A DNA stretch of 63,513 bases, filler included, from Platydemus manokwari (lineage: Eukaryota): assembly GCA_037951405.1 (NCBI GenBank). It is 5 parts of 5 records of this genome, joined end to end, with 100 filler letters (N's around TTAATTAATTAA, not from the genome) between each part and the next. Parts side by side here need not be neighbours in the genome. Positions count along the whole stretch, not along the records: positions 17,379 to 28,093 come from JBBMOY011110775.1; 4 more parts are not named here. The stretch is one strand, 5' to 3'. Positions 1 to 63,513 of the stretch are shown here, piece by piece (positions within the stretch are counted from its first letter, which is position 1; the number at the start of each line of letters is the position of its first letter). The notes beneath the pieces were generated by a model. That model was not told where the DNA came from and ran no database searches. It saw nothing but the letters and a program-made list of their open reading frames with translations. The position numbers and the translations under genes were made by a program.

Positions 1-384
1 ATTAGTTAGGCACACCTGATTGTTCTACTGAAGGGATCTGATCGTCCACAATAGTGTCTTGTAGTTACATTTAAATTCGATTTATCAATAAACTTATTTT
101 ATCAAATTTGTTTATTATTGATTTTAATATTTTCAGGTAGACAAATATTTAACTAACATCTATATTTTAAATATTATTATTATTATAGTTTGAGAGTGAT
201 TTGAACACTTCCTGCGTAACTGATTGGAACAGATTCTGTTGGGAACCAAATCGCAACCTACCTTCATATTATATTTAAATCCGAACGTTATATCTTTATC
301 ATAGAATTGTAACACCAAAATTTCGTTTCAATTTCATTTACTTCTATCATATCTTACAAAACCCCAACATATATATATATATAT

Positions 385-1560
385 ATGCAAAGCAAACAAC
401 ATTCCTGTTTGTGGGACGCTTTTAACTGAAAAAGCCAGAAGAATTTAAGGCTTCAGGTTGGTTAACGGGATTTAAGACCCGGAATGATTTGAGATTTAGA
501 AAGATTTCTGGGGAAAGCGCATCAGTGAAGGACCCTGTAAAAAGTAAATGGATAGAATACGATCTTCCTAAACTACTTGAAGGCTATCCTATTACTGATG
601 TTTTAAATGCAGATGAGATGGGGTTGTTCTACAATGTGCTACTCGATAAGACCTTAAATTATAAGGGGGATACTTGTTATGGGGGCAAAATGAGCAAAGA
701 AAGAATCACTGTGTTGCTCGGTGCGAACATGGATGATTCAGAAAAATTGAAACCTTTGATAATCGGAAAATTTAAAAAACCTCGTTGTTTTAAAAACGTA
801 AATACTTTACCATGCTTTTATCGACATTCTAAAAATGCATGGATGAATTCAATAATTTTTAATGATTGGCTCGATATTTTTAAATAAAAGGATGAAGAAT
901 GAAAAAAGAAAAATTATACTTTTATTGATAAATGTCCTGTCCATTCATTATTAGAATTATCTAATGTTAAATTAATATTTTTTCCACCTAACTAGCTGCT
1001 TGCAACCTATGGAGCATAAAAATGAAATTACTTCTTCTCTCGACGATATTGAATCTTCTTGGAGTGTTTTACAGAGTGTCGTACCTAATTTGAAGTGTTC
1101 TTTTAATGATAATGTGAATGTAAATAATAACCTATTAACTTCAATAGTATTACCGGAAAATGAAATTATTGAAGTAGTTTTAGAACAAAACGAAAATTTA
1201 ATGAATACTACTGATTGCAGTCAATTAGCCAACAAGAACTTAACTACATTATTTATAAGCCACTTTAAAAGAAGTTAAAGATTCCTTTGAAATATTAAAG
1301 CAATATTTTCTTACATATGGAAGTAGTGAAGAAGAATATAAAGCTTATTTTACTTTGGAAAATGCATTTAACTTAAGATTTACGAATGAGATTAAAAAAA
1401 GGAAAGTCAAGATTTTTCAACAATTTAAAGTTAAATTGCTAGTTAAATAAATAATATATTGCCTTTTAATATTTTTGTTCTTTTTTAAAAGCATTTTAAC
1501 CGAAAATAATCAAACTCTGGTTGATCCGGACAGAAAATCCAGATTAACCAGAGTTTACTG
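385..1560 (+). mobile_element. pogo/Tigger-family DNA transposon remnant: decayed CENP-B-type HTH and DDE_1 transposase with right terminus
   Basis: ORF 489-887 has Tigger DDE motifs (VLNADEMGLFY, SKERITVLLGANM, KLKPLIIGK, NAWMNSIIF). The upstream frameshifted segment reads NNIPVCGTLLTEKA / ASGWLTGFKTRN (HTH_CENPB). The downstream frameshifted segment reads KRKIILFIDKCPVH...NVKLIFFPP...LQPM. The element ends ...CAGAGTTTACTG at 1560, followed by TA, with an imperfect 19-bp subterminal inverted repeat at 1512-1556. Confidence 0.9.
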
Positions 1561-3867
1561 TATTTAACTTTGCTGTTCTTAAAGCCAATTTTAAATTTAA
1601 TAACTTTCGCATAACTTTTATCTACTGTCAATTCTCAATTCAGAATTCTAATTCAGCAATCAATCTTTAAATTTTTTTTTATTTAAAATTTTTAAATTTC
1701 CATTCTAATTAATTTTCAATTTCCTTTGTTTTACTATTTCTATTTTATTCACTTTTCCAGCAGCATTTTAAAAATTTAGGTATTTTCAAGGTTTTTAATT
1801 ATTACTTATTAATTTTATTATTTCAAGTCAACTTCGATCTTATTAAGATTTTATAAGAATATTATTTATGATCAATTAATCTTTTGTTAAATATTTTGTA
1901 TTGATTCGTAAATTATTCAGTTATTGCTTTTTACCTATGAATTATTTGATTATTGCAGTATTATTACAGTATTAGGTTTTTAGAAATAATTTTATCCTCA
2001 CTTGGGGCATAAATTGTTAAATCGTAAAATAAAAATTCATCAATAAAATACAAATTAATACAATAAAAATTAATCCACGTGTAATACATATTGTCATGCA
2101 TAAAAATACAATTCTCATAAAAAATGGAACATAACGCCGTACAATATTTAGCTTGTAATTGCCACGGTTTTAACTTAAATAGAATATTTATAATAAACTT
2201 CCTGACTTCGTTTTATAAAATTATTAATAATCAATTCCTATTCGATTGGAAATTTTTAACGAAACTGTCCTAGCATAATTAAATTTAAATTTTTTTAATT
2301 TTCTTATAATTAACACATTATCTATTTAGGCCAATATCCAAATTCAAGCCAAAATCAAATACGACAAAAACTAAACAAGATCGTTAAGTGAGATCGCAAT
2401 CAAATTATAACTCGTCAGTGTCACTATCAAAAGGCAATATTTTATTCACTATACTTGGTTGAATTGATTTTTTTTTATTTAAAAATAACTTAAATGAAAA
2501 AATGACGTTATGACCACATTGTTTATTGTGATAAAATATTTTTAAATTGTATTTAATGCAAAGAAATTTTTTGCTTAGAAGTTAGGGTTAAGCAATCATT
2601 TTTCAATATTTCAAATTACATTTCATCCTATCATTCTAATCTTTTATCTTATTACCTTATATTTTCTTACTGGGTACAAAGACATGTCTGGGCAAGATAT
2701 GACTGGTTATACTAATCCTTGATCTAAGAAGTGACACGCCTAAAATAGATAGTAATGCATTATTTTCAATTCTGACTTAATACACACAGGTAATCAATTA
2801 GACATAGGTTTGGGTCTATATTTAATTAGTTGAGAAAAGTAATAATGATATTTAAGCAATGACCGAAAAAATGGATGATATTTTTCAAAAGCTGGCCAAG
2901 CGATCAACCCAGTTCCTTAGAATAACCATCACTTATAATCGAGACATTCCAAATAATAATTAAAACTTATAACCAATTGTAAAATGATGGTATATATGTA
3001 TGCAACATGTGCTATTAAGTACAATATCACTGTAGGAGTAAGATAAGAAAGATGAAGAGACCATATAAAATAATGATACGTCATAAATTAAAATGTAAAA
3101 ATATAAAATTAAATGCAATACAGTTCCACAAATCATCCCTAATCAATGAGGTATATGCTGATTAATAAAACACATTATTAAAACGATATAAAATACAAAT
3201 TTACAAGAAAAATGAAAATGTAAAACATAATTTTAATAAACGTTAAATGTAGCTATAGAGATTAATGTGATTGTTTATAAGAGTTTATCACTGGTTTAGG
3301 GTAATTCAAAACCGGTGCCGAACCGAAATCAATTGTGCTTATTCATTGTTTTGTTTTCGGATGGAGCACAACTGTGGCCATGTTCTTTGGATCAATTTCT
3401 GAACCCTTAATGAATTTTTCAAAAATAAATACTGACTCAGCTGACTGTAAATGAGATTGTTGAATTGCAGCTATTTTAAGCGAGTTGTATTAAATGAAAA
3501 TCGTTGTAAAATGATACATTTTATTTTTTTTATTTATCTAAGATTCGAAATGCATTGTTGTTTATACAACAAAATCTTAAAAATTATTTAATTATCGCTA
3601 AATATTTAACATAAGTTCCAATAGAGAATTTTTCAAATTTTCAAATATTAATTCCGATGAAAATGATTCCTGGAATTAGTGAGAAAATTTTTGTAAATAA
3701 AGCATCAGCCAAATCAAAATAAATAAATATGCAATAAACAATCCAAAGAGCGATATCAAGATAAAAGTAAGCAAAATTTAATTTAATTTTAATAAAAATG
3801 ATAAAACAATAGAATATGCTTAATTAATAAGTTTTACAAAAATTTAACTTTAGTAAAATTTAATCAT

Positions 3868-3968
3868 GGCTGAAATCTTAACAAGAATTCTAGAAAACTA
3901 ACAGCACAGATCTTAACAGAATTCTTGAAAATTTGAGCTGAAATATTAACAATGGAATTGTTGAAAAC
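3868..3968. repeat. degenerate tandem repeat, about 33 bp x3
   Basis: Recurring GCTGAAATCTTAACA(A)GAATTCT(A/T)GAAAA-like unit. Confidence 0.55.
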
Positions 3969-5676
3969 ATTAACTGAGAAAAACCACTTAAGAAAATTTT
4001 CTGCAATTTTAAAAAAACAAAATTTTTTAGGAAAATCAATCATATTTCAAACTCTACACGAAAGTTCAACAAAATAAAACTTATGAGATACATAAAATTT
4101 TGTTAAACGACCTCAAGGTCATCTGGAGAAAACAAATTCCGCATTTAAACGAAAAATATTTAATACTTTGTGAATAAAATTAGATATTATTCGAAAATAA
4201 ATCGAAAAGGGTCTATTCTTTAACACCAGCTATTGTATAATCTTGAGAAATTATAAAATCAGTTTGATTATATTAATATAGCTTATTTTTCAGCAAATTT
4301 ATCTTAATCGATCATTTAAAATATTAAATACATTTTAGGAATTTTTACAGTATTTATAATCTAAATATTATCAATATTATCAGCGAACACTGAAAGGAGC
4401 AGATGCTTTATGGAATTAAATCGCTTTCATCATTATATTCGGTATTAGATTAATTATCTACTGCTATCTTTTACTGTATATCGTAAATAACCAAGATTTA
4501 CGCATTGACTCAATTTTCAAAATAATATTATTCATTCAACTGAATAGGAAATGGATAACTAGCGAAATTTTGTCGTCTTAACCAAATTCCTCAAGAATAT
4601 TAAATATTAATAGTAATAGAGTTTAGGTGCAATGATTCCATATTTACAAAAAATAGATGTTTCAGTAAAAACAACCCAAAATTACAATCAAAAATCCAGG
4701 AAATATCACTTGGAAAGATATTCAAGCTGACAGTCATTACAACCTAAAACAAGTAGCCAATTATAGATTTCAAAATCAACAATCTTTGATGGGAGGACAG
4801 TTTTTAATTTAGTCATGTTAACAGAAAAGAATTAACCATCATATGCTCCAACAATAGGTGAAGAAAATTGTCCAATTGAAATATTTGAGCAGGACAAGAC
4901 TTAAAAAATTTGAACAAATAAAAATAAGTGCACAAATATTGATCAATACACATTGCAATTAAAGAGTTCCTAGCAGAAATTGCCAGTATTTTATGAGTAC
5001 ATCATCATTTTCATAAAAAATAAAACAGTTCATAATTTAGTTAGTTAATAATCTAACAATATCATTTATTTAAATTTATTTTAGACATACAGAAAATCCA
5101 GATTAACACAATACATCAATTACACAAACAAAAACAAACTATACCATAAGTTGAATCTTAGTATAAATTTTCAAAATTTTTGATCGGTAACTTTGTTTCA
5201 TTCTATCTTTTGCTTAAATAGTACACTTGTTATTTGTCGTTTGTTTCATGATTTTGACTTTGATTCCCATGTTTTTATATTGTATTTTTATGAAATTCTT
5301 TACTTTTTTTAATATTATGATTTAATAATAGTAACAATATGTAAGGAATCATAATCAATAAATGAAGCAAAGAAATAATAGTAAATGAAAGGGTAAACAA
5401 AACAAATAAGAGAAATTTTGCAATATAACAAATAAATTAATTATAATTTTTAAAATTATCAATTGTAATTACTAAATACAATAAAACCCAAAATTAGTAA
5501 TTACTAATCATCTAAATAGAATCACAAGAATTTAGAAAAATAGACTCTAAATTTAGTAATAAAAAACCAATTATAAGAAACAAAGGCATATTGGGATTCA
5601 ATAATCTAACCACTCAGAGTTAACCCAGAGAAAGACAATGTACAACAGGCGAAAAATGAATCATAACATAATTATC

Positions 5677-5820
5677 AAAATAGAATCAATAAATACAAAA
5701 ATAGAATCTATAATTACAAATATAGAATTAAAATAACTAGTTCACAAAAATAGAATAAAATAATTACATAAATAACAACAACTCTAAAAATAGAATTAAA
5801 TAATTATGCAAATAGAAATT
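5677..5820. repeat. degenerate minisatellite, about 22 bp unit (AAATAGAATyAATAAwTACA)
   Basis: About six AAATAGAAT-anchored units are visible by eye. Confidence 0.5.
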
Positions 5821-8800
5821 AAAAGATAAAAACCTACATTTAGAATCAAAACAAATGAAGTAGCAGAAAAACAGCATACATCACTCAATTGACAAATAAT
5901 TGCCAAAAAATTCATACCCAAAAATTAGACACTCAAGGCAGAAGCTAAAAAGTGAAAAGTCAATTACAGAACGATCACCTACAGTGGATTCATATTGCTA
6001 TAATTAAGAGGTGTACATAGCTCTACTTTCTCAAACCCGGCCAAACGATTCGGTATTAACTAATCAACTCTTCGTTTTATTTCCCATACTTTTTACTAAG
6101 TTTTTCTCCATTGTACGGTTAATCACCGTCCTGTGGATCGGTCTTTCTGGTGACGTAGCAAACTTCGTCAGTTCTTTATGCACACTAACTAAATTGTAAA
6201 TCACTTTAGTTGTTATTTGTTAATTATCTTTTTATAATGAATTTCCAGTTAATACATTTTTCAGGAAACTCAGTTATTCTTAATATATGTATACATAAAT
6301 AGTATTTATATTATTTCCGACATATTTGCGAAACGCAACAAGATCTTTGAAGTCAGATCGAAGCACGTAAAATCACACCCACACTCATCCCCGTAAAGAG
6401 AAATTAACAGACATGACAAAGTCAAAATTTGTCATGTTGGTACAGAATTTTACCTATATATAGATCAGTCAAATAAGGCTGCTTTTCAGTGAAATCGAGA
6501 CACAAAAATCTATCTGCACTAAATGTACTTAGACTCATCAGAAATTACTGTCACGAGAAATATAAACAGGAACATTAGTATTTCAACAAAAATTTAATTC
6601 AAAAATCAAGATACGTGTTTCACAACCACAGAATCAAATATCAATTTTCGCAAGGAAATTCATACCTCACAAGCAGTATTATCACATTCATCACAAGATA
6701 TTTCACATTAAGCGTTTAACCTCTTTCAAAATCAAATTTATAAAATGATAAATAATATTATCGTTATTGTTATTTTTTGCGCATTAATCTTCAACACTAG
6801 ATTCGTTGTGAACTACTAATCATCACAAAATCTGTTAAAATTTGTTGGGATCATACAATCAAATCTCGCAATTCTTTTTTATATCGAGAAAATGCCAGTA
6901 GTCCTCTCCGATGATTGTTCTTATCTTCAGGACACTATACATTTTTTGTTTATTTTAGCACAAGTTATTTTTTATTATTATTATATTCAATATATATTAT
7001 AATTTTAGTTTGTTATTATTATAGAACATGCAGCCTATTAATCTTTCAGCTGCCAGATCGTGGAATCATCAACTATCTGGTCTAACTCATATCACTAATT
7101 TACGGGATAATCATCGATAAATTTTTGTTGATTTATTCATATTCATCACCAAATTTATAACCCCACCTATAAAATTTCATCATTAGTTATAGTTAAAAGG
7201 AGATTCGAAAATCTCAAAAAGATACGACATTAAAATCGATAACTCGCATTGAAATCAAAATTCTAATGGAAATTCTTGGGATTAATAATTAAAATATTTG
7301 GCTTATCTAACCAACAACTAAATATTCGAACTCACATTAATTATAGTAGTATACATTTACCCAGTAGATAAACTCAATAGATACAAGAACTTTTACTCTT
7401 TGATTCCATGGAATTCTGTATTATCCAGTTATCATTCTTAACGTTATCTTATTTATCAAATCGTATTTAATATGTGGAATCAATGCATATGATATGCATC
7501 ATTTCGAAATCAAACGGATTATCGTAATCTTTGCTTATGCTAATAGGTGTTATGTAGCTCATTTGAGGACTACTGCTGAAGTAATAATAAGTTCTTTAAC
7601 AAAATCTAAATTGAAAAATAATTCAATTTTGGAATTTATGCTTAGCTTTTATATGTATTCTTAATCTGAGAGCTACTGTCCTGTGGTCGTAAAATTTATC
7701 TTTTCCGTCGAATAAGACACTTTTATAATATTGAGTTTTATGAAAGACCCGCAAGCCTTGTATAATGCATCTTATGAAGTGAAATATAGGATTTTCTATT
7801 TAGAAGTTATACAAATGAAATTTAATAAGATATTTTAATTTTAAAATGGCAAAGAATTTGCCATTCAAAAAATTTTGGCTTGGATTTCTCAAGCTAATAT
7901 TGAGTTACCTATGAAAAATGTCTATAGTCGAACCAATGGTAATCTCAGAAACATTGTAAAATTAAGTCTTTTACTTAAAAATTTAATGCAAATTTTCTCC
8001 ATACATAAGGATAAAATTTGTTATTAAATTGTTATAAAGACTATGGTGAAATACAGAGTTGATTCCAACGTTGAAAATAACAAATGACTTTAAAATTATT
8101 TAAAACAATAAATTTAAGCAATATATTCGAGTAATATTGATTGATATTTTAAAAATTAATTTTGAAAATAAAATGCTGAAAAACTAATAAACAGAATGGA
8201 AATAGAAATAGAAAGTGGAATTTACCAATTAAAATTGAGTAAAATTAGAATATTAGTACCTGTAATTACTTTATATGTGAAATAAATAGTTTTTTGCTGA
8301 ATTTATAGTATTTTAAATTATAGCATTGTAATTATGGGAGCTAAAATTATTTGTCCTCACAGATTATTTAGATTTGAACTCATTTAAAGTGTTGCGATTA
8401 GAATTAAAACCTAATTTAATAATCCAGCTTTGTTAAAATTCTATAATTTATGTATTATCTGTTATATATCAGATAAGATTCGTGATTTAACTAACAATCA
8501 GGAAAAGACGCAAAAATTGCAGATACAGATACAGAAAAGAAATCCCGGCCACGAAATTGTCGTTGGAATTAACGAGGTTAATTTCAATCGCATTTGTAAA
8601 ATTTAGGCTATCCCGGTTGTGGAAGGAACCTGGATCTACCGTTCCTCCATCCCAGTCAATCAAAAGATTATATAATGACGAATAGCAGACTATAATGTTA
8701 TTCTTCAAAAATGTAAAGTTAGAAGAGGAAAATACACAGATTTTCTTGGAAAAAATTATGACTTTACCGAGTTCTAATTAGGCTTTATATTCACTCATGC

Positions 8801-11800
8801 TGTAAATGCCTTCTACGTTGAGAATTTCAGTAAAAGAAATTAATATTAACTGAAATTTTGTAAATTGTAAAAAATTAATTTGAAATTATCTGAAAGATTT
8901 TTATTAGATTATTTTATCCAATTAAATTCAAGATAAATGTCAGAAAAATAATAAAATTTCTTGCATAGTTTCAAGCTATTGCAGGGCATTTGAAAACAAT
9001 ATCGATATACATTAATTAAATTTGAAACATTTTTTACATGTAAAAGAACGTAAAAACTACGCTCAGAATCATGTATATATCATAATGAAATTCAATATAA
9101 AAATACCCCACGACACTAAAATCAAAACAATAAACAACAACCAGTCATGTGAAGTACCTAAGTCAGCATTGTTTTTAAATCCTTAATAATTATTTACTAA
9201 AACAAATATGGAAATTACCCAAATGCCTATCTGATTAGAAAACAATCAAAAAATGAAAATCTTTAATATTTACATAAATGACTTGATTAAGGTATAAGAA
9301 ATTTTATGATAGTAATTTATAATGATTAGCTAATTTTTTTTACTTTATTATTTATAAATTCATGAAATTTATTATATTATTTTCAAATTTCTTTGTCATA
9401 GACATTAATTATACTAAAGACGTTGGTTTTTAGCTCTGACATAATTGGCAATATTTTAAAATTTTACATAAAACTAAGATAGAAAATACAAATTTTGAAA
9501 CCGTTACAAATTATAAATCGTTAAAAATAAAGGTAAAATATGCCATAATACATCTTAAATCGTTAAATCGAATCTCAAAGATCTTGTGTTTGAAATTGCT
9601 TGTATAGGCTTTTATTAAAACACTTTAAAAATGTGTCATGAATTTGACACTATTTTTAAAACTATTTTCACAAGCAGATTCTATAAATACAAAAACAAAT
9701 AACTTTACAGCGTTTATTGCGTATTTTAAAAATATTACAATAGATAAATAATTTATGCAAAAAATACATTTCAAAATGAAGAAACATAATTACAGAAAAA
9801 ATCAAATAAATATCTATCAGAATTTGAGCTAAAATACAATTTAATATTTTGAGAAAACTGAACAAAAATTTCCGATGAAATCTAAAGTTTAAGCAGCCAA
9901 TAGAAGCTATAAATACCAAAAATATTTATAAAATATAAATGTATTATTCCATAGATGACATTGCAATTCTTGCCAAATTCACACGTCTTTATGAATTTCA
10001 TTATGAAATTATTAGTACTTGTGAAAATACTGGAATTTACATTTTTTATAGACCAAATCATTATTTGCAATTACAATGAATAATCAGATTTGATAGAATA
10101 CATTCCATTATGCTTGCATGAATACAAAATAAATATCTTATCAGCTACATATCCTATACATAAACATCTTAAGAATTTTGATTTTTAGTTCCAGTAACTA
10201 AAAAATTGGCATACCAAAAATTATAAAACTGGATTTGTGTAATCAAAGTTAATATATAATATCTAGAGCTAGATCTTGGTATCCGAGCTTTTGTGTCAAG
10301 GACAAAAAATTCTATTTCTAGAAAAATCCATGGCATAAATTATAAAATAACAAATTATAATATTTTATTAAAATTTATATTTTCATTTAATTAGATATTC
10401 AAGATGAAATATTTGTAACTATTACAAAGGTTTTAATAACTGAAGATCAACTTGATTCAATACAAATTTAGCTGTTTTTAATCAATTATTTATTGTTATA
10501 ACACATATGAGACAACGGATTTCATCTCATGAGTCGTACTTCTTAAATAAATTCGAACTTGTGAAAATTCGAAAAAAGTAGAGAAAATGTTAACTTTCAT
10601 CATCAAGACATAAGAAAATAAAAATTAAGAAATTGATTAATAAATCAATTAATAAACATGCGCTTAAACTATGGACAACAAAGTTAGTACTATAGAGAAT
10701 AAAATGAATGAATTTTTATACTTCAATTCTCTTGTACCCAAATACCGAGAGTAAATAATTAAAAATTTTATTTTAATTAATAAGTAGTTATAAACGATAA
10801 TTAAACATCGATAACAAAATATTAAATATTGTTTAAGTTATTATCAATTATTAGAATCAATTCAAATAATTAAAATGCGTTCTTTGTAATAAAAAATTAT
10901 TACAATAATTTCGATGTATATCCAGAATATATTTCGAAAGCATTTTCAAATTTTAACATTAATTTGAATTTAAAAGTTTCAAAAATATTTATCATTTTTA
11001 TATTTTAAATCACAAATTTGTTTTGTAAAAAAATTCGAAATAATTACATATTTTTAATGGCAATTCGAATATCACATCAAAATTTTAATGTCATTTTTCA
11101 TTTACAAATTGGGATCCAAAATTATTTTTTCAATAAAAAATAATTGCTATAATTTTATTTCAATTCTCTATCTAAATTTGCTTTTATCTAAATATTTTAA
11201 TTCTCCAAATTCTCTTAGCATATATGCAAACTAGCATATACACAAATTCATCTTTTAGAGTTTTACCATTCTTCCAAACATGTTCCTTGACCGTAATAAT
11301 TATAAACTGTTTAAGAACTTTAATCAATGATATGAAGCAATAAGATTGACTTTATTTAATATTTCTTCGTTAAATTTTTTAACATCACACATTGAAATAA
11401 TAACATTTTATAACTGACATTGAATTTTTAAAACATTCAAATGTTCATTTTTTATTTAATAACCAATTCTATAAATTTAAGATGCAGCAAATTACAACAA
11501 ATTTTAAATTTTTAATCATCATTGCATCATTTTTTTCATAGAATTACATCAAATTATAATCGTGTACCTGTGATCTTAACTTCAGTTTTAATCACACTTT
11601 TACAACAGACTTCTTGTGTTCACTAAATTTTATTAGTTTAAAATAAACTCATAGTAAGTATTAACATTTTACCCGTTCTTCTAAATTAACAGTTGTTTTG
11701 TGCAGCCATTTTGAATTTATAATTTAAAATAATTTTTAAAGAAGCTTATTCAAACAAACCATGTATAGGAATATATATCTACCTACAAAAGGTATTTTTT

Positions 11801-13695
11801 ATAATGAACTTGAACTTCTATTATTGAAAAATAATGCAATTCATGATTTTAAAAATAAAAATTACTTTGAAAAAATGAAATTTATTAAAAGATATTATAA
11901 AGTATTCGTATAATTAAATTGAAAATATTTATGACTGAAACAATATCGAAAGATTATTTTGATACAAGACAAATTAAAAGTAATTTAAATCATCTTCATA
12001 TTTAAAATAACAGCTAAATTTATTTGATTGCGGGAAGACAATGAAAAACATACAAAGTTTAAAATGACCTGATTTCTTCATTAAGAAAAATGCTAGATCT
12101 CATTGAAAATGACTGGTTAATATTTTATGATCCCATATTCAAATGATTCAATTTAATCACATTTTATCAGTCGAGCAAATTTATTAAAAAATCTTTAGCG
12201 ATCTACAAAACCATTATAAGAGAACTTTTGTTTAATGACAAGAGGCCTTTGTGTATTAATTAAAATTAAAAGCTGGTTATGTACAATTATTGATTAACAC
12301 TAAGCTCAGTACTATAAGTTATTGTATTTATTCACCTATTATATTATCGTATGATTTGTCTTCATACCAACTTTATAAATATTATTAAATGATAATCTTA
12401 CATTCATTACCAAACATTACAGTTACAAGAAGCTAAGCTCAACTTTCCTAAGACCCATTTATTAGAAAATAGAACACAATTACAGACATTTATCACTACT
12501 ATCATCGCATCTATAGAAAATCTACCTATAACTATTGTCACATAAGTACCATACTCCATATACTTTTTCAGATATTTCCTAAATTTATTGTATTATTTTT
12601 TTTTGCTGATATTTATTGTCAGTCAATATGTAACGATTGTTTATTAATATTAATGTAGAACTCTCCATTCATACTGTGAAATAATTAATAAAATCATAAT
12701 TTCAGTAAACGAAATCAATAATAAAATCAAGTGTTCATTCAGGTTACATTGAATTGCTTTATTGTGACTTTATTTTCTCATTATTCTTTGCTTTAACTTG
12801 AAATATGTTGAGAAATAATCTTTTTCACCACCTTTCGTAAATGTACAATATTAAAATCCGTTATTGATATATCTCCCTTTCTTATATCGAATAATATAAT
12901 AAAAGTTCATGAGTTTATATAATGAAGTCTTTTATTATGTCTTAAATAATTCAAGTATTAAATATATTTGGTTTTGGAATGTTTTATCTTAACTCTTCCT
13001 GGTCCTAGAAAACTTCAGTAACTCGTTTGAAAACGAAATGACTGGAAAAATCATCTGAATTATTTAAAGATTTGAACCTTTATAAAATGATTATTAAAAC
13101 AAGAATTGATTGCCCGGTTTAGCAAATTTGTTTAACACCGAACTTACACAATAATTAATCAATATAAATGCTATTATTTGATAGCCATACAGAATAATAA
13201 TAAAAATGCTCAATATTAATAAGATTTATTTAAGAAATCAAAAATCGAACAAGAGGCAAAAGAACAAAAAATTGGCTAACTGCGCAAAGCACTGCTCCAG
13301 TAGACTGTTGCTAAATATCCACACAAAGAATCTCGGAAAAATCAAATGGAGGAGACCAAAAATAAAATAAAATCTTTTTCATCAATAGTTTCTATAATGT
13401 AAGAATCTTCGCATCTGCAGAACTAGTATATTCAATATTGTTTAGTTGGTGTGTACAATAAACTGCTCTGATGTTATCAACTGCCATATCTCTCTTCATT
13501 TTGAATTCTTTATTTATTATATAATAATTTTCATGTTTCTCCATCTAATGTCTAGTTACTACTTTAATTTGTTAATAAACTGCATTGTTTTATTACCATT
13601 TTTTATTTTTTTTATAAATCTGATAAAATTTTATTGTATTTGATTCATTTATTTGTTATACTCTTATTATTATTATTACTATTATTATTATTATA

Positions 13696-13800
13696 GTAAG
13701 CCGCTACTATTTTATAAAAAACGCATCGAAATCGAACTTAAAAGACTCGACATTCAATTCTATTCAAAAACAATTATTTAAACAAAATAAATAAAATTTA
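13696..13800 (+). repeat. dispersed repeat terminus, family C (LTR-end-like)
   Basis: AGCCGCTACTATTTTA...CGCAT...GAACT..AAAG matches 37150-37240 and the reverse complement of 19895-19998. Confidence 0.7.
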
Positions 13801-25189: not shown

Positions 25190-27604
25190 TCACCAATTTT
25201 CATCAAATTCCTCTTGCTTATATGCTTCATCAGAAACCTTTATAGGACTAACACATTGACGGTTGTCCAAATTTATAATAGATTCTCTAGTTTCGCTTTC
25301 TGTTTCAGTATCTGTCAAACGCAAATCATCTCTAAGCCTGCTTAAGTCAATATCACTTGTAAATGATTGTTGAGGTGCTTTTGATGACATAATGCTGCAT
25401 ACAGTTGGTTGAGGATCCGTACTGGTCTCTGTTTCAGTATCTGTCAATCTCAAATCTTCTGCAATCATACTCAAATCAATATATGGGCCATGAGCCTGAT
25501 CTATAGATAGTTTGTTTGTCGATTTTAGTTCTTCTGAGACTTGATCAACCATTGAATGACTCTGAAGAGAGCAGGAATTTGGCTGAGGATCAATACTACT
25601 GTCTGTTTCCGTATCTGTCAATTTTAAATCATCTCTCAGTTGGCTTAAATCGATATCTTTTGAAGTGGAAATTTTCGATGATGACGAAGTGCTCGTTGAT
25701 GTAGATGAGCTTTTACTTATTTCAGAATCGCTTATGGTAAAATTATCTGTTTTCCAATCTGTTTGGACAATTTGAATGTTACTATCCTGGACAACCATCT
25801 CACTAGAACCAATTTCCATATCACAAGGCGTGGTTGATATATTTTCAGTAGCCACTTCCGGATCATAGCTTAAAGCATTTAGAGTGTCAACGTTTTCACT
25901 TTGTTCACAAGCTTCAGAGTCAATTTCTTGTTCCTGTATATCATTTAATATATTTTCTTCTGTCAAATAATTTATGTAGTCTTTTTTGTCACTCACATCA
26001 ATGTCTTGCAATTGTATATTGTCACCTAAACCAATTATTTTGGGTTGTAAATTACAAATATCCTTAGATTCATCTTCACTTGAAGATTGAAGATCTCTTA
26101 ATATACTTAAATACATCTCTTTCTTTTTTTGTTTTTCTTCAGCGCTTGTTAAAGAAATTTTCATTTCAGGTTTCAATTCGGGTGAAATTGGACATGTTTT
26201 ATCATTCAAAGTGTCATCATTTGACTCATAGTCAGGCTTTTTGTAATCTTCTTGAAGTTTTGGTTCTTCTCGATGTATCGTATATAATCCGCCTCCAGTT
26301 TTTATGATTGGTCTTTCTTTTATATCATAAATAATGTAATTTGAGGGCATTATTGATCCGGTTTTCACTCCAAATTGGGCTTTTGGACCTATTCGTTTAC
26401 CCTCAAGAGGAAAAGGTCTCTTCAATTCATCTGATTTTCTTTTATTCTTCGTCTTTTCTCTGGGACGAGTTACCTTAGATTTCGGCGGTCTTTGTAGTGA
26501 TTTAGTTTTAGAAAACTCTTTTTTGAAATCTTTTGTATCTAATACATCTTCAATACGTCTATCTAAACTTTTCATTTGCACTGATTTTTTAATATCTTCG
26601 CTTTCTAAAGGAGGCATGCAATATTCTTCATCATCATCGTCATCAGACATTTTTAGTTCTTCGGTAATTTTCATTAAGTCAATATCATTAGGAATGCTTT
26701 CAACATTTAATTTATCAATTATTCGTCGTCCAACACAAGATTTTTCACGTTTGATAGTTTGTTTAATTTGAGGTAGTTCGCATGAATCGCATGATGGACC
26801 TGATGGTACAACACATGAGTCATCTATACTAGTGATAGGTGTCATTTTTCTTGTATATTTTCTTTTAGTCTTTGGAGGTTCTTTCTCATGAGAAACGCAT
26901 TCAGAAGTAGATGGTAATACGTCATTCATAGGAGATGTTATTTTAGCCTTTCTAGTATATTGTCGTTTAGGCTTAGAAGGTTCTTTTATCGAAGTCATGT
27001 CAGTGGAAATTATTTCATCAATCAAAGCTTTAGGCTTTCTTGTATATTGTCGCTTAGTTTTCGGTGGCTGTTGGACCGATGGTTGATCGGCAATGTCCTC
27101 ATCAATGTTAGATATTTTAGGCTGTCTAGTATACTGCCGTTTGGGCTTTGAAGGTTCTGTAATTGTAGCTAGATCAGCGGAAGTATCTTCAACATTTAAA
27201 CCTTTAGGTTTTCTGGTATATTGCCGTTTGGGTTTAGGAGGTTCTGGAACTGTAGGTAGGTCGGCAGAACCATCGTCAATACTAGAAACTTTTGGTTTTC
27301 TTGTGCACTGTCGTTTAGGCTTTGACGGTTCTGGAACAGTAGTCATGTCAACAGAACCATCGTCAAGATTAGAAACTTTAGGCTTTCTTGTATACTGTCG
27401 TTTAGGCTTAGGGAGTTCTGGAACAATAGGCAGATCAGCGGAGCCTTCATCAAGATTAGAAACTTTAGGTTTTCTGGTATATTTCCGTTTAGGTTTGGAA
27501 GATTGTGCATTTAGAGGTGTTTCTATATGATCACAATCCTCTACCAACGGACATGATTTACTACTGATAGTTTCAGGCTTTCTTCGACATTGTATTTTTG
27601 ACAT
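25190..27604 (-). CDS. orphan 804-aa low-complexity protein with 8 K(P/T)KR(K/Q)YTRK-type repeats and repeated acidic IDLSxLxDDLxLTDTETE motifs; probably nuclear/chromatin-associated
   Basis: 2.4-kb uninterrupted ORF, first ATG (MSKIQ) at 27604. The repeat units differ at many nucleotides while keeping the frame open and the basic motif intact. Confidence 0.85.
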   Translation of the reverse strand: MSKIQCRRKPETISSKSCPLVEDCDHIETPLNAQSSKPKRKYTRKPKVSNLDEGSADLPIVPELPKPKRQYTRKPKVSNLDDGSVDMTTVPEPSKPKRQCTRKPKVSSIDDGSADLPTVPEPPKPKRQYTRKPKGLNVEDTSADLATITEPSKPKRQYTRQPKISNIDEDIADQPSVQQPPKTKRQYTRKPKALIDEIISTDMTSIKEPSKPKRQYTRKAKITSPMNDVLPSTSECVSHEKEPPKTKRKYTRKMTPITSIDDSCVVPSGPSCDSCELPQIKQTIKREKSCVGRRIIDKLNVESIPNDIDLMKITEELKMSDDDDDEEYCMPPLESEDIKKSVQMKSLDRRIEDVLDTKDFKKEFSKTKSLQRPPKSKVTRPREKTKNKRKSDELKRPFPLEGKRIGPKAQFGVKTGSIMPSNYIIYDIKERPIIKTGGGLYTIHREEPKLQEDYKKPDYESNDDTLNDKTCPISPELKPEMKISLTSAEEKQKKKEMYLSILRDLQSSSEDESKDICNLQPKIIGLGDNIQLQDIDVSDKKDYINYLTEENILNDIQEQEIDSEACEQSENVDTLNALSYDPEVATENISTTPCDMEIGSSEMVVQDSNIQIVQTDWKTDNFTISDSEISKSSSTSTSTSSSSKISTSKDIDLSQLRDDLKLTDTETDSSIDPQPNSCSLQSHSMVDQVSEELKSTNKLSIDQAHGPYIDLSMIAEDLRLTDTETETSTDPQPTVCSIMSSKAPQQSFTSDIDLSRLRDDLRLTDTETESETRESIINLDNRQCVSPIKVSDEAYKQEEFDENW
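26846..27496 (-). repeat. coding tandem repeat, 87 bp / 29 aa unit, 8 basic motifs
   Basis: KPKRQYTRKPKVSNLDDGSVDMTTVPEPS-type units; the seventh unit is 34 aa. Confidence 0.92.
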
Positions 27605-28093
27605 GTTAACCAAACCGAGAATAAATTATCTTATTAAATATCCAATCATTGATTTTATAATTGAAATCAATATATTTATCAATTACAATGGTATTACAAT
27701 TACAATAATGTATTACTTTTTGCTGAGTTAGATAAATTTTAATGGTTTTAAAAACGTTATATTTGATGAAGAATCAATTATAATCAGAATAATTTATAAA
27801 TAAATTGAAAATATTGAAAGAAATCAACTGATAGAAACTTAAAAATTTAATGAAAAATGTTTTCAACAGATTTGACTAAATAACAGAATCACTGATGAAT
27901 AAATTGATGAATGGATTGAAGATATATTTATTAGAACTACTGTATTTGTGTTATGTTATAACCATATGTTTTTAACGTTATTAACATGTAATATGCTGTT
28001 ATTATAATCATTATTACTGTGAGGATTTATTAAAATAATTAAAAATATTTTTATAATGTTATTAAAAAAAAATGTTATAATTAAAATTTTAAT

Positions 28094-28193
28094 NNNNNNN
28101 NNNNNNNNNNNNNNNNNNNNNNNNNNNNNNNNNNNNNTTAATTAATTAANNNNNNNNNNNNNNNNNNNNNNNNNNNNNNNNNNNNNNNNNNNN
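28094..28193. other. artificial assembly spacer N44-TTAATTAATTAA-N44
   Basis: Same structure as 17279-17378. Confidence 0.97.
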
Positions 28194-31100
28194 AATAAAA
28201 ATTCTTAATCGCTAAGTAATTTTATTTATCAATTTGAAAATCATTTTGTAATATAATCATAATATAATTTCATTATTAAAATTAAATTTTAATGTTGTCA
28301 TAATACTCAATATTCTTGATAAATTCTGTTTATCTTTATATAAAACACAATAAAAATAAATTCGTGTGTTTACTTTTGTGGAATTTTTAAAAAAAACTAC
28401 CAAATACGATTTCAAGTCCATATGGTTATTTGATGAGAAATATCCACTTGTTCTGAGCATGATATTTGAGAGTTTATATCAAAGTTATCTATTGCCTGAA
28501 TTTCTCATCAAACAATATTCTACCGGGAAAATAAATTAGACTTTATATTAACGAATTAAATGATGTTTCAAATAATGAAGTGTTGTCCTACCAGAAGCGG
28601 TGGTGAGTAAGCTTTATGTCAATACAGATACGTATGTGATCGCTTTTAATGTCGATGTTGATATTAATGGGTATGGAGATTTTCCATTAGCTTAATTTTT
28701 GTCTTCGTCAATATTTTTTGTCTCTGTATATAATGTGGATAAATTGAATTATTTAATGAATTAACATGATAAATAGTTGTTCTCAAATATAGGAGAAGAC
28801 TGATATTGATGAATAAACAAATTAAAAGTTTAATTTTAATCGTCATATATTGTTAATACAAGAATACCGAAAGTTGCTTAAAAGATCAATATATTCATAC
28901 CGTTGAAGTCATTAAATATCAAAATATTTCAAGTGATGTTTGGTTAGAATAGAGATACATTCACCTAGTATGTAATTTAACAGTAACTATTAGTAGAATA
29001 TATATATATATATATATATATCAAGGATATTATTTTCTAGTAATCCTAAAGTATAATTTATAAGTGTCAAAGAATTGTGAAATATGAGATATCTAAATAA
29101 ATGAAAATGAGATATGGTGCACCGATCTTCGCTGAAGAATTCACAATCTACAGTGCACCATAATTTATGAATCTGTTAACTCGTTCAAAAATAAAACTCA
29201 AATGACATGCAATATTAGCATCAAAGCAATTTTATATACTATTCTTTATTTTATTTTATGTCTTTTGTTTTATGTCTGATATTTTTTTCATTAGATTTTT
29301 CTCTTTTAATTTCAACCTGTGTTCTTAAAGTGAACAATATAATTATAATTTATTACCAAATAAAATAAAAGAGAAAATGAAAACACAATTAATACAACAA
29401 ATCTAATTGTAATCTTTTAATTACTTTGTAATTTAATGAGAGGATGAGTTTTTTGTGGAAACAAAATTCCAGAGGTTATTATTGATGATCACCGAGGCTA
29501 TTTAACTCTATAATGGCAACTTATATATTGGATAAAACTTGGATTATTTTATAACTTTATTTGATGGAAAATCACTTAGAAGTCCCTGATTAGTAATTAA
29601 ATGAAGTCTTGAGAAAGCTAATACATATTATTTGTTACAGGTTTGAAGAACACTATTAAAACTTTAAGAAAAATTAAGGGTCAGTGCACACTTTCTCGAG
29701 TAATAATAACATTTAGCAATAGCAAGATCATTAAATTTTCACATAATTTGCATATAAGAGTCCAAGAAAATAACTGATGATTCTGCAATGGAAAATTACG
29801 ATAGTCTTCTGAGATTGATTAACATTTTCTTGAGAAAGAGCATTTTTGAAATTTTACCACAATAATTACAAGTGTTCGGATTTAAAAGCAATAAATCTTT
29901 TCTAGAAATTAATTTTCCAAATGAACCGACGAAAAGAATTATAAATAAGAGAAACTTTCCTTTTTTTAAATTCAAATGCTTGTTTGTCTCTGTCTGTCAC
30001 AAGCATTTATATTTCTCGCCCATATTATATCTTATATCTTAAAATCTCAACCTTTGACCTGTTCATTAACATGTACATTAACCAAATTAATATTAAGAAT
30101 ACGAAATAATTAACTCCGAAAACTATTCTCAGCGTCAGTCAATACCATAACAGTGTGGTCGAAAATTCCATACATAATTTATTGGATATAATAAATATTA
30201 AATTAAATCGATTGAGTGAATACCAAATCCGCTGTTCTGATAATTTTTAATTCACGATAGTCTTTAATTCAATACAAATATTAATCATAATATTTAATAA
30301 TTAAAGTAATAGTATTAATAATAATATGTATGATACTAATAAGAATTATTATTATTATTTACAATGATACTGATATTAATAATATTTTTTTGAGCAATAA
30401 AAGATGTAATAAATTTTTTAATAAAAATCTTTAATTCGATTAAAAAATTGATGAAGTTCTTTGATGATTGATATGATGATCCCTTCAGATAGAACAAGAT
30501 ATAAATAATCAAATCTGAAGAGAAATAAAGTCGTTTCCTTTCATTCTTAGATTATTTACTGAAATTTGTTTGAAAGACAATACGTTTAATTATATAATAA
30601 TCTTGGTTATAAGAATTTTTTTATTAACTAGAACTATATCAACATATTTACAATTATTTTTATTACTTCATTGTTGTGGGCATCAATCCAAATTCATTAC
30701 AATTAACGAATTAATAGTGTCGAACTGATTTACAATAACCGATGATTTTATTAATGAAGGTCAAATATTATAGCAATCCATTGAAAAAATCAACTACCGA
30801 TCAGAATCATCACAACATTTTTTTTAGAATAACATAAAAATTCGAAAATATCTAATGATCATATTAGGTATTAATTTTTGATTAAGCATTTATTTATAAA
30901 TTATAATAATAATTGTCTGTTAATGGATAAAAACCTATCGTTAACCAGTACAAACAGGTAGGAAACGCACTTATCATGACCGAGAGAAATAGAAAGATAT
31001 GAAAAAACAAATTCTAAACACTTTTTTTAAATTATATTAATTAAATTCGCTCTTTGCTCTCTGAATCTTTGTTCGATTTTCTGTACCGCAAACTTATTGT

Positions 31101-34100
31101 TCTTTCATAATAATTCTTTTCAACCGAGAACGATATTTGTGCAACAACAAATTCACCGTTGGGTACAGTGATACAATATCGTAGGTGGATTCGAGAATTA
31201 GATATTGAGTGATAGGTTGTATTTTAAAACGACTAGTTTTTGACTGGCATTCATTACGATCTTTAATTGATTGATTGAATTTCCCGATTAAGCTGATATT
31301 TGAAGATTTATGCTTACATGGACTTTTGTGAGTTAACTCGATTGATTGAATTCTACAATATTCTTAACCTATTTGTTCAGCAGAACATTTTAACTTTGCA
31401 AATTTTCTATTGTAGATTTAAATACATTAAATCCTGAACCCATTGATCAGTATGAAAAAGCAAAATGCAATTTCCACGAATGACGGAGGCCAAATTGTAA
31501 ATTATAATGGGTGTCATTGAGAAACTGCCTTGGATTCGAAATCATCAATCAGTGAATTATTAAATGCCCGATTCGAGGACATTTTCGGTTTCTATGAATA
31601 GAAAAGTCTATCAGTATCGAATGACTACCAATGTACTACATGTAGGGATTGTCAGTAGTAGATAGAAATTTGATAAGAAACTTCGTTCATACAAAGCTTA
31701 AGTTTTTCATAGCATATTCGTTTCACTGTAGAGTACATGGGTAAGCCATTATTTTTTTTAATTCATAACAATGATATCAAAAAAACTTCGGAACCCATGG
31801 GTGTATTTTTAAATGTTCTAAAAGCAGTTTATTATTTGTATGATTCGTGTAAATACCTTTTGAAATTAAATCATTTTGCAACACGTCCTTAACACAAAAT
31901 GAAAGGATTATTAATAAATCAATAATTATTTCTTCTTTTTATAAGACCAGCTAATTCTATAGTCTTACTCTTTTATATTTAATTGTTCTCCATCACCAAT
32001 TTTAGGCTCGGGCTTTCTCTCAAAGTATTGAGACAGTTTATTTTTATCGGATTCAGATCAAAGTATAAAATAATTATCAACAATCAGAAGAAGTTTATTC
32101 GATGAAGATAAATCATTTTATTCGTTAATAGAGATACCAGGATATATAAAAAAACCACAACGATACTACTGGTGAACAGGAACTATAATTGGTCTCAGAT
32201 AGTAGGCGAAATCATTCCAAGTTGAATATCAATTAATTCTGTCTAGTTGGTCTAAATGGGAATTTCAAGATTATCAATTATTGATTTGATTGATCGAGAA
32301 ATGTCAAAACGATATTGATGGGTCATGTTTTTCTAAAATGAAGTTTTTAATAAACTTCATATTTATAATTCTGAATTATTAACTTGTTTCAAAACCTAAC
32401 ATTTATTATTTATAAATTTATTATCCAAGCAATTCGATGAACTCACGGTTAGCGTTTATTTAATAAAAATATTTAATTTTAAACAGAAATAAATAATCTC
32501 ATATTTAATTTTGGCAATCATTTATTGATTTAATTTATTGGAATATTTTTAGAATTTAAATAAAACAATTTCTCTAATTGTACTTCAAAGGAAATTGATA
32601 TTGTAGAAATTAGAAACATAAATTATAAATATTGTCAAAAATCAATGGAAAACACAATGTAATTTTTGAATTTACTAAAATTATTAAAACCGCTATTTTA
32701 AAATTTTAATTAAGAACTCTATTTTAAGCTTTTCATTTTTGTTTCGTGTAACTTCATGAGTTGGTTGAAATATTTTGTTGAAAATTTTGGATTTCTATTT
32801 AATATTTTATTCATGAAACTTGAGTAGTTAAGCTATAAAAAAAATAGCTTAAAATTTCAAATGTGGATTGAAAATTTTTGATATTATTAGATCAGCTTTT
32901 ACATACCAACATTAAACGTGTTGTTTTTATTTTGTTTTTTTACTACTGCTATGGATTTTATTAAATAATCTTATTGTATTAAAGTTGTTTTCAACAAATT
33001 CAATATATTCACAAATACTATGAGAAATTTAACATTATTTATAAGTTTGTAAGTTTACATAACTATTTAAAATAAAATGAAGTCAATTTTTGGAATTGTT
33101 TTAACAATTCTTGCCCTTCATCATCGATAACATAAAATGATTATCAAATCGTTGAAGAATACTTTCCAGTTTTCATACACCGAGTCTAGGTTTTGATTTA
33201 ATTTCAATATAAGCTCTGATAAGAACCTTTTTGATTTCTCTGTATTCTCGAGATAAAATATGCGATTCGAACTTATTTCAAGACAGCTAAGGAATAATAA
33301 AATTTCTACTGGATATGTTTATTATATTTTGAATTGAAGAACAGTATATTTAATATATTCGATTGGAAAAACATTATACCGGATCAATTTGAAACGATCT
33401 TAACAATTAATTTGTTTATATTAAAAAATTTTATTCGAAATAAATATAAACTTTAAATTTATCCGAATATGTGTGACCAAATACTGTAGTTAAATTAACT
33501 GAATAAAATACAGCATTAAACCATGTCGGGTCATATTTTATTCTTAAAATTATAATAAACACGATAATTTGTGGAAATCATTGAAATCTTAGAACATTAA
33601 ACGAAACAGATAACCCGTGTGAAAAGCAGTGATAATTCTTTGATTGCATTAATTTAACCAGCATATGATGTTCACTATAAACAGAAGGTAAAACCTGGAA
33701 GGCTTTTATTGTGCTTACGTGAATGTAAATGAATAAAAAGATTGATTGAATCAAATAATTTATTAAAATGTAAAAATTATCGATTTGTTTCAGTATTTAA
33801 ATAAAATCTATTTGTGAAATACAATCATGTCCCACAAGTCTTGTTTGATTAAAATGCCACATTTCATACAATTTATATCAGATAGAAATATTGTTTGCCG
33901 TATTATTTGTTTATCGTTGATTTAATGTAGTTATAGTTCCAATTACTTGACATAGAAGATTGGTAAATATTTCAAAATACCAATGTATATAAAATACAAA
34001 ACCGCTAAATTATTATCATTTATTAATTTTTTTTCAAGAAAATTATTCTACGACATCGTTTAACGTTCGAGGTTTCATAATATGCAACAGCAACATTTTT

Positions 34101-34810
34101 CTTTGTCATATTCGAGTGTTCTTCAACAAACTTGATAATTTTATATTTTTCATCATACATCTTAGCCTACAACTTGCGTTTTTCAGCCATTATAAACGGA
34201 TGAAATAATTATTTAAAAAAGTGTACTTCTGTAAGATTTCTAAAGCAAACGAACATTTAAAAAATTAAGAAAGCTCAAATTATATTATTTTTAAAAGTGT
34301 ATCTATTAAAACAGATTTATTATTACATTGATAATTACAATTTAATAACATTATTAAATTCGTATTACTGAGACTGGATGGATACGTAATATGTCGAAAA
34401 ATCAATACATACTCATGTACATAGTAATAACAATAGCTACAAGATAATAAAAAATACGACTTAATTATACGACTTAAATACCTACTTTTGATAAAACTAT
34501 GAAATCCGACTAAAACGGACTCGACTGTATCATTAATTGGCCAAAAGATCGAAATTCTTACTTATGAAACATTTATTGATCACATCTTATACAGTCATTG
34601 AAATAGTAATTATAAAATTTGTTAACGTTCTCATCTATTTTTATATCATAGTTATAAAGCATGATAAATCATTCAACCGTATATGATTTAAAATCATTCA
34701 AATGTATCCCGAAAATAGACACTATTATACGATGAGCTATTTTATTTTAAATTCTATAATAATAACATTTTAATGTTTTCATTCAATGAAAAATACTCAA
34801 TAAGCATTAC

Positions 34811-35013
34811 CTGAATGATTTCTCGTTGTTCATCAATCCACGTTCTTTTTGTACTAATCTTAAATCTTTGAGAAAACCTTGATGATTTGGAATTTTATTG
34901 CTGACGATTATTGCAACTCGACTCCAATTGTAAGCTTGCATGAAATCGACCATTGCTTGAACGATATGCCAATTCGACGGTTCCAATCGTAGCGACATTG
35001 CTGCTTTATCCAA
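34811..35013 (-). CDS. internal exon of an NMDA-type (GluN2-like) ionotropic glutamate receptor, amino-terminal domain
   Basis: SLRLEPSNWHIVQAMVDFMQAYNWSRVAIIVSNKIPNHQGFLKDLR resembles the GluN2 ATD segment (LQLAPSIEHQ..AM..IL..Y.W..FS.V.S...GH..F). Clean TTTTAG acceptor and AG|GTAATG donor. Confidence 0.75.
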
Positions 35014-35105
35014 CTAAAATATTAAAACGAATATTTTAATATAAATTTAATAATGATCAATGAAAATTAGGTGAAGCCAGCACAGAAATGATAGCTTGAT
35101 TATAC

Positions 35106-35650
35106 TGTTAGATTATCAACCGCAATTTAAAAATGAAAATCTATATTAGCTAAAATAATACACTCAAAGTCTCAATAATAACAATAACAAAACTTTACTC
35201 AATTCACAAAGAAAATAATACAAAATGAGATCGGCGCTCGAAAGTCAAAAACAGAATGCAGAGTAATCAAAAAGACTGATTACTAAAATTACACACAAGC
35301 TAAGCACGAAAGTTACCGTCCAAAACAGACTGGCAAGAATCCATGGAACTCAACCTCTTTTATAGACCGATCGGGTGTCTACTTGATATCACGGATCTTC
35401 GCTTTCAATTCACTGAATTTTGTTTGTAGATCGATTTATTTGAGATTTTCCTTATATCTCTCGTGCAATTAGTGGATATTTGAGCTTTTTGTCGTTTATA
35501 GGAATGCGCCTGTCAATTCTTGACTACTAAATATGGATTAACATTAGAATGAATTTGATTATGTGTTTATCAGGTTTTGTCTGCAGTGATCCTTTTTAGG
35601 GTTTTTCCTTGATTCTTGTGACCCTTTTGATTGGTTTGTATTATATTTGC
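35106..35650 (-). mobile_element. solo-LTR-like element, family A
   Basis: Reverse complement of 56445-57042 over about 500 bp. Confidence 0.8.
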
Positions 35651-37149
35651 AGATGTATTATATTGTTTCGTATTGAATCTACAAAATCGTTCCCTTATTA
35701 AAACCTTTAAATCTTTCTATCTGTCATGACTCGATTACATGCCATATGAATGGAAAAATTTAATAACTACTTATCAATTCATTGGATGGTTTTTAAATTG
35801 CTCCATCTAATGGATTGATTTCCCACCAAAGGAAGTGATGATAATGAAATTTTAAGATCAAATGCGATCGTTTTCAAAAACATCACTGATACTGTAACGG
35901 TTCAATAACATAAGCCGCAGTTAATTATTGATTTACTAATGATACCCAATGTTTTTTTACCAGACTCATTCATTCATCGTCCGGTATTGGTTGATTAATT
36001 TCTATCATAAATTTCCTAATTGTAAAATTATCGGAATCAATTAAATAATCCATAAATCGTTTACAGTTTATGATTTCAAGTCAAATTTTCACTTAAAAAA
36101 TTCTGAATTTATATTTTATAAATAATTTTTATATTTTATAAAAAATTAATAATCAAATAAATTGGACTTTATTGATTTTTCCGAAAAAATTTCATGTAGA
36201 AAACCATACGATAGTAAGTTTTCGATTTGATAAAGCTACCATAATTATTATGGTGGAAATCTGAAAAAATCGATGGTTTGTTTTTTGATAATTGACAAAA
36301 AAATCGAAGATTAATTATTCATTGGTATTTTAGGAATTAGAATCAAAATGATATTAGCGAGGAATTAATTAAAAATAAATAAAAATAAAGCTAAGAATTT
36401 GTCTGGTTATTTAAAATAAATTTTGAATATGCTTGAAAAGTGCTGTTTTTTGATAGAGAAATTTAATTGCAATCTATACTCGATCTTTAAATAGTAATTT
36501 AAAATTTTCTGAAGTAAATTAGTGTTCTATTATTATCGAATAGGTTCCTCGGTAACAAAATTCAATAAAAATTATTTGCTAATTATTCGTCGTCGTCGGA
36601 TTAATTTCCAAATGAGAAAATTCATGATATTATTAATCGATATTTGAGCAGAATTTACCAAGAAATCATAATTGTTCTTCCATAAAATGTAGAAATTTTC
36701 AATCATAGAACTGTGTTGCGATATTATCAACAATTCAAAGGAACTCTGAGTGTTTCCATCAAGATCAAAGCGTTGTTTTTTAATGTTTTCTCGTACAACA
36801 ACAACAACACTGAGATGATGTTGATGGACTTCCTCAAATCATACATAGGTGCGGATGTGAGAACTTCAAAAGATCCTCGCATAAACTATAGATTCATATT
36901 TAATATCAAACGATTTCCTTATAATGACGATGTGGGAAAAGTCTGTGCATTCATTATGGCATATTTATGAAATGTTCTTGCAGAGACGAAACAATTAATT
37001 CAAGGAGCATCTTTAGATTAATGTGAAATACTATATTTAATGGTTTCTCTAAGGCCAAATTTATAAAATAAATTCCGTTTTCGTGGCTAGCATTTAAAGA
37101 GTCAAAAACTTAAGTTCAATGAAACAATTTCAAATTCTGGTTTGATGTG

Positions 37150-37240
37150 TGTTAGCCGCTACTATTTTAAAAACCGCATATAAAAAAGGAACTGAAAAGT
37201 CAAGACACAAAAAATCTATTTTATATAAAATTAGAATTAA
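37150..37240 (+). repeat. dispersed repeat terminus, family C (TGTTAGCCGCTACTATTTTA...)
   Basis: Matches 13696-13800 and the reverse complement of 19895-19998; begins with TG. Confidence 0.7.
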
Positions 37241-38188
37241 AATTTTTATGATTTTTAAATAAATATACATGTATTGATTATGAAAGGAAAAAATCGTCAA
37301 TAAAAATGAGCTTTTAGCATGAATAATTATTAAAAAAAAACAATTAAAAAAATTTCCTTATTATTAGATTTAAAATTACACGAACGATCTTTGAAAAGCG
37401 CCGCTGTTAATGTATTAGTGGATTGAGAATAAAATGAATATTTTATTTATAATAAAATATTCATCAATTACCGATAAAATTGAATTGTAATTCCGTAAAA
37501 CGATTTTTAATTTCTGATATGATAAATATTTTTTGCAGAAAATCGAAACTCGAATTTTATTTAATATTCATTTTTCAAAACATACCCACATAAGAGAAAC
37601 ATATTGTTCTACATGAGAGTTCATAGTAGTGCTGTTAAAAATTTGGGAAAATAAGGTAAATAATCAGATAAGAAAAAAACGATGATTAAAAATAGAAAAA
37701 TAATTTGATATTCTATAATTGATTTAATATATTTTATAAATAAACTATTTTTGATTGGACTGTCAAAATGCTAAACTGAAAGAGATCGATAGAAAGGAGG
37801 AAATATAAAAATTATAATTAAAAAAATTCATTTCGATAATAATTTACTATATCTAATAAATATTCTTTTAAGTCGTACTTGAAACGTTCAAAAATAATTT
37901 CGTTTGATTTCATTTTTTATATTTATAACCGTCTTGATATTTTATATCTCGACAGATCTGTAAATAGACTGATCGATTTTCGGTGGGTTTTGAAAATATC
38001 ATTATCACTTATATATGATATTTCAAATTCATTTTATAAAATATAATTGTAAAAACGTAATATATAAATCCATATTGTTTCATAACGTTTAAAATGAACT
38101 ATGATATTGATAAAATCGAGAATTACAACAGTATTATAATAGTAGCCATAAAATTAGAAATTAACCTGTAAAAAGAAAAAATAAATAT

Positions 38189-38288
38189 NNNNNNNNNNNN
38201 NNNNNNNNNNNNNNNNNNNNNNNNNNNNNNNNTTAATTAATTAANNNNNNNNNNNNNNNNNNNNNNNNNNNNNNNNNNNNNNNNNNNN
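38189..38288. other. artificial assembly spacer N44-TTAATTAATTAA-N44
   Basis: Same structure as the other three spacers. Confidence 0.97.
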
Positions 38289-38422
38289 TTTTAATATTCA
38301 TTATTTATTGATTATTATTATCATTATTATTATTATTATCTTTCATTACATTGTTATTTAATCTAATTATCAATTCTATTTTTTGAAACTATTATCGGAA
38401 ATTTAATAAATTAAAATTCTAG

Positions 38423-41145
38423 GCGAATGAACAATGAAATTAAAGATGAGCTGAAAACCTTTCTAAATAAACAATCGAACCTTCCGAAAACCAAGTGTTT
38501 GGATTGCTCGAACGATTTGGTTTCATTTCAAGGCTGCCAGAGATGCGAGAGGAATGTTTGTTTAAGATGCTGTCGAGAATTCGGATCTCACAGAGTGATG
38601 CTTTGCAAAATTTGTTATGGCGAAATGTAAATATTAATTAAAAAATTAAATCAATAATAAAAATATTATTATTATTATTATTATTATTAGTTATCATTAT
38701 ATCGATAAAATTTCTATTTTATTTAAACAATAGTTGAATGATAAATGTTGATGAATTGTTGTCATCATCCAGCTTTGTTATCATCCAGTCCAATAACAAA
38801 TCTATCAAAGCTTAACCGATTCTTATTGTAGAATATCAGTAGAATATTTGTATCGCACTGACCTGAATTGATTGAGATGGATCTGTTTACATTCAGTGTG
38901 TGCTTGTGTGCCTAGTATGAGCAAGAATGCATACGTGTGTGTGTGTGTCTACATCCGTTTGTGTTTTGTCATTTTATTGAAGTTGCAGTTCCATTACTGG
39001 TGCGAACATTAGAATAGAACGGAATGAATATATAATTCATTTTCTATACTTTCATTTAAATTCAAAATCAATTAATCGATATTTGTATTTATATAATGAA
39101 AATGCTTGTAATAAACAAGCGTCATTGTCGTTTATCCTGTCCTGAAATCTACGCCGCGTAATCACATGAATATCAAAAGCTTTTCTGGAGAAAATTGTTT
39201 TTGGCCTTGAAATAACAATTCATTATGTAACGATTTTTGTTTTAATTATCTGAAAAATTTCACTACCGTATCGTTACATGAAAATATTTTCTGTCAGTCA
39301 GTTCAATTTTTGTACCCTTTGGTTTTTCTAATGTCGATTACAGAAGAATTTCGCTCAAACAAATAACCCTTCCCATCTTGGAATTCCTGTTTAGATATTT
39401 AACATGCATATCTGCACAGTAGTAACCACGTAATCAGCTACCAATTAGAGAATGTATATTTCATTCTGACAGATCAGGATTGGTCAATTTTAATTGACAT
39501 AAATCGATAACCTGAATCGAAACCATGGAAATGGTAACATCGAATTCAAGTTGAGCATATTAGCACAAGTTAACTCTTGACAATAAATCTAGCAACTTGT
39601 ACATCTTATCGACGAAAGAAAGCAGAGGGGAAATGCTATTTTTTGTGTTTTTATTGTGAATATGCTGAATAGCATTTGTAATTTTAGTCAATAAATAATT
39701 GTCATCAACAATAACTACACCAACTGCATTCATTATCGGAACATACATTATTGTTATTACAGAAAGTTATTATTGATGATTTATTTCTTTATCTTTCCAG
39801 TTGAACGTGTTGAATTAGCCACAAACAATTCGTCCTACAGCATTTATGTCATTCCCATAATAGAAAATATAATCCTAATAATCTAGGAATTTTTAGATAG
39901 AAGAAAACCTCTAAACATCATTAATAGACATTAATCCGTTGTACCTATGAGTTCTCTTTCACCATTTGTTAAAATAACCTAATGAGATCATCCTAGTTTT
40001 TCTGTTACCTAATTGAGAACTTATTTTTGCTATTTATTATTTACTGAATTGGTGCTATGTATGTATTGATTTATTTTGTTTTATATAGGATAATTGAAGC
40101 AAAGTCCGGTAAATGGTTCTCATACAAAACTGCGGGAATGAAATCCTGCGATCGTTTTGAAAATGGTAAATTTTTTCATTATGTTATTGATATTGTGATT
40201 TTTTGTATTTAACAATTTTAAGCCGAAACTGTAACTCAATATGTGGCAATAAAATGATATTGCCGAGGCCCAAAAGAATTGAAAGATGCGATAATTGTTG
40301 CAATAAATCATACCAAAATTCAACAAAAACTCCATAAATCAATATAAAAACGAACGACATAAAACTCGACTTCCAACTGGCAGTCGTTGTCAAGAACAGA
40401 CACTTTTAACAATGTCCCCGCACGCATTAAATTGATTGATTTAAACAAATTGCTCTAGAATATACTATTAATTNNNNNNNNNNNNNNNNNNNNNNNNNNN
40501 NNNNNNNNNNNNNNNNNNNNNNNNNNNNNNNNNNNNNNNNNNNNNNNNNNNNNNNNNNNNNNNNNNNNNNNNNNNNNNNNNNNNNNNNNNNNNNNNNNNN
40601 NNNNNNNNNNNNNNNNNCAAAGAATATTTATTTAGAATTTTTTATTGTTTTTGAAAAGTTTATTTTTACATACTCGACCATATGGATCTAAACTGCCATA
40701 TAAAGTCTCTTCTATCAAACCACATTAGACCCTTCTCTATGCGTTATTCGATTATTTTACTATTCCATGAAATCTATTTTTGATGAAAAATGAAGTCGAA
40801 TAATTATTTAATATTTTAGAAACCAAATCTGATGGAATCGTGGCTTATCTCTTACCGAAAGAAGAGCGATCTGTTCCAGTGAACAGTGACAACGCCACCT
40901 ATCAAACTTTGATAGAAAATATCTCTAGTAAGATAAATTCGATTGGTATCGAGATTGAAAATTTAACGAAAACCCGGTCGGGGCCAAAGAAAACTTACGG
41001 CAAAGTCACTGAACTTAATCAAAAGGACAAAATTCCACCACCATCGGAAAAAGGACGTAAAAAAATTGATACACACTATGAAACGAACATGAAAATATTG
41101 GTCGATAAGCTGATGGAGCTTGACAATGAATATAAAACAAAATGA
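38423..41145 (+). CDS. Rab27/Rab3 effector with Slp homology domain and no C2 domains (Noc2/Slac2-like), 5'-partial; exons 38423-38626, 40089-40165, 40820-41145
   Basis: FYVE-type zinc finger CLDC..GCQRC..VCLRC..LCKIC. The next exon supplies IIEAKSGKWFSY, the SGAWFF-type SHD2 motif. All junctions are GT-AG and phase-consistent, and the last exon ends in a stop at 41145. Confidence 0.82.
40182..40680 (+). mobile_element. LTR-like repeat, family B, in an intron of the Rab-effector gene (contains N gap 40474-40617)
   Basis: Colinear with 20350-20626; probable TG...CA ends; no clear TSD. Confidence 0.65.
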
Positions 41146-43663
41146 TCCGGACTGAAATAGAATAAAATATTATATGATATCATTTATTTACATATCCTGA
41201 TTCATATGTTCTACTTTCGATTTTCCATCATATCTGCTTAGGCTTTTTTTATATTAGACGATATTGGACGATAATAAATATTTGTTTTACTGTGTTCGAT
41301 TTTCACCGATAGCATTTAGCAAATATCTATGGTCGAGAAATTTTTAAAAATCCAAATTCTGGTAAATGCATTCTGAGTTAAAGTGGATTTGTGTATAACT
41401 CGACCTCTCTTTTACCTTGTGATTAAAATTATATATTTATGAATTCCTTAGAAATACTGGATATAACAACTCTAATCCCATGGAATCAAGTGATGTCTTT
41501 TAGAATATCAGTTTTTACCTTGTAACTACCGTTTCATTCCATTTTCAAATGTTAGCAAGAATAATTGTTTAGGAGATGATGTTATTTTTGCTAAATAATA
41601 TAACCAAGACGTTCATTTTTCAGATATAAAATTAAATTAAAACTTTTATAACACTCCAACTCACTGATGCGTAATTTCGAATCCAGAACGAATTTTCTTT
41701 TCAAAGATCTTAATCTATAGGTACCGATTTAAAATTAAATAACATTCAATATTATTCAAAGATGAAGTGAGAGAATTCGATTCGTGAACTCTTTCAGATA
41801 GCTAAAACCTTTTTAAAGGAAATTATTCTGTGAAACGTGTGCTAAAAAACCGATCCTAAGACATATATCAGCAAATAATGAATTACAGTTTATGGAGTTA
41901 CTCGAGAAAGCCATACCAAAAATTTACCAAGAAGAAGATTTTCTAAAATGAAAATATTTGATGAAAATGAGTAGTGGTGATATGGTTTATTTATTTATTT
42001 TTCTAGCAGACTTTATAACCTGCAAACCAGATTCGTATTATTAAAATAGAAGTGTAAATGAGATAATATAATATCACCAGACTGTTGATTTATTAATCCT
42101 CTTCAAGATTGTTGGTAGATTGCTTATTTCAGGGATATTTAAGCCAGTTGGAATTTGATACTGGGTCGAGAACTGCACATGGATAAAGATTTACAGTGTC
42201 TCGTTCAAATTAGAAATTCATCTCGAGATGAAAGTGTTGAAAAAAAAATATTGTAAATCTCATTGATATCTGTTTGATGAATTTATGACGTGATATCTGG
42301 TCTCAAAACCAATTATGTTGCATTAATTGATAAAGTTTTTAAGTCTTTAGTCAATCCACAGATTCCTTCCAACAAACGACTGATGGTTTTACAAAAACTC
42401 TTTGATTTGGTGAGATTAATTTGATATTCTAATGCAAACTGATTTGCCTGGAATAGGAAAAGTAAGAAGCAAAAAAATAAATAAAAGAATCAAACACAAA
42501 TCATCTGGTACATGATTAGTTAAATATGTTACTAAAAATAGATATGGTAGATGGGAAATGTATTATAATAGAGGAATACATAGGATAAGGTTTTTAGATT
42601 TTCTGGAAATTGGTAACTATGGTAACTAATTTAGGAAATGATAATCACAACACACGAAACATTGCTTGAATAGACTATTAAGCGACAACAAAATGATGAC
42701 CAGTTACAGTGAGGAATGAGATTTTCTGATTCTGACAATCATGTTCATGTCTGGTTGGATTAAAAGCACAGATTTGAAGATTTTATCTGTGTTTCGATAG
42801 TGATAATTGGAACATGAAGTAATAAAATAATCATTTCGTTCCAGCAATCAAATAATTGGAAATTTTCCGTGATATTATCTCAAATTTGGCAAGCAGTATT
42901 TGAGTAAATTGTTCGAAATGGGTGAGTTTTCAAGGCGAAAAAAGAGTCACTACTAGCAATAATTGGATTAGTATTGAATTAAATCATATCGATAAAATAT
43001 CAGTACACGGAAAATAAAGGTCTTGTTTGACAATACAATGAAATATAATTATCAGGAGAGTATTTGGAATAAAAAGTCGAATTAAAACAAATCAAGGTTT
43101 TTCTCGGTTTTGAAGTTATTTTGTGCTTCAAACTGAACCGAATAATTTTTCAATAGGAATTCCGTATTCTTTGGACTCTGTTATTTTTCCACTTTTATAA
43201 TTTCCTTGTTTTTTATCATCGAATTGATGATGGGGATCATTGGAATATTTTTAGATCCAATGAACTATTTGAAAATAAAATGGAATCACCATGCTTAGGA
43301 ATTTTAATCTGCTAGAAATCACTACTTTAATCCAATTGTAAATCACTTATTCTATTGAAGTTTTCTACACTCATATGGAAACGCACCCGGAAATCATTAG
43401 CTTATTTCCTTATATTTTGTTTTATACACACGTGGTTTTTCGTAGACGACATTGAAAACCAACAATATTCGTACTGATTCGAAATGGATATCCAATGACT
43501 ATTCCAAGAACGATCAAACCGACTCAATTTATGCTTTGAACAAGAAATTACGGACAATATCGATTTTATTTTTAAAATTAAAAAATAATAATAAAATTTT
43601 TTTAAAAAATAATTTGTTTTAATATTTGTTGGGACCCTAGCGTAATTTTTGAGTCAAAGACAA

Positions 43664-44414
43664 ATGAGACAAGACATGAATTTTCAATATAATAATGTAT
43701 CTTATCCATCCGATGATCCCGATATGGATCTATATAGAATTCCTTTTAATCCAGACGATTTGATAAATAATGCTGACGGTGATTATTATCTAGGATATAA
43801 TTTCGAATCCAATTACATATCCCAGCCATATGAATCACAAAATGACAACATTCATATAAAAAGTGAAATGCTCGATAAGGATGCAATGTTTTTTCAAACC
43901 AATAACAGGACTTCCAATCTTACATCGAAGGTCACCAAACCACCGCACATGAGTGACGAAGATTTCCAGCTCATGTTAGCCGGTTTGAAAGATTACCAAT
44001 GCGGCAAGAGAGGTCGTCCAAGGAAAAATAAAGACGACAATCTATTAAATAAAACAAAAAAGACCATCAGCCCATCTTTGGAAAAACGAAAGCGAGGACG
44101 TCCGAAAAAATCCGAAATCAATACTGGTACGAATAGGTTACTCTAAACTCATTTGTTGATTTAAGAACATTTCAGATCCCGTCAAACGTGAGAGCATGGC
44201 GAGTTATTCGTTAAACAATCAGGAAAATTACCAACCGATCATTTGCAAGGTCGAATCGCTTAGAGACCCAATCGATCTCGAAGATTATGCCTTGCAAGGT
44301 AATAATTTTGATGGTGATTTTCTGATAAATAATTCATATCGAATTCCAGTTTTGCTGGAAGATAATGAAAGCGGTTTGAAAAAGAAAATTCGTCGAAAAC
44401 AATCAGATCATTGA
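43664..44414 (+). CDS. AT-hook protein; exons 43664-44126 and 44176-44414
   Basis: Two AT-hooks (GKRGRPRK, KRKRGRPKK). A 49-nt phase-1 intron (ACTG|GTACG...TTTCAG|ATCCC) joins the two listed ORFs in frame. Confidence 0.82.
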
Positions 44415-46505
44415 TTTCTCTCGCTAATGTCTCTTATAAGAAGATTTGTATTGATTTCATTTTAGTTTACAGTAGAAAAATAACATTCATTTTCACTGCG
44501 TTATGTAATTGCCAGCAGATAAATAAAAATTGTATATTTAATTATTTTTAGAATGTCAGCTATTGACAATTAATAGTAGTTAAGAAACATTTATTTTATT
44601 AATTTCGGTTTGGGTAAGTTTTTATTTCGAATTATGTACAACGAGCTCCAATTTTTGAATTATACTATTATTCAATGGTTTCAAACAAAAATCATTTTTT
44701 GTAATTTTATTTCATGACTGAACATTAGTCTTCTAAACGGTTTTTATTGTTGAAAATTTCGGTGGAAATCTTGTTAATGTTTTTTTTATAAAATCTATAT
44801 CCACCACAATTATGTATAATAAGGAGATTTGCATTGGTTCCGATTTTTTTCGGGTCAGTGATGCATTTTTTTACATTAAGATTTGTAAATTTTTAAGAAT
44901 ATTGATCACACAAGAAGTATTGCTTAAAATTGAAGGTTTTAAAACATGATTTTTGTTGTGGAAAAAGTATTGTTTTTTATGCAAAGGCATCATTGATAAT
45001 GGTCGAATAAACTTCCTACAGGATTATTGAATCAGATATACAGAATCATTAAAAAGATTTCGTCATTATTGATAAAATTGAAGACGAAGAAAACAGGGAT
45101 CGTCATTAAATATTTTTCATCTAATTATAAATTAAGTTGTTGTTTAGCAAAGCATTTTATTTAAAAGAACTGTTTGCCATTATGGGGGTATAATGATATC
45201 CCTTTTCAGTGGGAGAAGTGAAATACTTGCTTCTCCGTGAATTCCTTTCCGGTTATTGGTTTAACAAATGATTCCGATATTGTAGCTTGAAACAAGATCA
45301 TCGCAACCAGAAAACCACCGTAAAAAATTAAATGTGTGTACGTTGTTTCGTATTTTTATTCAATCAATTTTTAGTAACTTGAATTATTAAAATCGATTTA
45401 TTTTCCGGGTCTCATAAAAATATTTTAAAATTTTAATAAAGTAGTTTTTGGATGAAATCAAAATTAAATTTTTCAAGGAATTCTGAGTGAACTGATTGGT
45501 TCAAATTGTTGAGTACAAATGTCATTCAATTGGGAATCAGTTCTAAATCGAAGTGATAGCAAAGATTCTAACTTAAGCAGGGCAGCTATAAGTACGAGTT
45601 TTATAATGAAAAGGAATCTATACTATGTTGAAATTAATATGATAACTTCCAACTTAACTGCTGGGCTTATAAAACAGTGTGAATATTTGGCATTTGTATA
45701 AACTCGCTTATAGCAACACAATAAATGGTCGGCCAATAGCCATAGAAATTTGTACTTACGTCATTTTCCGATAAAATCAAGCTAATAATTGTATTTCTAC
45801 TTTGTCGACTTTAATATTGAAGAAAAACGGTAGCCAATATATTTAAATTCGGTAAGATTTTATAAAAAGAAAATTAACTATTTAATAGTGTGGCACAATT
45901 ATTATTTTCGGAATTGGTCTAAGTTGTACCATTGTGAAAGTTTTAACCCAATATCGAGTATATTATTTACTTAAGTTTTATTAGATAAGAGCATTATGTC
46001 TTATTATTAAATTAGTATTTATCGATTAGATCAGATAATGACTTTTGAAATATTAATGTTAGTATTAAATATATAATTCGAATGTAAGATATCAACATAA
46101 ACAATCAAGCTAGAAATTTTGCTAACGTGATGAAAATCTGTAATGATAAATCTACTTTTCACACACAATCTATTTTTCTAAAATTGTTTTTGATTTCAAT
46201 ACAAATTAATTTTTTCCGTGGACTCATTAATTTTGAAGTATTTGAAAGTTTTTTCGATAATTTTACAAGTGACTAAAATCACCAAAAATTTGGTTTTTTA
46301 AACGATGTTTATTATGTGCATCTGTAGCAACACAAGAAGTTGATATCAATTATCTGTATCTTATGAAAAATAAACAAAACCTCTTCGCGAGTAGGGTAGC
46401 ATTCATTCTATATAAATAAAATTTACTTGAGCTCATAATGAAAATTGATTCTGAATAAAAAGTTAAACTAATTACAAAATGATAGCCAAATTTGCCAAAA
46501 GTAAA

Positions 46506-47025
46506 TGTTGATAATCAAATGTTAGCTTCAATGCTCAAATGTACAAGTAAAATTAACAGCCAATCAGATGCTTTATACATATCAATCCAAATTATGAACT
46601 CTAAAATCAATTGACGCACACCAACAGCAAGTAACACATCGAGATCCGCCAATGTCACCAGAGATACAAGAAATTTTGTTGACAAACAGACGTGCAAAAG
46701 GCGCTATCAATGAAAAGTAAAGTTTTGAGTCATCAAGTAAACACACATGATATGCCCTTAAAAGGAGTTGGATCTTAAGAGCATCTGCCAGTCTTTCTTG
46801 TTCGGTGACTTCGTGACTTTTATGTGATTTTCTAGCAACTAATCTTTATGGTTGTTATCTTTGTTTCTGTTTAACTTTTTGGTGCTTATTCCGTTGTGCA
46901 TTGATCACTAATATGTCTTTTGAGTGTGATTTTGGACCGTGATTGTTGGACGATTTAGGTTTCTGAAAATTATTGTTATTGTTGATTATAATTTTACATT
47001 CAAGGTTATTAGTTCTATAAACACA
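46506..47025 (+). mobile_element. diverged solo-LTR-like copy, family A-related
   Basis: CCAATCAGAT, CTGCCAGTCTTTCTTGTTCGGTGACTT and ATGTGATTTTCTAGCAA.TAATCTTT occur in the same order as in 56445-57042. Confidence 0.6.
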
Positions 47026-47775
47026 CTCGATTTTCGCACGTGCTAATAGGCAATCAGATGTCTCCAAAATGCCAATAGAATTCTATCATCAATGTGATTC
47101 ACATTAACAAAACCCAATTAACGCTAAGATAAGCCAATAGCTTAGGAGTTAGAAGAGAACCTACTGACAGACAGTGAATAGGAAAAATTAAGCCACAAAA
47201 GTTCATAAAAGTAGTAATATCTTGGAAGGAAAGGCAATTTGTGTCTGTCTTACTATCTTGCGTGATTATTCTAAAGATCAGTTTTTTAAGGTATTTGGTT
47301 CTGTTTCTATTCTACCATTTGGAATTCCATCCCGTTATGAACTGATTTACCATTTCAGGTGCGATTTTATGTCCTGATTATTTAGCAATTTCGTTGAAGG
47401 TGTAGAATTGTGATCGATAATTATAATTTTTGATATTCAGCTTTAGTAAACACGCGTAATTTTCATCACATGGCTTCAACTCAAAATGTTCTTCATTAAC
47501 ATTTGTATTGTCCTTGTTTTTAAATTTTTGGTTTGTGTTTTTATACTGTTAGTAAATTCGATTAGAAAAATATTAAAATTTCAATACAGCGATCACATGA
47601 CTTAGTTCATTAATGATGACAAATTGAAAAATTAATGAAAAATTATTAAATTAAAAGTTAATTAAATGTAATAATTAATAAGCATGTAATTTATAAGTAA
47701 GAAAACTGATCGTATAGATAGATAATTAAACAAATTGATGATTGATTTATTGATTAACGTCAAACAAATCTATAA

Positions 47776-49764
47776 ATGGAATTGTATGATACGGAAATGT
47801 TAGTTCTTAATCTATTCTTTAAAACAATAATTTGAAATTAACCAGACCAATTATTTATGTAATAATAATTATTATTATTTAATGGTTAATAATACCAATA
47901 TTGTTTGAAAGTTATTATTGGAACAGATTGAAACGAGAAAAGACAATCAAAATCTCTGAAACTGTCAAGCGTGCTGTGATCCATGTGAATATGTGGATAG
48001 CATCGATCGAACAGTCTTTCAACTCGATTTCCAATAATCGGAATCCTGATAGCCATTGTTCTTTAATTGAAATTTACAAGAAATTGAGTTTCCATCACGA
48101 CAGATTGTCGAGAATTGTGGAAATTTGTTTCGATTTGTCAAATAAAAACTCCGAAGTGGAAGAAATGGATGCGATCAATGAATATATCGTATTCATTACG
48201 GAACGATTTGAAAGGCTTTACAAGTTGGTTGAATCGACCGCGAAAGCCAATATGGTGGAAAGTGTGAATGGAAAATGTAGTTTTATTCAAACCAAAATCA
48301 AGACGTATCACAGCATTGTCCAGTCGTTCTTTAAATTGTTCAATTCGGATATGAAAACAGTTCTTGTCAATCATTTTATCAAAGATCAGTTACGAGTAGA
48401 CTTTATTTTAATTTTAATTGTGTGGGTATATTTTGCCATATATTAGAACAGAGGTGGCCAACTTTTGTGTACTTAAGATCGACTTTTTATTTGAATAGCA
48501 TCTCACGCGATAGACTAAAATTGGCTTCAAGATCAACCACCCCAAGTTGGCCACCCCTGTATTAGAAAATTAATATGAAAGCAGGACTACATTAGATATG
48601 CTGCATTCTCAAAAAAACCAAAATCCTTAAAATCGAATTACAAAAGAGACTCATTTTCTTATTTTGGTTGAACTCAGAATAATCTAAAGACGCTTCTTAT
48701 ATAAGATAAAAAAATTTCATCAAAATCATGAGGTTGACAAATATTTTTTGAATTTGAAAATGGTTTTTAGTATAACATATAACGAAACTTTTCTAGAAAG
48801 AATGACAGGTTGATAATTAAAAGAATTACTAAATGTTCCTTTTGCTCGTGGTAAATATTTTTAGATAAGGAGAATTTTAAATTTCGAGTAGGAAATGGCA
48901 CAATCTAGCTTTATTTTGACGAAATATTATATTCTTTTTTTAGCTTTTATCTATAAATATCCGTTAACCATTATCGTTTGATAAGAAACATGATTTAAAA
49001 TAATAAATAAACTTTCAAAGGAATTCAAAATGGCCTTTGATTGTCATCCTTTCATTCCTACTGCTGCCAACACAAATGTTGTTCAATTATCTGTAATCTC
49101 TTATTGAATAATGTGTTGTCAAATCTATATTTAGAGCTGCGTTGTGACATTTTATCAATACGAACTGAGCATTGAGAAAATCACCAAAACCATCAGCCAT
49201 ACATATGATAAATGTTATGAAGAATTTTCTTTTGAAATCGATTCATCAAAGAAATTTCTCCAAAATATTGACACAATAATCAACAAACAATGGTCTTTCA
49301 TTATTCAGCTTCTCAAACCCTTCAATTGTCATGTGCACGATATCACAAATGGAATTGATGAAATAGACAGATTTTGTCAACATTTCGATGGGTAAGATTT
49401 GAATATGATTGAATTTGGTTTCACTTTTGTACGTTGAGCTTAAGCTGAAGAGTGTGTCGATATAAATATGTAAACCGACCAATCAGAATCAATGAAATAA
49501 TTTGCAAATGAATCAATATATGTTGTTGTGTATTGGAATAGATTTTGCTATATTTTCGAGAACTGCTTTTGTTATCGAATAATATACGCCAATACATCCA
49601 ATTTTACATTCAGTTTTTATAATGATTTAGAAGTCTGAAATAATATATTAATTTTTGATAGATATTATGGCGAGGTTATACAATTTGCCAATATTTCAAA
49701 CGAATCTCAAAACAATGTCGGTGTTGCAGAGGACAATCTCTACCGATACAATCTAGTATCAGAG
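47776..49764 (+). CDS. uncharacterised helical protein, possibly spectrin-repeat-like; exons 47776-47798, 47927-48395, 49021-49092, 49135-49391, 49662-49764; 3' end open at the spacer
   Basis: Five exons with GT-AG junctions and consistent phases. NMWIASIE...HHDRLSRIVEICFDL...ITERFERL loosely follows the spectrin three-helix pattern. Coding status is solid; the family assignment is weak. Confidence 0.7.
48449..48559. mobile_element. 111-bp hAT-superfamily MITE
   Basis: 16-bp TIRs CAGAGGTGGCCAACTT / AAGTTGGCCACCCCTG (1 mismatch). Perfect 8-bp TSD TATTAGAA at 48441-48448 and 48560-48567. Confidence 0.93.
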
Positions 49765-49989
49765 GTGAGTCAAAATTTCATCATCATTTTCATGGTGAAA
49801 ATTTGTTTTCTTTTGTAATCTCGTTCATATATTTCTTACAATCTACTTATAATCTACTCATTCCAATCGATACGGCAGATTTAGATCTTAAGATAAATTT
49901 TTTAATATTGTGATCTACGGTTATTAATAATAACTCTTCTTATTAATAAACCTGTCAAGTTAATTATTAATTCCATTATTATTTCCATT

Positions 49990-50089
49990 NNNNNNNNNNN
50001 NNNNNNNNNNNNNNNNNNNNNNNNNNNNNNNNNTTAATTAATTAANNNNNNNNNNNNNNNNNNNNNNNNNNNNNNNNNNNNNNNNNNNN
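49990..50089. other. artificial assembly spacer N44-TTAATTAATTAA-N44
   Basis: Same structure as the other three spacers. Confidence 0.97.
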
Positions 50090-50184
50090 TATTTTGATTG
50101 AATTTCATTAAATAAATATTTTAAAAAATGTTTTTGTTTTTTAAAAAAAAGCCGGAATCATACTAACACACCTAATAATTTTAG

Positions 50185-51077
50185 ATGAAACGAATAGCCA
50201 AATAGAGATACCCGAACTTCCTTTGAATGCAGTAGATGAGGTCATATTGCACAAATCCCTTTCCTGTGATACTATAAATATTCAAGGACATGTTAAATAT
50301 TAATTTTGTGTTAATTTTGGACATTTGGCAAGAACATGCCTCTCAAATCGAAATAAATTTCAACAACCGATTTTCAAAAAAAAAGTTAATTTTCAGGATT
50401 CTTAAAATAGAGTAAGCTAAATTTCAAGAAAATAAAAAGAAATGGGAAATAGAATTATCGGTAATACGAGATAAAGTAAATCGTTGGATTGACAAACTCG
50501 TAATATATGAACTTCAAAACCTTATGATACATCTAATTTGCACATTACAAGAATTTTAGAAATATAATGTAAACCTTTCAAAGAAGAAGTCGAAAAAGGA
50601 AAATACTAGAAAATTAATTTGATGACTGTATAACCATTTTTGAGGAGAGCACGCCACAAGATTGAATTATTATAAACGATAGCAGTAAATTTTCGATTTG
50701 AAACGCTGCGAAAAGTGAATTATGTACAGTGGTATCATTTCAGATTTGGAGAAGTTATGCTGGGGATTTAGGCTTTTGGTAAGTTGTGACAAATATTTTA
50801 GATGCGGTAAAAAATGTAATGAAAAAGTTTTTATAGATTTTCTAGGAAAGTTTGTTAAATTGAAATTGTACTTATTTTCGAAATCTATTTATATATAAGT
50901 CATTTAGAAAACGCTCCATGATGACGATTATTTAATGAAATATTGGCCAGAAATGGATATTATGGTAAAAATTGAAAATATTTTTTTGGAAAAAGAGAAT
51001 CCTTTGACTACATTTTATTTTTATTAAAACAGGCATTATCAGAGGATCCAATTGATTTCAGAAAAAATATTATATAG
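50185..51077 (+). CDS. 3'-terminal small exons of an unknown gene (50185-50240, 50908-50964, 51033-51077), possibly the end of the 47776 gene
   Basis: Spliced reading ETNSQIEIPELPLNAVDE|KTLHDDDYLMKYWPEMDIM|ALSEDPIDFRKNII* with GT-AG junctions in phase. Confidence 0.55.
50283..50720 (+). pseudogene. decayed LTR-retrotransposon gag zinc knuckle and possible protease remnant (intronic)
   Basis: VKY*FCVNFGHLARTC is a mutated Cx2Cx4Hx4C knuckle; many stops follow. Confidence 0.5.
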
Positions 51078-51675
51078 TCGGAGAAAATAAGAGATAATAG
51101 ACTGTTTAAAAATTGGGATTTAATAACATAGTTGGCGTCGTATATACGTAATACCTGTTTTATATTATTATATTTTTTGTAATCACCGTGTTCATGTCAG
51201 TGTAACTATTGCTGATAATATTTCAATAGTAGGATTCATTTTTAACATTGTTTCGTTTTAACTTTTTAATAATTTTTACTTGATTAATAAAATAATTTCA
51301 TTATTTTAAAATGATATATTATATAGAGTCAAAAGCATTTTCAATTTGATTTTTCTTAATTTTGAATTTTACCATATTTTTCTAATTTTTCGTAATGCAT
51401 TTTTATTTCTCAAGGCTGTTTCACATTTAACAATTTATAAGTACTATAATGTTATTAATTGATAATTAATGATAATATTTTATTACTAATTCAAATTGAT
51501 ACTAAAGTTAGACTTCCGCGTGTAATTGAAAAACATTAGGATTTATTATTCAAGGAGGAGTGAAAAATAATCGAAATAAGCTCATTTTATATTCACAGAT
51601 TTAATTTTATTTAAAAAACATCAATGCTATATCATGGTTGTAGTTATAAAACAATATAATTATATTAATTTAAAA

Positions 51676-54600
51676 ATGAATTGTTTAAAATCACGTAGAT
51701 TTGTTTTATTATTCAATGTTTCATATATTTTATTTTTGAATAATTATAAAAATAAATTTTTGTAAATATTCTAAGAAACTATGAAAAACTATGACGCTAA
51801 TGTCACAGCAGACAATTTTAATGAATCAATAAATAGTTTAATATTTCCTCTGGCAACTTCAACGGGTATAAAAGATAAAACTAAAAAGTATAAATTCTGT
51901 CAAAAATTATTAACTTAATGAATTGTTTCTTAGAAATGATAATCGTTCCGAATTACAAGGTACTAGGATAAGATAATTTTTCATTATTAGTTATTAGATT
52001 CAGTGTGTTATTACAATGATATGCAGAATCATTCAAAATTATTGGTGGATAACAATAATTATTTAACGGTTCATTGAAAATCGCTTTTATTATTTTTTTT
52101 AAAAACATTCTAGATTAATAATGAAATAGACATGAAATATTTGCAACAAATAGAAAATAATCCCCCAAAAAACAATCGAATACAAACATTTTTAGATAAT
52201 GTAATTTCAACAATTAATAAATTCCAAAAAATAATTTTGATTTTTTCATATAAATTATAGTTTGAAAATTCGTTTAATATCGAAAATCGATATGATACCG
52301 TCGAAAAGAAGAAGGGAAAAGAGTACCTATTGGATAATCGAACATTGTTAGGTTGGGATTCAAAATCGAATTGTGAATTTGAGGCCGAATCAAAAGATGA
52401 AGAATATTTCTTGAAGAACACCCACATGATATCGTGCTTAACCATTGGTTCTGAACCATTTAATAAAACTGAAACGACAGCAAATATTGAGCAGTTCAAT
52501 AGAAATGATAAGGAAAATAAGTTGGAGAATACCAAAGAGGAATCTTTTGGAGATCTTGAATTAATGATGTTAAATGTTGAGAAAGGTAAATCATCTCAGG
52601 TGGATATTGAGGAAATCAATCATTTCATCAACGAGAGGAGTTTATCTAATCAATGTGACGTCACCAAATTGGCATATGGTAAATGATTATTATTTATGGG
52701 AGATTTTCCCCTTTCTGTTATCAATAACATCCGATATCATTGTGGACAGATTTCAATTGCTGCATTGATAAACCAGAACAACTGATGTCCAATCGTCAAA
52801 ATCTTCTCCAAACACCCACAAATATCGTCGGAAAATCTGACAAAGTGGTCTCGAGAAAAATCGATAACAAAATCAAATCCTTTCAGAACATCCAATTGTT
52901 ATCCACGAAAACGCATCTTTTATGGATTGGCGTGGCTGTGAGGAACAACGAGTAGGTTTTATATTTGATTATTTCTCTCGCACATTTGTTGCTATGACAA
53001 CTGATAAATAATTTATTATATCGATTGATCAAATATGGTATTGTGGCTTTTATCTTATCGATTATTTATATTTGAATGATTTACTATTTGATATTGCTGC
53101 GATACACTTGATAATATATTGTATTATTCGATATTATATGGTATTGGATCGATATTGCTGTGATACATTTGATTATATATTGTATTATTCGATATTATAT
53201 GGTATTGGATCGATATTGCTGTGATACACTTGATTATATATTGTATTATTCGATATTATATGGTATTGGATCGATATTGCTGCGATACACTTGATTATAT
53301 ATTGTATTATTCGATATTATATGGTATTGGATTGATATTGCTGTGATACATTTGATTATATATTGTATTATTCGATATTATATGGTATTGGATCGGTATT
53401 GTTGCGATACAATTGGTAATGTATTGCCAATATTTAATCATTAAAAGTTGAATTATAATATATATTGGCTCAATGTAATGATTTTTAATATTGATATCAT
53501 ACGGTATTGTTTGAATATTGTTGTTATGGTAACAGAACCAAACAAAAACGCCAAGTCATTCTCGATTGGTTGCATTCCAATAAAATGTAAGATCGGTGTT
53601 CATTTTGTTCTGTGTTTGTTATTTAATTTTATTAATTGAAAATTGTGCTATTTGGGTATCGATCGCGATATATTTCTTAACAATACCAACAATATTCTGT
53701 ATTGATTAGTGTGTCAATACATGAATGGTATAGCCGATATTTAATGATATATTGATATATCTTAGCATCAAATCATTCAAATTGAACCTCAGTGCTCCTG
53801 GACAAATGGTAGCCAAGTTAACAATTGTTCAATCATCAAATGTATTCCATGTAAATAATATCTTATATGTATTGATGATTGAATGATTTGTGTGTGTCTG
53901 TGTGTATTGCAGTTCAGTAATCAATCTGGAAATGATTTTCATCAAACCAAAGATGTTATTCTCGAACCCAAATATGATAAAAAGCTTTATATTGTCTTCA
54001 ATCCTGTCGATTCGGCATATCATAATGGGCTGATTCTTGTTCAAGTTGGATCTCGGAAATTCAAAGTGAGTCAAATCGATATCATTTAATAATTGGTTTG
54101 TCAACCCTAACCTCATATCAAGCCGTTATCACCCCATATCGAACTCATCCACCTCATATCGATCTCACATCAACCTCATATTCAGCTCATATCACCCCAT
54201 ATCGAACTCACATCAACCTCATATTCAGCTCATATCACCCCATGTCGACCTCATATCAACCCCATCCCGACATCACATCACCCCCACATCTCATTAACAT
54301 TAACATTTCCATTCACAGGTCCATTTATTCGGATATGCCGAACCAGCTAAAATGCAACTTGTTGATTTCATCACAGCTCCAGATCCCAAGAATCCCGGCA
54401 AAGAGATTTTCGTCAAAGATTGCTCGATCAGTGATAAATCTCAACTGAAAATCAGTATTTTCAATTCTGGTGCTCGTACTGGATATGTGGGATTCTTCTC
54501 GTACCAGCAATCTGTCAGATTTCAACCGCGATCATTTCTGCTTATCCCGAAAACCACCATGGACGTTCAAGTGAGCACCATCAATTGCAATGAGCCGATC

Positions 54601-56105
54601 ACGTTTTTCGTGATTCATGCTGATGAGGAATTGCGTCGAGCATGTAGGATCAGGTATGGATATGGAATCGGTTGCTATGGTGATGATATGTGTGAGGGTG
54701 TTTCAGTGCTTCCAAATTTGGCCACAGCGACGTCTACAATGTGTTCAATGTGCTCCAAATATTCTCCTGTTTGCCAGAAGAGAAGCTCATGAAACAACGT
54801 AAGGAAAGATTTCATTTTGTCAGCTCTTATAACGCTCTCGCCTTCTCTCTATCGTTAACAGATGAACTGCCAGAATATGATTGGCGGCCTCATCTCAGCC
54901 GACAAATCAATACATCATATTGCCCTGCCATAATCAATATCTCGCCCATCAGACCGCCTCAACCGTTGACGATGTCTCGCTTATGTCCAACCTCCTGCAA
55001 TGATTCTGTGTGCACAATCGATAAACAGACGAAATCATCTGTCACTGGGCTCAGCTCATTGTCGAACATTGAGGTGATATCTCGCTAATCGATTAATCGA
55101 TATCTCTCTCCATTAATATCGCTCATTGTAGAATCTCAACACCAAAACCATCTACATGAACAGTGCTGCTAGTTTTGTCCACTCGCTCAGTCACACACTC
55201 AGCTGTGTCGTCATCATGAAGGATGTCAACAGTTTCCCGCCGACCTGTCTCAACAAGATCTCATGTGAGTTTTGATTTATCGATTTTTCCAGATTTCTCG
55301 CTTGACGAACAACTCGCCTCAATTGATAATCGATTATTTTGTGTCAGATCTCGGCATTCTCATTCGGAACAATAACTGTTTCCCTGTCAACTGGTTCATC
55401 AGCAACATGCTGCTCACATCACTCAATTCCATCAATTCCTCATCCAGTTGTCGTGACCGCCAGAATTCCGCCTCACCGACCGACTCCAACAGCATCTATT
55501 CACTGACAAGCGTTCCCATTTACAATCCCGCCGACAACATGAGTGTTCTCGTCGAAAACGGCATCCTCAAACCGTTCGATGCAATCGTAATTCCTGTCAA
55601 ATTCCAGCCACTCAATACAGGCCGTGTCGATTGCAAGTGCAACGTGAAGGTTTACACGGATTCCGATGATTTGTTCTTCGAGAAAGATCTCGATTTCAGT
55701 GGTGAAGGTGTGAAACAGGTTTGATATTGTTGCCATGACAACGTCCAATGTCAATGCAGTTTTCTAATCGTTCAGGAGGCATTGCGAAACGATAACTGCA
55801 AAATTCCCGGCTTGTCCGTTGCTGGTCACGTGATCGAATTCCGGAACTGCGTCACTGGCGGTCCAAAAGTCGAGCAGAAACTCGAGGTCAAGAACAAAAC
55901 CAATCACATGAAAGATATTTTTATAAGTCATCTCAATGATAAACGATTCGAAATTCGAGCAACGAAAATCTCGCTCGATAAAGGACGGAGCTTGATTCCA
56001 GTGTTCTTCAATCCGAAATCGAAAGGAATCTTCGAAGACTTTTTGGTGCTTAGCGATGACGAAGGCAACTGTACGAGTGTGGCGTTGCGAGCCGAAGTGA
56101 AATGA
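51676..56105 (+). CDS. CEP192: CEP192/Spd-2 homologue, compact (881 aa, 15 exons: 51676-51694, 51776-51887, 51934-51959, 51998-52068, 52114-52200, 52261-52678, 52750-52951, 53766-53850, 53913-54065, 54319-54653, 54707-54798, 54862-55073, 55132-55264, 55348-55718, 55776-56105)
   Basis: The exons total 2646 nt and splice without stops. Motifs occur in CEP192 order (human recalled from memory): LLSTKTHLLWIGV ~ ILSNKQFLAWGGV; KFKVHLFGYA ~ KFTIPLSGYG; IFNSGARTGYVGF ~ VRNTGSRAAFVKAVGF; HADEELRRACR ~ GGDEISRQQYR; IPVFFNPKSKGIFEDFLVLSDDEGNCTSVALRAE ~ MPVQFKPKSAGKFEALLVIQTDEGKSIAIRLIGE. N-terminal FPLATSTGIKD ~ LPVAVSTLARD. Confidence 0.85.
53090..53411. repeat. 61-bp tandem minisatellite, about 5.3 copies, in CEP192 intron 7
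   Basis: Unit GATATTGCTGyGATACAyTTGATTATATATTGTATTATTCGATATTATATGGTATTGGATC; head-to-tail with no spacers. Confidence 0.95.
54105..54292. repeat. C/A-rich minisatellite, about 11 bp unit (CCTCATATCAA-like), in CEP192 intron 9
   Basis: Repeated CTCATATC/CTCACATC cores with a duplicated block of about 43 bp. Confidence 0.8.
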
Positions 56106-56444
56106 TGTGATCGATTTCATTAAATGTGTATATTGTATTCGTTTCTTCATTTATTGATCAATAAAACAAATGTATCGATTTGATTGGAATAACTGTGTGT
56201 GTGTGTGTTTGTGAGTGTGTTGATGAGATTCATTTTAGATTGGTCGGTTTGATGAGATTATTATTGATGAATATTGGGTTACAATAAATATATTGGTGAA
56301 TATTCTGTTATCAATTCTTTATGTTACAGACACGTTGAATTAGTACAGCTTGTGTGTATGTGGACGCCTTATATATGATTGGATGCATTTAAGTTTTTAG
56401 TATCATACGATATCAAAAACTGAAAGCACAATAACTTTAAACAT

Positions 56445-57042
56445 TGCTGAAAATATCTCCACAATTAAAGATCGATTGTCTGATAAACGCTCCCACTGAA
56501 CCTCGAATATATTGTTGGGCATATCTCAAATTAGTCAAAAGTGTCCCAAGAACCAAGGAAAACCCAAAAGGGTCAATACACACAAACCCGATAAGCACAC
56601 GTGCTGCCAACCAATCAGATTCGTTCTTATGTTAATCCATATGCCTACAAAATGCAGCAAGCTCAAATATCCGTCAATGATATAAGAGATATAAGGAAAA
56701 TCTCAAGTAAATCAATCCATAAACAAATTTAGCGAATTGGAAATGATGGTCCGTGACACTAAGCAGACACACCCGATAGGTCTATAAAAGATGCTGAATT
56801 CCATAGATTCTTGCCAGTCTTTTTTGGTCGGTAACTTTTGTGCTTAGCTCATGTGTGATTTCAGCAATCAGTCTTTTTGATTACTCTTCATTCTTTGTTT
56901 GACATTCGGGCGCTGAACCCATGTTGAGTGATTTTCTTTGTGAATTGCGTAAAGAATTGTTATTGTTTTTATTGAGATTTCGAGCGTATTATTTTAGTTA
57001 ATATAGCTTTGTAGATTCAAATTGTTGTTTGATAACGCAACA
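56445..57042 (+). mobile_element. solo LTR, family A (about 600 bp)
   Basis: TG...CA termini, near-TSD ACAT/ATAT (4 bp, 1 mismatch), internal CCAATCAG and CTATAAAAG promoter-like boxes, and an inverted copy at 35106-35650. Confidence 0.8.
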
Positions 57043-58455
57043 ATATTATTGTCATATAATTGTCATAATTGTCATGTGAATATTCGTACATGTCCATGTA
57101 AATTGCATTTGTCATTGAGCTGTGTCATTTATGTAGAAGAAACAGTCCAGACAACATTACACTTTCGATTTGATTTATTTTTCTATAAAGCGATACAATC
57201 ACTGTTATCGCTCATATGTTTTGTTATTTTCTCTTCATTAAAACATGGTTTTATCATGTCATTTTTATCACTTTCGATGTATTTTATGAAACGTATAGGA
57301 AATTTATTAATTTCGAAAACTATTTCTATAGCAACCGGATAAAATTTCTGTTGAATATGTGATAAAATAAAGCTTGATGGAGTAACATGTATATTATTGT
57401 TTATAAAATAATATTTAGAATTAATAATTATCACAATGTTGGTGTGCTATAGAAAAAAATATTTTTAAAACATCTCAACAGCGACTGTAGCACATCAAAT
57501 AGTTTTAGTTTTGTATTTTAGATTTTTTAAAACACTTCGAGATTTATTTTAGAATCAAATTTTAATTATGTGTGTTCCTTTTATTTTTGATAATCGGTAT
57601 TTACGATTTTCATTTATTCTTACTGTATTGTATTGATTAAAATATTCCCTTTTGTTTATATCTTTTATTTATAATCACATTCTACTCCAAATAGATCAAT
57701 GATTCGCATAAGTTGTTCAAAATTGTGAATTAAACTATGTTGGATTTTATTGCTATATTTATTTCACAAACCGAAACTTCAATTGTTTGCCCACCGTTCC
57801 GTCCGCTTTTGAATTTGTCAACTTCTTGCTGTGGCGACGTGCTGACTATTGAACTTAAAAAACTTTTTTGTTATTACTTTGGCTATTGTTAATTTTTATT
57901 TTTCTAAATATATCAATTCATGAATCACATCTTGAATTGAGTTTTGTAACAGTATAATACAATTGTGACAAAGAATATTATACATTTACCACACTCTAGA
58001 CAACCTTAATTACTGATTCAGTTTGTCTTAAGGTTAATTTCTTCATTAAATTTAGAAACTAATCAGCAAACTCGGTTTTTTCATTATAATTAAATTAATT
58101 CAGTTAGGGCGATATTCGCTTTAACTATGCCTTTAAATATTTTTACTAAATCTACCTATAGCGTGGTGTTCATACCCGTTATCGACGCCCCTTGTGAATC
58201 AGAAACCAGTTAAAACAGAAGCAATGGTTTAAAGCTCGTCAACGGTTAACCAAATCCGTAACAGTAAATAAAACCAAAAAACAACAACATAACTTTTATA
58301 TAAAACTTTTGTGTGGTTAGTGCTTTAAATCTTTTGAATTGTGAATCGGTAAGCCTAAACAGAGTCGACACATTCTAAATGATACACAAACGATAAACAA
58401 TAATTAAAGCAATTGAGATCAAATAACGAAGGTAATAATAAAATATAATTATCTA

Positions 58456-58456
<1 letters not shown>

Positions 58457-58524
<68 letters not shown>
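58457..58524. repeat. (AAT)n microsatellite, about 22 units
   Basis: Directly visible. Confidence 0.95.
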
Positions 58525-58527
<3 letters not shown>

Positions 58528-60648
58528 TCTTAATGGTGATGCGAGAAAAATAAAATGTTATTTGATTTACAAAAATAGAAGCTTATATTGTAAAAAATTA
58601 ATTTCTAACATTTCGCTTAGATATCTATGTCAGAATTGTTCTTCCCATATCAATTATATATTATGGTGCTTAATTTAATTTCATTTTTATGAATGCTGCT
58701 TCCTCCTTCTCGGTCTCAATCACAAATTCCCAATTCAAGTGCTCTGTGTTTTGAACCAGAACTATTGATACGTTTCCGATTTTGCATGAACACCCTTAAT
58801 TTTATTTTTCGAAAATTTTATTCGTCAGTTCATAGGTTCTTGGTGAATGCAAATCATTTGAAATATAATTAACATCATGTTGTATTACAATTTAATCTAT
58901 TCTATTTACTAGCTAATATTCTTCTTTTGGAATTGCATTAATAATCGGGCTTCTAGATGAATCGTGTAATTATCATTATAATTATTATATTTAGCATCAT
59001 ATAATATTTAACATATTCATATTTTTTGACACTAGGTCACATTTTATTACATTTATTTTTTCAAAAAAAATTTTAAAATAAATTATTATGACTATTACAG
59101 TTTTATTTGCGTTTATATACGTCAAAATAGCGTTTAATAAGTTATCAGTAATTTCAAATTTGGATCCATAACCACCATAAATTTTATCACCTGATCTGTA
59201 GCCAATAATTCTGTATTAAAATTTTTTAATTTGAAAATCCTTGTTATTTAATTGATTTTTATTCCTCGAGTTGGTCTAATAAATGATATTATAAATTCTT
59301 TATTATTTTGGTTAAATATCTAATTGATAGATCCCGGTTATACATCATTTTCTAAAATATATTTTATTAATTCAATATCATTAGATTTAATGGCATTATT
59401 TATATTTCTTGTTTATTTTCAACAGCTTTAAAATTTTCCTTTCCTTCTTTTATTATTAATTGTTGGTTTTCCTGATTTTTGAACAACTGGTTTTAATAAA
59501 AGTGAAGAAAATACAGCTGTAACTTTTTGGGGACACTGCTTTTATTTCTTTAATGATTATTATTTCACTTTGATCGAGATCTACGTCTTTATCAGTACTC
59601 TGAGTCCGCCTCGACCCTCGGCTAGTTATATGACCTATGTTTTTCTTGGTTTTTGAAACACTGGTTTTAATAATGCTATAGAAAATACAGCGATACCTTG
59701 ATTTAATAAAATCTTTGAATATTGTTTTTCTTCAGCCTCGGTATTTAATTTATTTTTTAAAGCAATAATTTTTCTCCATTCCTCATTTCTTTTATTGATC
59801 TCAAAATCATTCATACCAATTTCTTAAACTGAAAATTGATATTAATTCACAACACTTTCAAAGGCATCACATTTTTGTATTTTTTTGTTTTTTCACATGT
59901 CTCGAGTGGGATTAAAGGGCGTTAAAATTTTTTTAATTTCAGGTTGTGACGTTAATCACGGAACTCTCCTACTAATTACTTTAGAAGGTTAGAGGAAATT
60001 AAACTATATTGAAATGTCAATTTTATACTCGATTTATAAAGTTATCAATTATAAACTAAGTGTTCAAAATGTTGTAATGGTAAATGAAACACTTGAATTT
60101 ATATCACGACTAATAATATCGTCACCGAGATAAATACAAATTAACATACAACACTACTCTGATATGGATTAGTCAATGTTTTCAAGTCTAGACCAAATCG
60201 TAACATTCAATAATAAAATATCCATTGAAAAATCGCAACAGAAAAAGTAACAATATCAAAATGTTCTGATTCCAATAATCAACGAACTACCGATTATACA
60301 GAATGCTGTCAAATATCAAAACTGTGACGAGATGACATAAAAATCGATAAATAGTATGCTGTTATCAATATCATTATTAACTCGATATTGATGTTAACTA
60401 AAAATCGATCATGATGCTTGAAACATGAGGCAACCAATGATATTGAGAGAATAAAATGATGAATCATTATGTGAAACTTGGTGAATATGATAATGAAACC
60501 GAAAGCTAGAAATCGATATCGTGTCTATATTTTATGGAAACGCAGTTGTACACAGAAAAATATTCTTAAAAGTCTATCAATTCAAGCCGTGTGCTAGGCG
60601 AGCACACAAACTAATCAATAAAATCTATAATCGATCACGATTGATTTG

Positions 60649-63451
60649 CTAGGCGAGAATATATTTGTCGTGGAAGGATTTCAAGAGGTTCTCCAGATAG
60701 AATGCCTGATTTTTGAGTTTCCTAGAATTCGAAACGATGTCCTCCAGCTTCTTGGTGTCAGATTCGAACTTGGCAACGTCGGTCCTGAGCTTGTTCATGT
60801 AACTGTCGACGACGCCATTCAATCGTTTCATTGTCGTGTTGAGGGCCATCTGGGGCTGAAGCAAATTGATTAAATCTCGTCACGACACTGCCAGCAACAA
60901 TAAATACAGTTGCCATGGGTTACCTGTTCAGCACTGTGCTTGCTCGTCATGGCCATCACCAATTCCAATTTCTCGGACACATAAGACCTGAATTGAGATT
61001 TAAACGCCTTCTCTTTGGCTCTCGTCGTCCAGGTCGAGTATTCATAGGCGTACATGATGCCATAAATGCTGGCACACACGCCTAACACTTTCCAGCCGGT
61101 GGCCTTCAATACCAGACCGCCACACAGTACCGTGGCGAGCACGGATCGGCCAGTAATATTGGGCAATATTTGTCGGAAAGCGAATATCGATAAGAAGCTC
61201 GAGGTGTCCATCGAGACATTCATGGCATTTCTCGAAGGTGCAATCGGGCCAATAAGTTTGCCGAGTAACGCTGTCGGACCCAAGCTAAATCGAAATGAGA
61301 GATCCTCTCGAAAATCTGACGAGATGTTGTTGCAATCGATGTAGAATTTCGGAGCGTATTCGTCGCACACAGATAAGCGCATCTGTTCTGTGACATCCTT
61401 ATCGGGAATGAGAGCCATATACCGCTCTACAATCAGTAAGATGGCATGAAATGGTGCCGTAACCAATGGCAACACTCACTGACAATATTGCAGCTCACAG
61501 CATCCACTTGATTGCACATATCTCGGGCACAAATCGAAGTCAAATTGTTTCCCAATTGCCTCTCGACGTGCTGACTCAACTCGACTTTATACTTGAATAG
61601 CAGGCCAGCCTCCTCATAAAACGTGTGGTCAAACTCGTCAATAACATCGCCCAATCGCCTCAATTCTTCTCGCAACACATCAGCAACTTTCTCGGCAACC
61701 TTTTCCGACAACCTGACGATCTCAGCAACACTCTCTTTGTGAGCGACTTTTCTCATCGTGTCGAGTTTCTCGCTCCTTGCTCGCATCTTATGAGTTAACG
61801 TGATAGCAGCATCTCTAATCATAACGACCAAATCATTATCGCAACTGTGAGCACCATTTTTACTTTTGTTCCTGAGCTTTGTCGTTCAAGCTTTCGACAA
61901 TCAGTCTGACATCGCTGACGATTTCTTGACCTTGAATTGAGTGGGCGGCAAATTTCGTCTTGGTGGCAGACTCCGATAGAGTTTTCTGATTAATTACTCA
62001 AATATTATTGATTATAAACAATAATAATAATATATAATCATTTAATATTCTGAAAATATCGCCACTCGCTCCACGTCTCGTCAAATCAATAATTGACGAA
62101 TAAATCGTCTCAAACATACCTCTAGATTCTTCTCGAAATTCTTAAACTCAAACAATCGACTTTGCCATCCTTCTCGCAAGCGAACAACACCAGGCGAATC
62201 TGCCAAACTACCTGATTCGCCGGAACCATCATTTTGTTTGCTTCTATTATGCAGAGCTTCGCTGGCAGATACAAAGAAAACCCGGCTTTCGGCTTCACTT
62301 TTCGAACAGACCTTCAATTCTTTGGTCAAAAAGTTCACACAACGTTCCATATGCTGAGCTTTCGCCTAATAAAATCAATATCAATGATGGTACATGACAG
62401 GATTGACAAGCCATTTACTTCTGTCACATATTCAACTTGTTCAGCACTGGCATCCCAGCGATTATTAAGAATAAAAATATTTGGTTTCGACAATTTATCT
62501 CGGACTTTGTGAAAGAAAGCCTTCTCCTACAGAAAAATGTTTATCAATTCTCAAACCCACTCCTATGCGGAAAAATATGATGCTCACTGTGTGATTCAAT
62601 GTAGCCTCACTATTAGCAACCAGTATAAACACATCAGCATCTAAGCAGTACATATCAATCCATTTATCAATATCTGGATCGACATCAATGCCCGGACTAT
62701 CGAGTATAACAACATCTTCTGATAGCAATGGACATTTTTCACATGGCCAATAAACTTTTATCAAGGAATCCGTTGATAATTTATTCGAACAAACATCTCG
62801 GGCGAGTTTATTCACCGAATCGATTGGTTTAAACTAGTTAGTTGAAAATAGAGTCAAAAAATATTTGTAGGAAATATCAATATTTAACATCAACTTCCGA
62901 CAAATCGTCACTGTCATCTTTGGGTGATGAAATAGACATACAACCCTGGCTATCTGTAGTTCCACGAATTTCAAGAAAACAACTCGTTGTATGTCCAATA
63001 CCAGCGGGTAAAATTTTACCGCCAAGCATGGCATTAATAGTTGTACTTTTACCATTGGATGTTCTATTAATTAATTTTAAGAAATAAAAATCTATTTTTA
63101 TATCAACACCTTCCAAAAAATGCGCATTTCATATTATCTCGATTGATTACAATTTGAATTCCCTTAACTTTTTCAACAAAATTATCCAGTAATTTAACAT
63201 TTTCAACATTAATAAGTGTCTGAAACATTGAATCTAGAATGAAGTTTGCTAATTAAATTCCGTTAGAATGAAATTACGTTACCAGAATTATATATATCCT
63301 GAAAAAATGTATTACTATCTTTCACATAATCAGAAATGTCGCCAAATATTTTCGATATTTCCTTTTTGCTTTCTTTAAATATATTTAGTTGTGAAAAACT
63401 GTTTTCTCTATTCATTTGTAAATTATTTGTATTATATTTAATACCAGACAT
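60649..63451 (-). CDS. MFN: mitofusin (Marf/Fzo-type transmembrane GTPase), complete, 744 aa; exons 63451-63283, 63233-63110, 63063-62889, 62833-62588, 62526-62419, 62365-62120, 61985-61864, 61814-61480, 61426-60924, 60855-60649
   Basis: G1 [30 protein letters not shown]3 [22 protein letters not shown]4 [34 protein letters not shown] region followed by [17 protein letters not shown]. Exons total 2235 nt in frame. Confidence 0.97.
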
Positions 63452-63513
63452 AGGTTATCAGAATGTATGAAAATTTGAATATTAAAACAAGAACGAAAAG
63501 ATAACCGGAATCA

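What the first reader, a model, noticed from the sequence alone, without database searches (positions are those of the whole stretch)
25190..27604. 804-aa orphan with a basic-repeat array plus several EAF/AFF-like LxDDLxL(S/T)D acidic motifs
Seen: eight KxKR(K/Q)YTRK-type motifs at 29-aa spacing separated by acidic/proline linkers. Later come IDLMKITEELKMSDDDD, IDLSQLRDDLKLTDTETDS, IDLSMIAEDLRLTDTETET and IDLSRLRDDLRLTDTETES. Established (recalled): the EAF1 C-terminus LMNTLRNDLQLSESGSDSDD binds the MED26 N-terminal (TFIIS-N-like) domain, and AFF4 has a similar LEDDLKLSSSEDSD. Inference: a multivalent adaptor that grips DNA or nucleosomes with the basic array and recruits Mediator/elongation factors through repeated CK2-type phosphorylatable motifs.
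Basis: partly seen in the sequence, partly recalled or inferred. Interest (0 to 1): 0.7.

Follow-up and report, generated by a model that had tools for sequence, protein, structure and literature searches.

The report
Orphan disordered protein, two motif arrays
An animal genome holds an intact, intronless gene for an 804-residue disordered protein with no detectable relatives, in which selection has preserved eight copies of a basic peptide and four copies of an acidic peptide resembling a Mediator (MED26)-docking motif; its function is untested.

Summary
The ORF at 25190-27604 on the minus strand encodes 804 aa. It holds eight K[PT]KR[KQ][YC]TR[KQ] motifs, with spacings of 29 aa six times and 34 aa once. 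It also holds four IDLxxΦxx[DE]L[KR]Φ[ST]D motifs with acidic tails.

The gene looks real. It is open against odds of about 1e-27, GC3 matches host non-coding DNA, AATAAA lies about 51 nt past the stop, and an independent assembly is identical.

Pfam, NCBIfam, PHROGs, PDB, the Atlas, a 5.8-billion word search and an exhaustive 1.84-billion HMMER search gave only motif-level hits. AlphaFold2 predicts disorder throughout.

Between copies, synonymous sites are near saturation while the motif cores are conserved: basic core pN 0.09 against linker 0.47, DL core 0.15 against flank 0.62. The duplications are therefore old and both motifs are under selection.

The basic motif recurs in 23 viral loci, about 11 unrelated families, against 0-1 for permuted controls. 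One of those families carries HMG boxes.

The DL motif fits the published MED26-binding consensus LXXDLXLS with T in place of S. It also fits the helix-plus-acidic-linker layout of TND-interacting motifs, and it fits a CRM1 export-signal pattern.

No orthologues or RNA data were reachable.

The parts
25190..27604 (-). Single-exon CDS of 804 aa plus the stop codon. The ATG is at 27604 and the TGA at 25192-25190.
   Evidence: This frame has no internal stop, while the other five frames have 23-116; log10 P(open by chance) is -26.8; GC1 > GC2 > GC3. A Logan contig covers it with no differences.
26804..27514 (-). Array of eight 29-aa units (aa 31-267). Each unit has a basic core K[PT]KR[KQ]YTRKPK and an acidic, proline-containing linker (for example VSNLDDGSADLPTVPEP).
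   Evidence: Core pS 0.65 and pN 0.09; linker pS 0.58 and pN 0.47.
26624..26683 (-). DL motif 1 (aa 308-327): IDLMKITEELKMSD followed by a D/E run.
   Evidence: This is the only DL motif that AlphaFold2 draws as a helix (311-315).
26435..26524 (-). Lys/Arg-rich cluster (aa 361-390, net charge +12), a possible nuclear-localisation or nucleic-acid-binding patch.
   Evidence: charge profile.
26090..26140 (-). The only longer predicted helix (aa 489-505).
   Evidence: pLDDT is about 53 here and below 50 almost everywhere else.
25658..25714 (-). Ser/Thr run (aa 631-649) just before DL motif 2.
25598..25654 (-). DL motif 2 (aa 651-669): IDLSQLRDDLKLTDTETDS.
   Evidence: (family D3).
25424..25480 (-). 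DL motif 3 (aa 709-727): IDLSMIAEDLRLTDTETET.
   Evidence: (family D3).
25295..25351 (-). DL motif 4 (aa 752-770): IDLSRLRDDLRLTDTETES.
   Evidence: (family D3).
25134..25139 (-). AATAAA polyadenylation-signal hexamer about 51 nt downstream of the stop codon.
   Evidence: Read directly from the sequence.

Best explanation
This is a real protein-coding gene that is restricted to its lineage and has resided in an animal genome for a long time. Its product is an intrinsically disordered, multivalent adaptor.

Shown: the ORF is intact. It has no detectable homologues. It is predicted to be disordered. Two different short linear motifs, eight basic and four acidic-amphipathic, are held constant by purifying selection while the sequence between them drifts.

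Inferred: the basic K-P-K-R-x-Y-T-R-K-P-K cores act as small polyanion-binding hooks. Nucleic acid is the most likely target, probably the AT-rich DNA or chromatin of this roughly 26-35% GC genome. Eight hooks at fixed 29-residue spacing would give avidity. Each DL motif would form a short amphipathic helix (I-D-L-x-x-Φ-x-x-a-L-b-Φ) followed by a Thr/Ser/Asp/Glu tail that CK2 could phosphorylate. It would dock onto a partner that has a hydrophobic pocket beside a basic patch. The best-matching known partner class is the TFIIS-N-terminal-type domain of MED26, which binds the DLXLS motif of AF4 and EAF proteins. On this model the protein tethers Mediator or elongation machinery, or another coactivator, to the nucleic acid it coats.
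For: Gene reality.

No relatives.

Disorder: (mean pLDDT 36.6, no residue at or above 70).

Selection on the motifs. The basic core has pN 0.09 against 0.47 in the linker, at pS of about 0.6. The DL core has pN 0.15 against 0.62 in the flank.

The basic motif is a recurrent functional peptide. The exact motif occurs in 12 IMG/VR loci and the relaxed motif in 23 loci from about 11 unrelated ORF families. Order-permuted controls of the same composition give 1 and 0 loci. It is conserved among diverged homologues within those families. One family, represented by two loci, has Pfam HMG_box domains (6e-16 and 1.8e-8). One further ORF has a sub-threshold AT_hook and an HMG-like YABBY match. Several viral carriers show the same layout of a basic motif with acidic or proline spacers.

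The DL motif fits published descriptions: the LXXDLXLS consensus with an adjacent S/D/E motif that binds MED26 (function also), and the TIM layout of helix plus CK2-phosphorylated acidic linker. The acidic tail is conserved in character in all four copies, which a bare export signal would not require.
Against: No copy matches LXXDLXLS exactly, and Ser is replaced by Thr in three copies. The consensus is short enough to occur by chance in tens of proteins per proteome (my own estimate). There is no AF4 or EAF homology. AlphaFold2 run on the single sequence draws a helix in only one of the four motifs. The HMG-box association is guilt by association in viruses and rests on one clear family. Most viral carriers have no known domain, and some are membrane-anchored or of phage origin. 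No expression data exist: the single public run that holds the sequence is not on record as RNA. No orthologues were found.
Confidence: 0.4

Rival explanations
1. Nucleocytoplasmic shuttling protein. The four DL motifs are CRM1-dependent nuclear export signals, and the basic cores and the aa 361-390 cluster are import signals. The protein cycles between the compartments or carries cargo, rather than recruiting transcription machinery.
For: All four DL motifs fit Φ0-x-Φ1-xx-Φ2-xxx-Φ3-x-Φ4, the class 1d export-signal spacing (classification from established knowledge). All five hydrophobic positions are conserved. Acidic surroundings are typical of export signals. The basic clusters resemble import signals.
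Against: The pattern is permissive: shuffled versions of the protein contain 1.4 matches on average. An export signal does not explain the invariant D at position 2, the basic residue at position 11, or the conserved [ST]-D-[TD]-E tail. Eight import and four export signals in one chain would be unusual. The exact basic motif also occurs in contigs of 54-65% G+C, one of whose ORFs matches a phage protein family; an import signal would have no role there.
Confidence: 0.2
2. Generic acidic transcription activator. The DL motifs are ordinary acidic-hydrophobic activation modules of the VP16 type, repeated as in the synthetic activator VP64. They would contact several coactivators (MED15, MED25, TAFs, CBP) non-specifically rather than a TND.
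For: The D-Φ-D-L-x-x-Φ start and the acidic flanks resemble minimal acidic activation modules (my recollection of VP16, not tested here). There are four copies, the C-terminal half of the protein has pI of about 4.1, and the protein ends in an acidic stretch with a terminal Trp.
Against: Activation domains usually tolerate sequence drift, yet specific positions here are held constant, including a basic residue inside the motif. No sequence-specific DNA-binding domain is present.
Confidence: 0.15
3. Nucleolar or RNA-granule scaffold. The alternating basic and acidic blocks drive condensation with RNA or with acidic nucleolar proteins, in the manner of Nopp140 or Treacle. The DL motifs would be phospho-regulated interaction sites within that condensate.
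For: Charge is strictly alternating and blocky within each 29-aa unit. There are CK2-type sites and a Ser/Thr run, and the protein is fully disordered.
Against: No LisH or SRP40_C domain and no Pfam hit at all. The acidic blocks are short and poor in serine compared with Nopp140 (comparison from memory).
Confidence: 0.1
4. Binder of a periodic cytoskeletal lattice, such as a microtubule-associated protein whose basic repeats at fixed spacing contact the acidic tails of tubulin.
For: Seven units keep exactly 29 residues with no insertion or deletion, although synonymous sites are near saturation. This is reminiscent of the repeats of tau or MAP proteins.
Against: No similarity to any MAP repeat. 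The viral co-occurrence points to DNA-binding proteins.
Confidence: 0.05
5. Not a functional host gene: a decaying remnant of a transposon or virus, or an unexpressed ORF.
For: It is intronless and has no homologues. No run that holds the sequence is on record as RNA. The neighbouring orphan ORF is flanked by inverted repeats. The only sequence matches are motif-level hits to virus-like proteins.
Against: An 804-codon open frame has odds of about 1e-27. The contrast in pN between motifs and linkers at equal pS shows selection on the protein. GC3 of 0.23 has equilibrated with the host non-coding GC of 0.255. No terminal repeats flank this ORF.
Confidence: 0.04

Closest known systems
DLXLS motif plus SDE motif of the AF4/FMR2 (AFF) and EAF families, which bind the MED26 N-terminal domain; more broadly, TND-interacting motifs (TIMs)
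   Same: The core is L/I-x-x-D/E-L-x-L/M-S/T, followed directly by an acidic Ser/Thr/Asp/Glu stretch with CK2-type sites. It lies in a disordered region. The layout of a short amphipathic helix followed by an acidic linker matches the published TIM description.
   Different: There is no AF4 or EAF homology and no ALF, EHD or CHD domain. Thr replaces the consensus Ser in three copies. An extra invariant I-D-L lies upstream. There are four copies rather than one. Binding has not been tested.
Basic DNA-binding extensions of HMG-box proteins, and AT-hooks
   Same: These are short Lys/Arg/Pro-rich peptides used in multiple copies. The exact motif lies C-terminal to two HMG boxes, and ahead of an acidic repeat tail, in giant-virus-type ORFs L007 and L011.
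   Different: The G-R-P core that defines an AT-hook is absent. This protein has no HMG box. The motif has an invariant Tyr-Thr pair that neither class is known to have.
Leucine-rich CRM1 nuclear export signal, class 1d
   Same: The hydrophobic spacing Φ-xx-Φ-xxx-Φ-x-Φ with an upstream Φ0 is present in all four DL motifs, in an acidic context.
   Different: Charged positions and an acidic tail are also conserved, which export signals do not need. The pattern has low specificity.
Nopp140 (NOLC1) and Treacle-type alternating acidic/basic repeat proteins
   Same: Disordered, with a repeated basic Lys/Pro block alternating with an acidic block that CK2 could phosphorylate.
   Different: The conserved terminal domains are absent. 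The repeat unit and the motif are unrelated. The acidic blocks are short.
Metagenomic repeat proteins P0001, P0002, P0003 and P0005, and about 11 viral ORF families carrying KPKRKYT(R/K)KPK
   Same: The same 10-11 residue basic motif, often repeated in tandem with acidic or proline-rich spacers.
   Different: No similarity outside the motif. These are different organisms (giant-virus-like and phage-like contigs) and none has a DL motif. This is most likely convergent use of one peptide, not homology.

Membership tests
DLXLS / MED26-binding motif (AF4 and EAF families) | Sequence consensus LXXDLXLS | tested here: inconclusive
   Copies 2 and 4 read LRDDL[KR]LT, which is LxxDLxL with T in place of S. 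Copy 3 reads IAEDLRLT and copy 1 reads ITEELKMS. No copy matches exactly; all four are conservative variants (consensus).
DLXLS / MED26-binding motif (AF4 and EAF families) | Adjacent Ser/Asp/Glu-rich acidic stretch (SDE motif, or the acidic CK2-phosphorylated linker of TIMs) | tested here: met
   The tails are TDTETDS, TDTETET, TDTETES and SDDDDDEE. [ST]-x-x-[DE] sites are present in every copy (descriptions).
DLXLS / MED26-binding motif (AF4 and EAF families) | Homology to the AF4/FMR2 or EAF protein families | tested here: not met
   No Pfam family at E of 1 or below. The exhaustive HMMER search returns no AFF or EAF protein.
DLXLS / MED26-binding motif (AF4 and EAF families) | Physical binding to the MED26 N-terminal (TFIIS-N-like) domain | not testable with these tools
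TND-interacting motif (TIM) | Obligate short alpha-helix that presents aliphatic side chains | tested here: inconclusive
   AlphaFold2 on the single sequence draws a helix only at aa 311-315, in copy 1, at low confidence. Hydrophobic residues at i, i+3 and i+7 are compatible with a helix in all copies.
AT-hook | Arg-Gly-Arg-Pro core | tested here: not met
   There is no GRP in any of the eight cores, and no Pfam AT_hook hit.
CRM1 nuclear export signal, class 1d | Pattern Φ-xx-Φ-xxx-Φ-x-Φ | tested here: met
   All four DL motifs match. The pattern also occurs 1.4 times per shuffled sequence, so meeting it is weak evidence.
CtBP-binding PxDLS motif | Pro (or Gly) at position 1 of P-[LVI]-D-L-[ST] | tested here: not met
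   The copies read D-I-D-L-S, Y-I-D-L-S, D-I-D-L-S and D-I-D-L-M. The consensus is from memory.
PP2A-B56 docking motif LxxIxE | L-x-x-[IVL]-x-E | tested here: inconclusive
   LMKITE and LSMIAE fit. LSQLRD and LSRLRD have D at the critical Glu position. The consensus is from memory.
Nopp140 / SRP40 | LisH N-terminus and SRP40_C C-terminal domain | tested here: not met
   No Pfam hit.

The most novel reading that the evidence does not exclude
K-P-K-R-K/Q-Y-T-R/K-K-P-K is an autonomous nucleic-acid-binding 'hook' peptide that has not been described before and is distinct from the AT-hook. Animals, giant viruses and phages would have recruited it independently. This animal protein strings eight such hooks to four MED26-type (DLXLS/TIM-like) docking peptides. 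That would make it a natural counterpart of a synthetic multivalent activator: it would coat AT-rich chromatin and concentrate Mediator or elongation factors there, under CK2 control.
Probability: 0.15. Interest if true: 0.7.

Novelty: new variant of a known kind. Interest (0 to 1): 0.45.

Why it matters
If the model holds, it would be a clean natural case of a regulator made only of short linear motifs, with no folded domain and no homologues. It would also extend the MED26/TND docking code beyond the AFF and EAF families.

The basic peptide is of interest on its own. It recurs about twenty-fold above permuted controls in unrelated viral proteins, some of them HMG-box proteins, and a full-text search for the motif strings found no description of it. 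It may therefore be an unrecognised class of small nucleic-acid-binding motif.

If the model fails, the locus is still a well-documented example of selection acting on motifs inside an orphan disordered protein.

Tried and rejected
Family scans. Pfam, NCBIfam and PHROGs gave nothing for the protein.

Homologue searches. The word-index search and the exhaustive HMMER search returned only motif-level hits to virus-like repeat proteins, plus one spurious bacterial Ig-like protein, P0004.

Other protein resources. The ESM Atlas gave no usable hit for the whole protein or for aa 395-804. The exact-sequence contig look-up found nothing on record. PDB sequence searches of the repeat array and of the C-terminal 169 aa found nothing meaningful.

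Related loci. Viral and metagenome contigs hold none. A degenerate DNA pattern for the DL motif found none in metagenomes. In viral contigs it gave eight unrelated hits consistent with chance.

Structure. The AlphaFold2 model is uniformly low-confidence, so no fold search was run.

Paralogy with the neighbouring 337-aa ORF was rejected.

Literature. Full-text searches for the basic motif strings found only a plant DEMETER-like N-terminal segment containing KPKRKY.

Expression. Only one run holds the sequence and it is not on record as RNA.

Host species. It could not be named. The mGluR exon found only two unnamed fragments.

Motif classes considered and rejected on sequence: canonical SUMO-interaction motif, CtBP PxDLS motif and AT-hook.
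Full report
**Observation.** The piece 17379-28093 contains one very long open frame at 25190..27613 on the minus strand. The first ATG is at 27604, in an AACATG context, and gives 804 codons plus a TGA stop at 25192-25190.

A regular-expression scan finds eight K.KR.[YC]TR[KQ] motifs. Their start-to-start spacings are 29 aa six times and 34 aa once. Copy 3 has Cys in place of Tyr, and copy 5 ends in Gln.

Tandem Repeats Finder sees the array as an 87-nt period at 27108-27501. The repeat finder places eight copies in register.

In 2000 shuffles of the protein, the pattern [LIM]xx[DE]Lx[LM][ST] appears 0.026 times on average against 4 observed.

**Is it a gene?**
- The coding frame has no internal stop, while the other five frames of the same stretch have 23 to 116. 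The chance of 804 open codons at this base composition is about 1e-27.
- GC1 > GC2 > GC3 (0.44, 0.39, 0.23). GC3 equals the surrounding non-coding GC of 0.255, so the gene has long been equilibrated to this genome and is not a recent acquisition.
- An AATAAA hexamer lies about 51 nt past the stop.
- A Logan contig of the only public run holding the sequence covers 24900-27841 without a single difference. It may derive from the same sample, so it supports the assembly but is not independent biology.
- No listed run that holds the sequence is on record as RNA, so expression is untested.
- The host is an animal. The co-oriented downstream neighbour at 18607-19161 is the signal-peptide and first ligand-binding exon of a metabotropic glutamate receptor (Pfam ANF_receptor; PDB mGluR3 and mGluR7 at E = 4e-16).

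**Orphan status.** Pfam, NCBIfam and PHROGs give nothing. The word-index search of 5.8 billion proteins returns one hit. The exhaustive HMMER search of 1.84 billion representatives returns four hits, with E-values from 4e-7 to 2e-4. All of them align only to the basic repeat array.

Three of these, plus the word-search hit, are metagenomic repeat proteins that carry EKPKRKYT(R/K)KPK several times. The fourth is a bacterial Ig-like repeat protein and is spurious.

The ESM Atlas, PDB sequences, viral contigs and metagenome contigs add nothing. AlphaFold2 without an alignment gives mean pLDDT 36.6 and no residue at or above 70. Its only helices are at 311-315, 489-505 and 520-523. The protein is best described as intrinsically disordered and without detectable relatives in the databases available here. 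Genomes of close relatives of the host could not be searched.

**Internal evolution as a substitute for orthologues.** The repeat units can be compared with each other. The figures below are pooled Nei-Gojobori proportions over all pairs of units.

| Region | pS | pN |
|---|---|---|
| Basic core, 11 codons | 0.65 | 0.09 |
| Linker, 18 codons | 0.58 | 0.47 |
| DL core, three C-terminal copies, 18 codons | 0.56 | 0.15 |
| DL flank, following 10 codons | 0.68 | 0.62 |

Synonymous sites are near saturation throughout, so the duplications are old and have not been homogenised by gene conversion. The invariant residues use different codons in different copies: AAA/AAG, CGG/CGA/AGA and ACC/ACA/ACT. 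Both motifs are therefore kept by purifying selection on the protein.

The first DL copy, about 340 residues upstream of the other three, shares only 54-57% nucleotide identity with them yet keeps the motif.

Seven units keep exactly 29 residues with no insertion or deletion despite this divergence. This hints that spacing matters as well.

The pairs are not independent and the segments are short. The contrast is robust, but the absolute values are rough.

**What the basic motif may be.** A degenerate DNA pattern for the exact motif finds 12 loci in IMG/VR. A slightly relaxed pattern, PKR[KQ]YTxKPK, finds 23 loci. Two controls with the same residues in a different order find 1 and 0 loci.

By eye, the 23 ORFs fall into about 11 unrelated families from contigs of 30-65% GC. 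Several contigs are labelled as giant-virus bins, and one ORF matches a phage family of unknown function. Within families the motif is conserved while the flanks diverge.

Domain associations among these ORFs:
- Two homologous ORFs, L007:5251-6132(-) and L011:2-1009(-), have Pfam HMG_box domains (6e-16 and 1.8e-8). The motif sits between the boxes and an acidic repeat tail.
- A second family (L005 and L014) has the motif just upstream of a segment that looks HMG-like by eye. For L014, Pfam gives only sub-threshold YABBY and AT_hook matches.
- Other carriers have an N-terminal hydrophobic segment that I read as a membrane anchor, with the motif at the extreme C-terminus.
- Several show the same layout as the window protein: a basic motif repeated with acidic or proline spacers.

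A full-text literature search for the motif strings finds nothing, apart from a KPKRKY segment in the N-terminal region of plant DEMETER-like glycosylases.

My reading is that this is a recurrent, probably convergent, polyanion-binding peptide. Nucleic acid is the most economical target because it is common to animals, giant viruses and phages. This is inference. The motif is not an AT-hook, since it has no GRP core.

**What the DL motif may be.**
[quoted passage not shown] It associates with MED26 and lies next to an SDE motif rich in Ser, Asp and Glu that binds SL1 (PMC8387021; PMC6339877).
- TND-interacting motifs consist of an obligate short helix that inserts aliphatic side chains into a pocket, plus an acidic linker of 8-16 residues rich in D, E, G, S and T that CK2 phosphorylates. 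An FxGF element is optional (PMC9987994).

The four copies here read I-D-L-x-x-[LI]-x-[DE]-[DE]-L-[KR]-[LM]-[ST]-D followed by T/D/E. Two of them are LxxDLxL with T in place of S, and the other two are conservative variants. All four have the acidic, CK2-type tail.

Points against membership of that family:
- No AF4 or EAF homology.
- No exact match to the consensus.
- The consensus is short.
- No binding test was possible.

The same peptides also fit the class 1d CRM1 export-signal spacing at all five hydrophobic positions. That pattern is permissive, occurring 1.4 times per shuffled sequence. It also does not explain the conserved charged positions and acidic tail. Two copies fit the PP2A-B56 LxxIxE pattern and two do not. 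The CtBP PxDLS motif fails at the proline. A viral-contig scan for DD[LF]x[LF]TDTE returns only unrelated hits consistent with chance, so the DL motif, unlike the basic motif, is not a widespread viral peptide.

**Verdict.** The protein is a real, resident, disordered orphan whose only conserved features are two arrays of short linear motifs.

The basic hooks would hold it on nucleic acid or chromatin. The helix-plus-acidic-tail motifs would dock a partner of the MED26/TND type, or another coactivator, in a way that phosphorylation could tune.

The main rival, at about 0.2, is a shuttling protein in which the DL motifs are export signals. Lesser rivals are a generic acidic activator, a nucleolar or condensate scaffold, a binder of a cytoskeletal lattice, and a non-functional ORF.

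I rate it a new variant of a known kind, with moderate interest. The selection signal and the cross-kingdom recurrence of the basic peptide are solid and somewhat surprising. Every functional statement remains inference.

No spliced model was needed.

Noticed in passing
window 20879-21892 (-), with inverted repeats at 20448-20612 and 22801-22934: A second intronless orphan ORF of 337 aa. By eye it has a helix-turn-helix-like N-terminus and 'EQCPLR' repeats. It has no Pfam hit and no homologue. It is bracketed by inverted repeats of about 170-200 nt at 75-78% complementarity, which suggests a foldback or terminal-inverted-repeat mobile element, or an inverted duplication. It is not a paralogue of the 804-aa protein.
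   Followed up: partly
IMG/VR loci L003-L025, for example L007:5251-6132(-), L011:2-1009(-), L015:9131-9670(-), L016:11004-11699(-): The peptide PKR[KQ]YTxKPK occurs in 23 viral loci, about 11 unrelated ORF families. Same-composition permuted controls give 1 and 0 loci. Carriers include HMG-box proteins, proteins that appear by eye to be membrane-anchored with the motif at the very C-terminus, and acidic or proline-rich repeat proteins. No description of this motif was found in the literature search.
   Followed up: partly
window 18607-19161 (-): First coding exon (signal peptide plus the start of the Venus-flytrap ligand-binding domain) of a metabotropic glutamate receptor, most similar to group II/III (Pfam ANF_receptor; PDB mGluR3 and mGluR7 at E = 4e-16). 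This shows the host is an animal.
   Followed up: partly
window 27093-27530 (+): A 145-aa ORF antisense to the basic-repeat array. It repeats with the same 87-nt period and is best explained as a by-product of the repeat lacking stops on the opposite strand, not as a gene.
   Followed up: no
window 19999-20176: A 178-base run of N (assembly gap or masked stretch) between the mGluR exon and the left inverted-repeat arm.
   Followed up: no
window 26804-27514 (-), linker halves of the 29-aa units: The first five or six linkers share a weaker acidic sub-motif of their own, [NS]-[LIV]-[DE]-[DE]-x-S-A-D-[LM]. Each unit is therefore a basic half plus an acidic half. This may be a second binding site or an autoinhibitory partner of the basic core.
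   Followed up: no

What the first reader, a model, noticed from the sequence alone, without database searches (positions are those of the whole stretch)
51676..56105. Intact, miniaturised CEP192/Spd-2 gene in what looks like a flatworm/planarian genome
Seen: 15 small exons splice into one 881-aa ORF with the Spd-2-domain signatures, the terminal ASH domain and an N-terminal PLATST motif. The ORF track only shows this as unrelated fragments. Established: CEP192/SPD-2 is the Plk1/Aurora-A scaffold of the mitotic centrosome, vertebrate CEP192 is far longer, and SPD-2/Cep192 was reported missing from the centrosome-less planarian Schmidtea mediterranea (Azimzadeh et al. 2012). Inference: if this host is a triclad, the gene was overlooked because it is divergent and exon-fragmented. 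It may then act at basal bodies, in sperm or in acentrosomal spindles. PLATST may be the Polo-box docking site. The host is not proven.
Basis: partly seen in the sequence, partly recalled or inferred. Interest (0 to 1): 0.85.

Follow-up and report, generated by a model that had tools for sequence, protein, structure and literature searches.

The report
Short CEP192/Spd-2 centrosome scaffold gene
The stretch holds an intact, many-exon gene for a short, fast-evolving member of the CEP192/Spd-2 centrosome-scaffold family, but the host animal is not identified, and divergent CEP192 genes were already reported in planarians in 2017, so it is an ordinary new family member.

Summary
The gene is real. 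I rebuilt it as 13 exons on the + strand (51781-56105) with 12 canonical GT-AG introns and no internal stop, giving 842 aa.

The protein has about 260 residues with no recognised domain, then four ASH/PapD-like domains. The first two carry the residues that define the Spd-2 domain: LFGYAE (motif 1), NSGARTGYV, and ADEELRRACR (motif 2). Their order and spacing match the solved domains. An AlphaFold model of exon 8 gives a beta-sandwich followed by a helix on motif 2. Its best Foldseek matches in the PDB are the bee and human CEP192 Spd-2-domain crystals. The last exon's best Pfam family is Cep192_D8, though below cut-off.

A 50%-identical orthologue fragment exists in one other public run. No RNA data exist.

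The host is not identified. It is not a well-sampled species, and one weak lead points to flatworms. The novelty claim fails in any case. Martín-Durán et al. (Genome Res 2017) already reported, cloned and stained putative hidden CEP192 orthologues in Schmidtea and Girardia. Verdict: new member of a known kind, low interest.

The parts
51781..51865 (+). Exon 1 (tentative). ATG at 51781 is the first in-frame ATG after a stop. Ends with 1 base of a split codon; donor GTATAA.
   Evidence: No homology or RNA support. An alternative upstream mini-exon 51676-51694 is possible.
51847..51864 (+). PLATST (aa 23-28), a candidate Polo-box docking motif (S-T core).
   Evidence: Read from the sequence. It is the only match in the protein to the extended Polo-box consensus as I recall it. 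0.14% of shuffles have such a match in the first 60 aa. Binding is inferred.
51934..51959 (+). Exon 2 (tentative, 26 nt).
   Evidence: AG/GT sites present and frame kept. No other support.
52114..52200 (+). Exon 3 (tentative).
52261..52678 (+). Exon 4: N/E/K-rich region with no Pfam match, probably disordered (139 codons open in 27%-GC DNA).
52750..52951 (+). Exon 5: end of the domain-free N-terminal region and first strands of the first ASH domain (..LLWIGVAVRNN).
   Evidence: The join to exon 6 gives a typical ASH strand pattern.
53766..53850 (+). Exon 6: first ASH domain, continued.
53913..54065 (+). Exon 7: first ASH domain. Weak Pfam Cep192_D4 match at 16.2 bits, against a cut-off of 35.5.
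54319..54653 (+). Exon 8: last strand of the first ASH domain carrying motif 1, most of the second ASH domain, and the start of the bridge helix carrying motif 2.
   Evidence: AlphaFold model with pLDDT 70.6 shows a beta-sandwich plus a helix at residues 103-109. Foldseek top hits are 9FH8 and 7PTB. Pfam Cep192_D5 at 16.8 bits.
54325..54342 (+). Spd-2-domain motif 1, LFGYAE (family consensus LXGYGG).
54463..54489 (+). NSGARTGYV, the counterpart of human RNTGSRAAFV, which holds N1917.
   Evidence: N, G and R are invariant in alignment A2.
54619..54648 (+). Spd-2-domain motif 2 and bridge helix, ADEELRRACR (consensus GDEXXR). D, E, R at +4 and R at +8 match human D1989, E1990, R1993 and R1997.
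54707..54798 (+). Exon 9: rest of the bridge region.
   Evidence: No independent support.
54862..55073 (+). Exon 10: end of the second ASH domain and a linker.
   Evidence: No Pfam match.
55132..55264 (+). Exon 11: start of the third ASH domain.
55348..55718 (+). Exon 12: third ASH domain.
   Evidence: 52% identical to P0001. The acceptor place and phase are conserved in L001. Best Pfam match is Ig-CFAP74_2 at 17.7 bits.
55776..56105 (+). Exon 13: terminal ASH domain and the stop codon (56103-56105).
   Evidence: Pfam Cep192_D8 at 30.8 bits, E 3.5e-7, model positions 7-99 of 101. 50% identical to P0001. The orthologue's domain folds as PapD-like.
56160..56165 (+). AATAAA, a likely polyadenylation signal 55 nt after the stop.
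   Evidence: Read from the sequence. Its role is inferred.

Best explanation
This is an intact protein-coding gene for a Spd-2/CEP192-family protein of about 840-880 aa.

Shown:
- 13 exons with canonical splice sites and an open frame.
- About 260 residues that are N/E/K-rich and have no recognised domain.
- Four ASH/PapD-like domains after that.
- In the first two ASH domains, the residues that hold the two halves of the Spd-2 domain together in the human and honeybee crystals.

Inferred mechanism, by analogy with characterised family members: the protein sits at centrioles and acts as the upstream scaffold of the pericentriolar material. A phosphorylated S-T site in the N-terminus docks the Polo-box domain of Polo/Plk1; the candidate here is PLATST at aa 23-28, like human T44. 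The Spd-2 domain then drives scaffold assembly or self-association.

Whether it does this at centrosomes, basal bodies or acentrosomal spindle poles depends on the host, which is not identified.
For: Gene model. DNA confirmed letter for letter by contigs of a public run.

Family-defining residues are taken from PMC11922060: motif 1 LXGYGG, motif 2 GDEXXR, N1917, R1993 and R1997.
- The model has L.GY at aa 355, N.G.R at aa 401, and DE..R at aa 454 with a second R at +8. Each core pattern occurs exactly once in the protein.
- All three in this order and spacing arose in 1 of 100,000 composition-matched shuffles.
- None of about 18 bacterial or other ASH-repeat proteins fetched here has motif 2. 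All four proteins with Cep192 architecture (P0014, P0015, P0019, P0020) have GDEI.R.
- A profile of those four has human CEP192 Spd-2 domain 7PTB as its best PDB hit, aligned over the same three motifs.

Structure: the exon 8 model (pLDDT 70.6) is a beta-sandwich followed by a helix that starts at DEELRRA. This is what the paper describes for helix alpha-1 emerging from strand f. Foldseek against 350,542 PDB chains ranks 9FH8 (Apis Spd-2 domain) at 1, 2, 4-6, 8, 10 and 11, and 7PTB (human) at 7. TMq is 0.49-0.56, against 0.41 for the best other family.

Last exon: Cep192_D8 is the best Pfam family and the match reaches the C-terminus.

Orthologue: fragment P0001 in another species is 50-52% identical with no frame break and shares an intron position.

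Polo docking: human CEP192 T44 and S995 are the Plk1-binding sites (PMC13458439). PLATST is one of only three S-[ST] sites in the first 262 aa.
Against: - No Pfam Cep192 model reaches its gathering score on any exon piece: D8 30.8 against 33.5, D5 16.8 against 27, D4 16.2 against 35.5. For exons 7, 8 and 12 another ASH-clan family scores slightly higher (TMEM131L_4, CFAP74_4th, CFAP74_2).
- Single-sequence and small-profile searches of PDB sequences do not find CEP192. The profile of the C-terminal half weakly prefers FAP47 and CFAP74.
- The rigid structural aligner ties all PapD, MSP and ASH folds at Z 7-7.7, and the Spd-2-domain crystals are not among its top 50. The margin of the Foldseek E-value over OCRL ASH is small.
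- My hhalign of the C-terminal 592 aa against the four Cep192-like proteins gave E 4e-5. Bacterial ASH repeats score as well or better against the same profile, so that score is not specific.
- The invariant glycines of motifs 1 and 2 are replaced: GG becomes AE, and G becomes A.
- The AlphaFold alignment for exon 8 contained Cep192-like sequences, which could bias the model.
- There are no transcripts, so expression and the 5' exons, including the one with PLATST, are unproven.
- The full spliced protein could not be handed to Pfam, AlphaFold or the large searches.
Confidence: 0.83

Rival explanations
1. One reading: the host is a triclad planarian, a lineage reported to lack SPD-2/Cep192, and this is an overlooked, divergent orthologue that works at basal bodies, in sperm or at acentrosomal spindles.
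For: - The genome is AT-rich with roughly 60-nt introns.
- The nearest ESM-Atlas cluster by language-model features for the last exon scores 0.95, and its few labelled members are mostly Platyhelminthes.
- Azimzadeh 2012, as cited in PMC4446793 and PMC4799839, reported the gene missing from Schmidtea and Schistosoma.
Against: - The host is not identified by any test.
- Only one public run holds the DNA, so it is not a model planarian.
- The last exon found no triclad protein among 1.84 billion cluster representatives of about 15 billion proteins. It found only one relative, from one 2025 run, whose exons are very GC-rich.
- The Atlas lead is weak and is not an alignment.
- Putative CEP192 orthologues in S. 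mediterranea and G. tigrina were published, cloned and stained in 2017. Even if the host were a triclad, 'overlooked' would not hold.
Confidence: 0.18
2. It is another ASH-domain protein, for example a short relative or fragment of a ciliary central-apparatus protein such as HYDIN, CFAP47, CFAP65, CFAP74 or DLEC1. On this reading the Spd-2-like motifs are coincidence.
For: - ASH-clan Pfam families cross-hit freely. Bacterial ASH repeats pass Cep192_D3, D4 and D8 cut-offs.
- CFAP74 and TMEM131L models edge out Cep192 models on three exons.
- The PDB profile search prefers FAP47 and CFAP74.
- For the orthologue's last domain the Foldseek top hit is the HYDIN PapD-like domain.
Against: - Those proteins are thousands of residues long with many ASH repeats. 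This gene has four, a stop codon and an AATAAA signal, and about 260 N-terminal residues with no recognised domain.
- The three Spd-2-domain signatures occur once each, in the right order and spacing, with p about 1e-5 in shuffles. The helix is predicted at the right place.
- The Spd-2-domain crystals are the best Foldseek hits for exon 8, ahead of all central-apparatus chains.
- No crystal of CEP192 domain 8 turned up among the PDB matches, so the ranking cannot count against CEP192.
Confidence: 0.08
3. The locus is a decaying or unexpressed copy, or the model is wrong in its 5' third, so the real product lacks the PLATST exon or starts elsewhere.
For: There is no RNA evidence at all. Exons 1-3 are short, AT-rich and without homology. 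Alternative exons fit equally well.
Against: - There are no stops or frame shifts across 2.5 kb of coding sequence, and all 12 introns are canonical.
- The C-terminal 220 aa are conserved at 50% with a distant relative whose base composition is very different.
- Exon 4 is a 141-codon open stretch in 27%-GC DNA.
Confidence: 0.1

Closest known systems
Human CEP192 (Spd-2 domain crystal 7PTB; ASH7 crystal 6FVI)
   Same: - A disordered N-terminus followed by ASH domains.
- Motif 1 Y, N1917, and motif 2 D-E-x-x-R-x-x-x-R are all conserved.
- 7PTB is among the best Foldseek hits for exon 8.
- The last domain matches Pfam Cep192_D8 to the C-terminus.
- An N-terminal S-T site sits near the position of the Plk1-docking T44. 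That the human context is LPVAVST is my recollection, not a tool result.
   Different: - About 840 aa against more than 2,500 aa, and four ASH domains against eight.
- Glycines of both motifs are replaced.
- The loop between N.G.R and motif 2 is about 19 residues shorter.
- Pairwise sequence similarity is undetectable by phmmer.
- No recognisable Aurora-A-binding segment was looked for or found.
Apis dorsata CEP192 Spd-2 domain (9FH8) and Drosophila Spd-2 (1146 aa, ASH3 crystal 9C72)
   Same: 9FH8 chains are the top Foldseek matches for the exon 8 model (E 3.7e-4, 18-20% identity). Invertebrate family members are short and have fewer ASH domains.
   Different: Sequence identity is very low. 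The fly protein has three ASH domains and this one appears to have four.
Putative 'hidden' CEP192 orthologues of Schmidtea mediterranea and Girardia tigrina (Martín-Durán et al. 2017, PMC5495077)
   Same: They are fast-evolving CEP192-like genes that ordinary BLAST misses, in animals reported to lack the gene.
   Different: Whether the window's host is related to them is unknown.
Unnamed Cep192-architecture proteins P0014, P0015, P0019 and P0020 (Logan assemblies, organisms unknown)
   Same: They share the N.G.R.G[FY][IV].F and DE..R motifs. The N-to-D spacing is about 53 residues, the same as here. The C-terminal ASH domains align.
   Different: Only 16-24% identity over exon 8. They have A-Y-[KR]-G instead of G-Y at motif 1. 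hhalign scores against them are no better than for bacterial ASH repeats.

Membership tests
Spd-2/CEP192 | [quoted passage not shown] | tested here: inconclusive
   LFGYAE at aa 355 keeps L, G and the key Y, but the two trailing glycines are A-E. It aligns with human IPLSGYGG by eye, through the profile alignment.
Spd-2/CEP192 | Motif 2 (GDEXXR) at the start of the bridge helix after strand f of the second ASH domain, with the second Arg four residues on | tested here: met
   ADEELRRACR at aa 453-462 keeps D, E, R at +4 and R at +8; G is replaced by A. AlphaFold puts a helix on residues 103-109 of exon 8, directly after the last strand. The motif is absent from all ASH decoys fetched and present in all four Cep192-like proteins.
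Spd-2/CEP192 | Conserved Asn of the inter-domain interface (human N1917) within N-x-G-x-R | tested here: met
   NSGAR at aa 401-405. N, G and R are invariant in alignment A2 and align with human RNTGSR. N-x-G alone is common in ASH domains.
Spd-2/CEP192 | Two ASH domains held in the 'extended cradle' fold | not testable with these tools
Only exon 8 was folded. Its best Foldseek hits are 9FH8 and 7PTB, but VIA-align ties all PapD-like folds.
Spd-2/CEP192 | Pfam Cep192_D4, D5 or D8 above the gathering score | tested here: not met
   On single-exon pieces: D8 30.8 against 33.5, D5 16.8 against 27, D4 16.2 against 35.5. D4 and D5 are cut by introns, so the whole-protein score is unknown.
Spd-2/CEP192 | Long disordered N-terminal region carrying Polo/Plk1 docking S-S/T sites | tested here: inconclusive
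   aa 1-262 have no Pfam match and are N/E/K-rich. There are three S-[ST] sites, one of them (PLATST, aa 23-28) in a favourable context. Binding was not tested and the exon is unverified.
Spd-2/CEP192 | Reciprocal best match to CEP192 in a whole-database search | tested here: inconclusive
   The last exon against 1.84 billion representatives gave one orthologue fragment first, then bacterial ASH-repeat proteins, then two Cep192-architecture proteins. No named metazoan CEP192 was reached.
Spd-2/CEP192 | Localisation to centrioles or pericentriolar material, and a requirement for centrosome maturation | not testable with these tools
   Needs experiments in the unidentified host.
Ciliary ASH-repeat proteins (HYDIN, CFAP47, CFAP65, CFAP74, DLEC1) | Very long proteins with many tandem ASH/Ig-like repeats and family-specific Pfam domains above cut-off | tested here: not met
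   The protein is 842 aa with four ASH domains and a stop codon. CFAP74 models reach only 17.7-19.3 bits, against cut-offs of 27.4-28. The Spd-2-domain motifs are present.

The most novel reading that the evidence does not exclude
The host is an acentrosomal flatworm (a triclad, or a relative within the group that lost centrosomes). This locus would then be a complete genomic copy of the fast-evolving 'hidden' CEP192. It would still keep the Spd-2-domain interface residues and an N-terminal T44-like Polo-docking motif. That would argue that the Polo-scaffolding module of CEP192 survives centrosome loss and works elsewhere, for example at acentrosomal spindle poles or in de novo basal-body assembly.
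Probability: 0.18. Interest if true: 0.5.

Novelty: new member of a known kind. Interest (0 to 1): 0.22.

Why it matters
As it stands, this adds one divergent, short CEP192/Spd-2 sequence from a poorly sampled animal. It shows which Spd-2-domain residues survive extreme divergence: Y of motif 1, N-x-G-x-R, and D-E-x-x-R-x-x-x-R. The glycines do not survive.

It would matter more only if the host proved to belong to the flatworm clade without centrosomes. Even then it would extend the 2017 report of hidden CEP192 orthologues in planarians rather than overturn it.

Tried and rejected
- **RNA evidence.** Both run searches found one DNA run and no RNA run. Read laying on it confirmed the DNA only. 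It also showed one odd contig joint, 51622 to 56138, with only 21 letters on one side, which I take as a repeat artefact.
- **Host identity.**
  - The mitofusin exon found a single 79%-identical fragment, from the same run as the CEP192 relative.
  - The Atlas search on mitofusin gave only generic clusters.
  - Rfam and tRNA scans were empty.
  - Exact-product look-ups of two window ORFs were not on record.
  - Two metagenome scans found no relative.
  - A paper search for the relative's run accession found nothing.
- **Homologue collection.** The search with exon 8 found nothing. The search with P0014 gave only two more unnamed Cep192-like proteins and no metazoan ones.
- **PDB sequence searches.**
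  - phmmer with exons 8 and 13 found no CEP192 hit.
  - A profile of the C-terminal half gave weak FAP47 and CFAP74 hits.
- **Local profile tests.** An HMM of four Cep192-like Spd-2 domains against the model scored 6.9 bits, at the right place but within the range of shuffles. hhalign of the C-terminal 592 aa gave E 4e-5, but I reject it as specific evidence because bacterial ASH repeats score as well or better.
- **Fold searches.** VIA-align and the Atlas shape searches returned generic PapD/MSP/Ig folds only.
- **Pfam on short pieces** around motif 2 and exons 5, 6 and 9 found nothing.
- **Papers.** The 2015 paper on Plk1 docking (PMC4524112) is not held, and the 2017 supplements are not held.
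- Whole-protein Pfam, AlphaFold and database searches were therefore left out.


Full report
**What is in the sequence**

The piece (50090-63513) is AT-rich. Intergenic GC is 22-30% and rises to about 45% over coding exons. The mechanical ORF list shows only fragments between 51.7 and 56.1 kb on the + strand.

I joined open segments at GT..AG sites from the three-frame translation. This gave a 13-exon model, 51781-56105, that reads through without a stop for 842 codons. All 12 introns are canonical. Ten are 53-83 nt. The 814-nt and 253-nt introns hold tandem repeats. Exon GC is 40% against 30% in introns.

An upstream mini-exon (51676-51694) and one more short exon at 51991-52044 or 51991-52068 are compatible with the frame. 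Exons 1-3 have no support beyond splice sites and frame.

Contigs of the only public run that holds this DNA cover 51500-56186 with no differing letter. That run may be the source sample. No RNA run exists, so no junction is confirmed by transcripts.

**A relative**

I searched the last exon against 1.84 billion cluster representatives. This found one close relative, P0001 (220 aa, 50% identity), and otherwise ASH-repeat proteins.

P0001 lies on a 970-nt genomic contig of run SRR33002330. There the exon is 57-75% GC and its flanks are 23-31% GC.

The contig has an acceptor at the same codon and phase as the window's exon 12. It lacks the window's last intron: the open frame runs straight across the equivalent of the 55718/55776 junction. 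That supports these two boundaries and shows the C-terminal 220 residues are conserved without frame breaks.

A mitofusin fragment from the same run is 79% identical to the neighbouring gene. The relative is therefore a different and fairly distant species.

**Is it CEP192/Spd-2?**

Pfam on single exons gives the following:

| Exon | Best Cep192 model | Bits | Cut-off |
|---|---|---|---|
| 13 | Cep192_D8 (E 3.5e-7, model 7-99 of 101, ending at the C-terminus) | 30.8 | 33.5 |
| 8 | Cep192_D5 | 16.8 | 27 |
| 7 | Cep192_D4 | 16.2 | 35.5 |

The order is right, but every score is below cut-off. On exons 7, 8 and 12 other ASH-clan families score slightly higher. The clan is promiscuous: bacterial ASH repeats pass several Cep192 cut-offs. 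Domain names alone therefore decide nothing.

The discriminating evidence is the Spd-2 domain. Hu et al. 2025 (PMC11922060) define it by two ASH domains held together through four features:
- motif 1 (LXGYGG);
- motif 2 (GDEXXR), on a helix that emerges from strand f of the second domain;
- a second Arg four residues after the motif 2 Arg;
- a conserved Asn (N1917).

The model has LFGYAE at aa 355, NSGARTGYV at aa 401 and ADEELRRACR at aa 453. Each core pattern (L.GY, N.G.R, DE..R) occurs once. All three in this order and spacing arose in 1 of 100,000 shuffles.

None of the ASH-repeat decoys fetched has motif 2. All four proteins with Cep192 architecture have GDEI.R, and the same 53-residue N-to-D spacing as here. 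A profile of those four has human CEP192 7PTB as its best PDB hit, aligned over exactly these motifs.

An AlphaFold model of exon 8 (pLDDT 70.6) is a beta-sandwich followed by a helix on DEELRRA. Foldseek against the PDB ranks the Apis (9FH8) and human (7PTB) Spd-2-domain crystals first. Only OCRL ASH (rank 3) and one Chlamydomonas central-apparatus chain (rank 9) fall among the top eleven, and all mouse central-apparatus, MSP and PapD chains come below.

**Limits of that evidence**

- The Foldseek margin is small in E-value.
- VIA-align ties all PapD-like folds at Z 7-7.7.
- The AlphaFold alignment for exon 8 contained Cep192-like rows.
- phmmer finds no CEP192 in the PDB.
- A small profile of the C-terminal half weakly prefers FAP47 and CFAP74.
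- For the orthologue's last domain the top fold match is HYDIN's PapD-like domain. No crystal of CEP192 domain 8 turned up among the PDB matches.
- My hhalign of the C-terminal 592 aa against the Cep192-like proteins looked good at E 4e-5. A control showed bacterial ASH repeats score as well or better, so I do not count it.

Taking everything together, I put the CEP192/Spd-2 assignment at about 0.83.

**The PLATST motif**

Human CEP192 binds Plk1 through T44 and S995 (PMC13458439). In the model PLATST sits at aa 23-28. It is one of only three S-[ST] sites in the first 262 residues. It is also the only match to the extended Polo-box-binding consensus as I recall it from Elia et al. 2003. A match in the first 60 residues occurs in 0.14% of shuffles.

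By my recollection the human context is LPVAVS-T44-L, which would resemble FPLATS-T. I could not verify this with a tool, because PMC4524112 is not held. The idea is reasonable, but it rests on an unverified exon and an untested interaction.

**Host and novelty**

The host could not be identified.
- It is a metazoan-type genome. The neighbouring gene is a clear mitofusin (Fzo_mitofusin, E 6.9e-28).
- Only one run holds this DNA, so it is not a model planarian.
- The sole pointer to flatworms is an Atlas cluster (score 0.95) whose few labelled members are mostly Platyhelminthes. This is a lead, not a test.

This is correct for Azimzadeh 2012 and Egger 2015. However, Martín-Durán et al. then reported putative hidden CEP192 orthologues in S. 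mediterranea, found via G. tigrina. They cloned them and described their expression.

The size is ordinary for invertebrates. Drosophila Spd-2 is 1146 aa with three ASH domains, and family members with two to eight ASH domains are described.

**Verdict**

It is a new member of a known kind. The high-interest interpretation is unproven on the host and already anticipated in the literature.

Noticed in passing
window 60649-63451, minus strand: A multi-exon mitofusin gene lies tail-to-tail with the CEP192-like gene, about 4.5 kb away. The 201-aa exon hits Pfam Fzo_mitofusin at E 6.9e-28. A 79%-identical fragment (P0018, L002) comes from the same run as the CEP192 relative. I did not build a full model.
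   Followed up: partly
window 53090-53426 (intron 5): A tandem array of a 61-bp unit, 5.5 copies with 94% matches, sits inside the 814-nt intron. It creates spurious repeated ORFs in the ORF list.
   Followed up: no
window 54109-54290 (intron 7): A C-rich, degenerate tandem repeat with 11, 22 and 43-bp periods (CCCCATATCGAACTCACATCA-like) fills most of the 253-nt intron and gives a strong negative GC skew.
   Followed up: no
window 58433-58525: A (TAA)n microsatellite of 32 copies lies in the gene-free 4.5 kb between the two genes. No Rfam or tRNA hit was found anywhere in the piece.
   Followed up: no
L001 1-970 and L002: The related species has very GC-rich exons (up to 75% GC per 100 nt) next to 23-31% GC flanks. 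The window's exons are only 40-47% GC, so base composition differs strongly between the two relatives. L001's flanks carry the 17-mer TTGTTACTAAAAATAGA twice exactly, plus near copies. It is absent from L002 and has no convincing match in the window.
   Followed up: partly
window 51781-52951 versus 54319-56105: Within the gene the 5' exons are much more AT-rich (windows at 21-33% GC) than the 3' exons (about 44%), so there is a composition gradient along one gene.
   Followed up: no
proteins P0014, P0015, P0019, P0020 (Logan assemblies): These are unnamed proteins of 900-1300 aa with full Cep192 architecture and an invariant GDEI.R motif, but A-Y-[KR]-G at motif 1. They come from unidentified organisms, and their S/N-rich linkers suggest AT-rich protists. 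Their best PDB hit is human CEP192 7PTB.
   Followed up: partly
window 51622 / 56138: One Logan contig of run X1 joins 51622 to 56138, skipping the whole gene, with only 21 letters on the shorter side. I take it as an AT-rich repeat artefact rather than a deletion allele.
   Followed up: no
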